The notes under the pieces are model-generated. The model did not search any database. It saw only the letters and a program-made list of their open reading frames with translations, and was not told the origin of the DNA. A stretch of 63,646 nucleotides of DNA, counting the filler, from Dugesia japonica (taxonomy: Eukaryota): NCBI GenBank assembly GCA_001938525.1. It is 6 parts of 6 records of this genome, joined end to end, with 100 filler letters (N's around TTAATTAATTAA, not from the genome) between each part and the next. Parts side by side here need not be neighbours in the genome. Positions count along the whole stretch, not along the records: positions 1 to 10,154 come from MQRL01580019.1; 5 more parts are not named here. One strand, written 5' to 3'. Positions within the stretch are counted from its first letter, which is position 1. Each line of letters begins with the position of its first letter. Of the stretch, positions 1-63,646 are shown in pieces. The position numbers and the translations under genes are program-made.

Positions 1-152
1 GGGACCACAAAAATTATGTCTTGGTTTCTGTAATTGGATGCCCAAAGGTGCTTGCGTTTTAAATATAATTCTTGTATGTATTTGTGTGTGTGCGTATGCC
101 TTGAAAATCAGTATAAATACTGATTGGTTTGATGAAAAAATGAGATTTTTAA

Positions 153-429
153 ATTGAGAAAACCTCTATCTTTGAGTGGCTTTTCTCCTTTTAATAATTT
201 CTAACGATTCAGTGTAAGATTACATAGTCCCAAAAATAAATATTTACAAGGTGTTTATTTATTCTGTTTACATAAGATCGAATACAATATATACCGTATT
301 TATATTTTGATAACATATTTCTTATATAATATTGTATTTACACACACAAACACTAAACAACTAAAGAGANNNNNNNNNNNNNNTCAATTAAAAGTGAACC
401 ATTATTTTTGTTGAGTTAAATACCCAACA
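153..429 (-). repeat. LTR-like segment of a Gypsy remnant (minus-strand start TGTTGGGTATT); related copy at ~24687-24988
   Basis: Shared blocks such as gagaaaacctctatctttgagtggcttttctcctttta vs gagaacctatctctttaattggcttctctcctttaa, and ttttgttgagt..aaatacccaaca. Both copies end in CCCAACA next to pol fragments. Confidence 0.5.
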
Positions 430-439
430 ATAACATTGT

Positions 440-770
440 TTCCCTCTATTTTAACCCCGGAAACTATTTCTTCTGGCACTTCTACTGTCATCTTTCTTTT
501 AATTGCATTTAATGCGAATTCGATCTCTACAAGTATCTGTGCCTAATTCGTCTTCTTTCTGTTTGGTAAGGTAACATTTATCAACTTTCTAACTCTCCAG
601 AATTGTCTTTCTATTTGCCGATTTTTTTTACTTAGATGGTATAGATTTGCAAAACATAACTTAGTATCTAAATCTTTGAATTGTCGCATAAATCCTAATT
701 CGAATGTCTTCTCACAATCTACTCTTATCTCATTTGGACATTCAAATCTCAAAGAAAAAATTACCAGTTT
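440..770 (-). pseudogene. Gypsy-type integrase (rve core) fragment, degenerate
   Basis: Translation RFECPNEIRVDCEKTFE...NRQIERQFWRVRKLIN...*AQILVEIEFALNA...PEEIVSG matches the second Asp, the NGxxER helix and the downstream 'FALN...P.EIVFG' of LTR integrases. One in-frame stop. Confidence 0.7.
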
Positions 771-3229
771 TATACCTCGATGTAAAAATTCAGAAATAAA
801 TCTAAAGAAAATGTATTCCAGAAGCTACAACAAATAGGTTTAAAAATCAATCTATCGAAATGTGTAAAAATAAAATGCATGAAGTTCTCATGAATTTCAT
901 AGATTTTATAGAAAAAGTTATTAAAACGAAATATCGAGTAATTAATTAAATGAAAAAAATAAGTAATAGCCATAAAATTAAATGAATAAATTAAAGTGAT
1001 AATAGAAAACTAATCAGTAAGGCAGAAAGTAATTCGATATACTTTTACTGTAATTTTGTTTAAAAGTCCAAATAATCTGAAAAATTCAAAATTATCGATT
1101 ATAATCGATAATAATAATTATTATTATGGAGTTTGTTAAAATTAAGATCCGAATTAAACCGAAAATTCACTAACAAATGTATTGGAATATAAGATCTTGT
1201 ATGTTTTTTCAGGCCTGTAAAAGTTGTCTTCCATATTTAGCCAATCAAAGAAGTGCAATTTCTACTAAAGTTATCGATCAGTACAAAGAGAAAGACAAGA
1301 ACAAACTGAAAATTGATATTTAATCATTAATCAAATCATAATTTCGCCTATAAAATTTGATAATTTACATCTAAAAATTTTACTAATCTACTTATTCAAG
1401 ACTTAAGGTTGAAAGCGACTTGATTACTTTAACTTTAGAAAATAATCAATAGAATTTTAACTAAATTGCATGAACAAGTCGATTCATCAACTCAAATTAC
1501 AGTATGTTTCCCAATTGAAAATTGTCGTATGATTTTTGTAAATTTTCAAGAAAATAAACCTTTATTGGGAAAATATTTTTATGTGAAAGTTGAGGTGACT
1601 TAATTGATAAAACAGTATGGTATGTTCAGTAAAACTTCAATTAACATATATATAAAACCATAAATTTAATATTTTTTTTCATAAATAATTTTCATTGAGT
1701 AAACGTAGTGTATAGAATAGCATAANTTTCATTTTACCACAAATTAAAACTTTCCAACATAGAGAGGAGTATTAAATTTTAAATTAAATAATTGACGCAC
1801 GTTAAATATTATAACTACTTTTTTCTTGGTAACCGAGTGTCAGGAGTTTGTAAATTAATTACAGCATTCAGAGATATATTAAGCTTGCTTGTGAACTATT
1901 TTCAATGAATCATTATAAATATAACCGACAGTAGTCAATGAAAAAAGTTGTATTGTATTTTCATAAATACTAGGGAGTTTACAATTAATTACAATTAATA
2001 AAGAATTATACTACTTAGCCTTGATAAGCAATGATGTTTCAAATCTAATTTTCTAACAGTTTTTAGAAAAAAACTTCGCCAATTTATGAAACCATTTTTC
2101 AATTTTTTATTTTAAATCCTAATTTACAACTTTAAATCAAATTTTGTTTTACAGTTCCTTTAAAAATCTTTCCAAATTATANNNNNNNNNNNNNNNNNNN
2201 NNNNNNNNNNNNNNNNNNNNNNNNNNNNNNNNNNNNNNNNNNNNNNNNNNNNNNNNNNNNNNNNNNNNNNNNNNNNNNNNNNNNNNNNNNNNNNNNNNTC
2301 CTTGTGCGTGTACGTAATTTAGTGTGTTAATTATGACATGCAATACATTTGTAAAATAGTATTATTGGGGTTGTGAAATGATTGTAATTAAAAATCCAGG
2401 CTCATTGAAAACATCATAATCAGTTCATTTGCATACTGCGTGAACAAAATGACCTTTAATAATGTTTAATAAAATAGAAATATGTCAAATTAATTTTATA
2501 TAATCAATATTACTATTTATGCATTGTTATATGATGAACTTGGAAATTAATACAAATTTGTATTATTTTTGAAAAACTTCAATTTGAAAGAAATAATTAT
2601 CAGTGTTTTTATAAGTTTATTACAATCATGGATTAAGGTGGTTATAATAATAGTGTGGTTATTTTCAGAATAAATTAAGTAAAACAAAAACGAGACAATT
2701 CAAATTTTTCTATGAATAAGAAAATGAATTATTTNNNNNNNNNNNNNNNNNNNNNNNNNNNNNNNNNNNNNNNNNNNNNNAAAATATTTAATTTTATGCA
2801 TGACGAGAATATTTCTACATTTTCTTGATGGTTGATTACTTAACCTTTTCGTATTTATATGATTTTTAAGAATTAAAGTTTATATTGCGACGTAAAAAAG
2901 CATTGCATTGCTATCAACAGAGGCAGCATAATGTTAAATATTGAATTATAATTTAATATTTCAATACATTTTCCAGTTACTTCGAAGATTGTTTTTAATC
3001 TCAATTTTTAAAATATTATATCATTGTGGGGCCATAAATGACGTCAAGGAAGGGGGTTTGAAAAACGTGATGTCACGTGGGAAATTGAAATGATGCACAT
3101 CTTTAAAATGTAGATATAGAGATTTATGACATTCTTGCCATTCATCATAAATATTTAAATTTTCATAAACCTTTCCTCCTTCAGAACGTTTTTACTTTTT
3201 TATGCACTCTGTTCTACTGGTTTTCTACT

Positions 3230-3860
3230 TAATTGGCTGATACGAATCTCACTATCTGGTATGGTTCTTCATACTAAAAGTCGTTCTTTTTCCATCTGTT
3301 TGATTTTACTAGCACTAATTCTCATATTCCCTTTTGAAATATCTTAACCCGCATGTTTCTCAAAATTCCTAAATTTCTCAGCTACTTCATCCAGATTGAT
3401 GGAACCACGTATATTCTTTAACCTGAAGTTCTTTACTAGTCATGTTGATCTCAAACAACACGTAACACCACACAATCAATGAAACGACATACTTAAAACT
3501 AGAAATGGTTTTTGCAATAAAACGTGCATCTGTTCGCGAAGTTGTCGATTTAAAACATCCTAACGGCAAGTTACTGCAGAAAAGAATACATAAACACATT
3601 ACACTACATCAAAGAAAGCTGTTGATTATAAGCAACAATTTTCGGCTTTATTAACAGCCAAATTCAAGGTATGTGCACAGCAAGGAACAATATCATAGAT
3701 TGACTTCTAAAATTCTTCATTGGACACAATTGTCTTTACCCTTCATATTGCTGTCATTGACTTATCTTTGAGAGCGTAAATTCTCGACAGATAAAGATAT
3801 CTCTTCTAACTGTCGAAGAATAGTTTCAGTAGTATCAGTACTAGTTTTTTCCTTTAGTAG
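3230..3860 (-). pseudogene. hAT transposase fragment (ZMYM1-like/DUF4371 clade)
   Basis: Minus strand encodes VPCCAHTLNLAVNKA (the CxxH motif) and RTDARFIAKTISSFKYVVSLIVWCYVLFEINMTSKELQ; frameshifted. Confidence 0.75.
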
Positions 3861-4932
3861 TAATTGAGAAATAATAAGTAAAAACAAATAAAAGAAAGCA
3901 ATTTAAAATTATAAAAATAAATTTAATTAATTCCAAAAGCTCAAAATCAAACATATCAAATTTTAAAATTTAAATATATATAATACTGTTGGGGTGAAAC
4001 GACTAGTTGATGAAGAAACACATAGACGGAAGGTTAAAATTCCGAAATAACGCGGGAAAGTTAGAAAGGCACACTGACCAAAAATCCTAGCGAATTGGAT
4101 AAAAATCTATGGTACCTATGTTAAAAGAAAACCGAGAAAAGATGTACTACAGAAAGGAAATCGCAATCAAGATAAATTCGATGTCAATCGATACTGTTAA
4201 TTAAGAAAAATTATATTTATGTTGAAAAAACAGGAAAAAACTATTATGTTTAAAATAATTAATTAAGAAAAAATTATTAATTAATTCTACCAGAAATAAA
4301 TTGAAATTAGACAAAAATTCGTTTTTTACGAGATCCAGAGGAATCAGAGAAACTCGGTATAAGAAAATCTAAGAGGAAAATGTATTAGAGTAATGGAATT
4401 TTGCCATTTGAAAACCTTAGCATTATCCGGAGGACCCTCCAGGGATGTGAAAATTGGACCAAGAAGGGCCAAGAAAATAAATATAAAACAAAGAAATGAC
4501 AATCACATGTCACTCCAAAAATAGATACCAATAAGAGTTCTACAACTCTGTAAAAANNNNNNNNNNNNNNNNNNNNNNNNNNNNNNNNNNNNNNNNNNNN
4601 NNNNNNNNNNNNNNTTAAACTAAAAATAACCGACCAACAAGAACATAGTCGGGTTGCATCGGGAAATCCTATAAAAGGACATGAAAAAGTAGTCTAAAAA
4701 ACAGCAAAATTTAATAGAAACAAAACGTAAAAGTTCTGCTCTCAATTTTGAAAATTATTTTGGTGATTTCAGCTAAAACTACTCACAAATTTATTGGTAC
4801 GATCATCTAACTACAAACGAAAATATTTTGACAAAAAATTTAATTGTAGAATCACAGCATAGTTGCGTCAAAGTACACGGCAACACAAAAAAGAAGATAA
4901 CCGCAAATTAATAATTCTCATTTTCATCCAAC

Positions 4933-4987
4933 TCAGTCGTTTCTTCGAAGAATTCCTGTTGCAGTTGTGAAAATTATAACAGTAAGT
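4933..4987 (+). promoter_or_regulatory. Putative initiator (TCAGTC) and short leader exon ending in A, followed by a consensus splice donor GTAAGT (4982-4987)
   Basis: actcagtc at ~4931-4938; ...attataacA|GTAAGT. Function inferred. Confidence 0.45.
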
Positions 4988-5460
4988 AGACATGTTTATA
5001 ATTTTTTTTTGTCATATAAGTCGTATGTGTAGTGTTTGTGAACGATAATAAATGATTTCGATTATGAAAACAATTTTTCTTCTCTAAAATTTTGTTTTGT
5101 TTAAAAATGATTGTGGTTTTGCTTATAGAAGTTACAGGCTCTCTCCTCAGTCGGTATCCATGTTAAGCCAATGTCCATTCCGAACATCTGGCATCTCTCG
5201 TCACTTTCACCAACTAGGATGTGTGTAAAAGTCAAAGTTTACTCCTTTTAATGTCAGTTACCCGACCGCCGTAGGCTCGTATAATGTTATGCATTCATTT
5301 TACTGACACTCTCCATTGCTGAACAATTAATGAAAATACTCGAGTTACGATATTTGGTGTATAAAAAGGGCTCACCATTAGGATTGAAATGTTCAGGCAA
5401 CCGTGACTATGAAATCCTCAATGTTTATACTCAACTGTCACTAACTTAGCATCCAGGGCC

Positions 5461-5597
5461 ATTGCTATTATTATTCTTATTATCATTATTATGATTATTA
5501 TTAGTATTATTATTATNNNNNNNNNNNNNNNNNNNNNNNNNNNNNNNNNNNNNNNNNNNNNNNNNNNNNNNNNNNNNNNNNNNNNNNNNNNNNNNNN

Positions 5598-5629
<32 letters not shown>

Positions 5630-5730
5630 GCTATTATTATTCTTAGTATTATTATTATGATTAATTATTACTATTATTCTTAGTATTGGTATTTTTGCTA
5701 TCATTATTATTATTATCATGATTATTAGGA
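5461..5730. repeat. (ATT)n microsatellite with degenerate flanks, spanning an N gap
   Basis: Direct observation of the ttattattatt runs. Confidence 0.95.
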
Positions 5731-5918
5731 TTGACACTTTTTCTACTATTACCGTTATAGTTGTCATTAGCAATCTAATTGGTTTGAAAATGCATGTCTT
5801 CATTTTAATATCTTCCCTATCATTTCAAACTAACAAGCGTTTAACTACTACCAACCATTTGTCATAAGTCTGTTCAGGAGAACATAACATGAATTTATTA
5901 GTTACATATTTTTAGATT

Positions 5919-6122
5919 ATGCCGGCCGAGCTAAAGAAGACGTTACGTGTTATCTTGAATCAGTGGAAGGCCCGCCGATTGAAGCAATTAATCGGGCATT
6001 TGTTGTTCCCTCATCTAGTGGAACATCCTGACGAAACGGATTTGAGCTGTTTCGCCGAGATGTTCCCTTTTCCTTTAAGAGTGGACATCGACGAGGAATG
6101 CCAACCGATCTCGAATTTGTAA
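5919..6122 (+). CDS. Element-borne orphan ORF cassette 1 (67 aa)
   Basis: GC-richer ORF with ATG 4 nt after the acceptor tttttAG (5914-5915); AATAAA at ~6154. No recognisable family. Confidence 0.4.
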   Translation: MPAELKKTLRVILNQWKARRLKQLIGHLLFPHLVEHPDETDLSCFAEMFPFPLRVDIDEECQPISNL

Positions 6123-6242
6123 CATGTTCTTTGTTTCCTACCTTTTTTACTTTAAATAAAATGAATTCCTTTTTATTCATATTATATAAACATTCCGTAC
6201 TATGTAGTATAATTTGTTTCATAGGTTAATTAAATAACAGAA

Positions 6243-6600
6243 ATGAAATACGTTTGGGAAACGTTGCTTGACAGTCGATCTAATAGGGTAGTATTTCGTA
6301 GATACTGGAACCCTCACGATCGTAATGCGGGAGTCCTCACCGACTATTCAAATATGCCCGCTTTAGACGCAGAAAATGGACGAAAATGGGCTGCGGTTGA
6401 ACGTCAGGCTTTTTATGAATGGCGTGGTCCTGACCGTACTTGAGAGGTGCTCCTTCGCACCACCAGCATGGATCCATTAACTGGCGAGATTACCAGGGTG
6501 TGCCGGGATGCTCCGGCATTTGTGCTTATATCTGCTGCGCACCTACCACCTAATACTAGATTACGCGCAGATATAGGTAACACGCTATGCAGGCGGTGAA
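6243..6600 (+). pseudogene. Element-borne orphan ORF cassette 2 (internal TGA at 6441-6443)
   Basis: Acceptor aacAG (6239-6240) then AAATG; the frame stays coding-like past the stop (EVLLRTTSMDPLTGEITRVCRDAP...); AATAAA at ~6667. Confidence 0.4.
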
Positions 6601-6841
6601 TCTGAAAACAACGCACTATCTTCGGTTGGAGAAACTTAACAACTTTGTTGGTGGTCTATTAGTTTTAATAAATTATGGTTCATGTTGTTACTTCCTTGTC
6701 TTCATTTTATCTAAAGGATACTTTATGAATAAGAGTTATCAGTGCTACAAACCTGTTTGGTAAATTGATAAACTGCTACTTGATTTTCCCACATAAAAAT
6801 TTAATTCATTCCAATTTCATTGATAATTCATTTGGATTCAG

Positions 6842-7200
6842 TGCACTCTTCGTTAAATCACACCGTAGCACTTACCAAAAAGATGCGTGATCCTAGTGAT
6901 GACCAAGAGATGTCTTGGGAACTCTATCGACTTGCCAAATGTTGTTGGGAGGCTGATACGGCCAACGCAAAAAGCAAGGTCATCCGTTATAAGAAAAGGT
7001 GCTTGGCTTACAGAACGGAGGCAGAGAGCTCCCATACCCAAGAGCGGCTTTGGGAGGCCCAAGCCGAATCTTTCACAGATATCATCCGGTACCTCCATGA
7101 CCGAGAGAATAAACTGGATAATGACATTTTGGAGTTACGAAAAAGGATACCTCTTGAGCCACTAATAATAGACAAGGGCACCCAAACCTATCGACCCTGA
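6842..7200 (+). CDS. Element-borne orphan ORF cassette 3 (~120 aa, helical/coiled-coil); begins with TG directly after the acceptor
   Basis: ttcAG|TG CAC TCT... open to TGA at 7200; AATAAA at ~7217. Confidence 0.45.
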
Positions 7201-7342
7201 TCGATTTATGCCCATAAATAAATGTCTCCTTATTTGGTAGAGGCTTAGTTTTGTTTATCTCACATTAAGAACAGAATTTTCTTTTTAGTTAAATATTTAT
7301 AGTACATTAGTCTATAATCTAACTAAAAGTTCCTTATTTCAG

Positions 7343-7704
7343 TGCCGCGTATTCAATTACCTCGTAGTTTGCGACGTTGCCGTAGCCTAATCCAAAAGTT
7401 GTTGGTGGAACGTCATGTCAAAAGAAAAAATTAGCGGGCTCTCCTAAAACATCTGTCTCAACGAAATAAATTGATTAAGAAACTCGACATAATCGTCAAA
7501 AAGCAGAATGACTTAGCCGAACAGACAAGACAGTTGTTGCAACATAAAATAGATTTTTTGCAACATTATATCGATGATTAGTCACGACAATTAGCGAATG
7601 AGGCATGGATTCGTTAGGATAATCACGACGACGAGGTGGCCTTTAATTTTTTGGAAGACGACCCCACCCAGTAGTTAGACCGGGCTGCTATGGATTTCAT
7701 GTAA
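7343..7704 (+). pseudogene. Element-borne orphan ORF cassette 4 (coiled-coil, four in-frame TAG stops); begins with TG directly after the acceptor
   Basis: tttcAG|TG CCG CGT ATT...; single frame PRIQLPRSLRRCRSLIQKLLVERH...AAMDFM-TAA with no frameshift. Confidence 0.45.
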
Positions 7705-8231
7705 TATGATATAAAATATAAATTAGTTTTAACGATTTGTTAATTGATTTTGAATATAATGACGTAGGGAGAGTAAGGAACCCGAATTAAAGGTGTACGA
7801 GTGCGTACCTCAATTCAGTATCGGAGGTCAACCGCTCTGCACTGAATATCTAACTTAGGGGCGTTAGATTTAAATTCTTGAAGGGGTACCCCTAAGGGTC
7901 GTTTTTCCCCGGCGAGCGTCATTTCTGCTTCAGCAACTCATGTGGAACCCCAACAATACTGTTAATATAATTGTAAAATTAAATTATGAAAAGTGAAAAT
8001 CTATATGCATAATAATATGATAAATCTAAAATAGATTCATGATAATAAGGGTATATTGTTAGTAAGGAGTGTTTCTAAAAGAGTGTTTCTAAAATTTAAA
8101 ATAAATAAAGTTTAAACATCACAAATCATCGTAAATAATGGTTTAAAATATATTATGAACACTTTGAATAATTAAATTTAAATGAAATAATTAATTTGAA
8201 CATAAAATATTTTACACATGAGATACTTGTT

Positions 8232-8909
8232 TTAACTTGTTTTGATTTTATATTGTTTATATCTAAAATAAATTTTAAAATATTAAAAAAAATTTTAAAA
8301 AAAAATGTAACTTCGGCGCAATTTATAAAATTATTTTGTGAAGAACAAATATCCCATAAAGTCTTAATAACGCGTTGAGGCACACTTGTTCCAGTATCAA
8401 CAATGCGATTAACAAGCACTTGATAATATTGATTTAGAAGTTTAGGCTTTTGAATTAAAAATTTTCCAATTAAATCAACAGTAGTCTCTTGAACTAATAT
8501 TGCGGAATCAAGAAACATGTGATTAGCTGATTTTTCTATTTCAGTTTTTATAAATAAAGATGTATCTTCTTCTAGAAAAAGAGTCAAACTTTTTATAGCT
8601 TTCGTTTTAGCAGGTGCAGAATTTTCATCCAGTGATTTAGAAATTCTTATTAGATACAAATCGAAAAATTGCATATCTTTTAGCAAAGTGAAAAATCTTG
8701 ATATTTTGATTCCATTTTTGTAATCCAATTCGGTTATTTCATTTGTAAAAAAAATTATTGCTATTTAAAATAAATTGAGATATTTTTTTAATATTGTGTT
8801 TCATCATAATTTGAAAACAAATAAAGTAAGTTACATTTTTTTTAAAAATTTTTTTTAATATTTTAAAATTTATTTTAGATATAAACAATATGAAATTAAA
8901 ACAAGTTAA
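8232..8909. repeat. ~82-bp inverted repeat pair (8232-8313 and 8828-8909) flanking the NIPBL exon
   Basis: Reverse complement of 8232-8313 matches 8828-8909 (aagttacatttttttt...tattttagatataaacaata...aaacaagttaa) with only a few mismatches. Confidence 0.85.
8312..8760 (-). pseudogene. NIPBL: Nipped-B-like (NIPBL/Scc2 cohesin loader) HEAT-repeat exon, isolated and diverged
   Basis: FDLYLIRISKSLDENSAPAKTKAIKSL...VQETTVDLIGKF...QYYQVLVNRIVDTGTSVPQRVIKTLWDIC aligns with NIPBL FDIYL...RTKAMKCL...VREAAVELLGRF...QYYDMLIERILDTGISVRKRVIKILRDIC. Candidate acceptor at 8761-8762; no flanking NIPBL exons visible. Confidence 0.8.
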
Positions 8910-10154
8910 TTCTACAAATTTTGAAGAGAAAATTTAACAAAGTAAGTTCAATCAATTAATTTATAGTTATTTATTTATTTGAATTTTAGGTTGATGAAAA
9001 TAAGACAAGTGGATTTTAAATACCAAAGGAATTTAAGAAAACGAGTAAGATTATATTTGATTTTATAAGTTAAATTTTAAGTGAATAATTTTCTTTTAAT
9101 GATTTTATTTTATAATTTTAAGATAAGAATTTCATTTTAATTTAATAGTTAGATTTTGTGTTATTGGTGTATGAATTCATGACTATAAGTTAATTCTATT
9201 AAAATTTTTTTGTAATGGTTTTATTTGTCTTGATAAAATAATTATCATTATAATTCTTGTTGTAATGATTAAAACGGAACATAAAATTATCAAACTTTAA
9301 TGTATTATCAAGTTAATTTAATTACAATTTTTATTGTAATGATTTTATTTATTTTTTTAAGTTAATAATCATTATAAATTTTTATTTTAATGATTAAAAC
9401 TGAACATAAAATTATCAAATATGTAGTGTATTATTAAGTTATTTCCATTACAATTTTTATTGTAATGATTTAAACTTTACATAATATTATCATCATTTTT
9501 AGTGTATTAATAAGTTAATTACATTTCAATGTTTATTGTAATGATTTATTTACATTGTTAAGCTAATTATCATTATAATTTTTATTGTAATTATTTAAAC
9601 TTAACATAATATTATCAAATTTTAACTTAATAATTGTTACTTAATTTCATGATTTTAATTGAACTCAATGATTTAATTTAATGATTTAAATTACTGATTT
9701 TAATGTATGATAAATATATATTTTTAAGTTTTTATTACTTTTTAGTATGGTTTTTTATATTTATCGATTTTAATTGTAATTTTATTGATTTGATTATATT
9801 AATATAGCAATTTAAAAGTTTTATTGACATTTTATATATTTTTAACGATTTTCACTTTATATCAATATTCTTTTAGATAAATGTTTACTGTTCAAAAATT
9901 ACTGTACTTACACAAGACATAATGTTGACTGTCATGAAGTGATGCAGATATACTATAGTCTTATTTATTACGGGAGAAAATATTTTATATGTCCAGCATG
10001 CACCACACTAGGTTTAAGTACATATGATGAATTTTATAGAATACATGTACATCATTTGACATGTTTTATTTTTGGTAAAAAAACAATTACTATTGGAAAT
10101 ATTAGAAGAAATTTTATGTAAAAAAATAAAATTAGATCCAGAAGTGAATGTTTT

Positions 10155-10254
10155 NNNNNNNNNNNNNNNNNNNNNNNNNNNNNNNNNNNNNNNNNNNNTT
10201 AATTAATTAANNNNNNNNNNNNNNNNNNNNNNNNNNNNNNNNNNNNNNNNNNNN
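10155..10254. other. Artificial 100-bp scaffold spacer
   Basis: N44-TTAATTAATTAA-N44 (stops in all six frames). Confidence 0.97.
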
Positions 10255-10869
10255 TTTTATGATTATCTTATCCCTTATTTGATGTTTTCTATCATAATTT
10301 AGATATAATAGTAAATATCATTTACAAAAATCTTCGTTTTATGAAAATCTATGTTTAAGTATAGTTTGAGACAGTTAAAATTTTTTATAGTTCGACAGAG
10401 GTTCTTGACGAAAATATTTTTTAAATAATTTGCTTAACTTCATGAAAGTAGTTAGAAATTTTTAAATTTCAATATTTGAAAATTAAGTATTAATAATTAA
10501 TTTTAAATTAATGACTTAGTTCAAAATAATAATTTTTGTTGCATTAATTTTAAAATTTAAAATTTGAAATAACTTTAAATAAATAATTCTTGGAATAATT
10601 TTCAAATAAACGTTTAAATAAATTAATTTACATTAAAATCTTTTTGAATGAAATTTTTCGAAAATTTAATTGAAAGTATTTTTGGTTAATTATGACATTT
10701 CATAGAATGATAATTTTCTAAAATTTATTGTTTTTGAATTTTTAACTTCGGTCAGAATTAAATAAAAATTTTTAGCTTGTTTTTAAATTTGTTTAAAAAC
10801 ACAAATTTATAGTTTGTGTTTTTGTTTTGTTTTGAATAAATCTTGGAGTGAAAAGTATTAATTTTTTAA

Positions 10870-13800
10870 TGCACGGATGAATGCTACATATTCATCTAAC
10901 AGTATTATATTTGACATTTCTTTGACATTAACTAATTTTTCTTGACGAGCTCAAATTAGGAAATAGGCTTTGAAAGTTGCTGAAAATATCAACGACCACA
11001 AAGGAAAGCAGAGCGACAAAAGATTTTTAAAAATTTTCCACAAGCTACTCAAGAAATGCTGATTCCAAAGCCTAAATTTTTTATGGCTCTTCAGATAGTG
11101 CAGAATATTGGATTCAAACCACCAAGGAATTTGCTATATTTTATCAAATGGGAATTTATTTTGCATTTCATATGTAATTACGAGGTGATGTTAAGGAGTT
11201 GTGGCAAGAAAAGAACACAAACCAGGACTTCAATACAAATGAAAAGTGCGAAAGTTAGTTTTGATCAACATTTATAAATGATAAATCACTGTTTGAAACA
11301 AATACAGATAAACAATGGCTTGATGAAAAGTATCGGAACTTCGAGATAAGAGTAAAAAGTCTTGTACATGATATATTTGAAAGCAAAAGATCACCAGAGG
11401 AAATATCAAGAGTTTTTATGCTAAATGGATTAAAAAGTGAAAAGTTAAAAGAATTCTTAAATGACGAGTTAAATGACGAAAAACGTTGAGAATTGGCTGC
11501 AAATCTTGATAAATTTGTAGCAAAAAGTAGTGTAAATGTTGTCAACGAAAGCTACGCAAGTGTAGTTAAGAAATCAGCTTTTGAACCAAAATATAATAAA
11601 TTGGGAAGCGATTACAGAGAACAATATTTTCATCACAAAGAAAATACTCCAAAATATTCTACTATTTCTAGAAAACCTTCAAACGATTCAAGGATTGGTA
11701 ATAATCTGCAGCAATTAGAAAATATAAATGAAGACTAAAGAAGAGAATTTCCAAACCATTCTCTGAAATATGTAGCAACAAAAATGTATAATAGATTTCA
11801 TTGTAAAGCTCCTCCAAGAGTAGAATTCCTACAGCCTGGTGCTTGTTTTTGTTGTGGCGAAATAAATCATAGAAGAATAAGCAGTACTTTAAAATGCAGG
11901 TGTTTAATATGCGGTAAAGAAGGCAGAACAAGAGAGAAAAGAATCTTTAAATGAATGTGACTCATTACTTGATTTTGAACATGATGTAATAAATAATGAA
12001 AGAAATGTCCAGCAACCCGCTGTATCCATCTCATCAGTGAGGTTGCAATTAAACATTTTAAAGAGAAAAATCGAGATATTGATAAAAGANNNNNNNNNNN
12101 NNNNNNNTGATATTAAGCTGATGCATCAAAAACGTGATGGTAGAAATTGGAGCAGTGTAAATTGTAATAAAATTAGCGTAGAGATGTTGTGGGATTCTGG
12201 AGCGTCTATCTCAGTGATGAAAAAAAAATTCACCAAAAATTCAATTTTCACATGTAATGCTAGCTAGAGTATTTTCTGAGAAAAGTGAAAAATGCATAGA
12301 AAAAGCCATTATTAAATGAATAAAAAGCATATAGAGAAAGAAATAATTATTGTTAAAAACATTTGTTCAAATTTTATTGGTTATTTTGATATAATGAAAG
12401 CGTTTGGAATGGGAAAAAAGAGATAAATTTTTTAGATTCAATAGATGTTATATAAAATAAGAAACATAGTAATAAAAAAATGAATACTCTCTAGCAATAA
12501 AATAATTAAATTACTTGATGAATATAACCACATATGTATGAATTCAAAATTTGATGTAGGGTTAACTAATATGACAAAGCATAACATAGAATCTAAAGGA
12601 GAACCCGTAATGATAAATCAAAGAAGACAACCTATGCATTTAGAAGTCAAGATAGACGAATTAACCCAAAATCCATATCAGCAAATATTATAAAACCTAG
12701 TCAAAGTCCATGGAATTCTCCATTAATGATTGTTCTAGGAACGATGGTTCTCTCAGAATGTGCCTTGCTTTTAGGAAATTGAATTCGGTAACTAAAAAAT
12801 ATTCATTTCCTGTTCCATAGATCTGTAAATATGTTACTTAATACATTAAATGACTCTACGTTAATATGACTCTCATTAATCTATCTAGGACAAGCATATT
12901 ACCAAAATGAATTAACTGAGAAGTTAAAATTAAAACCAGCTTTTAGCACAAAAATGGGACAATTTTGTTTCAATCATATGCCGTTCGGATATTGCACCGT
13001 TTCTGCAACATTTCAAAAATTAATTCATAAAATTTTTAACCAGATGTTATTTACTGGAGTAAATTTATGATAAACATTTACAAAATGTGATGGAACTAAT
13101 TGAGCAATCTGGTCTCGAAATTATTCCTCAAAAATGTATATTTAGTGTATCAAAACTCAAATTTCTTGGTCATACAATCAGTTTTAAAGATGTTGAAACA
13201 ATTTATGACATTATTAATAAAGTAAAAGAGGCTGTTATTCAAAAGTTTGCAACCAAAATTCGAATCTTCTTGGGATTGACAAATTACTATCGTATTAAAG
13301 ATTACGCCACAATTGCCAGTTCATTATATGCAGCAATAACTGGATCAAAAGAAGTTGTAGAGTGGACTGAAGAATATGACAACAGTTTTAAACTACTAAT
13401 AGAAAAATTATGTAGTTCTTGGCATTTCCAAATCCTCAAAGCAAAATTATATTAAATACAGATGCAGGTTTCAATGAAATCGATGCTGTTTTGAGTTAAC
13501 TGCCCAGAGATAAAAAACTGTTATTGCTTATGCATCTCGTAATTTGAATGATCATAAAAAAGGTTATTGTGTAACTAGAAAAGAACTATTGGCGTTGCAC
13601 AAATTTATGATTCATTTCAAGCATTATCTTTACGGAGAAAATGCATAGCCAGAACTAATCATAAGGCATTAATGTTTATAAAGAAAACAAGTAAACCAAT
13701 TAGTTCACAGTTCCAGAGGTTGATTACAAACCTAGTAGAATTTGATTTTGGTTTTTAGGCATTGATCATGGAAATGCTGATGGATTATCAAGAATAGGAG

Positions 13801-15090
13801 AAAGTTTATGCGCGCAATGTTTGATGGCTCATCACGATGCAAAAGGTGAAAAATTTAGAGTTAGAAAAATAAATATTGTAGAAAGCTCAAATTATGATAA
13901 AGAAAGTATCATAAAAATTCAAGTAAGGATCAAATTACCAGGAGATAATTGAATATATTAAAGATAAAAGTTTCCTAGTTAGTAAAAATTTAAATAAAAG
14001 TAAATAATTTAGAGATATTGATAAATTCGATATGGAAGAAGATATATTACTGTTTGTTAATAGAAAATACTAAGAGGATTGTTTCAGCAAGTGAATCAGG
14101 GGTTGATTTAAAAAAAATTCATTTATAACTTTGGAACGAAGAAATTAAAAGACTGTGTGCAAATAACATATTTTTGACCAAATATGTTCAGAATAATTGA
14201 AAATGAGTTTAAAAATAGGCTTGATTTGCAAAGATTTGATTTATCAAAGAAAACCATACGCGGGCAAAACAAAAGACGTTTTAATACCTCGAACCACATT
14301 TGAAGCTTTAGAACAGATTGTCATTGATATAGCTTATTTNNNNNNNNNNNNNCTTATTTTGATGAGTCAAAGGTAAAGAAGACGTATGTTTTAGTCATTA
14401 AAGCAAACTTGTTAGCCTGTCAGTTATGGCAAAACATGATAAAAAGTCTGTAGTTGAATCAATAAAAGAGAATTTAATATATAAATTTAGCAAGCCAAAA
14501 TCCATACTGACAGATAGAGACAAGATATTTGAAGGACAACTGATAAAAGGAATGACTCGGAAATTTGAAATTACACACGACGTTTTGTTTGCATACCAAC
14601 ATCAATAAAACGGGTTGGCAGAAACAATGAACAGAACTCTAAGTGATATGATTGTCACTGCAATAAGAAGTCAGTTGGGATAAGCTATTACCTCGAATTC
14701 AATTTTCAATTAATGCAACCCAACAAAAGGCAGCTGGAGTATCACAGTTTAAAATAATTGATGGAAGAAAAATTATGATTAATGGATCATTACTAAGTGA
14801 CAATGCAAGAAGTGGTGAAGTTAGAGAATTAGTTGATAAACATTTTAAAAATGCGACACTGAAATTAAATGAATATGAATCAGATAAAAGAGTACATCGG
14901 AATTATTTTGAAGAGGAAAGTGTAACCTCATAATTCGAAGAAAAATGGATACAGATATGAAGGTCCTTTTGAAATATTAAAATTATTAAGCACACATCAA
15001 GTGCTTTTAACTTATTCTGGAATCCCTAAACCACGAAGTATCGAGGGGCTAAAAAGAGCATATGTAAAAAAAGATTAAGAAGGAGGGATT
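10870..15090 (+). mobile_element. Decayed Gypsy/Ty3 retrotransposon internal region (gag-PR-RT-RNaseH-INT)
   Basis: Gag Cys knuckle remnant CFCCGEINH (~11840); protease LWDSGASISV (~12190); RT PWNSPL, DGSLRMC, MPFG; RNase H TDAG, IAYASRNL, YCVTRKELLAL; integrase ILTDRDKIFE, NGLAETMNRTL, YEGPF; polypurine tract aagaaggaggga (~15078-15088). Many stops and frameshifts. Confidence 0.93.
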
Positions 15091-15859
15091 TTAGATATAA
15101 TATTTAAACAAATATGTTTAAATATTATTGATTTATTTAATTTTAATAAAAGTTTGATAATACCTACTTTTGAAATACAAAATCTAACTGTAATGAAATT
15201 CGTTATGTCTCCTAAAACGTTCATTTTGATGTTGAACATTTTTTCTTCAAATTCAAAATCCTTTTCATAAATAAAAATAAATTTTATTAAATTAAAATTC
15301 TTATTACATAAAATTTCACCAATTAAAATTCCAAACTAAATGCATTAGGATTAAGTTTCGTTACATCACGAATCCTGGGAGGGGCACTGAATCTGTACTG
15401 TGTCAGTCAGCCAGTATCTACCTATTGCGTGTAAGCTCATTTTTCACTATGAAGCCAGCATTTTTAGGTACTAGTCTTTTATGTAATGTACAGGCAGTTT
15501 TAAATTATGGGTCGATTGTTGATTAAATATTATTATTATTTTATCATTATATATTATTTTCTAAGCGGTGCATTTTTAGGTATAAGTACTTTAGATAATG
15601 TATATGTAGTTTATAATTCTAAGTCAAATAGTGGTAAAATATTATCATTATATTATTATTATATATAACTATTATCATTATAATTTAATTTGAAGGAATC
15701 ATTTTTCACTTGTTTCTAGACAATGTATAGGTAACATTTTACTCCGAGTTGAGTGGTAATAATTTCATCAAAGTAATTAACTTAATATAAAATAATATAA
15801 TTTGTAACATCAAGATTTCTCGGGAGGAAATTAATTAATTTAATTAATTCGATTTTATA

Positions 15860-16970
15860 TGAATTTTTTATAGTTTTATATATGGTTTTGTGAAACTTAA
15901 GGGAATTATGAGGATTTTGTGAATTTTCAGAGATTTATGGGATTTACATGAAATTTTAGTAGTTCATGAAGGTTTTCTTCAATTTTAGTATTTATCAAGA
16001 GTTCTTGAAATTTAAGGGATATATCGGATTTTCGGTGAATTTTAGAGATATATAGTTTTTTCATGAATTTTCAAGGGCTAATGAACGTTTTCATAAATTT
16101 TTAGGGGTTTATGGGGGTTTCATAACATTTAAAGTTTCGTGGAGATTTCATGAATTTTATTTGGATTTTTTGGGAATTTCTAATGATTTATGGTGTTTTT
16201 TTTATGAATTTATGGGATTTATTGTGGTTTTTAAGGGTTTTATAATGGTATTTTTATGAATTTTAAATGATGTTATATTGGGTCTAACAATGTTTTATAG
16301 GGCTGTTAGTAAGGACTTTATCGAACATTTCATGAATATTTATTGATTTTGTGGGGTTTCCATGAAATTTAAGGATTCATAGAGTTCTGAGTGCTGATAT
16401 CTGAATTTTGAGATTTTTCGGGAATTTTGAAGAATTCATGGGAATTTAATGAATTTATGGGATCTATTGTGGTTTATCAAGGTTTTATAATGGTATTTTA
16501 TATGAGTTTTAAGATATTATAATTGGTTTAACATTATTTTATAGATGCTTTATACTGGTTTTAAGGACTCTATCGAATATATCTGGGATGTTTAAGGGGT
16601 TTTATCGGGTTTTCGTGATTTTTAAGGAAATCTTTAGGTTTTCTTGACTTTAAATGGAATTCTGGGGCTTTCATTCCATTTTAAGGAATTATGTGGTTTT
16701 CAAGAATTTATGGTAATTTATGGTAAGAATTTATTATTAAGGGGTATATGGGGTTTTAGAATGGCAATTTATAAAATATTTTGTAGGAGTTTTAAATGGG
16801 TTTTAAGTACTTATCGAATATTTCATGAATATTTTGGGGTTTATGTAGTTTACATGAATTTTTTTAGTGGTTTATAATGGTATTATATTTGATGTTTATG
16901 AGTTTTACAGTACTTCCTTATAGTACTTATAGTATTTATAGTACTTCCCCATGGTTTTCTATTATTTTCT
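15860..16970. repeat. Degenerate strand-biased tandem repeat (tttcatgaattttaagggatttatgg-like)
   Basis: Recurrent tcatgaattt and gggatttatgg units over ~1.1 kb. Confidence 0.7.
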
Positions 16971-18280
16971 ATGGATTTCCTATAAATATTCCCTTTCAAG
17001 TGCCTAATAATAGTTATTATACTAATATTACACCTGTAAATTAAAATAACAATAAAAATAATACACGTGGAAAATTTAAATTGTATTTAAAGTTATTATT
17101 TTAAGAATATTTAAAATATTGATAAGTATAAAGTAATTATGATTTTTTAAAATTAATTTAATTTTAATAAAATAGAAGTAGTTATTAAAAAAAGATTTTA
17201 GTTGTGAAAGTCTACAATTTACAAATAAACATAAGCGTGTAAAGGATAGAATCTATAATCAACATAAAATATATTAAATCCGTTTACCACGCCTTTCAAA
17301 TATTAATTATATTTTATTTGGAAATTTTCATAAGAAAAATAAATTTTTTATTAATTTTAATATATTTCTGTGATTGAAAAAGATTTTCGATTTTTTAATA
17401 AGTAATAATTTCGAAAGAGTTTTAAGTTTGTAAATAATTTATTTTTCAGAAATTCCCATTAAAAAAGAGTATAGAAAAATCTGGAATCAGCAAAAGGTTG
17501 CCTTTTTTTCAACACTTAAATTAATCATAAAATCTTTAATTGAACATTGAAAAATATTATTAACGGAACCATTTCTACAAAGCAGGGAGCATAACTGGTG
17601 ACCGGGGCACAATACATTTTTGGGCCCCTAGAAAAATTTATACCAATGGTTCCAAACTTTATCAGTCGCAAACCTCTTGCTAAAAAAACTTTTAAACTAT
17701 CAAATTTTTTTGGACGCAGAAAATCTTGTTTATCTTTGGGGATTGTTAGGTTATTCTTCAATTGGTAATTTATTTCCAAAATCACAACTATTTTTAGACA
17801 TAATTTATTTCAATTCCCACAGCTATCTCAATTATATAATTATATGAGAATAGAACCATAAAAATATTTATCTACAATTTAATCGATTTCTATTGGCTGA
17901 ATTAATTATTAATTTATAATTTTTTCCTTTTAGGGATTATTGAGCACCCTTATGCGAGTGGTGCTCGAGGCATAATGCACCCCCCTCGTTATGTCTTTGA
18001 CTGTAGGGTTCAATGTTTATCTTGGACAAACCAAATCAAAGTTTCAACTAAATGAAAATAACTAATAAGCTTTAGGTTGACAACACAGTGGCAGAGGCTA
18101 TAAAAAATAAAAATTGTGTTTATTCTATTTTGCAAAATTGTTCTCTACTTCTATATAATTTTTATACAAGAACAATTTTATTTATTATTTTAAAATAAAG
18201 CACTATTTGATAATTTTAAGGGTTGATAATTTTAATGAAAACACGTTATGACTATCTAGCGACTTTCTTTTTTTTTAATA

Positions 18281-19546
18281 CAGTCAAACCTGTCTTTAAG
18301 AAACACTAGAATTGACAAAATAGAACTTGTTTGCTAAAGAGATGTATGAAACAATTATGTAAGAATTTTTATTATCCAATGAAATTACAATACGGTTTTA
18401 CTTCGTAATTATGTAATCAGGCATTGTAAGACTTCGTGAATTTCTCAATCCCCACAGGATGGACTGGTGCATTATCCATAATCAAAAGAATTTTCTTTTG
18501 GTATTTAATTAAAGATTGATTGAAAGTTTTCAACCAATTACAAAAAATATCGAAAGTCATTCAGGATTTTTTCGAAAAAGCGTACTTTAAACACAATCTT
18601 TGAAAATCAAGATTTTTGATTCCACGTGTGTTTCCTGCTGACCCATTCATTAATGGCTTCGATCTTTCACCAAGCATATTTACGCAAAATAATATAGTTA
18701 CTCTTTCTTTTGAGAATCGTCTATAGGTTCTGTCATTATTTCGTATAGTGAGAGTTCGGCTTGGAGTACATTTATAAAATAAGCATGTTTCAATACAGTT
18801 GTAAACATTCCAAGGTTCATATTCTAACAACTTCTTACAAAATAAATCTTTGAAATTTCCAATTGTTGTTTCATCTACTAGGGATTCCTCGTCAACAATT
18901 GCCTTGCTAACAATATTTTGACGCTTCTTAACCAAAAGATGCCGTAAAAGACTATTTGAAAAATACCAGCCAATTTAAGAGCAATAGCTCTCACAATATC
19001 ATCAGTTACAGTAATTTGTTTTTGGCGTCTCATATTAAACCACTTCAACAGCTTGGAATCAATCTCTTGTGTTTTAGAACATGCTCTTAATTTCTTCAAA
19101 TTTTTGTTGCTTTGGTTTGTATTCATTTTCTCATTTTTCAAAATCTTGGTTATGACTGCAAGACGTTTTTTAAACTTGCTGTTCAATTGTCTTTGTGTAT
19201 ACATAGGATGACATGCAAAAAATTAATTACCTCTAGCTTTTCTTCAACAGAATATGGTCTCCTTTTAATTTCTTACCTCTTATTCATTAAAAAATTTAGA
19301 ATTAATAATGTTATTTTAAAAAATGTAATAAAATTGTATTATTAAAACAAAGTATGTTTCTTATAAAATTCTAATTTCTATTTAAAATGTATACATTTTT
19401 TCATAAAATCGGGTTCACTGTTCGTAACAAGCAATGTTTCTTATGAATTTCAAATTTCTACCGTATAGTATATATGTTTTAAAATTTAATTATAATAATT
19501 GTTCCTTTAAAAATTTGTCTCTTATATACAATGTTTCTTATAGACA
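18281..19546 (-). mobile_element. Tigger/pogo DNA transposon, internally deleted, with pseudogenised transposase
   Basis: TA|CAGTCAAACCTGTCTTTAAGAAACA at 18281; matching tgtttcttatagaca at ~19532-19546 runs into a gap. CENP-B HTH (EIDSKLLKWFNMRRQKQITVT) and DDE_1 (VYNCIETCLFYK; SKERVTILFCVNMLGE). Confidence 0.9.
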
Positions 19547-19940
19547 NNNNNNNNNNNNNNNNNNNNNNNNNNAATTAAATAAAATTTTCGAAACATTTTA
19601 TAAATAGAATTCAATTTTAAAAAATGATTATTTTCTTCATTTAACTAAGGAATGGATAAATTAAAAGACATTCCTGTGATATCAAGTGATTTTACTTTAT
19701 CAATTTATGTAACATTTTAAATATAATGAAGAGAAAACNNNNNNNNNNNNNNNNNNNNNNNNNNNNNNNNNNNNNNNNNNNNNNNNNNNNNNNNNNNNNN
19801 NNNNNNNNNNNNNNNNNNNNNNNNNNNNNNNNNNNNNNNNNNNNNNNNNNNNACGTCATTAACGCTAAATCTTTTTGAAGTTGATTAATTACGATGTAAA
19901 AATTATAATTTAAAACAATTTAAAAGCTAAATTTAATTAA

Positions 19941-20212
19941 TTAAAAATAATCCAAAGAAAATAAAATCAATAAAAAATAAAATAAATAAAAAATAAAATC
20001 AATAAAAAAAATCATAAAAAATAAAATCCATAAAAAATAAAATCCATAAAAAATAAAATCAATAAAAAATAAAATCAATAAAAAATAAAATCCATAAAAA
20101 ATAAAATCCATAAAAATTATAATCCAAAAAAATAAAATCAATAAAAAATAAAATAAATAAAAAATAAAATCCATAAAAAATAAAATCGATAAAAAAAATC
20201 AATAGAAAATAA
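19941..20212. repeat. A-rich minisatellite (aaaataaaatc[a/c]ata units)
   Basis: Direct observation. Confidence 0.9.
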
Positions 20213-20399
20213 TAATTTTAAAATTTAATTTAATATAGATTTAAAAGATTAAAATAAAATTGTACAAAATGTATCATGTGTCATATAGAATGATGTTTCA
20301 GCAATATTTTGTAAATATGTACAGTAAATAAAATGAAAGAGAATTCGGATCAATATTTTATTAAAAATCTTCGCAAACAGGTCATAAATTGTCTCTTAC

Positions 20400-20702
20400 C
20401 TTCAATTCATTCAATTTTCTGCATTGTTTCTTTCTACCAATCCAATTTTGTTAATTTATTTTCAAATTAACTTAGAAAATCGTTATAATTAGCGCCAGCT
20501 GAATTTTGAATGATTGAACTTAACAACTGAACTTCTATATTCACAACAGTATTACGCAACTGATCAAAACCAGCAAATTGCGCACACAGTCGTCATCTTT
20601 TGTTGAATTGTTGATTTTGCTAAAGACCGTTAACTTGGAGATTTTTGTTTGCTGAGTTTTTCAATAATGTCGTTTCTTCCTGCTTCAATTTGTAATTTTT
20701 AC
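20400..20702 (-). pseudogene. Isolated 303-nt symmetric (phase 1-1) exon of an unidentified gene with five in-frame stops
   Basis: tatAG|GT AAA AAT... to ...GAA G|GTAAGA; reads KNYKLKQEETTLL...RLCAQFAGFDQLRNTVVNIEVQLLSSIIQNS... Confidence 0.4.
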
Positions 20703-21274
20703 CTATAATGTTGTGTGAGCTATAGAATTTAATGTGCATATAGGATTTGATACTTTCGTTAATGATATGTGTCCATAAAATGAAGAATCTAGTGAAAAGT
20801 GTGCAAGAACAGCAAATAAAAATACATGAAACATATTTGAGACATACTTTTTTTATAAGTTGTCATTCTATCAAAATGTTTTTCTTGATAAATCTGAAAA
20901 TTATAGAGAAAAAATANTATGAATGGAAATTTATGCGTGAAATTATTACAATTATCGAGCCAAAAGTGAAGAGCAACATTTGTTATTTTATATTATTATT
21001 TTTCTTCTAAAAAAAACAATACAACAACACCTTTATCCAAAAGAAAGAAAACAATTAATAATTAGATTTATATCAACATCTATTTTATGAGGCAAAGAAG
21101 TTATGTAAAATATTTATGCAATAAATTATAAATATAAATATAAATAAATTCTTTAATGTCAATTTCAAAAGTTATGAAGATCTGAGCAACTCTTAAAATG
21201 AAACTTAAGAAAAAATATGAACAGTATATTTATCTTAGAAATTTAGTGGGAACGTCAACAATTCTTTTAACTTC

Positions 21275-21374
21275 NNNNNNNNNNNNNNNNNNNNNNNNNN
21301 NNNNNNNNNNNNNNNNNNTTAATTAATTAANNNNNNNNNNNNNNNNNNNNNNNNNNNNNNNNNNNNNNNNNNNN
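21275..21374. other. Artificial 100-bp scaffold spacer
   Basis: N44-TTAATTAATTAA-N44. Confidence 0.97.
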
Positions 21375-21448
21375 TTATGTAGATTTTTTTGAATTTCGTG
21401 TTTACCTACGCCGTTATATTTGCCTTAATCCGGTGTTTCACCCCAACA
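21375..21448 (-). mobile_element. Terminus of an element related to 3987-7955
   Basis: TTTCACCCCAACA (21436-21448) is the reverse complement of the left end TGTTGGGGTGAAA; flank GTAT is ATAC on the element strand. Confidence 0.55.
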
Positions 21449-22889
21449 GTATTTGAAAAATTATTTGATAATTGTTTAATTAATTGAACAGGCAAGAAAC
21501 TAATTTCGGTTTTATGGTGAAAAATAAAACACTTTTTTTATGCATAAGAATGAATTTTAGTCAGTTTTATATTTGCCGAGGACTTTTACTATTTTTTTGC
21601 AAACTTTATCATTCTGTGCTCATAGAACTTTTGGTTCTGGTTAGAATAAAACTAACCAAATGAGATTATGGGTCATCATCAGTAATTAACGTTTTACAAT
21701 TTTGTTGAAATTAATTATATCGATCTACAGAATAAAGTGATTGCAACAATTTTGTATCGATTTATGGTTTGAACTAGTTGTAATATATCCTATACAAGCG
21801 GTTCCTAAAATTTTCAGATCAAATAACATATTGCAAAAATAATACTTGGAGGGACACTTTTTTATATACCGGATAAGATTTAATTTTATTAATTAATTGG
21901 TATTAATTAGCTTTTTTTTCTTGGAACAATTTTTGATCTTCAGTTGGGAACCACTACTCTATACAATACTGATAATATATAAAGATAATATAATTATAAA
22001 AAAGGTAAGTAAATTAAATAAAAATAAATAATATAAATAAAATAAAAATTTTGCTTTATTATTAGTTTTATTAATGTATTAGATTTACAAATACAAATAT
22101 TTTTGAGAATAATTGTCGTATTTATAATTTCATTAAATTAAAAGCTTCGATCAATTTTTTTTGACAGTATTTCATACTATTTTAATTATATTAAATTTAT
22201 TAATTTAGTCGAAAATTAGAATACGTTGATTAGCAATTTAAACAATAAGATTTTTTCGCTTCTTATATCACATTATATATCAAACCAACCGTACTTTGTA
22301 TACATTGAATAATTAATGATAAAATAAGTTTATAGAATTTTATAATTACTTACAGAATAAAATACAAAATGTTTTAAATAAAAATGAAAAATTTATAAAT
22401 CTAACTTACATCAATATTTAATTGCCTTTTACAATTAATCGATAGCCATATTTATAATAAATTTCCTTTTGATGATTTTAAAATTAATCGATGGTTAATA
22501 TATATTATTAAATTTATATTATAATTTGGTGATATTCGATTAAACCTTATTAATTGACAATGATGAAATCACAAACAGTATTTTCAATAATAAAATATAT
22601 TTTAATAAATTTTTTGGATAAAATACAATATACAGTAAAATAAATAAACATATAAATTGATGAATATAACCAATGAATTTGATTCTCATTTCTTTTGGGA
22701 TCCAAATTTTATTATGAATTGTATAAACAATATTTTCAATCCATTTAAATTTATAATTTCTTTCTAAGCTTAAGTTCTCTTTAATAATATTCTCTTTACA
22801 CCCTTCTTGTCATTTACAACCATCATTTTGTAACATTAATGCCAATATTTTAGTATTTAATTTATTTTAATTTTTAAATTGTAAATTTT

Positions 22890-24065
22890 ATAGTTGCACA
22901 TGACATGCACAAAAAACAATTTAGGAAACTATGAATTGTGAATATGACACTTTTAATGCACAATAGCGTACGTTGGCTAAGCCGTGCTATATCCTTAGAA
23001 AGATTTGTTAATTGCTTAGATGAAATACGCCTATTTTTAAATGAATTTAATAAGAACGATTTTAAAGAACTTTATGATACAGAATGGTTGACAAAAGTTA
23101 TGTTTTTTACAGATATAACATTTCATTTAAACGTTCTAAACAACCAATTGCAAGGACGTGAAAAGAGAATTGAAGTTATGTTTGGGCTAATAAAGGCATT
23201 TGAAATTAAATTGGATATTTTTGTTAGAGATATCAAATTTAGCCAATTTAAATATTTCCCAAAACTTAAAATATTGTTGAATGAAATAAAATTTTTTGAA
23301 AAAACAAATTGGAACTTTACTGATGAATTTTCAAAAATTCTTGATTCTATTAAACAACAGTTCTCACAAAGATTTAAAGATTTTAAAAGAATTGAGAAAT
23401 TATTCAAAATTGTGAATTATCCTGACTTATTTGATTTGCAGAATTTTGATAATAATCTTCTTAATTGGATGGAATTAGAAAATTTAGAAATGCAAATTAT
23501 CGATCTGCAATCAAGTCCCATTTGGGTAGAAAAATTTGTAAATATGCGGAAACATATCGAACAATTGGAATATCATCGATTATCATGGAGAATCAGAATG
23601 TAGCATTGAAAACTCAATTCTAGAAGCGTGGAATAATATGCCAGATGCCTTTGGTTCTGTTAAGAAGTTAGCAATCTCATTGTTAACCATTTTCTCTTCN
23701 ACTTACTCTTGCGAAAGTCTTTTTTCAGTATTAAATCAAGTACATTCAATGGACAGGTTGACAGAGGAAGATTCGGCAGCATGCATTACCTTGCAATCGA
23801 CAACATACCAGATTGATATTAAAAACCTTGCAGGTAGCATGAAGCAAATAACTTGTAATAAAAAGTAAATTTAATAGAACATTAAATTTCCTATTTTACT
23901 TTTGTACTATTTCTTTCTATTCAATAAATATAATTACATAAACTTATAGCAAGATGTCTATTTAGATATGATACATATTAGACATAAATACTGGCACACG
24001 AAGAAAATTTAAATAACTTTTTATCTAAATTTGGCACGGCAATCAAATCTTATTTGCCATCCCTG
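22890..24065 (+). mobile_element. 3' part of a hAT transposon (SPIN/GTF2IRD2-like transposase) with right terminus
   Basis: HNSVRWLSR..SLERF, FFTDITFHLNVLNNQLQG, dimerisation motif FSxTYSCESLFS; ends tttgccatccCTG at 24065. Confidence 0.9.
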
Positions 24066-25499
24066 ATCTATGGTATTATAGTTTTCATGAATTTCTTTAT
24101 CAAAATTATTAACAATTGATAAATTATAATTATTGTCATAATTGTTGAGATTTGGCATACAACAATGCATGCATAACATACACATACTAACATACAATAC
24201 AAACAAATCAAGGTGAAAGAATCAAACTTCAATCAATATTCGAATGCAAACTCAGTCAAACCCGAAGAAAAAGCGAAATCAATTATATCGACATTAATAT
24301 TAATCTTGACTATGAATTTATTTTTATCTGATGGTTTCATTGACTTTATTATTTTATGATTATCATTTTTATTTATTATTTTATTTTTATTTATTTGTAT
24401 AATATTTTCCAATTAATGTGCAGTAGTTAATTTCATTTTTCAATTGCAATACTTAATATTGATTTAGTTTGATATATTCTCTGGGAAATGTGCAAAATAT
24501 TTAACAACAAAATATTGAGAGAAAACAATTGAATATTGATTCATGTTGAGAAAAAGCAATTGAATATTGATTTATTTTGTAAATATTAATTTTTCTGTGT
24601 AATGTATGAGGATTGGGTGAAAGAGCTTGCATGTACGATTAGGATAAATAATAATCATTTTTTTATAATTCTCAGACAAATTTAATTTAGAGAACCTATC
24701 TCTTTAATTGGCTTCTCTCCTTTAAAATAAACTGAGCGCTATAAGATTTAGCTATAGTATATTTACATCAAAAATATTATTTATAGAAGTACATTTTGTG
24801 TTCTTATTTAAATAGGGGAAAATACATAAATCACTTATTTATAATTTTGCTTAAAAATATCATTATATAATAGTCGTATTAACATATACACAAGGGTAAA
24901 TTTAGCTTTTATAAAATCAACACCTTGTTTTATATTATAGTGTTAAAATCAGAACCGTAAAATCTTTTGTTGAGTAGAAATACCCAACATGTTCATCATG
25001 AATGACATTTTCTTCTATTTTTTCATTAATTTTTCCTTTTTCTATGTCCTAAATTGATTTTGTTATATCTTCATTTTGAAAAACATTTTCCAATGGAGCA
25101 GCAACCTTAAAGAAATTTTCAAAATTAGGCATTTTTTTGTAAAAAGTGAATTTATTTTAAAAAACATGTCCTATTTATATAATTCGGATAACCAATCATA
25201 TTATTCCAAATGAATTATATCCAATCATATCAATTAAAACGAATAATAACCAAACATATCATTTAAAACAGGTAACGTTCAATAGAAACTTTCAAATAAC
25301 GAGTATATAAGCAATGGTTTGCATAAAATTAATCACTTTTATAATTCAAAAATGCAAGAAAATCAATTGAATAATGATAATGTATCAACAGTTACAATGA
25401 ACCTCAGGAAGATTACAGATTTTCATCACCACAAAATGTATTTCCTGAAGACACTATTTATGACTTTAAATTAATTTTTTATTTCTTTTTTTTAAAGAC

Positions 25500-26490
25500 A
25501 AATACGCACATTTTAGACATATTGCATTGTATTATTTTGAAAAAGATAAGTGAAACGTAAATGCTTATAAAAATCTGCTATGTCTTAACAAAACATGTAT
25601 GCCAGAAATGGTTTTCTAAATTCCGATCTGAAAAATTAGATATCAACGATGCGCCTCGTTGTGGTCATCCTACCGAGATTAAATCAGGTGATGTCAAAGT
25701 TATATTTGATCAAGATCCATTCCAGAAGGTTAGGAAAATAGTTGTGAGACCGAGTATACCACATACATATGTAAAAAATTATCATACGTTTCTCAGCTTA
25801 ATGTATAGATTCCTCATAAACTAACTGAAGCCAATTTAACAGCACAAAAATCAATATGCGATTAAAAGCTGAAATTGCAAGAAAACCACTCATATTTAAA
25901 GCAATTGGTTACTGGTGATGAAAAATGAGTTGTTTACAACAGAATATCATGGGATTTTAGTTGCGATTCATCACAAACAACATCAAGGGCAACATTACAT
26001 CACAAAGAAAAATACTTTCAGTTTCGGGGATTCTAAAGGCATCGTGAACAAGGCAATCCATGAAAAGCGACGAAATTTGGTATATTGCAAAGGGTATCTG
26101 AACAATATCCTCCTGGACAAAAGACCCTCTAGACAACCTCCCGGAAGGAGATTTTGTCCTAGACTCCTCGCAAGGATGTTGTCTTTCAACATAATAATGC
26201 GAGTCTTCATACATATCATTGTTCGCCCGGAAAAAAATAATGAGACTTCGGTGGTATGCTTTGCCTCATACGTCATACTCACTGGAATTTGTTCATATCG
26301 ACCAACATTTATTTCGGTTGTTCATGAATTTCTTGAAAGGGAAAACTTTAAAGAATGAGGATTCCGTTAAGGGGCGCCATGATGTGGTTTTTAAAAATAA
26401 AACCAAGGAGTTCTACTATCGCGGAAAAATGAAAATGATAAAGATGGAAGGAGGTTTTTAATAAAAATGGACAACACATCACTGATTAAA
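25500..26490 (+). mobile_element. Mariner transposase pseudogene
   Basis: CQKWFSKFRSEKLDINDAPRCGHP, LVTGDEK (~25905-25925), LPHTSYSLEFVHIDQHLF (degenerate HPPYSPDLAPSDYHLF). Confidence 0.85.
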
Positions 26491-27529
26491 ATTGTTTTTA
26501 TTAATAAAAGCGTTTTGGTTTTATGTCTTCTGAAAAAAACAAACTTATTTGTTAACAAATTTTATTTTGTTTTCTTGCTTTTACTAAGCGTGCCATTGAA
26601 ACCCAGCTGAAATAATTTTTCAAAATGATTGATTCTGAGTTAGTCCGTTTTATGTAAATTAATTGAAACTTAAATAGACCACTAATTTCTTAGGGTAATG
26701 ATTTCCTTACTATTTCAACCTCAAGCTATTGATAAATCTTGTTTTGCTAATTATTGTGATAATTAACGCAATTTAAAATTTTACCAATACAAAGTTAAAC
26801 AAAAATATCATAAGATATAAAAATATTTCATAAGACGAAAATATTTATTTCTCTTCAAAAATTTAAAAACCACTCAAAAATTAATATTTCCTAACAAATT
26901 AAAATATTTTGCTTATTCAGTTGTAAACAAAACAAAGATCTTTCAAAATATGAAACATAAAAAAAATATTCATGCACTTTTAATTGAGAATAAATTCTCA
27001 TATACCAATCAATTCATTTTTAAAAAATTATCCCGCCAATGAATTTACAAACCATATGAAATAATAATACAGAAATATAAGATAATTTAAGAAATCATTG
27101 AAAAAGAAAAAAAAACTTAACTCAGTTTTAAAATTGAAAATTTTAAAATATGATTTCCAAATATAAATCATTAGAAAAAAAATTCGTAACATAAATATGA
27201 GAATTATGCGGAAAAAGAATGTGAAATTTGATAATTTAAATATATAATCAAAAGAAAAACGACAAATTATTGCAGATTTCATAAAATTCTTAATAAACTA
27301 CCCAAGGAAGATATGATTAAATTGATAATTATTCAGTCATCATTATCGATAAGATAACCACAACAATTTACAGAATAATTCCAGTAAATCCAAATAGGTT
27401 ATCATTCAAATTAAATTTCAACAATTTAATTTACCAAGAATGAATTTTATTCTTTGTAAAAAAACAATTGATCACATTAATCAGTGTAAATTTCCATGAG
27501 AATAATTAATAGCAGAAATTTACGAAAAA

Positions 27530-28089
27530 TTAATTTCGTCTTCCTTTCTTTTTATCGTGACGTTTAGATAGCTTGGACTGTTTATTGTTTGGAGACGAGG
27601 GAATATCAAGTTCTTCAAGAATATCTTCTTCTACCGGAGAGGAAGAAAATCCAATTATTCGACCGCTTTCAGGAGTAAGACATCCACTCACGCGTCTAAG
27701 ACGAGCTTGTCCAATATCACGAGTCATAAATTCGATATAACCTGTTTTCGGTTCTTCAATGATATCTTGTGGTTGTTCAGCGTATTCATCTTCATCTAGT
27801 ATAGCATGAGCCAATATTGACATATTATCAATACTACCGCCAAGACTATCACTAATTGACGATCCACAAAAACTATCTGAATTGATGTAAAAACCAACAA
27901 TTATAGAAAAGAAAACTTACTGCATATTTGTATTCGTTGATCGTTTAAAGGAACTTTAACAGGAGGACTAGAATAATAATCTTTTGTAAAATCAACTCTT
28001 TCGTTTTCACTGAGTATAGATTGACTGGATATATCACTGGATGCTGACGGAGATTTTTGCAATACTTCCAGGCGCGCCTCTAACAATTC
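27530..28089 (-). CDS. Last two exons (28089-27921, 27876-27530) of an unidentified host gene with a Ser/acidic-rich C-terminus
   Basis: Acceptor attAG|GAA TTG; 44-nt intron GTAAGT...TTCAG (27920-27877) joins the two ORF-track ORFs in frame (...QIC N SFCGSSISDSLGGSIDNMSIL...KKGRRN*); no stops. Confidence 0.75.
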
Positions 28090-28120
28090 CTAATAATTTA
28101 TAATTAAATAAATTTGTCAA

Positions 28121-29751
28121 CACTAGATTTGACGGGTTTTCGATTTTATGCTTAAAAATTCTGAACATGGTAATATTATTCTTTTAATATTACATATTGG
28201 TTTTTAATGATATAATGCAGTAAATATACACATCTACCCGTTTTCTCTGGCGCAGCTATATTTTATTTTTTTTAGATGTTGTATACCTATTTTTACGAAA
28301 ATCCTCCAATTTGACGAGTTAATTTATATAGATCAATTATTGCGAAATAACAAAATGAGATATCAATGAATAAGTAAAAACAACACCCAGTAAATGATGG
28401 CTGTTTAGTAATAAATACATGAGCAAACAATTTTGAACTAGTTATTTACAATTGTGATATGATAACATATAATTGCTTCAACGGTGAAATTTGCAGAGAG
28501 AAGAAGTGATTTTTGGAAGTGAAGCTGATCTTATTATTTTAAAAAAACAAGTAGATCCATGTGAGAGATAATTTCAACAGTGCGTTTTGTAAAAAAAATA
28601 AGTGCTATTTGGAAGTTTAACAAAAATTTATTTTCGTAAGTGAAGATTGAAATTTTCAAAGTATTTTCAAAACCTATCCAAAAAGATACATTTTTTACAT
28701 TTATATTTTGCCTATTTAGTTAAGGGTATTATGGGCATGCTTCCAAAACATATTAAATTGATAAAAAGGATAGCCAGCACAAATGAAGACCAATCTGTAT
28801 CGGATTCTGATATAAATGCATTATGCGAAAGCAAGGAAGAATGTGACAATATCAACAAAATTGAAGATTATGACGACAGTGAAAATGAAAATTATGACAA
28901 TACCTACCGTAAAAGAATGCATATTATTTCAGATACTGAAAGCGAAATAAAAGAGGCTGATAATGAAAAAAATTTGATCTTTAGAACTTTATGGAAACCA
29001 CTAGAGGAAGGTAGAGGCTGTGGTAGAATAAATGGTGACCCAATTTCTTTTCACAAATAATGCCAAAGATAAGTTCACGGAAATTCATCAATACATATGT
29101 TTCGACAAAAAGAGCGAACGAAGTCAGAGATTAAAAACGGATAAATTTGTTTTAATTTCTTCAATATGGGGCAGATTTATGCAAAATAGTCAGGCTTGCT
29201 ACAAGCCCGGGGCGAATCTTACAATTGATGAACAATTGTTCCCAAGCAAAACTAGTCGTCGCTTTATACAGTATATGCCAAATAAGCCCGATAAATTTGG
29301 CATAAAGCTTTGATAGGCATTGGGCATTATAAGCAAATATCTAATAAAGGCCCTAGCATACATAGGGAAAGACGAAAAACGATTAGCAGATATTCCTTTG
29401 AGCGAATTCGTCGTGATCAAGCTTATTGAACCATATCTACAGTGTGCCTGAAAAAAAANNNNNNNNNNNNNNNNNNNNNNNNNNNNNNNNNNNNNNNNNN
29501 NNNNNNNGGGAAAAACTCTTGTGGTAACTTTACGTGCAAAGAGAAAGAAATTTCCAAAAATTGCGATGGCTAAAAAGGATAATAGGATCCGACATTCTAC
29601 AAAACTTTATAAATCAGATGAGTACGTTTTCACAATTTACAAATCAAAACAGAATAAAAAGGTATTATTGCTCAGTTCTAAACACAAACATGAGGAAAAA
29701 AATGCCAAACGTGTCCCTGAAATAGTCGCATTTTACAACCAAACCAAATGT
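28121..29751 (+). mobile_element. piggyBac (PGBD4-like) transposon, degenerate, truncated by the scaffold end
   Basis: Left end tcaa|CACTAGATTTGACG; transposase YKPGANLTIDEQLFPSK..FIQYMPNKPDKFGIK, KVLLLSSKH, PEIVAFYNQTK. Confidence 0.9.
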
Positions 29752-29851
29752 NNNNNNNNNNNNNNNNNNNNNNNNNNNNNNNNNNNNNNNNNNNNTTAAT
29801 TAATTAANNNNNNNNNNNNNNNNNNNNNNNNNNNNNNNNNNNNNNNNNNNN
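29752..29851. other. Artificial 100-bp scaffold spacer
   Basis: N44-TTAATTAATTAA-N44. Confidence 0.97.
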
Positions 29852-30090
29852 TTTTTAGAAAAAACTAAAACTTAAATAATGTAGTAAAATCAGTTAAAAT
29901 TATATTTTCTATCAGACATTAATCTGTGCGTGGCAAATATTTTTCTTTTTCAGTGGAAGTTTTCTGTAATTTACGCGCAGCTTAGAAGGGAACATTGGGA
30001 GTAACAATTTGCAACATCTCTTGCAATCATTTGTTACATAATTCTATTATTTAATTGTTATTTATCAAATAAATTATTGATGTTGTACAT

Positions 30091-31670
30091 CAGGGGTGTC
30101 AAACTCAACCAACATTTTTGCGGCCCACCCATATATTGGTACACAAAATACACAACGCTGAAATAAAAATAAGATGAGTAAAATTTAGGGTTTGCGAACC
30201 GGTTATNNNNNNNNNNNNNNNNNNNNNNNNNNNNNNNNNNNNNNNNNNNNNNNNNNNNNNNNNNNNNNNNNNNNNNNNNNNNNNNNNNNNNNNNNNNNNN
30301 NNNNNNNNNNNNNNNNNNNNNNNNNNNNNNNNNNNNNNNNNNNNNTGTAATAAATCAGAAATAGTATTTTATGCAAAATAAACACAATTTTGAATAAGAT
30401 CAGTAGGATATAACATTTTAAAAAGTTTATTCTCTGCCATAAACGGAAATGCTTAATTTTGGCAAGCGGATATTAGAAAGATTATTTCAAAAAGAATCAT
30501 AACCAGAAAGTTTGGTGGATAGTGAGAATAATGAGAATAACAACAAATGTGAATAATGGTGTTGAAATGTCGTTTAATGTTGAACTTAACATTGTTATTG
30601 AAACGAGTGTGTGAAAAAATCACAAGAAGTCGTTAAACGTTTAGAAAAGAATGTATTTTTTTCGAAGCAACTGGGGAAAGAACAAACAACTTAAAATTGC
30701 TTTTCAATGCCTTACTTACAGTTAAGCCAACTTCAATGGACTCATAAACAACCTTTCCTGTATCAGGAAATTTTGTAATAAAATTAGAAGTTGATGAGTC
30801 GATAAATGCTTTAGTATTTCTAAAATACTATTTTCTTTCGAAAAACGAGTAAAAAGTTTCATTAAACATTATTTTTACCTAACTATTTTAATAAATTGTA
30901 CCTGTTTTTATTAATTTTTTCTATCGAAATTGGAATTAAAAATAAAAACTTTGAAAAAATCTTTATTTCATGGCGTTTTTTAGCAAAGTAATGCAATAAG
31001 AGATTTTATTATAGACTTAATTTTTTTCTTTAAAAACCCGGTTTTAACCGTAAAACCGGTTTTTCAAGAAACATGGTTTTTTGCAAACCCTAGTAAAATT
31101 CGCTTAACATTTTTTTAATTAGAGTTTTTTTGCTCTTATTAAATAAAATGCATACATTTATTTTGAATATACGATCACCATTCGGTAACTAAGATAGTTA
31201 AGCATGAATAATATCTAAAATATGTCAAATTTAGATTACTGACTTTTTGAAAGATGAAAATTGTTGAAATAATTTACAAAAAATAAAAATAATGCGTTAA
31301 AAAAGCTGATTAAATGTTCAACTGTTAAATAATTATTAGTAAGTTATTGTTGAACGAAAAGCTGGAATACAATTGCAATTATTTCGAGAATAATTGTTGG
31401 ACATAACCATTGATCGTTTTAAAGAATTCATTTTATATCAAAGCTTCTATCAAAATTTTGATTTTTTTATTGATATCAATAAAATATCAATAACAAGTAT
31501 CAATAAAAAAACCAAAATTTTGATCAAAGCTTTTATATTAAATGAAATGCTGGAAATATAGATTATTATTAAGATGTACTGTTTAAATCAAGGGTGTCAA
31601 ACTCGCGGCCCGCTAACTAACGAATTTGGTCTAATGCGGCCCGATAGATCATTTGAGTTGGACAGCCCTG
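30091..31670. mobile_element. Non-autonomous hAT element with 8-bp TSD TTGTACAT, containing nested insertions
   Basis: CAGGGGTGTCAAACTCAA ... TTGAGTTGGACAGCCCTG; TTGTACAT at 30083-30090 and 31671-31678. Confidence 0.9.
30186..31092 (+). mobile_element. Nested deleted hAT element with 8-bp TSD GTAAAATT and transposase C-terminus
   Basis: TAGGGTTTGC...GCAAACCCTA; GTAAAATT at 30178-30185 and 31093-31100; FEATGERTNNLKLLFNALLTVKPTS...SINALVFLKYYF dimerisation domain. Confidence 0.9.
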
Positions 31671-31876
31671 TTGTACATGTTTGTCAAGATTTTAGATTAT
31701 TTTTACTTGTATTCAGATTGGTAATTCATAAGGACAATTACCATTTCTAATGAGTACACTTTTTAAGAGAACACTTTGTTTTTTCAAATAATACTAACGA
31801 AAATTATAATTGAAACAAATTAGATAAACGGTGATAAATTTTCACTAATCAATAAATAAGATGGCAGATAGTTTGT

Positions 31877-32487
31877 GTGACCCGATATTTGCGCGATAGA
31901 CATATGAGCGGGGACAAAATCGCGCCTATTAAAATGAATATTATTCCTAGTGTTATTAGTTTGGTGAATTGGAAGTGGATGCTAAACATAATCATAAACC
32001 GAATAATGTCACTATTTTAGAACAATCTGTTATTTGGAATTATCTGTTATTTAAATTATATTTTTGGTTTTTATTTTGCATTGTGTGGTTATTTTTTATT
32101 TTTTTAAAATGTAAATCATTAGTTTTAATTTAACTTTCCAATCTATACATAAAGAGTAAAGTACGTTCAACATTTCTAAACAAATCTTTTCGTTAAAAAT
32201 CATTTTTTGCTCATTATTTTCGGATCTTTTTAAAAAAATTACCCCAGGGGTAGAATTTTAACATGTGTTTTTTTATGGTAATTTTTTTAACATGTGTAAT
32301 TTTAGGATCATTTATTGGAATTGTGCACTTTTGAGATCATTTTTTAAATATGATCCATCCGTTGTTATTACAAGTATGATATATAGTACACTTAAGTTGG
32401 TCGACTCAGTCACTGGGCTGTCCATAGTTTGTTGATGACGTGATTTTGTCGGCGCTCATATGTCTAACGCGCTTTTTCCGGGAACCA
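31877..32487. mobile_element. MITE with ~45-bp TIRs and 9-bp TSD (Mutator-like)
   Basis: gcgcgatagacatatgagcggggacaaaatc vs gattttgtcggcgctcatatgtctaacgcgc; ATAGTTTGT at 31868-31876 and 32488-32496. Confidence 0.75.
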
Positions 32488-33709
32488 ATAGTTTGTACCT
32501 TCAATCGATGATAGTTGAAAAAATCATGTCACAATTATTGTGTCATCATGGGACAGTAAAGATTAATAAAATCTTGATATACATATTCTGAAATATTTCT
32601 ATTTAACCTTAATGCATGTTGTTTTCTTTTGGTGTCATTTCTCAACTATTTGGATAAAGGTAAAATCTATTCGTTATTACCGGATTTGCTCGAATATTAA
32701 TCCTGATCTTATATTCCAAGTTAAATATTAAATTATTAATCAACAAGAATGTTAGAAGAGTATAATACTAACTCATCGTTGAATTTAAAGAGATTTTGAC
32801 TCTTTAAAATATTTATTATAAAATCACTATTTATTATTATATTAGAACCAAGTGTAAACAGTTTATTGATTAAAAAGCTTATATTAGATGAGTTTAAGGC
32901 TCTCAACGTCGAAGTCAAAAGAAAGTAGCAGTTTCAATTTTAAATACAACAAATGTAAATTTGTTTTTAACAAATTAAACAAAATTAAATAATTCTCATT
33001 CCAAGTAAATATTTCAAGTTTTTAAAATTTTTTAATTTAATTCTAAATCAATTATTTATTTGAAATAATCATTTAAATAAATTTTAAAATAAAATTCATT
33101 TTAATTTTAAAAATTTAATAATTAAAATCATTGACATTNNNNNNNNNNNNNNNNNNNNNNNNNNNNNNNNNNNNNNNNNNNNNNNNNNNNNNNNNNNNNN
33201 NNNNNNNNNNNNNNNNNNNNNNNNNNNNNNNNNNNNNNNNNNNNNNNNNNNNNNNNNNNNNNNNNNTTACTATTAATAAATTGATAAATAGATTAATTAA
33301 TTTCTTGCAATTATCCGCTGTATGCGTCGTTGTTCTAAAGAGCATATATATTGACTTTATCGCTGACAAATACTCGCTATTATTGTGATTTTTAGCCACC
33401 GGTCTAACCGCTGATAATTAGTGTGCAAACATTTAAATATAACTTTTTGTTATTATTAAAAATAATTAGTCTATTAAAAATAATTCGGGTGAATTAAAAG
33501 ACAAGTACCAAAAATTTAATATTTACGCATATTTTATTAATAATTTAATTAAAATTATTTTCAAATTAATTACATAAAAATATATTTTAAAGCAAAATTT
33601 CAGCCGAGATGANNTAAATTCAATTCTGTTTTTAAACCAGTCTGACAGCTTAGATCAAAAGANTAATAATTGGATTTAACAATTGATCGTATTTNTGAAG
33701 TTTCGATAN

Positions 33710-33855
33710 ATTAAAAATCTTAAATCAAAATGACGTTTTTTTAATTTTCGACGATAGTCTTCTTTGGGGATTTGATTTAAAAGAAAACTGTCGTCGAACA
33801 TTCGTATTGCTGACACGAACTTAAAAAACGTCATTTTGATTTACGCTTTTTTAAT
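33710..33855. repeat. Fold-back (palindromic) repeat; near-identical copy at 33972-34095 across a gap
   Basis: aaatcaaaatgacgtttttt ... aaaaaacgtcattttgattt with inner ttcgacgatagt/actgtcgtcgaa arms. Confidence 0.7.
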
Positions 33856-34401
33856 TTATTGAAACTTCAAAACTTGCAATAATTGAAATTGCGAAATTTA
33901 TTGATTATTTAGAATATCTTCNNNNNNNNNNNNNNNNNNNNNNNNNNNNNNNNNNNNNNNNNNNNNNNNNNATGACGTTTTTTTAATTTTCGACGATAGT
34001 CTTCTTTGGGGATTTGATTTAAAAGAAAACTGTCGTCGAACATTCATATTGCTAACACGAACTAAAAAAACGTCATTTTGATTTAAGCTTTTTAATTTAT
34101 TGAAACTTCAAAACTTGCAATAATTGAAATTGCGAAATTTATTGATTATTTAGAATATCTTCTTCAAAATCAAGTTTAGATTTATCAACACTACCTGATA
34201 ACGCAGTCTTATTTTGAATCTTGCTAGACATGATTTTTTTAAAAAAATGAATTTAAATAAATTTTTCTCCTCGAATAGAAGGCAAAATTTTTTGAATGGT
34301 AATCTTTTCCAGAATCAGGATTTCTAAAACAATTGTAAAAAGCATCTGGAAATTTTTGTTTTCTGATGTATTTTTCTTCTTCATAAAATATTTCACTGTA
34401 G

Positions 34402-34877
34402 AATCACAAATGATGGGCATGAAAAACAAAGGTATATACGTTTTAATGAGTGGATTGGACTATGAAAGAGTGATTTTATCAGCTGGTCCTATAGGTTTGA
34501 TGCAAGCAGCTTGTGATGTAGCGTTTGATTATGCCCAACATAGAAAAGCATTCGGACAGCCGATTGCAGAATTTCAATTAATGCAATCGAAAATGTCGGA
34601 TATGTATTTGAAACTAGTTACGTGTAGATCATATGTTTATAATGTTGCCAAATCTCTTGATAGAGGTGAACGGCAATCGAGAGATTGTTCTGGTGCAATA
34701 TTATTTTCAGCAGAATGCGCTACTAAGGTAGCTCTTGATGCTATTCAAATACTTGGTTATCATTACTGTTTGTATAATAAATTTGAAACTTTGTTTCTCA
34801 GGCGGAAACGGTTATATTAATGATTATCCCACAGGTCGCATCCTTCGTGACGCAAAATTATATGAAATAGGAGCTGG
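34402..34877 (+). CDS. IVD: Isovaleryl-CoA dehydrogenase, 3' exons (34402-34755; 34802 into gap)
   Basis: [28 protein letters not shown]...[22 protein letters not shown]...ALDAIQILG|[25 protein letters not shown]; 46-nt phase-1 intron GT...CTCAG (34756-34801); intact frame. Confidence 0.95.
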
Positions 34878-35747
34878 NNNNNNNNNNNNNNNNNNNNNNN
34901 NNNNNNNNNNNNNNNNNNNNNNNNNNNNNNNNNNNNNNNNNNNNNNNNNNNNNNNNNNNNNNNNNNNNNNNNNNNNNNNNNNNNNNNNNNNNNNNNNNNN
35001 NNNTATTTATAATAATTTTTTCCTCCTAGCATTTGGTTTAGGTGGAATTATTGGAATAATATAACAACGCATTTGGGATTTTGATATTTTTATGTGACTT
35101 CAAAATAAATCTTTTTTATTGGTTAGTTCATTCATTTAGAATTGAAATATCCTGCAAATCGTATTGGAATGTGTCGATAATTCTAGGTCGGTTGTGTAAG
35201 TAATAGAAGAGGTAAACTTGACACTTGTTTTTGAGAAAAAATATGGAATAATAATGAAAAAAATATATTTTACAATATATTTACAATATAATCACAAAAT
35301 TCAAAATATAATGCACCTCTTTTTCTATTATTTGGAGTATAATAATAATCCTTTTTAAATTTTAACTATTTACTCTATACAAAAAAGTTTATGTAAAGTT
35401 TTACATTATTGAATTAAGTTTCCACTCATTAATGATGAATTAAAATTATNNNNNNNNNNNNNNNNNNNNNNNNNNNNNNNNNNNNNNNNNNNNNNNNNNN
35501 NNNNNNNNNNNNNNNNNNNNNAAAAAAGCTGAATTAATTGTAAAACTTGTAAATTAACTGAATAATTAATTTAATTGTCTTAAAAGGTTAAATTAACATA
35601 TAGATTTAGAAATTTGTTTAATTTTGTAAAAAAAATGTAAACGAGTTTTTATTCATAATATAACACATAAAAATTGAAAATCCTATTTGTTTTTAAATTA
35701 AAGATTTATATAAACAAATCTCAAGAAAAAAAATTTTCATATATAAA

Positions 35748-38700
35748 ATGCTTACTTGTGATAACTGTAAAAAGGTTTTTAAAAGAAAAGCGATTTAAAT
35801 CAACTTATAAACAAATCGAAAAAATGTATTCAATTAATTAAAAAATAAAATGTTAAAAAAGAATTCATTTGCGATAATTGTAACAAAACATTTAAAGCTA
35901 AATCAAGTTATATTTCTCACAAGAAATTTTGTTTATTAAACTCATCATCATTAGTAAAAAGTGAAATTTGCAATAAAAGTTTTATTGATCAAAGATTTTA
36001 TGATTATCATTTAAAAAGTAAAGGACATTTATTAAAAGCAAGAAGAATTATGAATATAGAATTATTAGATAATGATGAAGAGTTTGAAGATTATATCAAA
36101 GAAAATAACATAATTAAAAGAAATATATTGTTAGGGAAAGCCCGTAAATACTACACACAGAACATACACATACAACAAGCAAACAACAGCNNNNNNNNNN
36201 NNNNNNNNNNNNNNNNNNNNNNNNNNNNNNNNNNNNNNNNNNNNNNNNNNNNNNNNNNNNNNNNNNNNNNNNNNNNNNNNNNNAGAATGAATTTAAGTAT
36301 GATACCGTCTATTACCAACAATAAAAATTTTAGTATTACAAATACATATGTACTTACAATTATTTTTAAAATAAGCAGAGTGGACACATTCCATTCAGAA
36401 CACTAACTAACTTATGTTTATTTATTTAATTTTTAAAAACCAACTATTAAAGAACTTTTTTGANNNNNNNAGTTGCTATAGTAGCAAAAATAATTAACAC
36501 TTACTATATACTACAATTAAATCTAGCATTATTTTACAAATACCACTTATTTTAAGAAGAAATATTGGAAAATTAAAATTTGTAAACTTTATAAAAAAAT
36601 TCAATATTGAAACTAACTTATGTTCTCCTATTTATAAAATTATCTGGCGGAACCCCTATTTGTGCTTCATGGAACCCTAAAGTTCTGTGGAACACAATCT
36701 GGGAAACGCTGATCTATATTAACGATTTTAAGATATAAGGTATACATATAATAGTAATATACAGGAAAATCGTGTGATTGTGTTATAATTTAAAATTAAT
36801 TCAAACTCACGCAATTGCTTATTTGCTTTGGTAACAATCCCCAAAGCATCTCAACAATATTAAGAAGTAAAGATTTAATTACTTTAAAACAAATAGTTTC
36901 TAATACAGATGCATCTCAAAAAATAGAAACTGTAAAAACAATTCCATCATTTGATATATTTGAAAAATCTGCAAAACATTATTTGGATTTGTTTGAAAAT
37001 TGTAAAATAAGAATAGGTGTATGCACTTATTTAAATAAAAGAAAAGAACAAACTCAAATTGATTTTAATAGTAGAACAGAAATAATTTTAAATAAAGAAG
37101 ATTTAGAAAGTAAAATNGAATTAATTTATAATGATTTGAGTAATGAAATGACAGAATATGAATGAAACGAAAGTGGATTAATTATTGAATCCATAGATTC
37201 CTTAGACATGTTCATTGGAGAATATGCTTCTGAATCAGAATTAAGGGGAACATGGATTGAATTACCATTCAAATCAAAAGTTTTATTTAATGAAAATTAT
37301 AATGATAGTAAATGTTTCTATCATGCAATAATAAATTCATTAAAATATAATAAACAAGGTTATAGTGAAATTGAAAATTTAATGAATACAAGTGAGTATG
37401 AACCAATTTCAATTAATGATGTAAAGAAATTTAATAATGATAATGAAAGAGAAAAGTAAATATATTTGAAATTGATGAAAGTAAACACATTAAACCAATT
37501 ATATTAAGTCATTATCATTGGTTACCAACAGATATCAATGAAATACATTAAACAAATTTATTTATTTATAATAAACATATATCTTGTTCAAATGTAAGTG
37601 TATTTGTAAATAAATCAAAAAATAAATCATTTCCATGTTTAAATTGTAGAATAGGATTTAGAACAAAGAAATGTTTAGATATTCATAAAATATTATGTTT
37701 AAATAATAATTCAACAATAAATATATTTCATGAAGACAAATATTTATCTTTCAACAAATATAATTTTAAAAATAAAGTTCCATTTATTATAAGTGCAGAT
37801 TTTGAAGGTTTTAATGATATAAATACTCGAGATAATTCAATTGAACAAAACTTTTTAGCATTTGGGATGTATATTTCAAGTAATTATGAAAATTTAAGAA
37901 AATCAGAATATATAGAATATTGTGGACATGATGCAGCACAAAAATTGGTAGATAAATTTATATCATTAGAAATTGAATTTAGAAAATTATTAAAAACAAT
38001 TATTCCAATATCAAAGATTCCAGAAAAACCAGAGAAATGTTATTGTTATTATTGTAATATACAAATTCAAGATTTAAATATAATTGTAGATCATGATCAT
38101 TATAATGGAAAATTTAGAGGAAGGTTATGTAATAGTTGTAATTTAAAAGCAAAATTTCATTTTGTTCCAATGTATTCTCATAATGGAAGTAAATATGATT
38201 TACTATTAATATTTACTAAACTTTTTCAATATGATGAAATTAAAAATAAAAAAACAAATTTTTTATGTAAAAATGATGAAGAATATATTTCTGTACAAAT
38301 AAGATGTATTAGAATTTTAGATAGTTTAAGATTATTACCAAGTCCATTAGAATTTTTAGGTAAGACTTTATCACCAGAAGAATGTATAAATTTAAATAAA
38401 TATAATCTCAAACCATTAAAAGGAATATTTCCATACAGAAAATGATAAATTTAATAAAATAGATAAATTATGAGGCAAACTACATTACCATCACTCGAAA
38501 AATTTTTTAATAAAATAAAACAAAAGAATATGACTGAAGAAGAAATAATCAAGCACAAATAAATTGGGAACAATTACAATGTAAAAAATATGAAAGATTA
38601 TACAATGAATTATATGAAAATAGATGTTATATTATTAGGAGATATTATATAAAATTTTATAGAAATAACAATTAAAAAATTCAATGTTGATCCATGTTAT

Positions 38701-39298
38701 ACATATTCGGAACCTGGATTAACATGTAAAATGAATTAAAATATGCAGGTGTTGAATTAAAATATTGTAAAGAAAGTAAATATGACATGTTATTATTTTA
38801 TGAAGATAGAATTAGAAGTGGAGTTTCATCAGCTTTAGGAGATAGATTTGTTAAACCTAACAATAGGGAAACAAATAAATTCAAATAATACATGTTTATT
38901 AAAATTAATAAATATCCAAAATTAAATTCATTATTAAACCATATATGAAAGAAAATTATTTAATGTATTATGATGCAATACCAACTGGAGAAATGGAATG
39001 GTATAATAATAATTTATTATTTGAATCTTCAACTGAAGATACTGGATTAACATATGAAGTGGATTTAAAATATCTACAAGAAATAAAAGAAAGAAGAAAA
39101 GATTTTCTATTTTTACCAAATAAAGAAAATTCAAATATAAATGAATTTTCAAATTATCAAAAATCAATTGCACCAGAAAACTATAAACTAACAGAAAAAT
39201 TATTATTAACACAATACAATAAAAGAAAATATATAATTGATTGGAAAATGTTGGAATGGTATTTAAATAATGGTATTGAAGTAAAGAAAATACATTGG
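35748..39298 (+). pseudogene. Polinton/Maverick protein-primed DNA polymerase B region with N-terminal C2H2 zinc fingers and an endonuclease VII-like insert
   Basis: CDNCKKVF, CDNCNKTFKAKSSYISH and CNKSF..YHLKSKGH fingers; SADFEG exo I; CYYC..VDHDHYNGKFRGRLCNSCNLK; HNGSKYD exo II; KGIFPY; YMKIDV; IRSGVSS; YEVDLKY. Many frameshifts. Confidence 0.9.
36284..36711. mobile_element. hAT-type MITE right end inserted in the Polinton polymerase region
   Basis: ggcggaacccct...ggaaccctaaagttctgtggaacacaatctgggaaacgCTG terminus; left end probably in the gap. Confidence 0.55.
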
Positions 39299-39398
39299 NN
39301 NNNNNNNNNNNNNNNNNNNNNNNNNNNNNNNNNNNNNNNNNNTTAATTAATTAANNNNNNNNNNNNNNNNNNNNNNNNNNNNNNNNNNNNNNNNNNNN
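39299..39398. other. Artificial 100-bp scaffold spacer
   Basis: N44-TTAATTAATTAA-N44. Confidence 0.97.
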
Positions 39399-39400
39399 TT

Positions 39401-39782
39401 TTAAAGTCCTAGTATTTCTAGTTTTCCTGTTGAGAACACATTTACTCATAAAGAGTCATATTTGACAAGTCTTAGAGCAGGAAATAACTCTGGTTCGAAC
39501 CAACATTTGACTATTCTTGCTAATTTATACAGGTTTATTAAAACTCCTATATTTACGACAATAAATAGCTATTGTTTTTGAAAATTGTTTGTATTATAGT
39601 GTTCAATTCATGAGGTTCCAGTGGTTTCTTACAATCCATTATTCTACATTTTCCTGATCTAAAGTATATAATAATACATAATCCCTTTTGACTTTAAATT
39701 GACATGGTTTGTCTGTAGGAAAGCTTATTTTCTTTGTTACGTCTTGCATCATTTCACCTCTGTAATTAATATTGGTTATCAT
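39401..39782 (-). pseudogene. Compact, intronless TATA-binding-protein (TBP)-like gene, copy 1 (frameshifted)
   Basis: Manual translation: MITNINYRGE...KISFPTDKPCQFKVK/CIIIYFRSGKCRIMDCKKP.../VNIGVLINLYKLARIVKCWFEPELFPALRLVKYDSL*VNVFSTGKLEILGL. Compare TBP LIFSSGKMVCTG and YEPELFPGLIYR...LIFVSGKVVLTG. Confidence 0.7.
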
Positions 39783-39899
39783 AATTAATGAATTAAAGAT
39801 TGGGGTTTTGATGAATTTAATTTGATTGATTCGTTAAAACAATGCACTAAATTATGAATAAATTAAAGAAAATCCAGATAAAGAAGTGATAATCAAATT

Positions 39900-42490
39900 A
39901 TTCTACGTAAAAAATACCCTCAAAACCTTATATTACATAGTTATTAGAAAATAATACATAGTTGTTATGTAAATAATACACTTAAAAAACCTATATTACA
40001 TAGCTGCTAAGTAAATAATACAATGTAAATATACAAATATTACACTCATTAACCATATATTACATGGTAACTATGTAAAAATACCTTCATAAACCTTATA
40101 TTANACGTTTGCTATGTAAATAATTCCCTCATAAGTCTTATATTTCATAGACCTTATATTTCATGGTTACTATGTAAATAAAGAAAGGTTTTTTAGTAAA
40201 TAATACAAGGTTACTATGTATAAATACACTCATAAACCCTATATTACATGGTTGCTATGTCAATAAAACATGGTAACTATGATTTGTCATCTGAATTATA
40301 TAAATAATTTCATAATACAAGATACCAATCCAAAACATACACTCATAAACCCTCTTTCTTCTTTAACACTCATCACTCTTAAACTTTATACACTCATAAA
40401 TCCTATTTAGATATCAAAATATTTACTTATAAGTCTTTTTTATATAAGCTTATTAGCTATATTGAAAGTTTCTATGTTTTTTAAAAATTTTGTATAGAAA
40501 AAAGTCTATGTTTTTTATCATTTTGTATACAAAATTGTCACTACATATGTGTTTATTAATGAAATTTTGCATCAACATTATGTTTTTGATAGAAATATTG
40601 TCACTATTAATATGTTTTTATAGAAACATTGTCACTAGTAATGTTTTTTATAAGAACAATGTATCACCAATATGTATTATTTTGGAAAATTGCATTGTCA
40701 ATATGTTTTTTTAATGGAAAATTGCATGGCTAATGAGATTTTTTATTAAAAAGGTAAAACTAAAGAGCTTTTCTATTAAAAACTGCAACGGTTATGTGGT
40801 TTTTTTTATTTAAAACTGCATGTCAATGAGATTATCTTATTAAAAATTACATCGGTAATATGATTTTTTTATTAAAAATTGCAACAGTATTGAGTATTTT
40901 TATTTAAAAATTGCAACACTAATGATACATTTTAATAAAAATTGGATAGCTAATGAGATTTCTTTATTTAAAATTACATCAATAATATGTTTTTATAGAA
41001 AATTACCTAGTTAATGTTTTTTTTTTGAAAAAAGTTTTATGTTTTTATCATCTTGTAAAGAAATTTTTTTATTTTGAATGTTGTATCGTGCAAATATCAC
41101 AAAGACTCTTTGAACTTTTTTTATTTGAATATCACAAAGACTCCCCTCTATGAGGGTTTTTGATAGATACATTTTAACATGTAAATATCTCAAATACTCC
41201 CCTCTTTGAGGTTTTTTTGATAGATATATTTTAACATGTAAATATCACAAAGACTCTTCTCTTTGTAGTATTTTATTTGAATATTTAAATAAAAGTTATA
41301 TTTTATCATGTAAATATCACATAGTTTCCCTCTATGAAGTTTTTGATAGATATATTTTCATAAATGCAACTCAGAATCATTACAGCTGCAACACACAAAC
41401 ACTGAAAATCATAAGTCTGAGAATTTTTAAAACTCAACATAGTCGCCATTTTGATTTTTTAAAACACGATATTGCCGCCATTTTGAATTTTTTAATAAAT
41501 GCGATAGGTATGCAACTCAGATGCAACTCAAATGCAATACAGATACACCGAGAATCACGTCCTTATGAATTTTAGACTGTTCATTCTTTGCAAAATAACA
41601 AGACTGTCACATCTAAAGCAAAAATATTTTTTTTAAATCAATAATGCCTAAATCTCTTACAAAAATATCAAGGATGACCCATCTAAAGTAAAATATAAAG
41701 AAATAATCAATAATGCTTCAATCAAGACTGTCTGATGTCTTGTAATAATATCTTAAAAAATATCAAGACTACCACATCTCCTACATAAATAAATTAATTT
41801 AATTAAATTTAATTATAATAAAAAGATTTCCTCCATTGGGATTTATCATGAAAATATGGGTTTTATCATTGAATATAATATCATTAAATTAGATATATTC
41901 AAAACATTAAATTATGATTTATTGATATTTTCAGTACTTAGACCATTACAGTGCAAGCAAGTAATTTTTTTTCAATTATTTCTTATTCAAATCACGTTTC
42001 GCTTCATTCTCAGTAAGTTTCTTTGCTTTAAGTTAAAAAAACTATAAGTAAGGACAAGAGTGAGACGGGTCAAATTTACTAAACCTCGTGAGATTTAATC
42101 TGAAACTGCACAGTAGTCAATAAAATTATTTGCATGTTCATAGTAGTCGATAAATATTTAAAGAAATTGTAAAGTAGTCGATAAAAATATCTAAACATAC
42201 ACAATACTCGTTACCAACAGCTCTTGACAAACACAACTCTCACTATTATCAAGNATTAACATACACAATACTCGCTATCATTAAGTCTTACCCTACAAAA
42301 TTCTCGTTATCATTAAATATTAATATACATAATACTCAATATCAACAGCTATATCAACACAATTCTCGCTACCAACAGCTCTTAACAAGCACATCTCTTG
42401 CTATCTTCAAGTCTTACCATACACAATTCTCGCTACCAATATTTCTTAACATATACAACTCTCATTATCGACGCAATACTCGCCATCATC
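39900..42490. repeat. Series of distinct degenerate minisatellite blocks (probable subterminal region of a large element)
   Basis: tattacatggttactatgtaaataatacac (39900-40400); aaattgtcacta (40500-41010); tgtaaatatcacaaagactcccctct (41090-41350); atatcaagact (41600-41780); cacaatactcgctatc (42190-42490). Confidence 0.7.
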
Positions 42491-43216
42491 ATTTACCTAT
42501 TGATTATTCAGTTAATGGTTTAATCTGTTCATCACTTATTCCTTATAGTCAACCCTATAATTCACACTGAATATATAGTTTACAATTAATAACCGGTTAA
42601 TTATTCAAATATTTTCACCTTAATATAGAAAATTTCTGTGACAATGGACCTTCAAATCTGCTTTTTTAACCAATTAATCATCAACTAGTAAGTAGGTAGA
42701 TAGTGCAGCACTGGCACAGTGGTTTTAGTTGGGNNNNNNNNNNNNNNNNNNNNNNNNNNNNNNNNNNNNNNNNNNNNNNNNNNNNNNNNNNNNNNNNNNN
42801 NNNNNNNNNNNNNNNNNNNNNNNNNNNNNNNNNNNNNNNNNNNNNNNNNNNNNNTAATTTTTTCAAATTGACATTTTATAAGTAATAAAGAAACAAAATT
42901 GATAATTAATAACTTATATTTTAAGAAATCTTTTAACAGAAAAAGATTTGAAATAAATATAATTGCATTTTAATTTTAAATTAATTAATTATTATAAATT
43001 AAATTTTTTCAAATTGGTCTTCAATTTTTTCATTTGTAANNNNNNNNNNNNNNNNNNNNNNNNNNNNNNNNNNNNNNNNNNNNNNNNNNACACTGAATAT
43101 ATAGTTTACAATTAATAACCGGTTAATTATTCAAATATTTTCACCTTAATATAGAAAATTTCTGTGACAATGGACCTTCAAATCTGCTTTTTTAACCAAT
43201 TAATCATCAACTAGTA

Positions 43217-43634
43217 AGTAGGTAGATAGTGCAGCACTGGCACAGTGGTTTTAGTTGGGGTTTTCTATAATGCAATTAGTTGGGCGAAAAAATGGGGAAG
43301 GGGAGAGAGGGTGGGATACCCCTATTAAATGTGCTTCAATTTGTTTTGTTCTTCAATTATTTGTGCTTCAATTTGGTCCCTAATTTTTTCAAATTGACAT
43401 TTTATAAGTAATAAAGAAACAAAATTGATAATTAATAACTTATATTTTAAGAAATCTTTTAACAGAAAAAGATTTGAAATAAATATAATTGCATTTTAAT
43501 TTTAAATTAATTAATTATTATAAATTAAATTTTTTCAAATTGGTCTTCAATTTTTTCATTTGTAAACAACCTTTTTGGTTGTTTTTAAAACACCAGCTAA
43601 ATGTGTTGGTCCAGTATTGCACAATCTACCTACT
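43217..43634. mobile_element. Short non-autonomous element with AGTAGGTAGAT...ATCTACCTACT termini (Polinton-like AG...CT ends)
   Basis: AGTAGGTAGATAGTGCAGCACTGG at 43217 vs CCAGTATTGCACAATCTACCTACT ending at 43634; no clear TSD. Confidence 0.55.
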
Positions 43635-43657
43635 ATGCAGTTTTATGTAAAGATAAT

Positions 43658-46159
43658 AGTAGGTAGATAGTGTACCACGGGCTTACTCTATTCTTACTAT
43701 CAATTCATTGAATAATCAAACATGATTTCCCCGGTGAGGTCGAATAAGGTTAATTTTTGATTGGTTTAGAGTAATTTTTGAATGATTTGGTGAAATATTT
43801 CCTCGCGATTGGTCAGTTTGTGTAATTTTTGGGTGATTTGGTTGAATTTTAACTCGGGAATAGTCAATTTGGAGCAATTTTTGATGATGTAGTCAAATAC
43901 TTCCTTAGTTTAGGCAATATTGATTAATCATTTACTCGGTTTAAGTATTATTGGTCAATTATTTACTCAGTTTCTGTGATATTGATCAATTATTTTCTCG
44001 GGTTTGGTCAATTTGAGTAATTCTTTGGTGATTTGGTCGAATATTTCCTCGGGATTTATCAGTTTGGGTAATTTTTAAAGGACTTGGTCAAATTTTTCCT
44101 CGGGATTGGTAATTTTTGGGTGATTTAGGGGAAATGAGTTGAAAATTTTCTCGGTGAGGTCAAATAAGATAATATTTTGTTGGTTCAGGTGAATTTGGTC
44201 CAATATTTCCTCGAAATTACTCGTTTTGGGTAATTTTTGTGTGACTTGGTCAAATTTTTTCTCGGGATTAGTATACTTTAGGTGGTTTAGGTTAAATTGG
44301 TTGAAATTTATCGGTGAGATCGAATCTTGGCCAACTTGGTCGGTTTGAGGTGAACTCGATCAATTATTTACTTGGTATGGACACATTAGGTCAATTATTT
44401 CATCCGAATGGACAGTTTGGGTGATTTTTGAATGAATTTGATCAATTATTTCCTCGGGAATGAGTAATTTGGGTCAGTTCTGGACAATTTGGTCAATTAT
44501 TTCTTTACAAGTGTAAGTTTTAGGAGAATTTGAATGATAATTTTCTCGAGGTGATCAGTTTGGATTGAATTTTAATAAAAATTTTAAAGTTTTTTAAAAA
44601 AATTTTTTATGGGAATTTTTAATAGGATCTATAATTTATCTACTATTTTAAATTAATATTGTATTAGATTTGATTCAATTTAATTTCAAAATATATTTGT
44701 TTTAATATTATTATTTGATAAATGTCTTCATTTTTATTAAAAAATTTTCAAGTAAGTATGTTAATTTTTGATTTTTTATCGTTAATTCAAATATTTAGAA
44801 AGTTATTAACTCAATGATAATTATGAAATGGATTTAAAGAAGAAAAATGAAGATTATGATGAAGAAAATTATGATTGAGAATAATAAGAAATTTAATGAA
44901 ATTATTTGATTAATTATTATTATTATAAATTTATTATATTATTATTATTATTCGATTATTAATTTCTTTTATTATTATTAATTTAATTCTATTATTCATT
45001 ATTGGTTTTCATTTAATTAATTATTATTAACTATTAATTACCATTTTATTAGTAATAAACTTATTAGTATTAACTTTGACGATTTTAGGTTAACATATTT
45101 GGAATCAGCGAAAGATTCTCTATCGAATAGATAGTTTCGTGACCTATTTTAAGAAGAAAATATTTTTTCGAAAAAATCCTGGGCAAAATACTCGGAAAAC
45201 CAAAATTGATCGCCGTAAAATTCTGAGTCGATATATCTAAAAATAACTATATGTTGTAAAATTGAAAAAATTATTTTTTAAATTTTTGATGCTCCGGATT
45301 CCCATAAAAATTATTTTTTTAAATTTTCATATTATTTAAACAACATGAATGGTTTACCCGGATTCCTATAAAAAATTCCCATAAAAAAATTTTACAACGT
45401 AAAAAGCTTGAAAAAATATTGCTGATTAAAAAGCCTAAAAAATTTTCCAATTTTTCTCAAAATTTTTACAGGAAAAATATAACCCCTCTTAATAATGTCG
45501 CGACGAAATTAATTACATTATGTAATGCACATAAATGTGTGCCATCGCCTATTTACATTAGAAAAATATAGCCTCATGTAATAATCCGATTAAGTCGGGG
45601 GGGGGCTTCAGAATGTGTGCAGAAGCTGACTCCTACTATCTATCTACTTTCGATCAAAATAATAATAATATATAATATAATATATAAGAGATATAATATT
45701 AAGTCTGCCCGGGGAATTTTAATATTAAATCGGTATGGGGATTATTAATATTAAGTCTTTACGAGGGATAGGGTAATTATTAAGCCTGTCCGAATGATAG
45801 TTGACATTGACCTACAAATAGCTGTCATGGAAATGACCTTGACCTACTTTTATTTAACCTTGACATATTCCACCAATCAGATCACAAGATACTGTCATTT
45901 TGACCTTGAAATGTTTCGACCAATCAGATCACAGGATACTATATCACTTTGACCTTGAACCTCTTCCACCAATAAGATCGCAGGATATTATATCACTTTT
46001 AACCTTGAAATGCTTCGACCAATCAGATCGCAGTATACTATATCACTTTGACTTTGAAAAGATTTCGACCAATCAGAATAGAGTATACTGTATCAATGGC
46101 CTTGAAAAAAATACCTTCTCGGGGAGGGTGGTGATACAGTGCGCTACTATCTACCTAAT
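43658..46159. mobile_element. Repeat-rich region bounded by AGTAGGTAGATAGT-type termini (left 43658; right ends at 45648 and ~46159)
   Basis: Terminal motifs; internal degenerate tandem repeat ttggtcaaatatttcctcggg (43720-44570); ATT-rich tract; ~50-bp repeat array. Confidence 0.5.
45835..46105 (+). repeat. ~50-bp tandem repeat (about five units), each with CCAATCAG and TGACCTTGA motifs
   Basis: tgaccttgaaatgtttcgaccaatcagatcacaggatactatatcactt repeated with variation. Confidence 0.9.
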
Positions 46160-46715
46160 TTCGATCAAAATAATTATAGCATATTTTATTTTGATCGAAG
46201 ATTTTTCTTTATTTTAATAAATTACTGAAAATTGAAAAATTAAATTATCCAATGTAATTATTAACTGATTTATTCCAAACTCTAAAAATCTAAAAAAAAG
46301 AGATTAAATAAAAAGAAAAGAAACACAATTTATGGAATATATATTTATTAGGATTCATCTGACAATTGTAAATACAGAAAATAATAAATACAATAATATC
46401 AATAATACAAATGCTGAATATCTGATTCGTCAAAATGACGAAATGTGAACTAATGAAATGCATATTCAAGTGCCAACTACAAAATCTACTATGATAAATA
46501 TATCTTTTATCTGGTGTCTTGAGATTATGGTTAATATTTCACTTTTATCATGCCCAAATCTACAAAATTAAACGGAATGTTAAGATTTAAATTATTTCAT
46601 TCGCACGATTAATAAAAAGATAATTAAAAAATTTCTTTTCACAAATTTTAATCTTAAAACTTTCATTTTAAAATTTTATTTCATAAAAATTAACTTTACC
46701 ATTGATCTGTGTATT

Positions 46716-47129
46716 AAACAATATTTTGAAAAAGAAATTTAAAATTTATTTTCAATTGCAAAGATCAAATCGATGTTTTTCTATTTTCATAGAGAGTTCA
46801 ATATTTCGGNTGTCTTTTTCGGGAACTAAATGTAAATTTAAAAAGAAATTTGTTAATGGTTTTGCACCATTTTACCGAAATTATGTTCAATAAATTTGAA
46901 ATTTAATGTTTTAATTAGTGACCAATGAAAATTAATGTTAATCAGATTAATTTAAATTGTGTTTCTATTTAAACATTTATAACCACAATAAATTGACCAA
47001 TAGTTGTGGCTCCTGAAGAAGGCATAGCCGAAATATTGAACCATCTATGAAAATAGAAAAACATCGTTTTGATCTTTGCAATTGAAAATAAAAATTTTAT
47101 TTAAATTTGTTTTTCAAAATATTTGTTTG
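46716..47129. mobile_element. Inverted-repeat element with hammerhead motifs (Penelope-like inverted pseudo-LTR arrangement)
   Basis: 46741-46810 is the reverse complement of ~47028-47100 (ttttcaattgcaaagatcaaa.cgatgtttttctattttcataga...caatatttcgg). Confidence 0.7.
47006..47044 (+). ncRNA. Minimal type I hammerhead ribozyme motif
   Basis: GTGGCTC-CTGAAGA-A-GGC ATA GCC-GAAA-TA-TT-GAACCAT: stem I (one mismatch, one G-U), CUGANGA core, stem II, GAAA, palindromic ATAT stem III. Confidence 0.7.
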
Positions 47130-47249
47130 AAAAAGATAATTATTTCGGTTAAAGAGAAATTGAAAATTTTAAATAACTAATCCCAATTTGAGTTCTAGGG
47201 AGGGGCTGATGGGTTAAATGAGTTAATAAATAATTCAGATAATCAATAA

Positions 47250-48450
47250 ATGAATGAAATAAAAAATGACAAATTTATGAAATTAAATGCAAATTCTTTA
47301 TATGCAAGTTGCATGACAAAACCATTACCAACAGGTGAATTTATTGAGTGTGATGAGCTGACATATGACATGTCAACAGATGAAATGAATTATTTATATG
47401 AAGTTGATCTTGATTATCCAAGAGAAATTCATGATAGAACTAAATATTTTCCATTNNNNNNNNNNNNNNNNNNNNNNNNNNNNNNNNNNNNNNNNNNNNN
47501 NNNNNNAATAGAAATTTAACAGATAAAAATATTAAATTAACAATGAATCAATTTAATAAAGAAAAATATATTATACTTGGTTCAACATTAGATTTATATT
47601 TAAGCATTGGAATGGAACTAAAAAAGATTCATACAAAATATAAAATGCCAACAATTCCATGGTTAAGAGATTATATACTTTTTAATATTGAACAAAGAAA
47701 TATAGCAAAAAGAAANNNNGATGAATTTGGTGTAACTTTCTTTAAAGATATGAATAATTCATTTTATGGAAAAACATTAGAAAATATTAGAAATAGATAA
47801 AGAATATCAACTGATAAAGAATATCAAAAATATGTCAGTAAACTTTATTTAAGTTGTAAAAGTTTCAAATTAGATGATGAAGAAATATCTAGTATGGTAG
47901 CAGTTCATTTAACAAAAACTAATTTAAATTATAATAAATTTCCATATTTAGGATTCACAATTCTTGAATATGCGAAAGAAGTAATGTACAATTTTGTATA
48001 TAACCAATAGAACCAGCAGTTGGACAAGATAATTATAAAATACATTATTCAGACACGGATTCCGTATTTGTTGAGATAACTGGTAATGATAATTTAGAAA
48101 ANNNAAATAGATTAACTGGAAATGATTTATTTCAGATGAAAGATGAAATGCCAAATAATACAATTCTTAAATGTGCTTTCATAAAACCAAAATCATATGC
48201 TTATGAGTGGGTCCCTCTGGGTAGTGAAGACAATGGAAATATTAAATTTAATAAAAAACATAAAGGTGTTCAATCTTTTAAAAAAATTGGAATGAAAGAT
48301 TTTGATGAAGTTTTAAAAGATTCAAAGAAAATAATTTATGGAACAAATTATTCATTAAAATCTGAATTACATGATATTAAATTAACCAAACAAATAAAGA
48401 TTGCATTAACAGGTTTTAGTGATAAAAGAATTATTGAAGTAAATAAAATA
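47250..48450 (+). pseudogene. Second Polinton pPolB fragment (palm/fingers/thumb)
   Basis: LNANSLYASCM (motif A, Asp to Asn), YEVDLDYP, FKDMNNSFYGKTLEN (motif B), HYSDTDS (motif C, ~48043-48063), MKDE..IKPKSYAY, KHKGV, ALTGFSDKR. Confidence 0.92.
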
Positions 48451-48453
48451 GTA

Positions 48454-48545
48454 CCGTAATTCCCGGGTTATAAGTCGCACATACGAACATTAGACTTTTT
48501 ATTACTAAAATTAATGTATAAGTCCCACTATGAGTATAGTAAAAT
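48454..48545 (+). mobile_element. Tc2/pogo-like TIR remnant truncating the pPolB C-terminus
   Basis: TA|CCGTAATTCCCGGGTTATAAGTCGCAC plus a subterminal tataagtcccac repeat. Confidence 0.5.
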
Positions 48546-48752
48546 TTAATTAGATTATTTATATTTTAAAATTAATAGATATTATTAATAGAAAATCAAA
48601 AAAATAATAATACAATAAAAAAACAATAAAAACAATTATTTCATTTTTAAAGAAAATAATTGATTTTTATTATTATACGGAAATAATTACTAATTAATAA
48701 TTTCAGACAATAGAAAATTATTAAATTGTATATTAATATTTTATTAGTTAGA

Positions 48753-50049
48753 CAGTACTCGTAAAAAGTCTGCTCACCCCCTATAAAAAAAATACAACTT
48801 TTAATTTGGAATGAATATTTTCAGCAATGAAATTTAATAAATAAATAAATACATGATAGTCTTAATATTTAATAGGATGTCCTTTTGATTTTTTGACCAA
48901 TTCTAATCTTTTTGTAATCGAGAATACAATTTTTTCTGCATAGATTACGAGAAAGTTTGTACCATTCGCTTTTGGATTTCATTCCATAATTCTTCAGCAG
49001 AATTGTGTTTCATTGGTATTACTTTCCGTTTAAGTATACCCCAGATATTTTCTATGGGATTCAGACATCAATATTTTTATTTTTTAGGAAAGCCTGGGTA
49101 CTTTTGGCCTTATGTGGTGGAGCCAAATCACGTTGAAAAACGAATGCTGCTTTTAGAAATACTAAGCTTCCACCAACTATGTCTATATCATGAAGTATCT
49201 CTCGGCATTCATATTTCCATTGATTCTTTTCAGAAGTCCAACTCCATTACTGTTGAAGCAGCCCCAGACATGTNNNNNNNNNNNNNNNNNNNNNNNNNNN
49301 NNNNNNNNNNNNNNNNNNNNNNNNNNNAATGAGGTTCTTCGAATCAATAATTTACTTGATGACGAATATGTAAGAAAGATACACTCGTCGCTGAATACAA
49401 CATCTCTCCATTTATCTGCATCCCAACTACTGTAAGTCATGGGCCAAGAAAGTCTTCTGAGACGTTGATGCAATTTCAAATATGGCTTCTTAATTGCTGA
49501 ATAAAATCGAAAACCGTACTTGTTCAGAATTTTCTGAACAGTACTAACAGAAACATTTTGGACAGCACGTGTATTGTACGTATGGGTGATATTATGAACA
49601 GATAATAAGCGATTGGCTTTGCAAATGCGTCTTATAGCTCGTGAAGCTTGGGGTGAAACAATAGTTGGTCTGCCATTTTTCATCTTATCTCGCACGGATC
49701 CCATTTTTCGTTATTTCTTCCATAGATATTGCATTCCACATTTTGTCACAGTCTTGCTGTACTTTTCACGTAATTCACGCGCTATTTCTGTCCAAGACTT
49801 TCCATTATTCCGTAGTATAACGATGGCATTTCTTTGAAATTCTGTTAAATTTCTAGACATTATACTGCTCTAAAACCATGTCATTTTACACTATTTTACA
49901 TATATCAATTAAAAATAAATGATAAAAACTTACATTATTTAAATAATTAATTAATAACTAAATATTTAAACAATTCATTTAAACTAAATCGAAATGTTTA
50001 TTAAAAGTTGCATTTTTATAGGGGGTGAACAGACTTTTTGCGAGTACTG
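48753..50049 (-). mobile_element. Tc1-family transposon (~1.3 kb), degenerate transposase
   Basis: ~50-bp TIRs CAGTACTCG[T/C]AAAAAGTCTG[C/T]TCACCCCCTATAAAAA; GRPTIVS, KKPYL, WRDVVFSDEC, VWGCFNSNGVG, LNPIENIWG. Confidence 0.93.
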
Positions 50050-50221
50050 TGTTATCATATAATAATAAGTGAGATAATTGTGTGAATTGAAATAAATTAT
50101 GTCTCAAAATAGTTGTGATTTTGAAAATAAATTATCAATTGAAGAATTACCTAACAATTATAAAAGAGATTTCATAAACATAAAGAAAAAGCTTCGATCA
50201 AAATAAAATGTATTTGTAAAG

Positions 50222-50260
50222 AAAATCAAATTTTCGATAATAATCTTCTTCAGGAACATG
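50222..50260 (-). ncRNA. Minimal hammerhead ribozyme motif (inverted copy, weak stem I)
   Basis: Minus strand catgttc-CTGAAGA-A-GAT TATT ATC-GAAA-AT-TT-gatttt. Confidence 0.5.
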
Positions 50261-50581
50261 ACGACTTCTTGATAGATTCAACGAAATAGATCTTTGTTAC
50301 TCAATTCTTTAGATTGTATCGAAATTTTATTGGTTTATTTTAATTATGAATTTTAATTTTTATTAAATATTAAAAAATTTTTATTAATATTAGTAAAAAA
50401 CACAACTAAAATTAAATATCTAAAAAACTTTTCTATTTAATTAAAAAAATTTTGAGAGTTAATTTAAAAATAAAAATTAAAATTCATAATTAAAATAAAC
50501 CAATAAAANNNNNNNNNNNNNNNNNNNNNNNNNNNNNNNNNNNNNNNNNNNNNNNNNNNNNNNNNNNNNNNNNNNNNNNNN

Positions 50582-50614
50582 CTGAAGAAGACTATTGTCG
50601 AAAATTTGAATTTC
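50582..50614 (+). ncRNA. Minimal hammerhead ribozyme motif (5' strand of stem I lies in the gap)
   Basis: CTGAAGA-A-GAC TATT GTC-GAAA-AT-TT-gaattt; palindromic AATT stem III. Confidence 0.6.
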
Positions 50615-50879
50615 TTTACAAATAAATTTTATTTTGATCGAAGCCTTTCTCCAAAATATCCATTTAAAAAGATCAAACAAGAAATAAAATATGGAAATAT
50701 CATATTGCCCGAAATTGTAACAAACAATTACTATGCAAGAACTGTAAGAAATCCGGACATATATCTCCAATGTTCAGAAAGAAGATTTTCGAAGATTCAA
50801 AGAAACGATTGACAATTCAAATATTGAATATGATGAAGCCAGTTGTGATTATGAAAAGGAATCTAAAGATAATAATGAA

Positions 50880-51390
50880 GGAATTGTGTAATAGATAGAA
50901 AATAAAGCAAACATTTTCAGCTTCATATTATCATATAGAACAGCCAAAGACAAATAACATGCATTTTGTAAGTCACATAACCAATCGTGGGTTAAAGTAA
51001 TTCCTTTTGTGATATGAAATCATCAAATAACAAAAAAACCCGAAGTTTCGCTTTACACAATCTTATTTAGAAAAGGATGAATTTGAAACCAGATATTTTG
51101 ACTGCAAATGTAAAAATTGACAAGATGGATTTTCAGAATAACTTTAAAAAACAAAGGGAGTGAATTACGGAAAAGAGAAGACAATGAAAATAAACCAAAC
51201 AATAAGAACACTGCATAAAAAAATGGAGATTTGGTAATAGTAAAAACAAGAGAAAGAGGGTTACTTTAAAAAATACATAAAGAACCGTGGATGGTAAGCA
51301 AATTTATCATTAATTATAATTTAGAATTAGACGATGGAATAAAATTAATTCGTCAAAATTTTCAAGTAAAACGATTGTTCGAAACGTTTG
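50880..51390 (+). pseudogene. Highly decayed Gypsy integrase C-terminal region
   Basis: SWVKVIPFVI, PEVSLYTILFRK, GDLVIVKTRE and YKEPW (GPY/F-like) remnants. Confidence 0.45.
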
Positions 51391-52433
51391 ACGAATCAAT
51401 CATTAGTGCCACATAGTTTGATAGTTAATTCTAGCGAAATAAAACCTGCTTTTATGGCAACTCAGAACAATGCGAAAGGCGGTCTCCAAAGAGAGAATGG
51501 AATTCAAATCCCAAATATACGACCAACTATTAAAAGAAAAGAGATTTTGATAAATTTGTTTTAATAATATTGAAAATACGTGTAATTTAAATAAATTTTA
51601 GTAAACTCATTTACTTCTCAATTATAGATTTGTTTAAATATTTAATCAAAGAGAATTCATAAAATTTTCAGAACCGATTTACAGACCTTAATTTGTTATA
51701 ATTAAAACACATTTATGGATAATTTTCTAGACAATATTACATTAACTAATAGCTTAGGTATGGGACCATCTATAATTGACGCCAGACACTCAGGGGATAA
51801 TATATACAAGGTAGAAATATATTTGTGAGGATTTCTGAAGGGCTCTGGAAATGTGACTGTGAGAAAAAGAAAGAAATAAGAATTTTATTAACTTAAAAAT
51901 AAGCAAATTAATTTAATATTTACATGAAGTTGTTTAAATATTGTTAATTTGTTTGGTGCAGAGTCGTTTATTTTAAAATTTTGCTGTGAATTAAAAAACC
52001 TAAATTTCGAGAAATTTTCAGTTAGTTGTTATTTATTGATTCATAAAGAATATTGTTTTTGTAATTATTTTGTCACATCTTTTGTAATCAATTTTGGTAA
52101 TAAAAAAGAATTGTTCCATCGTTTAATAAATAGTGATAAGTGATTCACCACTACAAATATGAATAAGAAAATCTATTCGTCAAATTTCTGATGGATTAGA
52201 AATTAATTACAAGACTGTTTCTTCTGGGGTAAGGCTTTTTAAAACGACAGACAGAAAGGAAAAAGCAAATTAGAATTCAGGAAGAACTAAGTGAAGATTA
52301 AAAAAATTATTAAAGATAAAACTGAGGATGATGTTTCTAATACATTAAATAAAATAAAACAATATTTGGAAGAAAATCTTACAATTTCAACATCAATAAC
52401 CCCAATTTATTGGTCGTTAGAGTGATTGTTATA

Positions 52434-53706
52434 TATTGAGTTGTCTGGAAAGTTCGTACTGATTTTTAATAAAAATTCAAAAGTAGCACATTTAAATTTC
52501 AAAATACCCGTATTAAATTACATAGTTACCATATTGTTCCGTATCCTTTTTCCGTCGTTTACGAATCTTAAAGATTTCATCCTTCAGGAATTTATCAGGT
52601 TCTCCGGCTATAAAAATTATCAATTTTGATTGTTTTTGCCATTAAAGGAATTTTGCAAAGACCTAAATAAGTGGAAATCTGTGAGTGTCATATCTGGTGG
52701 ATAAGACGGATGAGGTAGGATCTCCAAATCGAGCTTCTAACCCTTTTTTCTAGTAGCCAAAGACACATGAGTGCGCTTATTGTCCAGATGAAACACGATT
52801 TCATTCCGTTGATCTAATTCTGGACTTTTTCTTTCAATTTGTTTGTTTAATTTGTCTCATTACAAACAATACTTTTCAGAATTTATCGTCTGATTAGCTA
52901 GTAGAAGCTCAAAAAACAAAATTCATTGTCAGTCCTACCAGACACAAACCATAATTTCTTTCGAATGAAGACCAACTTTTGGGTTGGTTAATGGTGATCA
53001 TATTTGCTTGTCCCAGGATCTTTTCGCTGAACATTATTATAAATGATCTACTTCTCATCTCCAGTCACTACTTGCTTCAAAAATGGTGTCGCTTCGTTGC
53101 GTTTATAGAGCCGGTCGCAGATGTTGATGCGATTCCTCAAGTTCTTTTCACTTAAATCGTGTGAAATTTATACATCTAAACGGGTTGTGTCCAAGCTTCA
53201 ATAAATGCTTATGGGCGTTGGTTTTAAGTATATTTAATATTTCTGCTAATTCACATGTCTTGTGGTGTGGATTATTCTCGACAAGTGTTTTTATGTGATC
53301 TTTATCAGTGATGCCGACGGCGACCCAGACGTTCCTGGTCTTAAAAGTTCAAATTACCAGCTTTAAGCCCAGAAGAACACCTGCGAACAGTTCTCTCAGA
53401 TAATGCACCTTTACCTTAAACAGCGTATAGTTTCTTTGCTGCTTGTGTGGAATTTTTACCTTTCTGATAAAAGAAATACTTCAAATACCGATAAGTAATT
53501 TTATTTTCTGCCATATCTAAACTTTCGTAATACTTTCGATGATTATTTCAACAAATCATTCATTTTATCTTTATTAATTTACATATTTCATTTACCTGTT
53601 AGAATATGTATATTGATGTGACTTGTTTTCAATTATTCAGATATATTAAAACCTGTTTTGATTCCACATACTGAAAATTGGCACGAACTTTCCGAACAAT
53701 CCAATA
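52434..53706 (-). mobile_element. Full-length mariner element (~1.27 kb) with pseudogenised transposase
   Basis: TIRs TATTGAGTTGTCTGGAAAGTTCGTAC / GCACGAACTTTCCGAACAATCCAATA flanked by TA; minus strand VVTGDEK and ILPHPSYPPDMTLTDFHLF. Confidence 0.9.
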
Positions 53707-54224
53707 TAATATACATTATTAATTTTATTAATAATTTTAAAGATTTCCGGTGAATGAAAATATCGGTAAATTTACAAGCCCTAATACTGAGTATTTAAAG
53801 TAATAATATTTTTCCGTTTTTTGTATTTATGAAAAATATTGCACAATAACTGCTACAATAAGATTATGTGAATTTAACATGAATGTGCAATAATTGTTTA
53901 TAATTTTTAATAAACACAATAAACGCGCTATAAACCTCAAGAATCGTAATTTATAACTTTATACTTCAACATAAAATATATTTAAAGAATATTTAACAAA
54001 AATTTCATTATAAATTATATAAATAAAATAAATACCCGCAACGTTGAATCCCAGCTGCCGGTACATACAGCTGTTCCATCGGGACTTGTCTTCAAACAAG
54101 ATATTCTGTTTTCGTGCCCACTTAATATTGCAACACGATTGCTCTTGAGCACATCCCAAATATTCATGATGTAATCATTGTATCCCGCAAATAATAACCG
54201 GCCTAAATATTAAAAATATTAATA

Positions 54225-54993
54225 CAAGGTGTGTCTCAAAAGTTCCGAGACTGGTCTTAAATACTTGGGTAATATGATATCATAAAATGTTTAGCATAAT
54301 TAAATAATGTAGACATTCATGATCATTTTTATATATAATATTATATGTATTTGTTTAAATGATAGGTAAATAAATCTTGACACTTTCAAATTGCAATAAT
54401 AAAATTGCCATATTTTTTTTAATCGAACAATTTGGAACAGAGATTCAACAATAAACTTTGTCTTCGATTTATAAAACTACAAAGTAAATAGATGAAATGT
54501 TTAGAAAGCATAAAGAGATAATGCCATGTCAATGNNNNNNNNNNNNNNNNNNNNNNNNNNNNNNNNNNNNNNNNNNNNNNNNNNNNNNNNNNNNNNNNNN
54601 NNNNNNNNNNNNNNNNNNNNNNGGTCAGATGACATGAGTGCAATGGTGAAGGAATTTATTGAAACAGATCATCAATTGAGCGTCAGAATGATCGCTGAGA
54701 CGGTCCATCATATTCCATCACAAAACAATGTTGCAAGTTAACTTGTGAATACTTCATTAGATGCCTCGATAATGACAAATTGTTAATCGAAAGTATTGAT
54801 ACGGGAGATGAGACATGGATTAATAGCTACGAACCTGAACCGAAAAGGCAAAGTCTGGAGTGGCGAGAGAAAATGTCACTTATCAAAAAGATTACAAGGA
54901 TTTAGAAATCAAAAGTCATATGCGTGTTGATAACTTTCTTTGATTTCAAGGGTATATTAAGTTGGTGAATATTTAACGACGATTGTTTAACAA
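54225..54993 (+). mobile_element. 5' part of a mariner element
   Basis: TA|CAAGGTGTGTCTCAAAAGTTCCGAGACTG; DHQLSVRMIAE, TGDETWINSYEPEPKRQSLEW, LITFFDFKG. Confidence 0.85.
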
Positions 54994-55093
54994 NNNNNNN
55001 NNNNNNNNNNNNNNNNNNNNNNNNNNNNNNNNNNNNNTTAATTAATTAANNNNNNNNNNNNNNNNNNNNNNNNNNNNNNNNNNNNNNNNNNNN
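54994..55093. other. Artificial 100-bp scaffold spacer
   Basis: N44-TTAATTAATTAA-N44. Confidence 0.97.
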
Positions 55094-55507
55094 TAGAAAA
55101 CTCGAGATAAAAAATGAAAAATAAAACATCTTTATATATGAACTTTTCTGCAGAATCTGCGGTTAAAAAACGCACGGTTCATTGCATTTGCTGAAAAGTT
55201 GAAGTGACCTCCCCTGTAGTTGTCAAAATTTGACGATACAACTTCACAATTTTAACAAAAATTTCAATTTTGTGCTCTTCTTAACTTATAGATAAAAGTA
55301 GAAGTAGCTATTATAATTTACAATCGTTTGGAAAACAAGACAAAAAGAAGAAGTAAAATTTTGTTCATTATCATTTTAAAAATTCATATTAAAGTTATAA
55401 AAAGTGAAGACTGGGGTGACGATCGTCACAGCTTAGATATCAAACTCACGAGATCGTTCACTGCATAATTAATTACTGTTGAAATATTGTGAGATAAATT
55501 TTATGCT

Positions 55508-55600
55508 ACGAGAGATAAATGTTGTTGAAATAACGAGAGATAAATGTTGTTGAAATAACGAGAGATAAATGTTGTTGAAATAACGACAGATAAATGTTAT
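55508..55600 (+). repeat. 25-bp tandem repeat (3 copies plus degenerate flanks)
   Basis: acgagagataaatgttgttgaaata x3, head to tail. Confidence 0.92.
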
Positions 55601-55925
55601 GCTAGGAGAGATTAATGTGTTGAATTATTTTGAAATGATGGTTACGCTGAGAAATTAATATTGTTGAAATATTATGGACGAGATACATGTTAGATTGAAA
55701 TGTTATCAAAGAGATGAATATGGCAAATGTTGCGATGACAGGGAATGATTATTTTGACGAATATTAAGAGAAAGATTAAAACGTGATGATCATTTAAGAC
55801 GAGAATTAGCCATAAAAGTGAGGTTGACAACTGCTATGAGTAAAGATAGTATACGATTATGAATTGGTAGTTGAACTTCTTTCTAATGATTTCTAATAAT
55901 TTTGTCTGAAAATTGATTGAACATT

Positions 55926-57500
55926 TATATAAAAATATCATAACGATCTTATAATCACAACTTGTTTTTTATTCTCACAATTTTAGGAATATTCTTTCAT
56001 TATACCGAGTATGTTTGATAGTATTTGATTACAATAGAAAATTTATTTTACTAATACGATAATTTAATATTTAATGCAAATAATTTGATAATTATAACTG
56101 TATAACTTTATTAATTTAAGACTTAGTAATACGTCGTGTTATGAACAGGAAGACCATTCGTCATTTGAAAGGAGAAAGATTTCCAAGAAATATTATTCAA
56201 ATAAAGATGAATCAATATGAAGTATCAGTATCATGGCACTCCGGATAATGAAGTAAGAGATAGAAATAAGATGTATGATCAATAAAGTAAGAAGTCCAAC
56301 TCCATATACATTGACGAATGATTGATGATCTGTTTGTAATGTTTGTACACGAAATGCTATACTGTAAATAATTTAAATTATATCGATTAACAGATGCAAA
56401 ACTATTTTTATATATCTAGATGACTAGACAAATTATGCAGACTGAAGCTCAAAAGTCATTAAATGCGGGAAAATGGTCCTCTATGACGTGCAAATATAAT
56501 GACATGCCCCTGCTCTGGAATTCACTAGGAGCAGAAGGAACCGATGTCAAGCCCTGGTAGACTACCCAGAATCTACTGCGAGTAAAGAGTGAAGAAAATT
56601 GAAAGACGCAAACAGAGATGATTCATCAAAAACAGTAGCATGCGTAGCAATTCCAACGAATCAATAGCTTAAAAATTCGAATTGAACAACAGGAGCATGA
56701 TTAGAAGCAACGACTTCTAGAGATAACACCATAAAAGCAGGAGAGAGAGAAGGAACTTGTTACATTACTCGTCAGAACTACGGAGCTTGCCAAACAACAA
56801 CAGCACCCGATTCAAACGATGCGCGCTACTCAGGTAGAGGCCGAGGAGTAAACAAAGCTGTCCAAGCATTTATCCATCAAAGTTGAAACAATACGCCAAC
56901 AGATTCTTATGCCACTAGACGAGACTACTATCATTCCAAAGACAAATGTGTGATGTTTTTATTCAAATAATATAATTTTAGTTTAGCGAATTTTCTTCAT
57001 TTAATTTATGCGTAGAAAGATTTATGTAAATTTTCAATGATGATATAAACGATAAACTCAATGATAATATCTGATAATAAACATTAATAATGAATTTTCC
57101 TTTATATAATTATTACAAAAATAATTGCGAGGATGGCATCTCTTTAATTTCAGTGTCAAATGCAAAGAAGACAACGCTGACGCGTCAATGTAAGACAAAC
57201 AAAAACAGTGGTTCTCCATGCACAAGAAATTACATATTAAAATTTTGGAATTGCAAAGGAAGAATAGTGCTCTTCGAGAAAAGAATAAACATTTGAAAGA
57301 AAAAGACCAAGTACTGTCGCAAACCTTTCAAGCAATGGCCGACATCAAAAATTCATATGCAGATAGAGAAAGCGTAACAATTGCAACGGTCCAAACACTA
57401 ATCCAAGTTTCCAAAGTAGGAAAAGAAGCAACCAATGAGAAGAACAAGGTGATCATCGACCTGGATGAATGACCGATGTTAAATAAAATAAAATTTTCTC
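55926..57500 (+). pseudogene. Second decayed leader-plus-cassette array (TATA box, A|GTATGT donor, acceptor-led coiled-coil ORFs)
   Basis: TATATAAAAA at ~55926; donor at 56009 preceded by A; acceptors tctAG|ATG (56419) and tttcAG|TG (57153); coiled-coil ORF 57218-57472 followed by AATAAA. Confidence 0.45.
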
Positions 57501-58954
57501 AAAAATATTTTAATTGATGACTACAATTATAAATTAATAATGAAAAATAACACCAGAGAGAATAGAGCCAAATAAAATTGAAATTGGAAACACAAGACGG
57601 AATACCGCATGAACCACGGGGTAGATGGATCAATGCACGAAAAATTCTAGTATTTTTGCTAGCTTCAGAGTATCTACCTCTAGTAGATTTTCATATGAAG
57701 AGGAACAAGATCAAGAAGAACAATCAAGGAGAAAAAAGACACCGACTCTGTTGTAAAATCCTTAAAAGCGACACTTTTGACTACAAAGGAATCTAAGAAT
57801 CAGATTATTACACAGTCAAAGGGGATATTTCCATACAATTTTGCAACGAGCTTACAGGTTCTGAAAGATACAAAACAAATGCCACCAAAGTGACGATACA
57901 GGTAGTTTTTTTCTAGAAACGGAAAACATAAGTTTAGAAACAGTAACAGCAAGTCAAGTGAGAGATTACCTGATACTTTGAATTATGATAAAAATCATGT
58001 CCTTTATAATAACAGCATGAATTCGGTAAGAGGGAAATTTAAAGATGAGAATAAAGGGAAAAAGTATCAAGAATGGGTATTTTGAGGCAAAAATAGCCTG
58101 CTCGGTGATAAGAACAGCATGACAGCAAAAGGCATATCATTGAAGAACACAGAAATTTCTCATNNNNNNNNNNNNNNNNNNGAGAACAAATCTGTCTCGG
58201 TTGAACAATTTAGGATAACCGCCCAAAATCATCAATTGTACAGTCAAACAAAATAACACTGACAAACACTGAAGAAAAGTGGGTATGTGTTAATAAAAAT
58301 AACAGTTTACTATTTGGTCACTATTCCCTAAACTAGTTTTTTCCAAAAAATCAATCCAGCCTCATCTAGAACAAAATCTCAAACAAATGTATTTATTTAT
58401 TTTTTAAATATTTGTTTAATTATTTCTATTTAGAATATGATGAGAAAAAAAGAAAAAAAAACATTTGTTAACTTATAACCAGTCCTCTTTTGCACCAAAT
58501 ATTGTAAAATATATATATTTACTGATTAAAAGATGTTATTATTAGATCATATTAGTTCTTATTATTTATTTATTAAATTTAATTTTAGAAAATTATTGAA
58601 AATGTGCATTGTGCATGACGCAAGCATGCATTTACATGTTAAATATAAACAAAATTAATTTAATTATCAATTAATAATGAATTTGGATCTTATTATAGAA
58701 GAAATGTTGGAAAATATTGATAGAAATTATTTTGTACCTGAATTTAAAATATCACCAACAATTGAATAAGCTAATTTTAAAAAAATTATATGATTTAATT
58801 ATATGTTTAATTAAAAAACTATGTTTAAAATAAAATAAAAACGAGTTTCATTAAAAAAAATTTATTACACGATATTTAATAAAAACACATAAAAGAACAA
58901 CATTTAACAATAAAATAAAGTCATTCACAAACAAGAAACAAGTTGATGGTGTGA

Positions 58955-59680
58955 TTATTTTACATTGCACACTGGATCTAAACTAATAATTATTAAGTTT
59001 ACATAAATAAAAATGATATTACCGCTATTGCTCTTCCTATCCACATGACATTGCCTTTGCATACCTAACGCAATGGGTAGAGTTTGCATTTTAATATTTG
59101 TTAGGCTTATGCTGATTATCTCTGGACTCTGATATTGTATGTCCATGTTCAGTTTATTAGCAATGTTTACTTTTTTCTTATAAATCTCAATAGATTCTGT
59201 TAGTGGATCAAGTTAAAAAACCTTACCAAGTTTTTCATCAAAAATGAAATGTTTTCAAGCATCTTTGGATCGAATTGGAGTTTTTAAATACTTTTTCATT
59301 TCTTATACCTAATTAAAAAACAATTATTATATTATTATAATTAATATTATTACCACCAAACTATCCAGAAATTGAATTTATATCAAAGCATGCAGACCAT
59401 TTTTTAGTTTCTTCTCCAACTTATATCGATACAGCAAAATTTCGTTGTTGGATATTTCCGTCATCGGATTCATAAACGGCTCCAGATTGTATTTTTTTTT
59501 CAATCCTTCTGCTTTGTTAACTATACATAATTTTAAATTATCCATATAGTCTAGTGTATAAGCCTGGTTGATGATTGATAACACTTTGTAGCCTTCATCG
59601 AGCGGAGATTCTTTGTTGTATAATCCTATCTGCTTGAACATTTCATATTGTTTGTGTGATAAATTCCGAATATCTACCAT
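58955..59680 (-). pseudogene. Unidentified ORF (100 aa) with probable downstream decayed exon(s)
   Basis: ORF 59680-59378 is coding-like; a GT...TTAG intron-like AT tract at ~59308-59353; no family recognised. Confidence 0.3.
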
Positions 59681-59979
59681 TTGGAAAATAATGAAATATT
59701 TAAAATAAATTCTATTTATATTCTTGTTGTGTATCTATGTATATTATTATTGGTTGTAGAAAGGACAGAAACATAACTTGAACCAATAGAAATTCATACA
59801 AAGAAAGTAAAAACAAAAGAAGATGTAAAGAAAACTAGTTGCTATTGAAATAACAAATATTTCTTACTGTAAGTAGTTTTTTTATTAATGAATGCAATAT
59901 GGATGAAATAGGATTGCAACACAGCCTCACGTGCCTCGGATTTTTAATAAATGCAATAGGCATGTAATATGAATGCAAG

Positions 59980-60276
59980 TTCTCTTTTTTGTAATTTAAC
60001 TAATTCAGTTTCTTCTTTTCTTTAAATTGCATCTCTGGAATTGCTTACAGTTAAAGCTATTCCAGTGGCAATTCCTGCTGTTGAAGCTAAACCAGCAATT
60101 ATATCTGGTATTAATGTTAATAATGGAATTACCCCGTTTTCTTTAGTATGAATTTCATTTTTGATTGCTTCTTTAACGTTTTTACCAATCCAATAATTTT
60201 GAAAATTAATTTTAATAGATTTACATTTGTTTGAATTTATCAAATCAATCAGCTCTTGTTCAGCTATTGAAGACAT
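59980..60276 (-). pseudogene. Polinton/adenovirus pX-like small virion protein (GG-hydrophobic motif)
   Basis: KENGVIPLLTLIPDIIAGLASTAGIATGIA resembles adenoviral pX GGFLPALIPIIAAAIGAIPGIA and related Polinton small ORFs; premature stop followed by RKEETEL. Confidence 0.6.
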
Positions 60277-61679
60277 TTTATCTAGCTAAATTGTTTACTT
60301 ATAATAATAGAGAAATAAATAATAGATTTTTTCCATAATGATAACGACTTGGAGCGGTTTATTAAAGATCATCAAGATTGTGCATGTTTAATACATATAT
60401 AAATATATTAAAAAAGTTAAAGTTAAGCCTAATAAAATTGAAAATGATGTTGAAATTAAAATCGATTCTAATTCTAATCCTAACAGGTACCATTGATTCT
60501 AGTAGTGAAATTAAAAATGATATTGAAATTGAAAATTAAACTAAACATTGAATTAGACTTGAGAGATCTAGATTATTACCATAATTCCTCATCATATGAA
60601 TCATCATTACCTCCCTCCACAAGTATTCATATTCAATCTAGAAATAAAGATACTTTCAAAGAATTATTTTTAAAATCCTTCAAAACTGTTAAAACAGATT
60701 TATCAGATATTATTCGAATTAACATTGATACATCTATAAACTCATTAATTATTAATATTAAAACATTGGATTCTAATTCAATTAATTTATAAAAAATCAA
60801 ATGAAACTTTTTATAATTTAGAAAAATGTATACAAATTTTGGCTACAAAAGTTGAGAGAAAAAAGCTGAAAATATTAAAAGAAAATTGTATAAATTATTC
60901 ATATTCATATATAACTAAATTAATTAAATATTTTAAATTGAGTAAGCATTATCCAATTTTATTTAATTGCAGTTTATCATGGAACCAGATAAATAATAAT
61001 TTTAAAATAATTAAAAAATTTTTTAAACAACTTGAAAGAAATGGAATAAAAATGTTGAATATTTAAATGGTGAAGAGTTTTAAATCTAAATTTTTAAATT
61101 TTTGAAAAATAATTTCCGATTATAGCATGAAGTTTTAATTTGTTTGATTAATCGAATAATGATGGATATAGTTCTTATTTTAATAAATTTATGGAGTTGA
61201 ATTCTGATGTTAATGATTCGAGGAGTTTTCCAAACTCACTTAACATTTTTATTTAATAAAAATATAATGAGATTATTTTTTCATTGCCAAACTTAATATT
61301 GCCAAATTTGTTGCTGTTAGATTAAAAAAATTTACATTATTAATAAAGTCCTTTCCTTCCTCTTTAGAAATGTGTTCAGAAGTATCTATAGTTAACAACT
61401 TCTAAAGTATTTTAGGTCTTTTATCTTCTTTATTTGTTTCAATTGAATTTTCCTCTTTTAAATTTTCTTTATTATTTTTAATAGAATCGTCTTTTAAATC
61501 TTCTTCTTTATGATTTCCAATAGAGCTTTTAGATGTTTCGTTTCCCATGTTTATAATTAATAATTTATTTAATTAATAGTCATTTAAAATAAAAGCTACG
61601 ATCAAAATTTCGATCAAAAAGATAGATTATAACTCTGTCTCAAATTTTAAATTTCTGTTTCTCTTTTATAAAATCATTT

Positions 61680-61935
61680 TCATGATAATGTTGATTTATT
61701 ATTTCTTTTATTTTATCTGGATTATCACAAGCATCTTTTGGTTAAATATTAATACTAGAAGGAATTGTATTTTTAAAATCATTTATAATCTTTTGTATTA
61801 AATTATTGTCCCATTTTTGATTTCCAACTGATGTAAAATATTTCCACATTTTATTTTTTAGAGTTCTAATAAATCTTTCCGCGAAAACTGATTTACCTTC
61901 ATTTTCTGAATTGAATTTCTACTATTCCATTTGTA
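61680..61935 (-). pseudogene. Polinton-type retroviral-like integrase, C-terminal core fragment
   Basis: KSVFAERFIRTLKNKMWKYFTSVGNQKWDNNLIQKIINDFKNTIPSSI matches the ERFNRTLK.KMWKYFT...W......YNNT.HS.I pattern of Polinton integrases. Confidence 0.75.
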
Positions 61936-62300
61936 TTATGATGATATAGACTTGAAAAGCAAATCCTTCTTTATTGATTCCTCATCTTGTTTAACTAGGA
62001 CTGTTAAGCATATGTATCTGCTAAATTTATCGATTATGGCACATAAATTTCTTTTTCTTCCTAAGGTTTCTTGGAATGATCCACAGATATCAATATAAAT
62101 ACTCTCAAGGAGAAGAATATGATGAGTGGATTTTTCTAAGACCGAAATGTTACAGCATGAAGAAAAAGAATAACACCACATCAATTAAGGTTGAACGGTA
62201 TAATCTTGAAGCAAACGGATATATAACCTTGAAATGATCTGGATGTATATAACGGACGAGAATTGAAGAGTGTTTAACAATAAAGCTTTCGATCAATTAA
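61936..62300 (-). pseudogene. Gypsy-type integrase fragment (first catalytic Asp region)
   Basis: ESIYIDICGSFQET..KRNLCAIIDKFSRYICLTVLVKQDEESI; upstream IHPDH remnant of the HHCC region. Confidence 0.7.
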
Positions 62301-62439
62301 TGACTAGATATTTACCATCGACAGGAAAAAACGCGCGATATCATGTCTAGATAACAAGCGGTAATGGAGGGAAAAGAATAAGAGTTTGGCCTATGGCCAT
62401 TATGAAATTATTAATTAAATTAAACAAATAATCGTTGAG

Positions 62440-62898
62440 ATGTACTTATATTGCATCTGTATTGCAAGTTTTGTAATTTTTTCAATCAAATTGAGTAAAT
62501 CTGATTTAATGTAATCCACATATCCTTGAAAATTCAAAATTTTAATTCCATGTATTACTAATTTTCCTGAAAAAAAATTTACTATGTCTTAAGGCAGGAA
62601 AAAACTCTGGTTCAAACAATCAGTTGGATATTTTTGTTAATTTCATCAAATTTATAACAACTCGCATATGAATAACATTATTTAATAATATATCAATCAT
62701 TCTAGATTTTGGACATTCAAATTTGTATACTTATCTCTTTTCTGTATAATTATTAATAATATATCAGTCACCCTAGATTTTGGAAATTCAAAATTTCATG
62801 GTAATTGTATACCTGTCACTTTTAACTTTGAATTGATATTATTTATCTATTCGAAAGCTAATTTTCTTTGTTACATCACTAATCAATACTAGTTATCA
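62440..62898 (-). pseudogene. TBP-like gene, copy 2 (more decayed)
   Basis: MITSID..DVTKKISFRIDK*YQFKVK...VINLMKLTKISN*LFEPEFFPALRH..FFSGKLVIHGIK; nucleotide similarity to 39401-39782, including upstream sequence. Confidence 0.65.
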
Positions 62899-63646
62899 TG
62901 ATTAATGAGTAACATAAAGGTTTTGATTGAATTAATGAAAAAAATTAAGGTTTTGATGGAATTAATTTAATTGATCCAATAAAAACAAATAATGTATATT
63001 TTATTAGGATTAATTTAGTTATTTTTAATATATATATATAATTGATAATAGAAATATATCAAAGACTTCTTCTTTGAATATTTTATCATGTTAATTAAAT
63101 TTTATTTAAATTAAGTTTAATTAAATTATTTAAATTTTAGACTCTCCGAAACATATAAAAAATATCAAGACTGCCCAATCTCAAAATATCAAGTCTGACC
63201 AATCTCTTGCAAAAAAGAAAATCAATCCCGACCAATTTCATACATTAATATCAAGATTGCCCTATTTAATACGTAAATATCAAGACTGCTCAAAATAGAC
63301 ATCTATTTTTCATAAAACAACATTTTAAATGAAATCATCATTTTTTATTAAAAATACCATTTTTCAAAAAATCATTACTCCCCTCTACCCCGCTGAAAAA
63401 AATTATTTGAATCTTCTAACCTTCAATAATTAATCCCCTTTCTTACCATACACTTTTACCCTGAAGGAAAATTTTTTTAACAACTAATACTACTTACAAA
63501 AATTGACCAATCAAATTATCGATTAAAAATTCCTCAATCACCCTCCACTTTACAAATACCATACTCCTCATCATATTACCCTTTTAACAAGCCATCACTT
63601 AACAAAATCAAACAAATACCCACAAACCAATACCCCTTCAAAAAAT

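Follow-up and report, generated by a model that had tools for sequence, protein, structure and literature searches.

A probable solo LTR of Dugesia japonica with a candidate spliced array of four small genes

Results

Layout and ends of the element

The window, i.e. the whole stretch of Dugesia japonica DNA that was analysed (63,646 nucleotides, filler included), carries a 3,969-bp element at positions 3987–7955, in which a candidate leader exon is followed by four short ORF cassettes on the plus strand. The features are:

3983–3986, no strand: left target-site duplication ATAC
3987–7955, no strand: whole element, TG...CA, probable solo LTR (from its ends and duplication; repeat family for 5740–8020)
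3987–3995, plus strand: left 9-bp inverted end, partner of 7947–7955
4670–4678, plus strand: TATA-like box TATAAAAGG, an alternative, more upstream candidate promoter for the leader
4684–4981, plus strand: ATG-free stretch up to the donor (by ATG count), candidate leader exon with its start near 4700 or at the Inr-like motif
4933–4938, plus strand: Inr-like motif TCAGTC (putative function)
4982–4987, plus strand: predicted splice donor GTAAGT, preceded by a leader that ends in A
5466–5727, no strand: degenerate (ATT)n microsatellite that includes an N gap, in the predicted first intron
5914–6160, plus strand: cassette 1; acceptor AG 5914–5915, ORF 5919–6122 (67 aa), AATAAA 6155
6016–6070, no strand: family-conserved island in cassette 1, also a strong hairpin (depth 2,500–3,000 versus about 90 in the spacers)
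6239–6672, plus strand: cassette 2; acceptor 6239–6240, ORF 6243–6443 (66 aa), AATAAA 6667
6840–7222, plus strand: cassette 3; acceptor 6840–6841, AG/TG, ORF to 7200 (119 aa with a split ATG), AATAAA 7217
7341–7722, plus strand: cassette 4; acceptor 7341–7342, AG/TG, 119-codon frame to 7704
7742–7955, no strand: terminal region and right end, family-conserved (depth 1,200–12,700)
7956–7959, no strand: right target-site duplication ATAC

The element begins with TGTTGGGG at 3987, its last letters are CCCCAACA, ending at 7955, and ATAC stands on either side, which confirms the TG...CA termini and the 4-bp duplication of the first-pass annotation. The inverted match of the two ends is exact over 9 bp, and 17 of their first 40 nt agree. 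The flanks contain no PBS- or PPT-like run (purine runs do not exceed 4). Neither a second copy or related piece of the element nor a tRNA gene was found elsewhere in the window, and no related locus was found in the viral or metagenome contigs scanned. N gaps occupy 4557–4614 and 5517–5597. A decayed Gypsy region at about 11–15 kb was considered as the internal part of this LTR and rejected: it lies 3 kb off, and the duplication closes the element.

The repeat family was compared over 5740–8020, i.e. the right part and right end of the element. This stretch is matched by 2,020 contigs from one run (X3), which cover 30 of 30 bins and portray an abundant and diverged family; four of them rejoin the element at 7934–7937 with a short side of 21–24 letters. 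Conservation is greater in the cassettes than between them: the median summed depth is 331 in the 14 cassette bins versus 88 in the 8 spacer bins (p = 0.005, with 4 mixed and 4 terminal bins set aside), a contrast that is confounded with GC and in which contig depth does not equal copy number. The element thus combines TG...CA ends and a short inverted match with a 4-bp duplication and a dispersed repeat with a common end, as a solo LTR does, and is likely an old solo LTR of an abundant retrotransposon family, the term LTR being derived from ends, duplication and repeat abundance.

Candidate leader and cassettes

The donor at 4982 is the sole GTRAG(T/A) on the plus strand of the element. Both this donor, placed after a leader ending in A, and the Inr-like TCAGTC at 4933 are present as first annotated. 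The 298 nucleotides of 4684–4981 contain no ATG where 3.6–4.4 are expected (P = 0.008) and form the longest ATG-free stretch on the plus strand of the element; outside the element, 3 of 335 tiles are ATG-free. The minus strand of the element has an ATG-free gap of 384 nt, so such gaps are not unique to the leader strand.

Joined to any of the four cassettes, the leader's final A yields an in-frame start with A at −3. The layout of four acceptor–ORF–stop cassettes, of which the first three are followed by AATAAA (32, 67 and 16 nt past their stops), stands, although internal stops in cassettes 2 and 4 had been missed. Cassettes 1 and 2 have their own ATGs 3 nt (5919) and 2 nt (6243) past the acceptor, not 3–4 nt as first given. 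In cassettes 3 and 4 the A/TG is in frame, as had been proposed, but cassette 3 also has an in-frame ATG of its own at codon 15, so that the split ATG is needed by cassette 4 only. The spacers between cassettes are 118–242 nt long and contain AATAAA followed by an acceptor.

In other copies the ORF of cassette 1 closes at codon 61. Cassette 2 has one internal stop after 66 codons, followed by 51 further open codons to 6599, and this second part has an ATG of its own at 6468 behind a weak AG at 6465–6466. The frame of cassette 4 is interrupted after 30 codons and contains four TAG stops in all, with an in-frame ATG only in its last four codons; TATAAA variants lie past its end at 7710 and 7717, and there is no AATAAA. 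None of the six contigs that span the second of these four stops has it, which makes this break, at least, private to this copy. With cassettes 2 and 4 broken, this copy is decayed and can encode no more than two or three complete proteins; the earlier claim of four proteins, set against five internal stops in these two cassettes, is not borne out for it.

Taken singly, the signals are modest. The acceptors rank 20–26 among 298 AGs by a simple score, an acceptor 0–5 nt ahead of an ATG is expected by chance with P = 0.094 and 0.100, and an AATAAA at most 80 nt past a stop with P = 0.092, 0.074 and 0.080; an in-frame acceptor/TG at a cassette edge is rarer (P = 0.005 and 0.012). The complete unit of acceptor, start, at least 60 codons and AATAAA occurs at two independent places in the element (four rows, two of them at 6896 and nested in cassette 3) and nowhere on its minus strand or in the remaining 115,502 strand-bases of the window, and this row count was matched in none of 3000 local shuffles, by criteria chosen after the sequence had been viewed. 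The architecture of the array is beyond chance, on the plus strand only.

Predicted proteins

Cassettes 3 and 4 contain leucine-zipper-like heptads and are predicted to encode helical, zipper-like, non-membrane proteins. In cassette 3, F-L-L-L heptads make up the C-terminal part (about 7072–7137), and the highest depth peak of run X3 (16,000 at 7049–7125) falls on them. Cassette 4 has a basic N-terminal part, a heptad middle and an acidic end. A hydrophobic segment is absent from every cassette (maximal 19-residue hydropathy below 1). The single-sequence model of cassette 3 is helical (pLDDT 65) and gave no Foldseek match at E ≤ 0.001; that of cassette 2 has three strands and a helix (pLDDT 63), and its best structural Z of 5.6 is not meaningful.

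The proteins of the four cassettes are orphans: the searches gave neither a homologue nor a known fold for a single one. Searches among proteins of 64–207 aa and a further search gave no convincing homologue of cassette 3, and there was none of cassette 1 among proteins of 36–118 aa. P0005 (E = 7e-4) was rejected as a homologue of cassette 3, being a summed match to a bacterial repeat protein. Pfam contains no match for the cassettes and no transposase, PHROGs returned one weak row only, and a PDB sequence search with the cassette 2 read-through alone had no match. The ESM Atlas contains no homologue, with a TSC-22 zipper cluster at 0.85 as a lead only. In Rfam, the single row is a sub-threshold miRNA hairpin.

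RNA and sequence variation

Three RNA runs, of which 6–25% each was scanned, contain 2, 86 and 7 reads on 5740–8020. All 95 fit partially, none is 99% alike, and they come from distant copies; they fall on cassettes 1, 3 and 4 as well as the terminal region, with essentially none on the spacers. No splice joint or acceptor-anchored start was seen among these partial reads within 5740–8020, a stretch downstream of the leader and its donor. Among the 20 single-site differences listed inside cassettes (in 40 of 293 rows), 2 are synonymous, 16 are non-synonymous and 2 change a stop. The mostly non-synonymous differences among those listed fit decay of this copy, with no sign of purifying selection.

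Discussion

A proposed unit of one leader and many terminal exons

The element is probably a solo LTR that carries a spliced array of accessory genes, in which a shared ATG-free leader would be joined to one of four acceptors. One promoter could then express all four cassettes, and each messenger would likely terminate at a poly(A) site of its own. The last A of the leader would complete the ATG of cassettes 3 and 4, so that cassette 4 might be translatable from spliced RNA only. The proteins of cassettes 3 and 4, predicted to be helical, zipper-like and non-membrane, would most likely act in regulation, as accessory factors for activation or counter-silencing, and not as envelope proteins. 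The original proposal of one promoter with alternative choice of 3′ exons is partly supported: the frames, the ATG-free leader and the separate stops speak for it, while junction reads were not seen and four whole proteins are not encoded by this copy. Among the readings considered, the one-leader model gives the best fit to the sequence.

The array may lie antisense within the U3 of an oppositely oriented LTR, or in sense within a very long R/U5. We lean slightly towards the antisense placement, because a full-length genomic RNA that contained the donor, all four acceptors and the three poly(A) signals would be damaged; TATAAA at 5000–4995 and AATAAA at 4795–4790 on the minus strand, followed by a T-rich stretch, are counted in its favour.

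It is unlikely, though the strongest of the rival readings, that the cassettes of this repeat represent fragments of captured genes, decayed remnants or structured RNA or DNA elements and are not expressed as four proteins. The five internal stops in two cassettes, the mostly non-synonymous differences among those listed, the absence of homologues and the very few RNA reads all agree with such an origin, as do alternative open frames of 80–98 codons in the same GC-rich cassettes and the hairpin on the cassette 1 island, which is about equally strong on both strands (z of about −3.6 on plus and −3.5 on minus). However, acceptor, start, stop and AATAAA stand at the cassette edges on a single strand, the cassette 3 island has a weak fold (−8.5 kcal/mol) but a clean heptad, and GLT2 of another planarian shows a like layout by eye (see below).

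Less probable still is an operon-like reading, in which spliced-leader (SL) trans-splicing, or else read-through and reinitiation, would resolve a polycistronic unit and the donor at 4982 would be incidental. Short spacers with AATAAA and then an acceptor, such as those seen here, resemble trans-spliced operons. Flatworm SLs end in ATG (PMC7653826, in the part consulted), cassette 1 is in frame with such a leader, and the GLT2 probe spans a spacer. An ATG-ending leader is, however, in frame with one of the four cassettes, and gives 1, 4 and 15 codons at cassettes 2, 3 and 4, where a single A gives 67, 119 and 30.

It is very improbable that the element carries an ordinary multi-exon gene with the cassettes as its internal exons. 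There are GT motifs at the ends of cassettes 1, 2 and 4, and a phase-1 donor-like site at 6577 in the tail of cassette 2 would join cassette 3 in frame. Against this, the GT sites at the cassette ends are in phase 2 and the frames beyond close within 16 codons, cassette 3 lacks a donor close to its end and is followed by AATAAA 16 nt past its stop, and cassette 1 of other copies closes before its GT; only one cassette-to-cassette join is in frame, and every cassette has its own stop. Least probable of all, even if the gene array may be real in it, is a non-autonomous, Ginger-like DNA transposon with TGT ends, which shares the TGT termini and 4-bp duplication (PMC2836005, in part) and would agree with the lack of an adjoining internal retroelement region, but has TIRs of 40–270 bp versus 9 bp here and targets CCGG/CCGT or RTATAY, not ATAC (same source), and for which no transposase was found in Pfam.

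Under the one-leader model, a four-gene spliced array in an LTR would survive solo-LTR formation and be amplified with each insertion. LTRs count as non-coding regions with a control function, and a solo LTR as no more than a promoter. Split start codons would hide such an array from ORF finders. It would raise the question of how a retroelement retains introns and poly(A) sites in its own repeat, and it offers testable protein candidates for the action of de-repressed transposons in regenerating animals with somatic PIWI silencing.

Comparison with known systems

Split start codons and accessory ORFs are already known; a spliced multi-ORF array of four genes inside an LTR was not found in the literature searched, though ORFs of GLT or Burro LTRs may be covered by repeat-database reports and supplements outside that search. 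Known retroviral cases of accessory genes in U3, or expressed antisense from the LTR, are MMTV sag, HIV nef, foamy bel and HTLV-1 HBZ, the last a zipper protein. These are one gene each, with no four-gene spliced array and no sequence relation to the element.

The adenovirus major late unit likewise has one promoter, a common leader and alternative acceptors and poly(A) sites, but is a 28-kb DNA-virus unit with known genes and an analogy only (PMC4346872, in part). In errantiviruses of the springer subclade, the env start codon is completed by a splice; there it is AU/G of one internal gene, here A/TG of two of four small genes in a terminal repeat (bioRxiv 10.1101/2023.08.03.551782, in part). 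The MDG1/412 group of Gypsy elements has small accessory ORFs (sORF1, sORF2) close to the 5′ end and an early poly(A) site that gives a short transcript, but the sections consulted describe no splicing, and sORF2 is a membrane protein, unlike the cassettes with their lack of a hydrophobic segment (PMC11952523).

Burro/GYPSM1, giant Gypsy elements likewise abundant in an AT-rich animal genome, have accessory ORFs and multi-kb LTRs, the latter implied by a total of more than 30 kb versus an internal part of up to 25 kb (PMC6431247, in part). Their extra coding consists of a huge polyprotein of about 4,900 aa and internal ORFs, with no ORF array in the LTR described in section 7 of that paper. 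No support was found for a link between Burro and the element. As to a planarian host, the DNA looks like that of an AT-rich invertebrate, and a host IVD exon reaches 72% with its best match and 56–68% with named animals.

Closer in layout are GLT and GLT2 of Schmidtea mediterranea, with probes in Table S1 and copies annotated from Repbase (PMC8532177, in part). By eye, in the first 400 letters (supplementary file 1 of PMC8532177), the reverse strand of the GLT2 probe has an AT-rich spacer, TTTAG/TG and 78 open codons to the probe end; this long, heptad-rich frame directly after an acceptor-like TTTAG resembles the AG/TG cassettes of the element. In the GLT probe, read likewise by eye over its first 400 letters, a short AT-rich spacer separates two open frames, and the open frames of these probes are GC-rich, as in the element. 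Also by eye, cassette 3 and the GLT2 frame have E-x-[YF]-R and [RK]-[RK]-C, equally spaced ahead of the coiled coil, a lead only. Four qPCR primers do not match the element, differing from it at 7–8 of 20 positions. The passages of PMC8532177 drawn on here describe neither the ORFs and splicing of GLT2 nor its LTR structure. Since the GLT2 probe has a like order of spacer, AG/TG and open frame, this likeness, read by eye, suggests GLT-type repeats rather than Burro.

Tentatively, this family and planarian GLT/GLT2 may form a class of giant LTRs with an adenovirus-style multi-gene spliced unit inside the repeat, an idea we hold as possible rather than probable. If it is true, solo LTRs in their hundreds to thousands would each be a self-contained cassette for several zipper-type regulatory proteins, with translation tied to splicing via split start codons. 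RNAi of smedwi-2 de-represses GLT2 RNA in neurons (PMC8532177, in part), and this RNA of piwi-depleted planarian neurons would then be protein-coding.

The element and its setting

The window consists of AT-rich animal DNA in a gapped assembly, with ~17–34% GC per kb outside the element at 3987–7955. The element, a TG...CA repeat, starts with TGTTGGGG at 3987, ends with CCCCAACA at 7955, is flanked on both sides by ATAC and has a terminal inverted match of 9 bp; its flanks hold no PBS- or PPT-like runs. On balance we take it for a solo LTR carrying a predicted unit of one leader and four terminal exons. A Ginger identity was rejected on inverted-repeat length and target, by the criteria of PMC2836005.

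N44-TTAATTAATTAA-N44 linkers occupy 10155–10254, 21275–21374, 29752–29851, 39299–39398 and 54994–55093; these are artificial joins, so contiguity across them is not assured. Elsewhere the window contains:

34400–34880, + strand: exons of the host isovaleryl-CoA dehydrogenase, separated by a predicted ~45-nt intron
35849–36403, + strand: C2H2 zinc-finger ORF
37552–38445, + strand: 297-aa ORF with an endonuclease VII domain
49186–49710, − strand: Tc1/Tc3-type transposase, N-terminal piece

The best match of the dehydrogenase exon has 72% identity, and named invertebrate matches have 56–68%, which indicates an invertebrate host, plausibly a planarian, whose close relatives are absent from the collection searched. 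The zinc-finger and endonuclease VII ORFs may be what is left of a DNA element of virus-like type. A 526-bp tandem duplication at 42564–43565 (100% identity, across N gaps) is perhaps an assembly artefact.

Block anatomy and predicted leader

The first-pass annotation had described one leader with a donor at 4982, four ORF blocks behind acceptor AGs ending at 5915, 6240, 6841 and 7342, their stops and three AATAAA signals. All of these lie where it placed them, as do the starts, with one exception: block 2 has its ATG 2 nt past its AG. The observation is confirmed and its interpretation partly supported. The blocks are present, but one internal stop interrupts block 2 and four interrupt block 4, which the first-pass annotation had overlooked. 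A start codon split by the splice, proposed for blocks 3 and 4, agrees with the in-frame AG|TG of both, but block 3 also offers an ATG of its own at codon 15, likewise overlooked. In block 4 the first in-frame ATG comes only within the last four codons, which makes this block the one dependent on the split start. At 6465–6599 (+), a weak AG precedes C-ATG and a run of 43 codons; this may be a fifth cassette instead of block 2's broken tail. The predicted first intron holds a GC-richer block (5100–5450) with short open frames and a second TATAAAAAGG at 5360.

By criteria set post hoc, after the sequence had been seen, and with the ORFs given, the chance probabilities are P=0.094 and 0.100 for an acceptor directly 5′ of an ATG, P=0.005 and 0.012 for an in-frame acceptor|TG at a block edge, and P=0.07–0.09, in each of three spacers, for an AATAAA within 80 nt 3′ of the stop. 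The complete unit, an acceptor and start with 60 or more codons and AATAAA, occurs at two independent places on the + strand of the element, and nowhere on its − strand or in the 115,502 strand-bases of the remaining window. By a simple score the four acceptors rank only 20–26 among 298 AGs. Each of the four predicted starts carries A at −3.

On the element's + strand, the longest ATG-free stretch starts just 3′ of TATAAAAGG at 4670 and extends across the donor (P=0.008; outside the element, 3 of 335 tiles are ATG-free); the − strand has a longer gap still. From the extent of the + strand stretch, the leader may be ~280 nt long rather than the 49 nt counted from the Inr-like TCAGTC at 4933.

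A trans-spliced leader of the flatworm type, which ends in ATG according to PMC7653826, would suit block 1 only and is an improbable supplier of the blocks' starts. Splicing of the blocks to each other as one multi-exon gene, with only one in-frame join, is less probable still. Under the preferred one-leader reading, a genomic RNA begun at the leader would have to remain unspliced and read past three poly(A) signals, a problem for replication. The − strand carries TATAAA (5000–4995), AATAAA (4795–4790) and a T-rich tail, which allow a putative arrangement, to which we lean slightly, where the LTR has the opposite orientation and U3 holds the array in antisense.

A diverged, probably transcribed family

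Contigs of sequence run X3 (kind not on record, probably DNA) were aligned to 5740–8020, a stretch downstream of the leader and left end. The 2,020 aligned contigs cover all 30 bins; 154 are at least 99% alike, 269 are at 95–99%, 819 at 90–95% and 778 below 90%. Depth, which does not equal copy number in such contigs, is 5–45 for the eight longest pieces among those listed, sums to ~60–150 in spacers and peaks at ~3,000 on the block 1 island, 16,000 on the block 3 heptads and 12,700 in the terminal region. This pattern indicates an abundant, diverged family whose distant members retain islands of blocks 1 and 3 and the terminal region. Across 14 cassette bins the median depth is 331, against 88 across 8 spacer bins (p=0.005, leaving aside 4 mixed and 4 terminal bins); GC content confounds this difference. 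At 7934–7937 four contigs join up with the window again, their short side being 21–24 letters long, as would fit a right end common to the family.

We examined 40 of 293 difference rows; the 20 in cassettes (2 synonymous, 16 non-synonymous, 2 stop-affecting) mark the window copy as decayed and give no evidence of selection. All 6 X3 contigs covering block 4's second stop lack it, and all 5 covering contigs close block 1 at codon 61.

From three RNA runs labelled as the same species came 2, 86 and 7 reads on 5740–8020 (6%, 25% and 25% of each run read). These fall on blocks 1, 3 and 4 and in the terminal region; every one matches over part of its length and stays below 99% likeness. Distant family members seem to be transcribed. 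Neither splice joints nor start pile-ups occur among these reads, on a stretch that begins downstream of the leader.

Searches of sequence, Pfam, PHROGs, PDB, ESM Atlas and Foldseek, with coverage varying by block, returned no homologue, family or fold for any block, and scans of viral and metagenome contigs gave no related locus. No hydrophobic segment occurs in blocks 1–4. F-L-L-L heptads are present in block 3, whose model is helical (pLDDT 65), while block 4 combines a basic N-part with five heptad positions and an acidic end. This combination of heptads, helical model and charge pattern suggests that both may be zipper-type regulators. The conserved block 1 island (6016–6070) forms a long, strong hairpin on both strands (z about −3.6 on the + strand), so its conservation may be structural.

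Comparison with known systems

Genes located in or derived from retroviral LTRs include sag, nef, bel and HBZ. A multi-gene spliced array inside an LTR was not found in the literature searched, a scope without Repbase Reports and Grohme 2018. Membership in Burro, raised in the first-pass annotation, finds no pointer in comparison with section 7 of PMC6431247.

The best lead to the family is GLT/GLT2 of S. mediterranea, whose FISH probes (PMC8532177 supplement) we read by eye over the first 400 letters of each. In the GLT2 probe, read on the reverse strand, an open frame ends and an AT-rich spacer of ~85 nt follows, whose last letters are TTTAG; TG and 78 open codons then continue as far as the probe reaches, the first own ATG lying 31 codons in. 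To the eye, this resembles the element's order of AT-rich spacer, AG|TG and open frame. The GLT probe, likewise by eye, has two open frames flanking a short AT-rich spacer; the second frame contains an ATG of its own, and no AG stands immediately before it. The four published GLT/GLT2 primers have no match in the element. GLT2 RNA shows neuronal enrichment after smedwi-2 RNAi (PMC8532177).

In bioRxiv 10.1101/2023.08.03.551782, the start codon of springer-subclade env is completed by splicing, as predicted for the split start of blocks 3 and 4. Spliced ORF3s are a typical feature of LTR elements, according to PMC5408684. MDG1-group elements (PMC11952523) have small accessory ORFs and an early poly(A) site; these ORFs are unspliced, unlike the element's predicted spliced array. 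The element shares its predicted design, a common leader with many poly(A) sites, with the adenovirus major late unit (PMC4346872).
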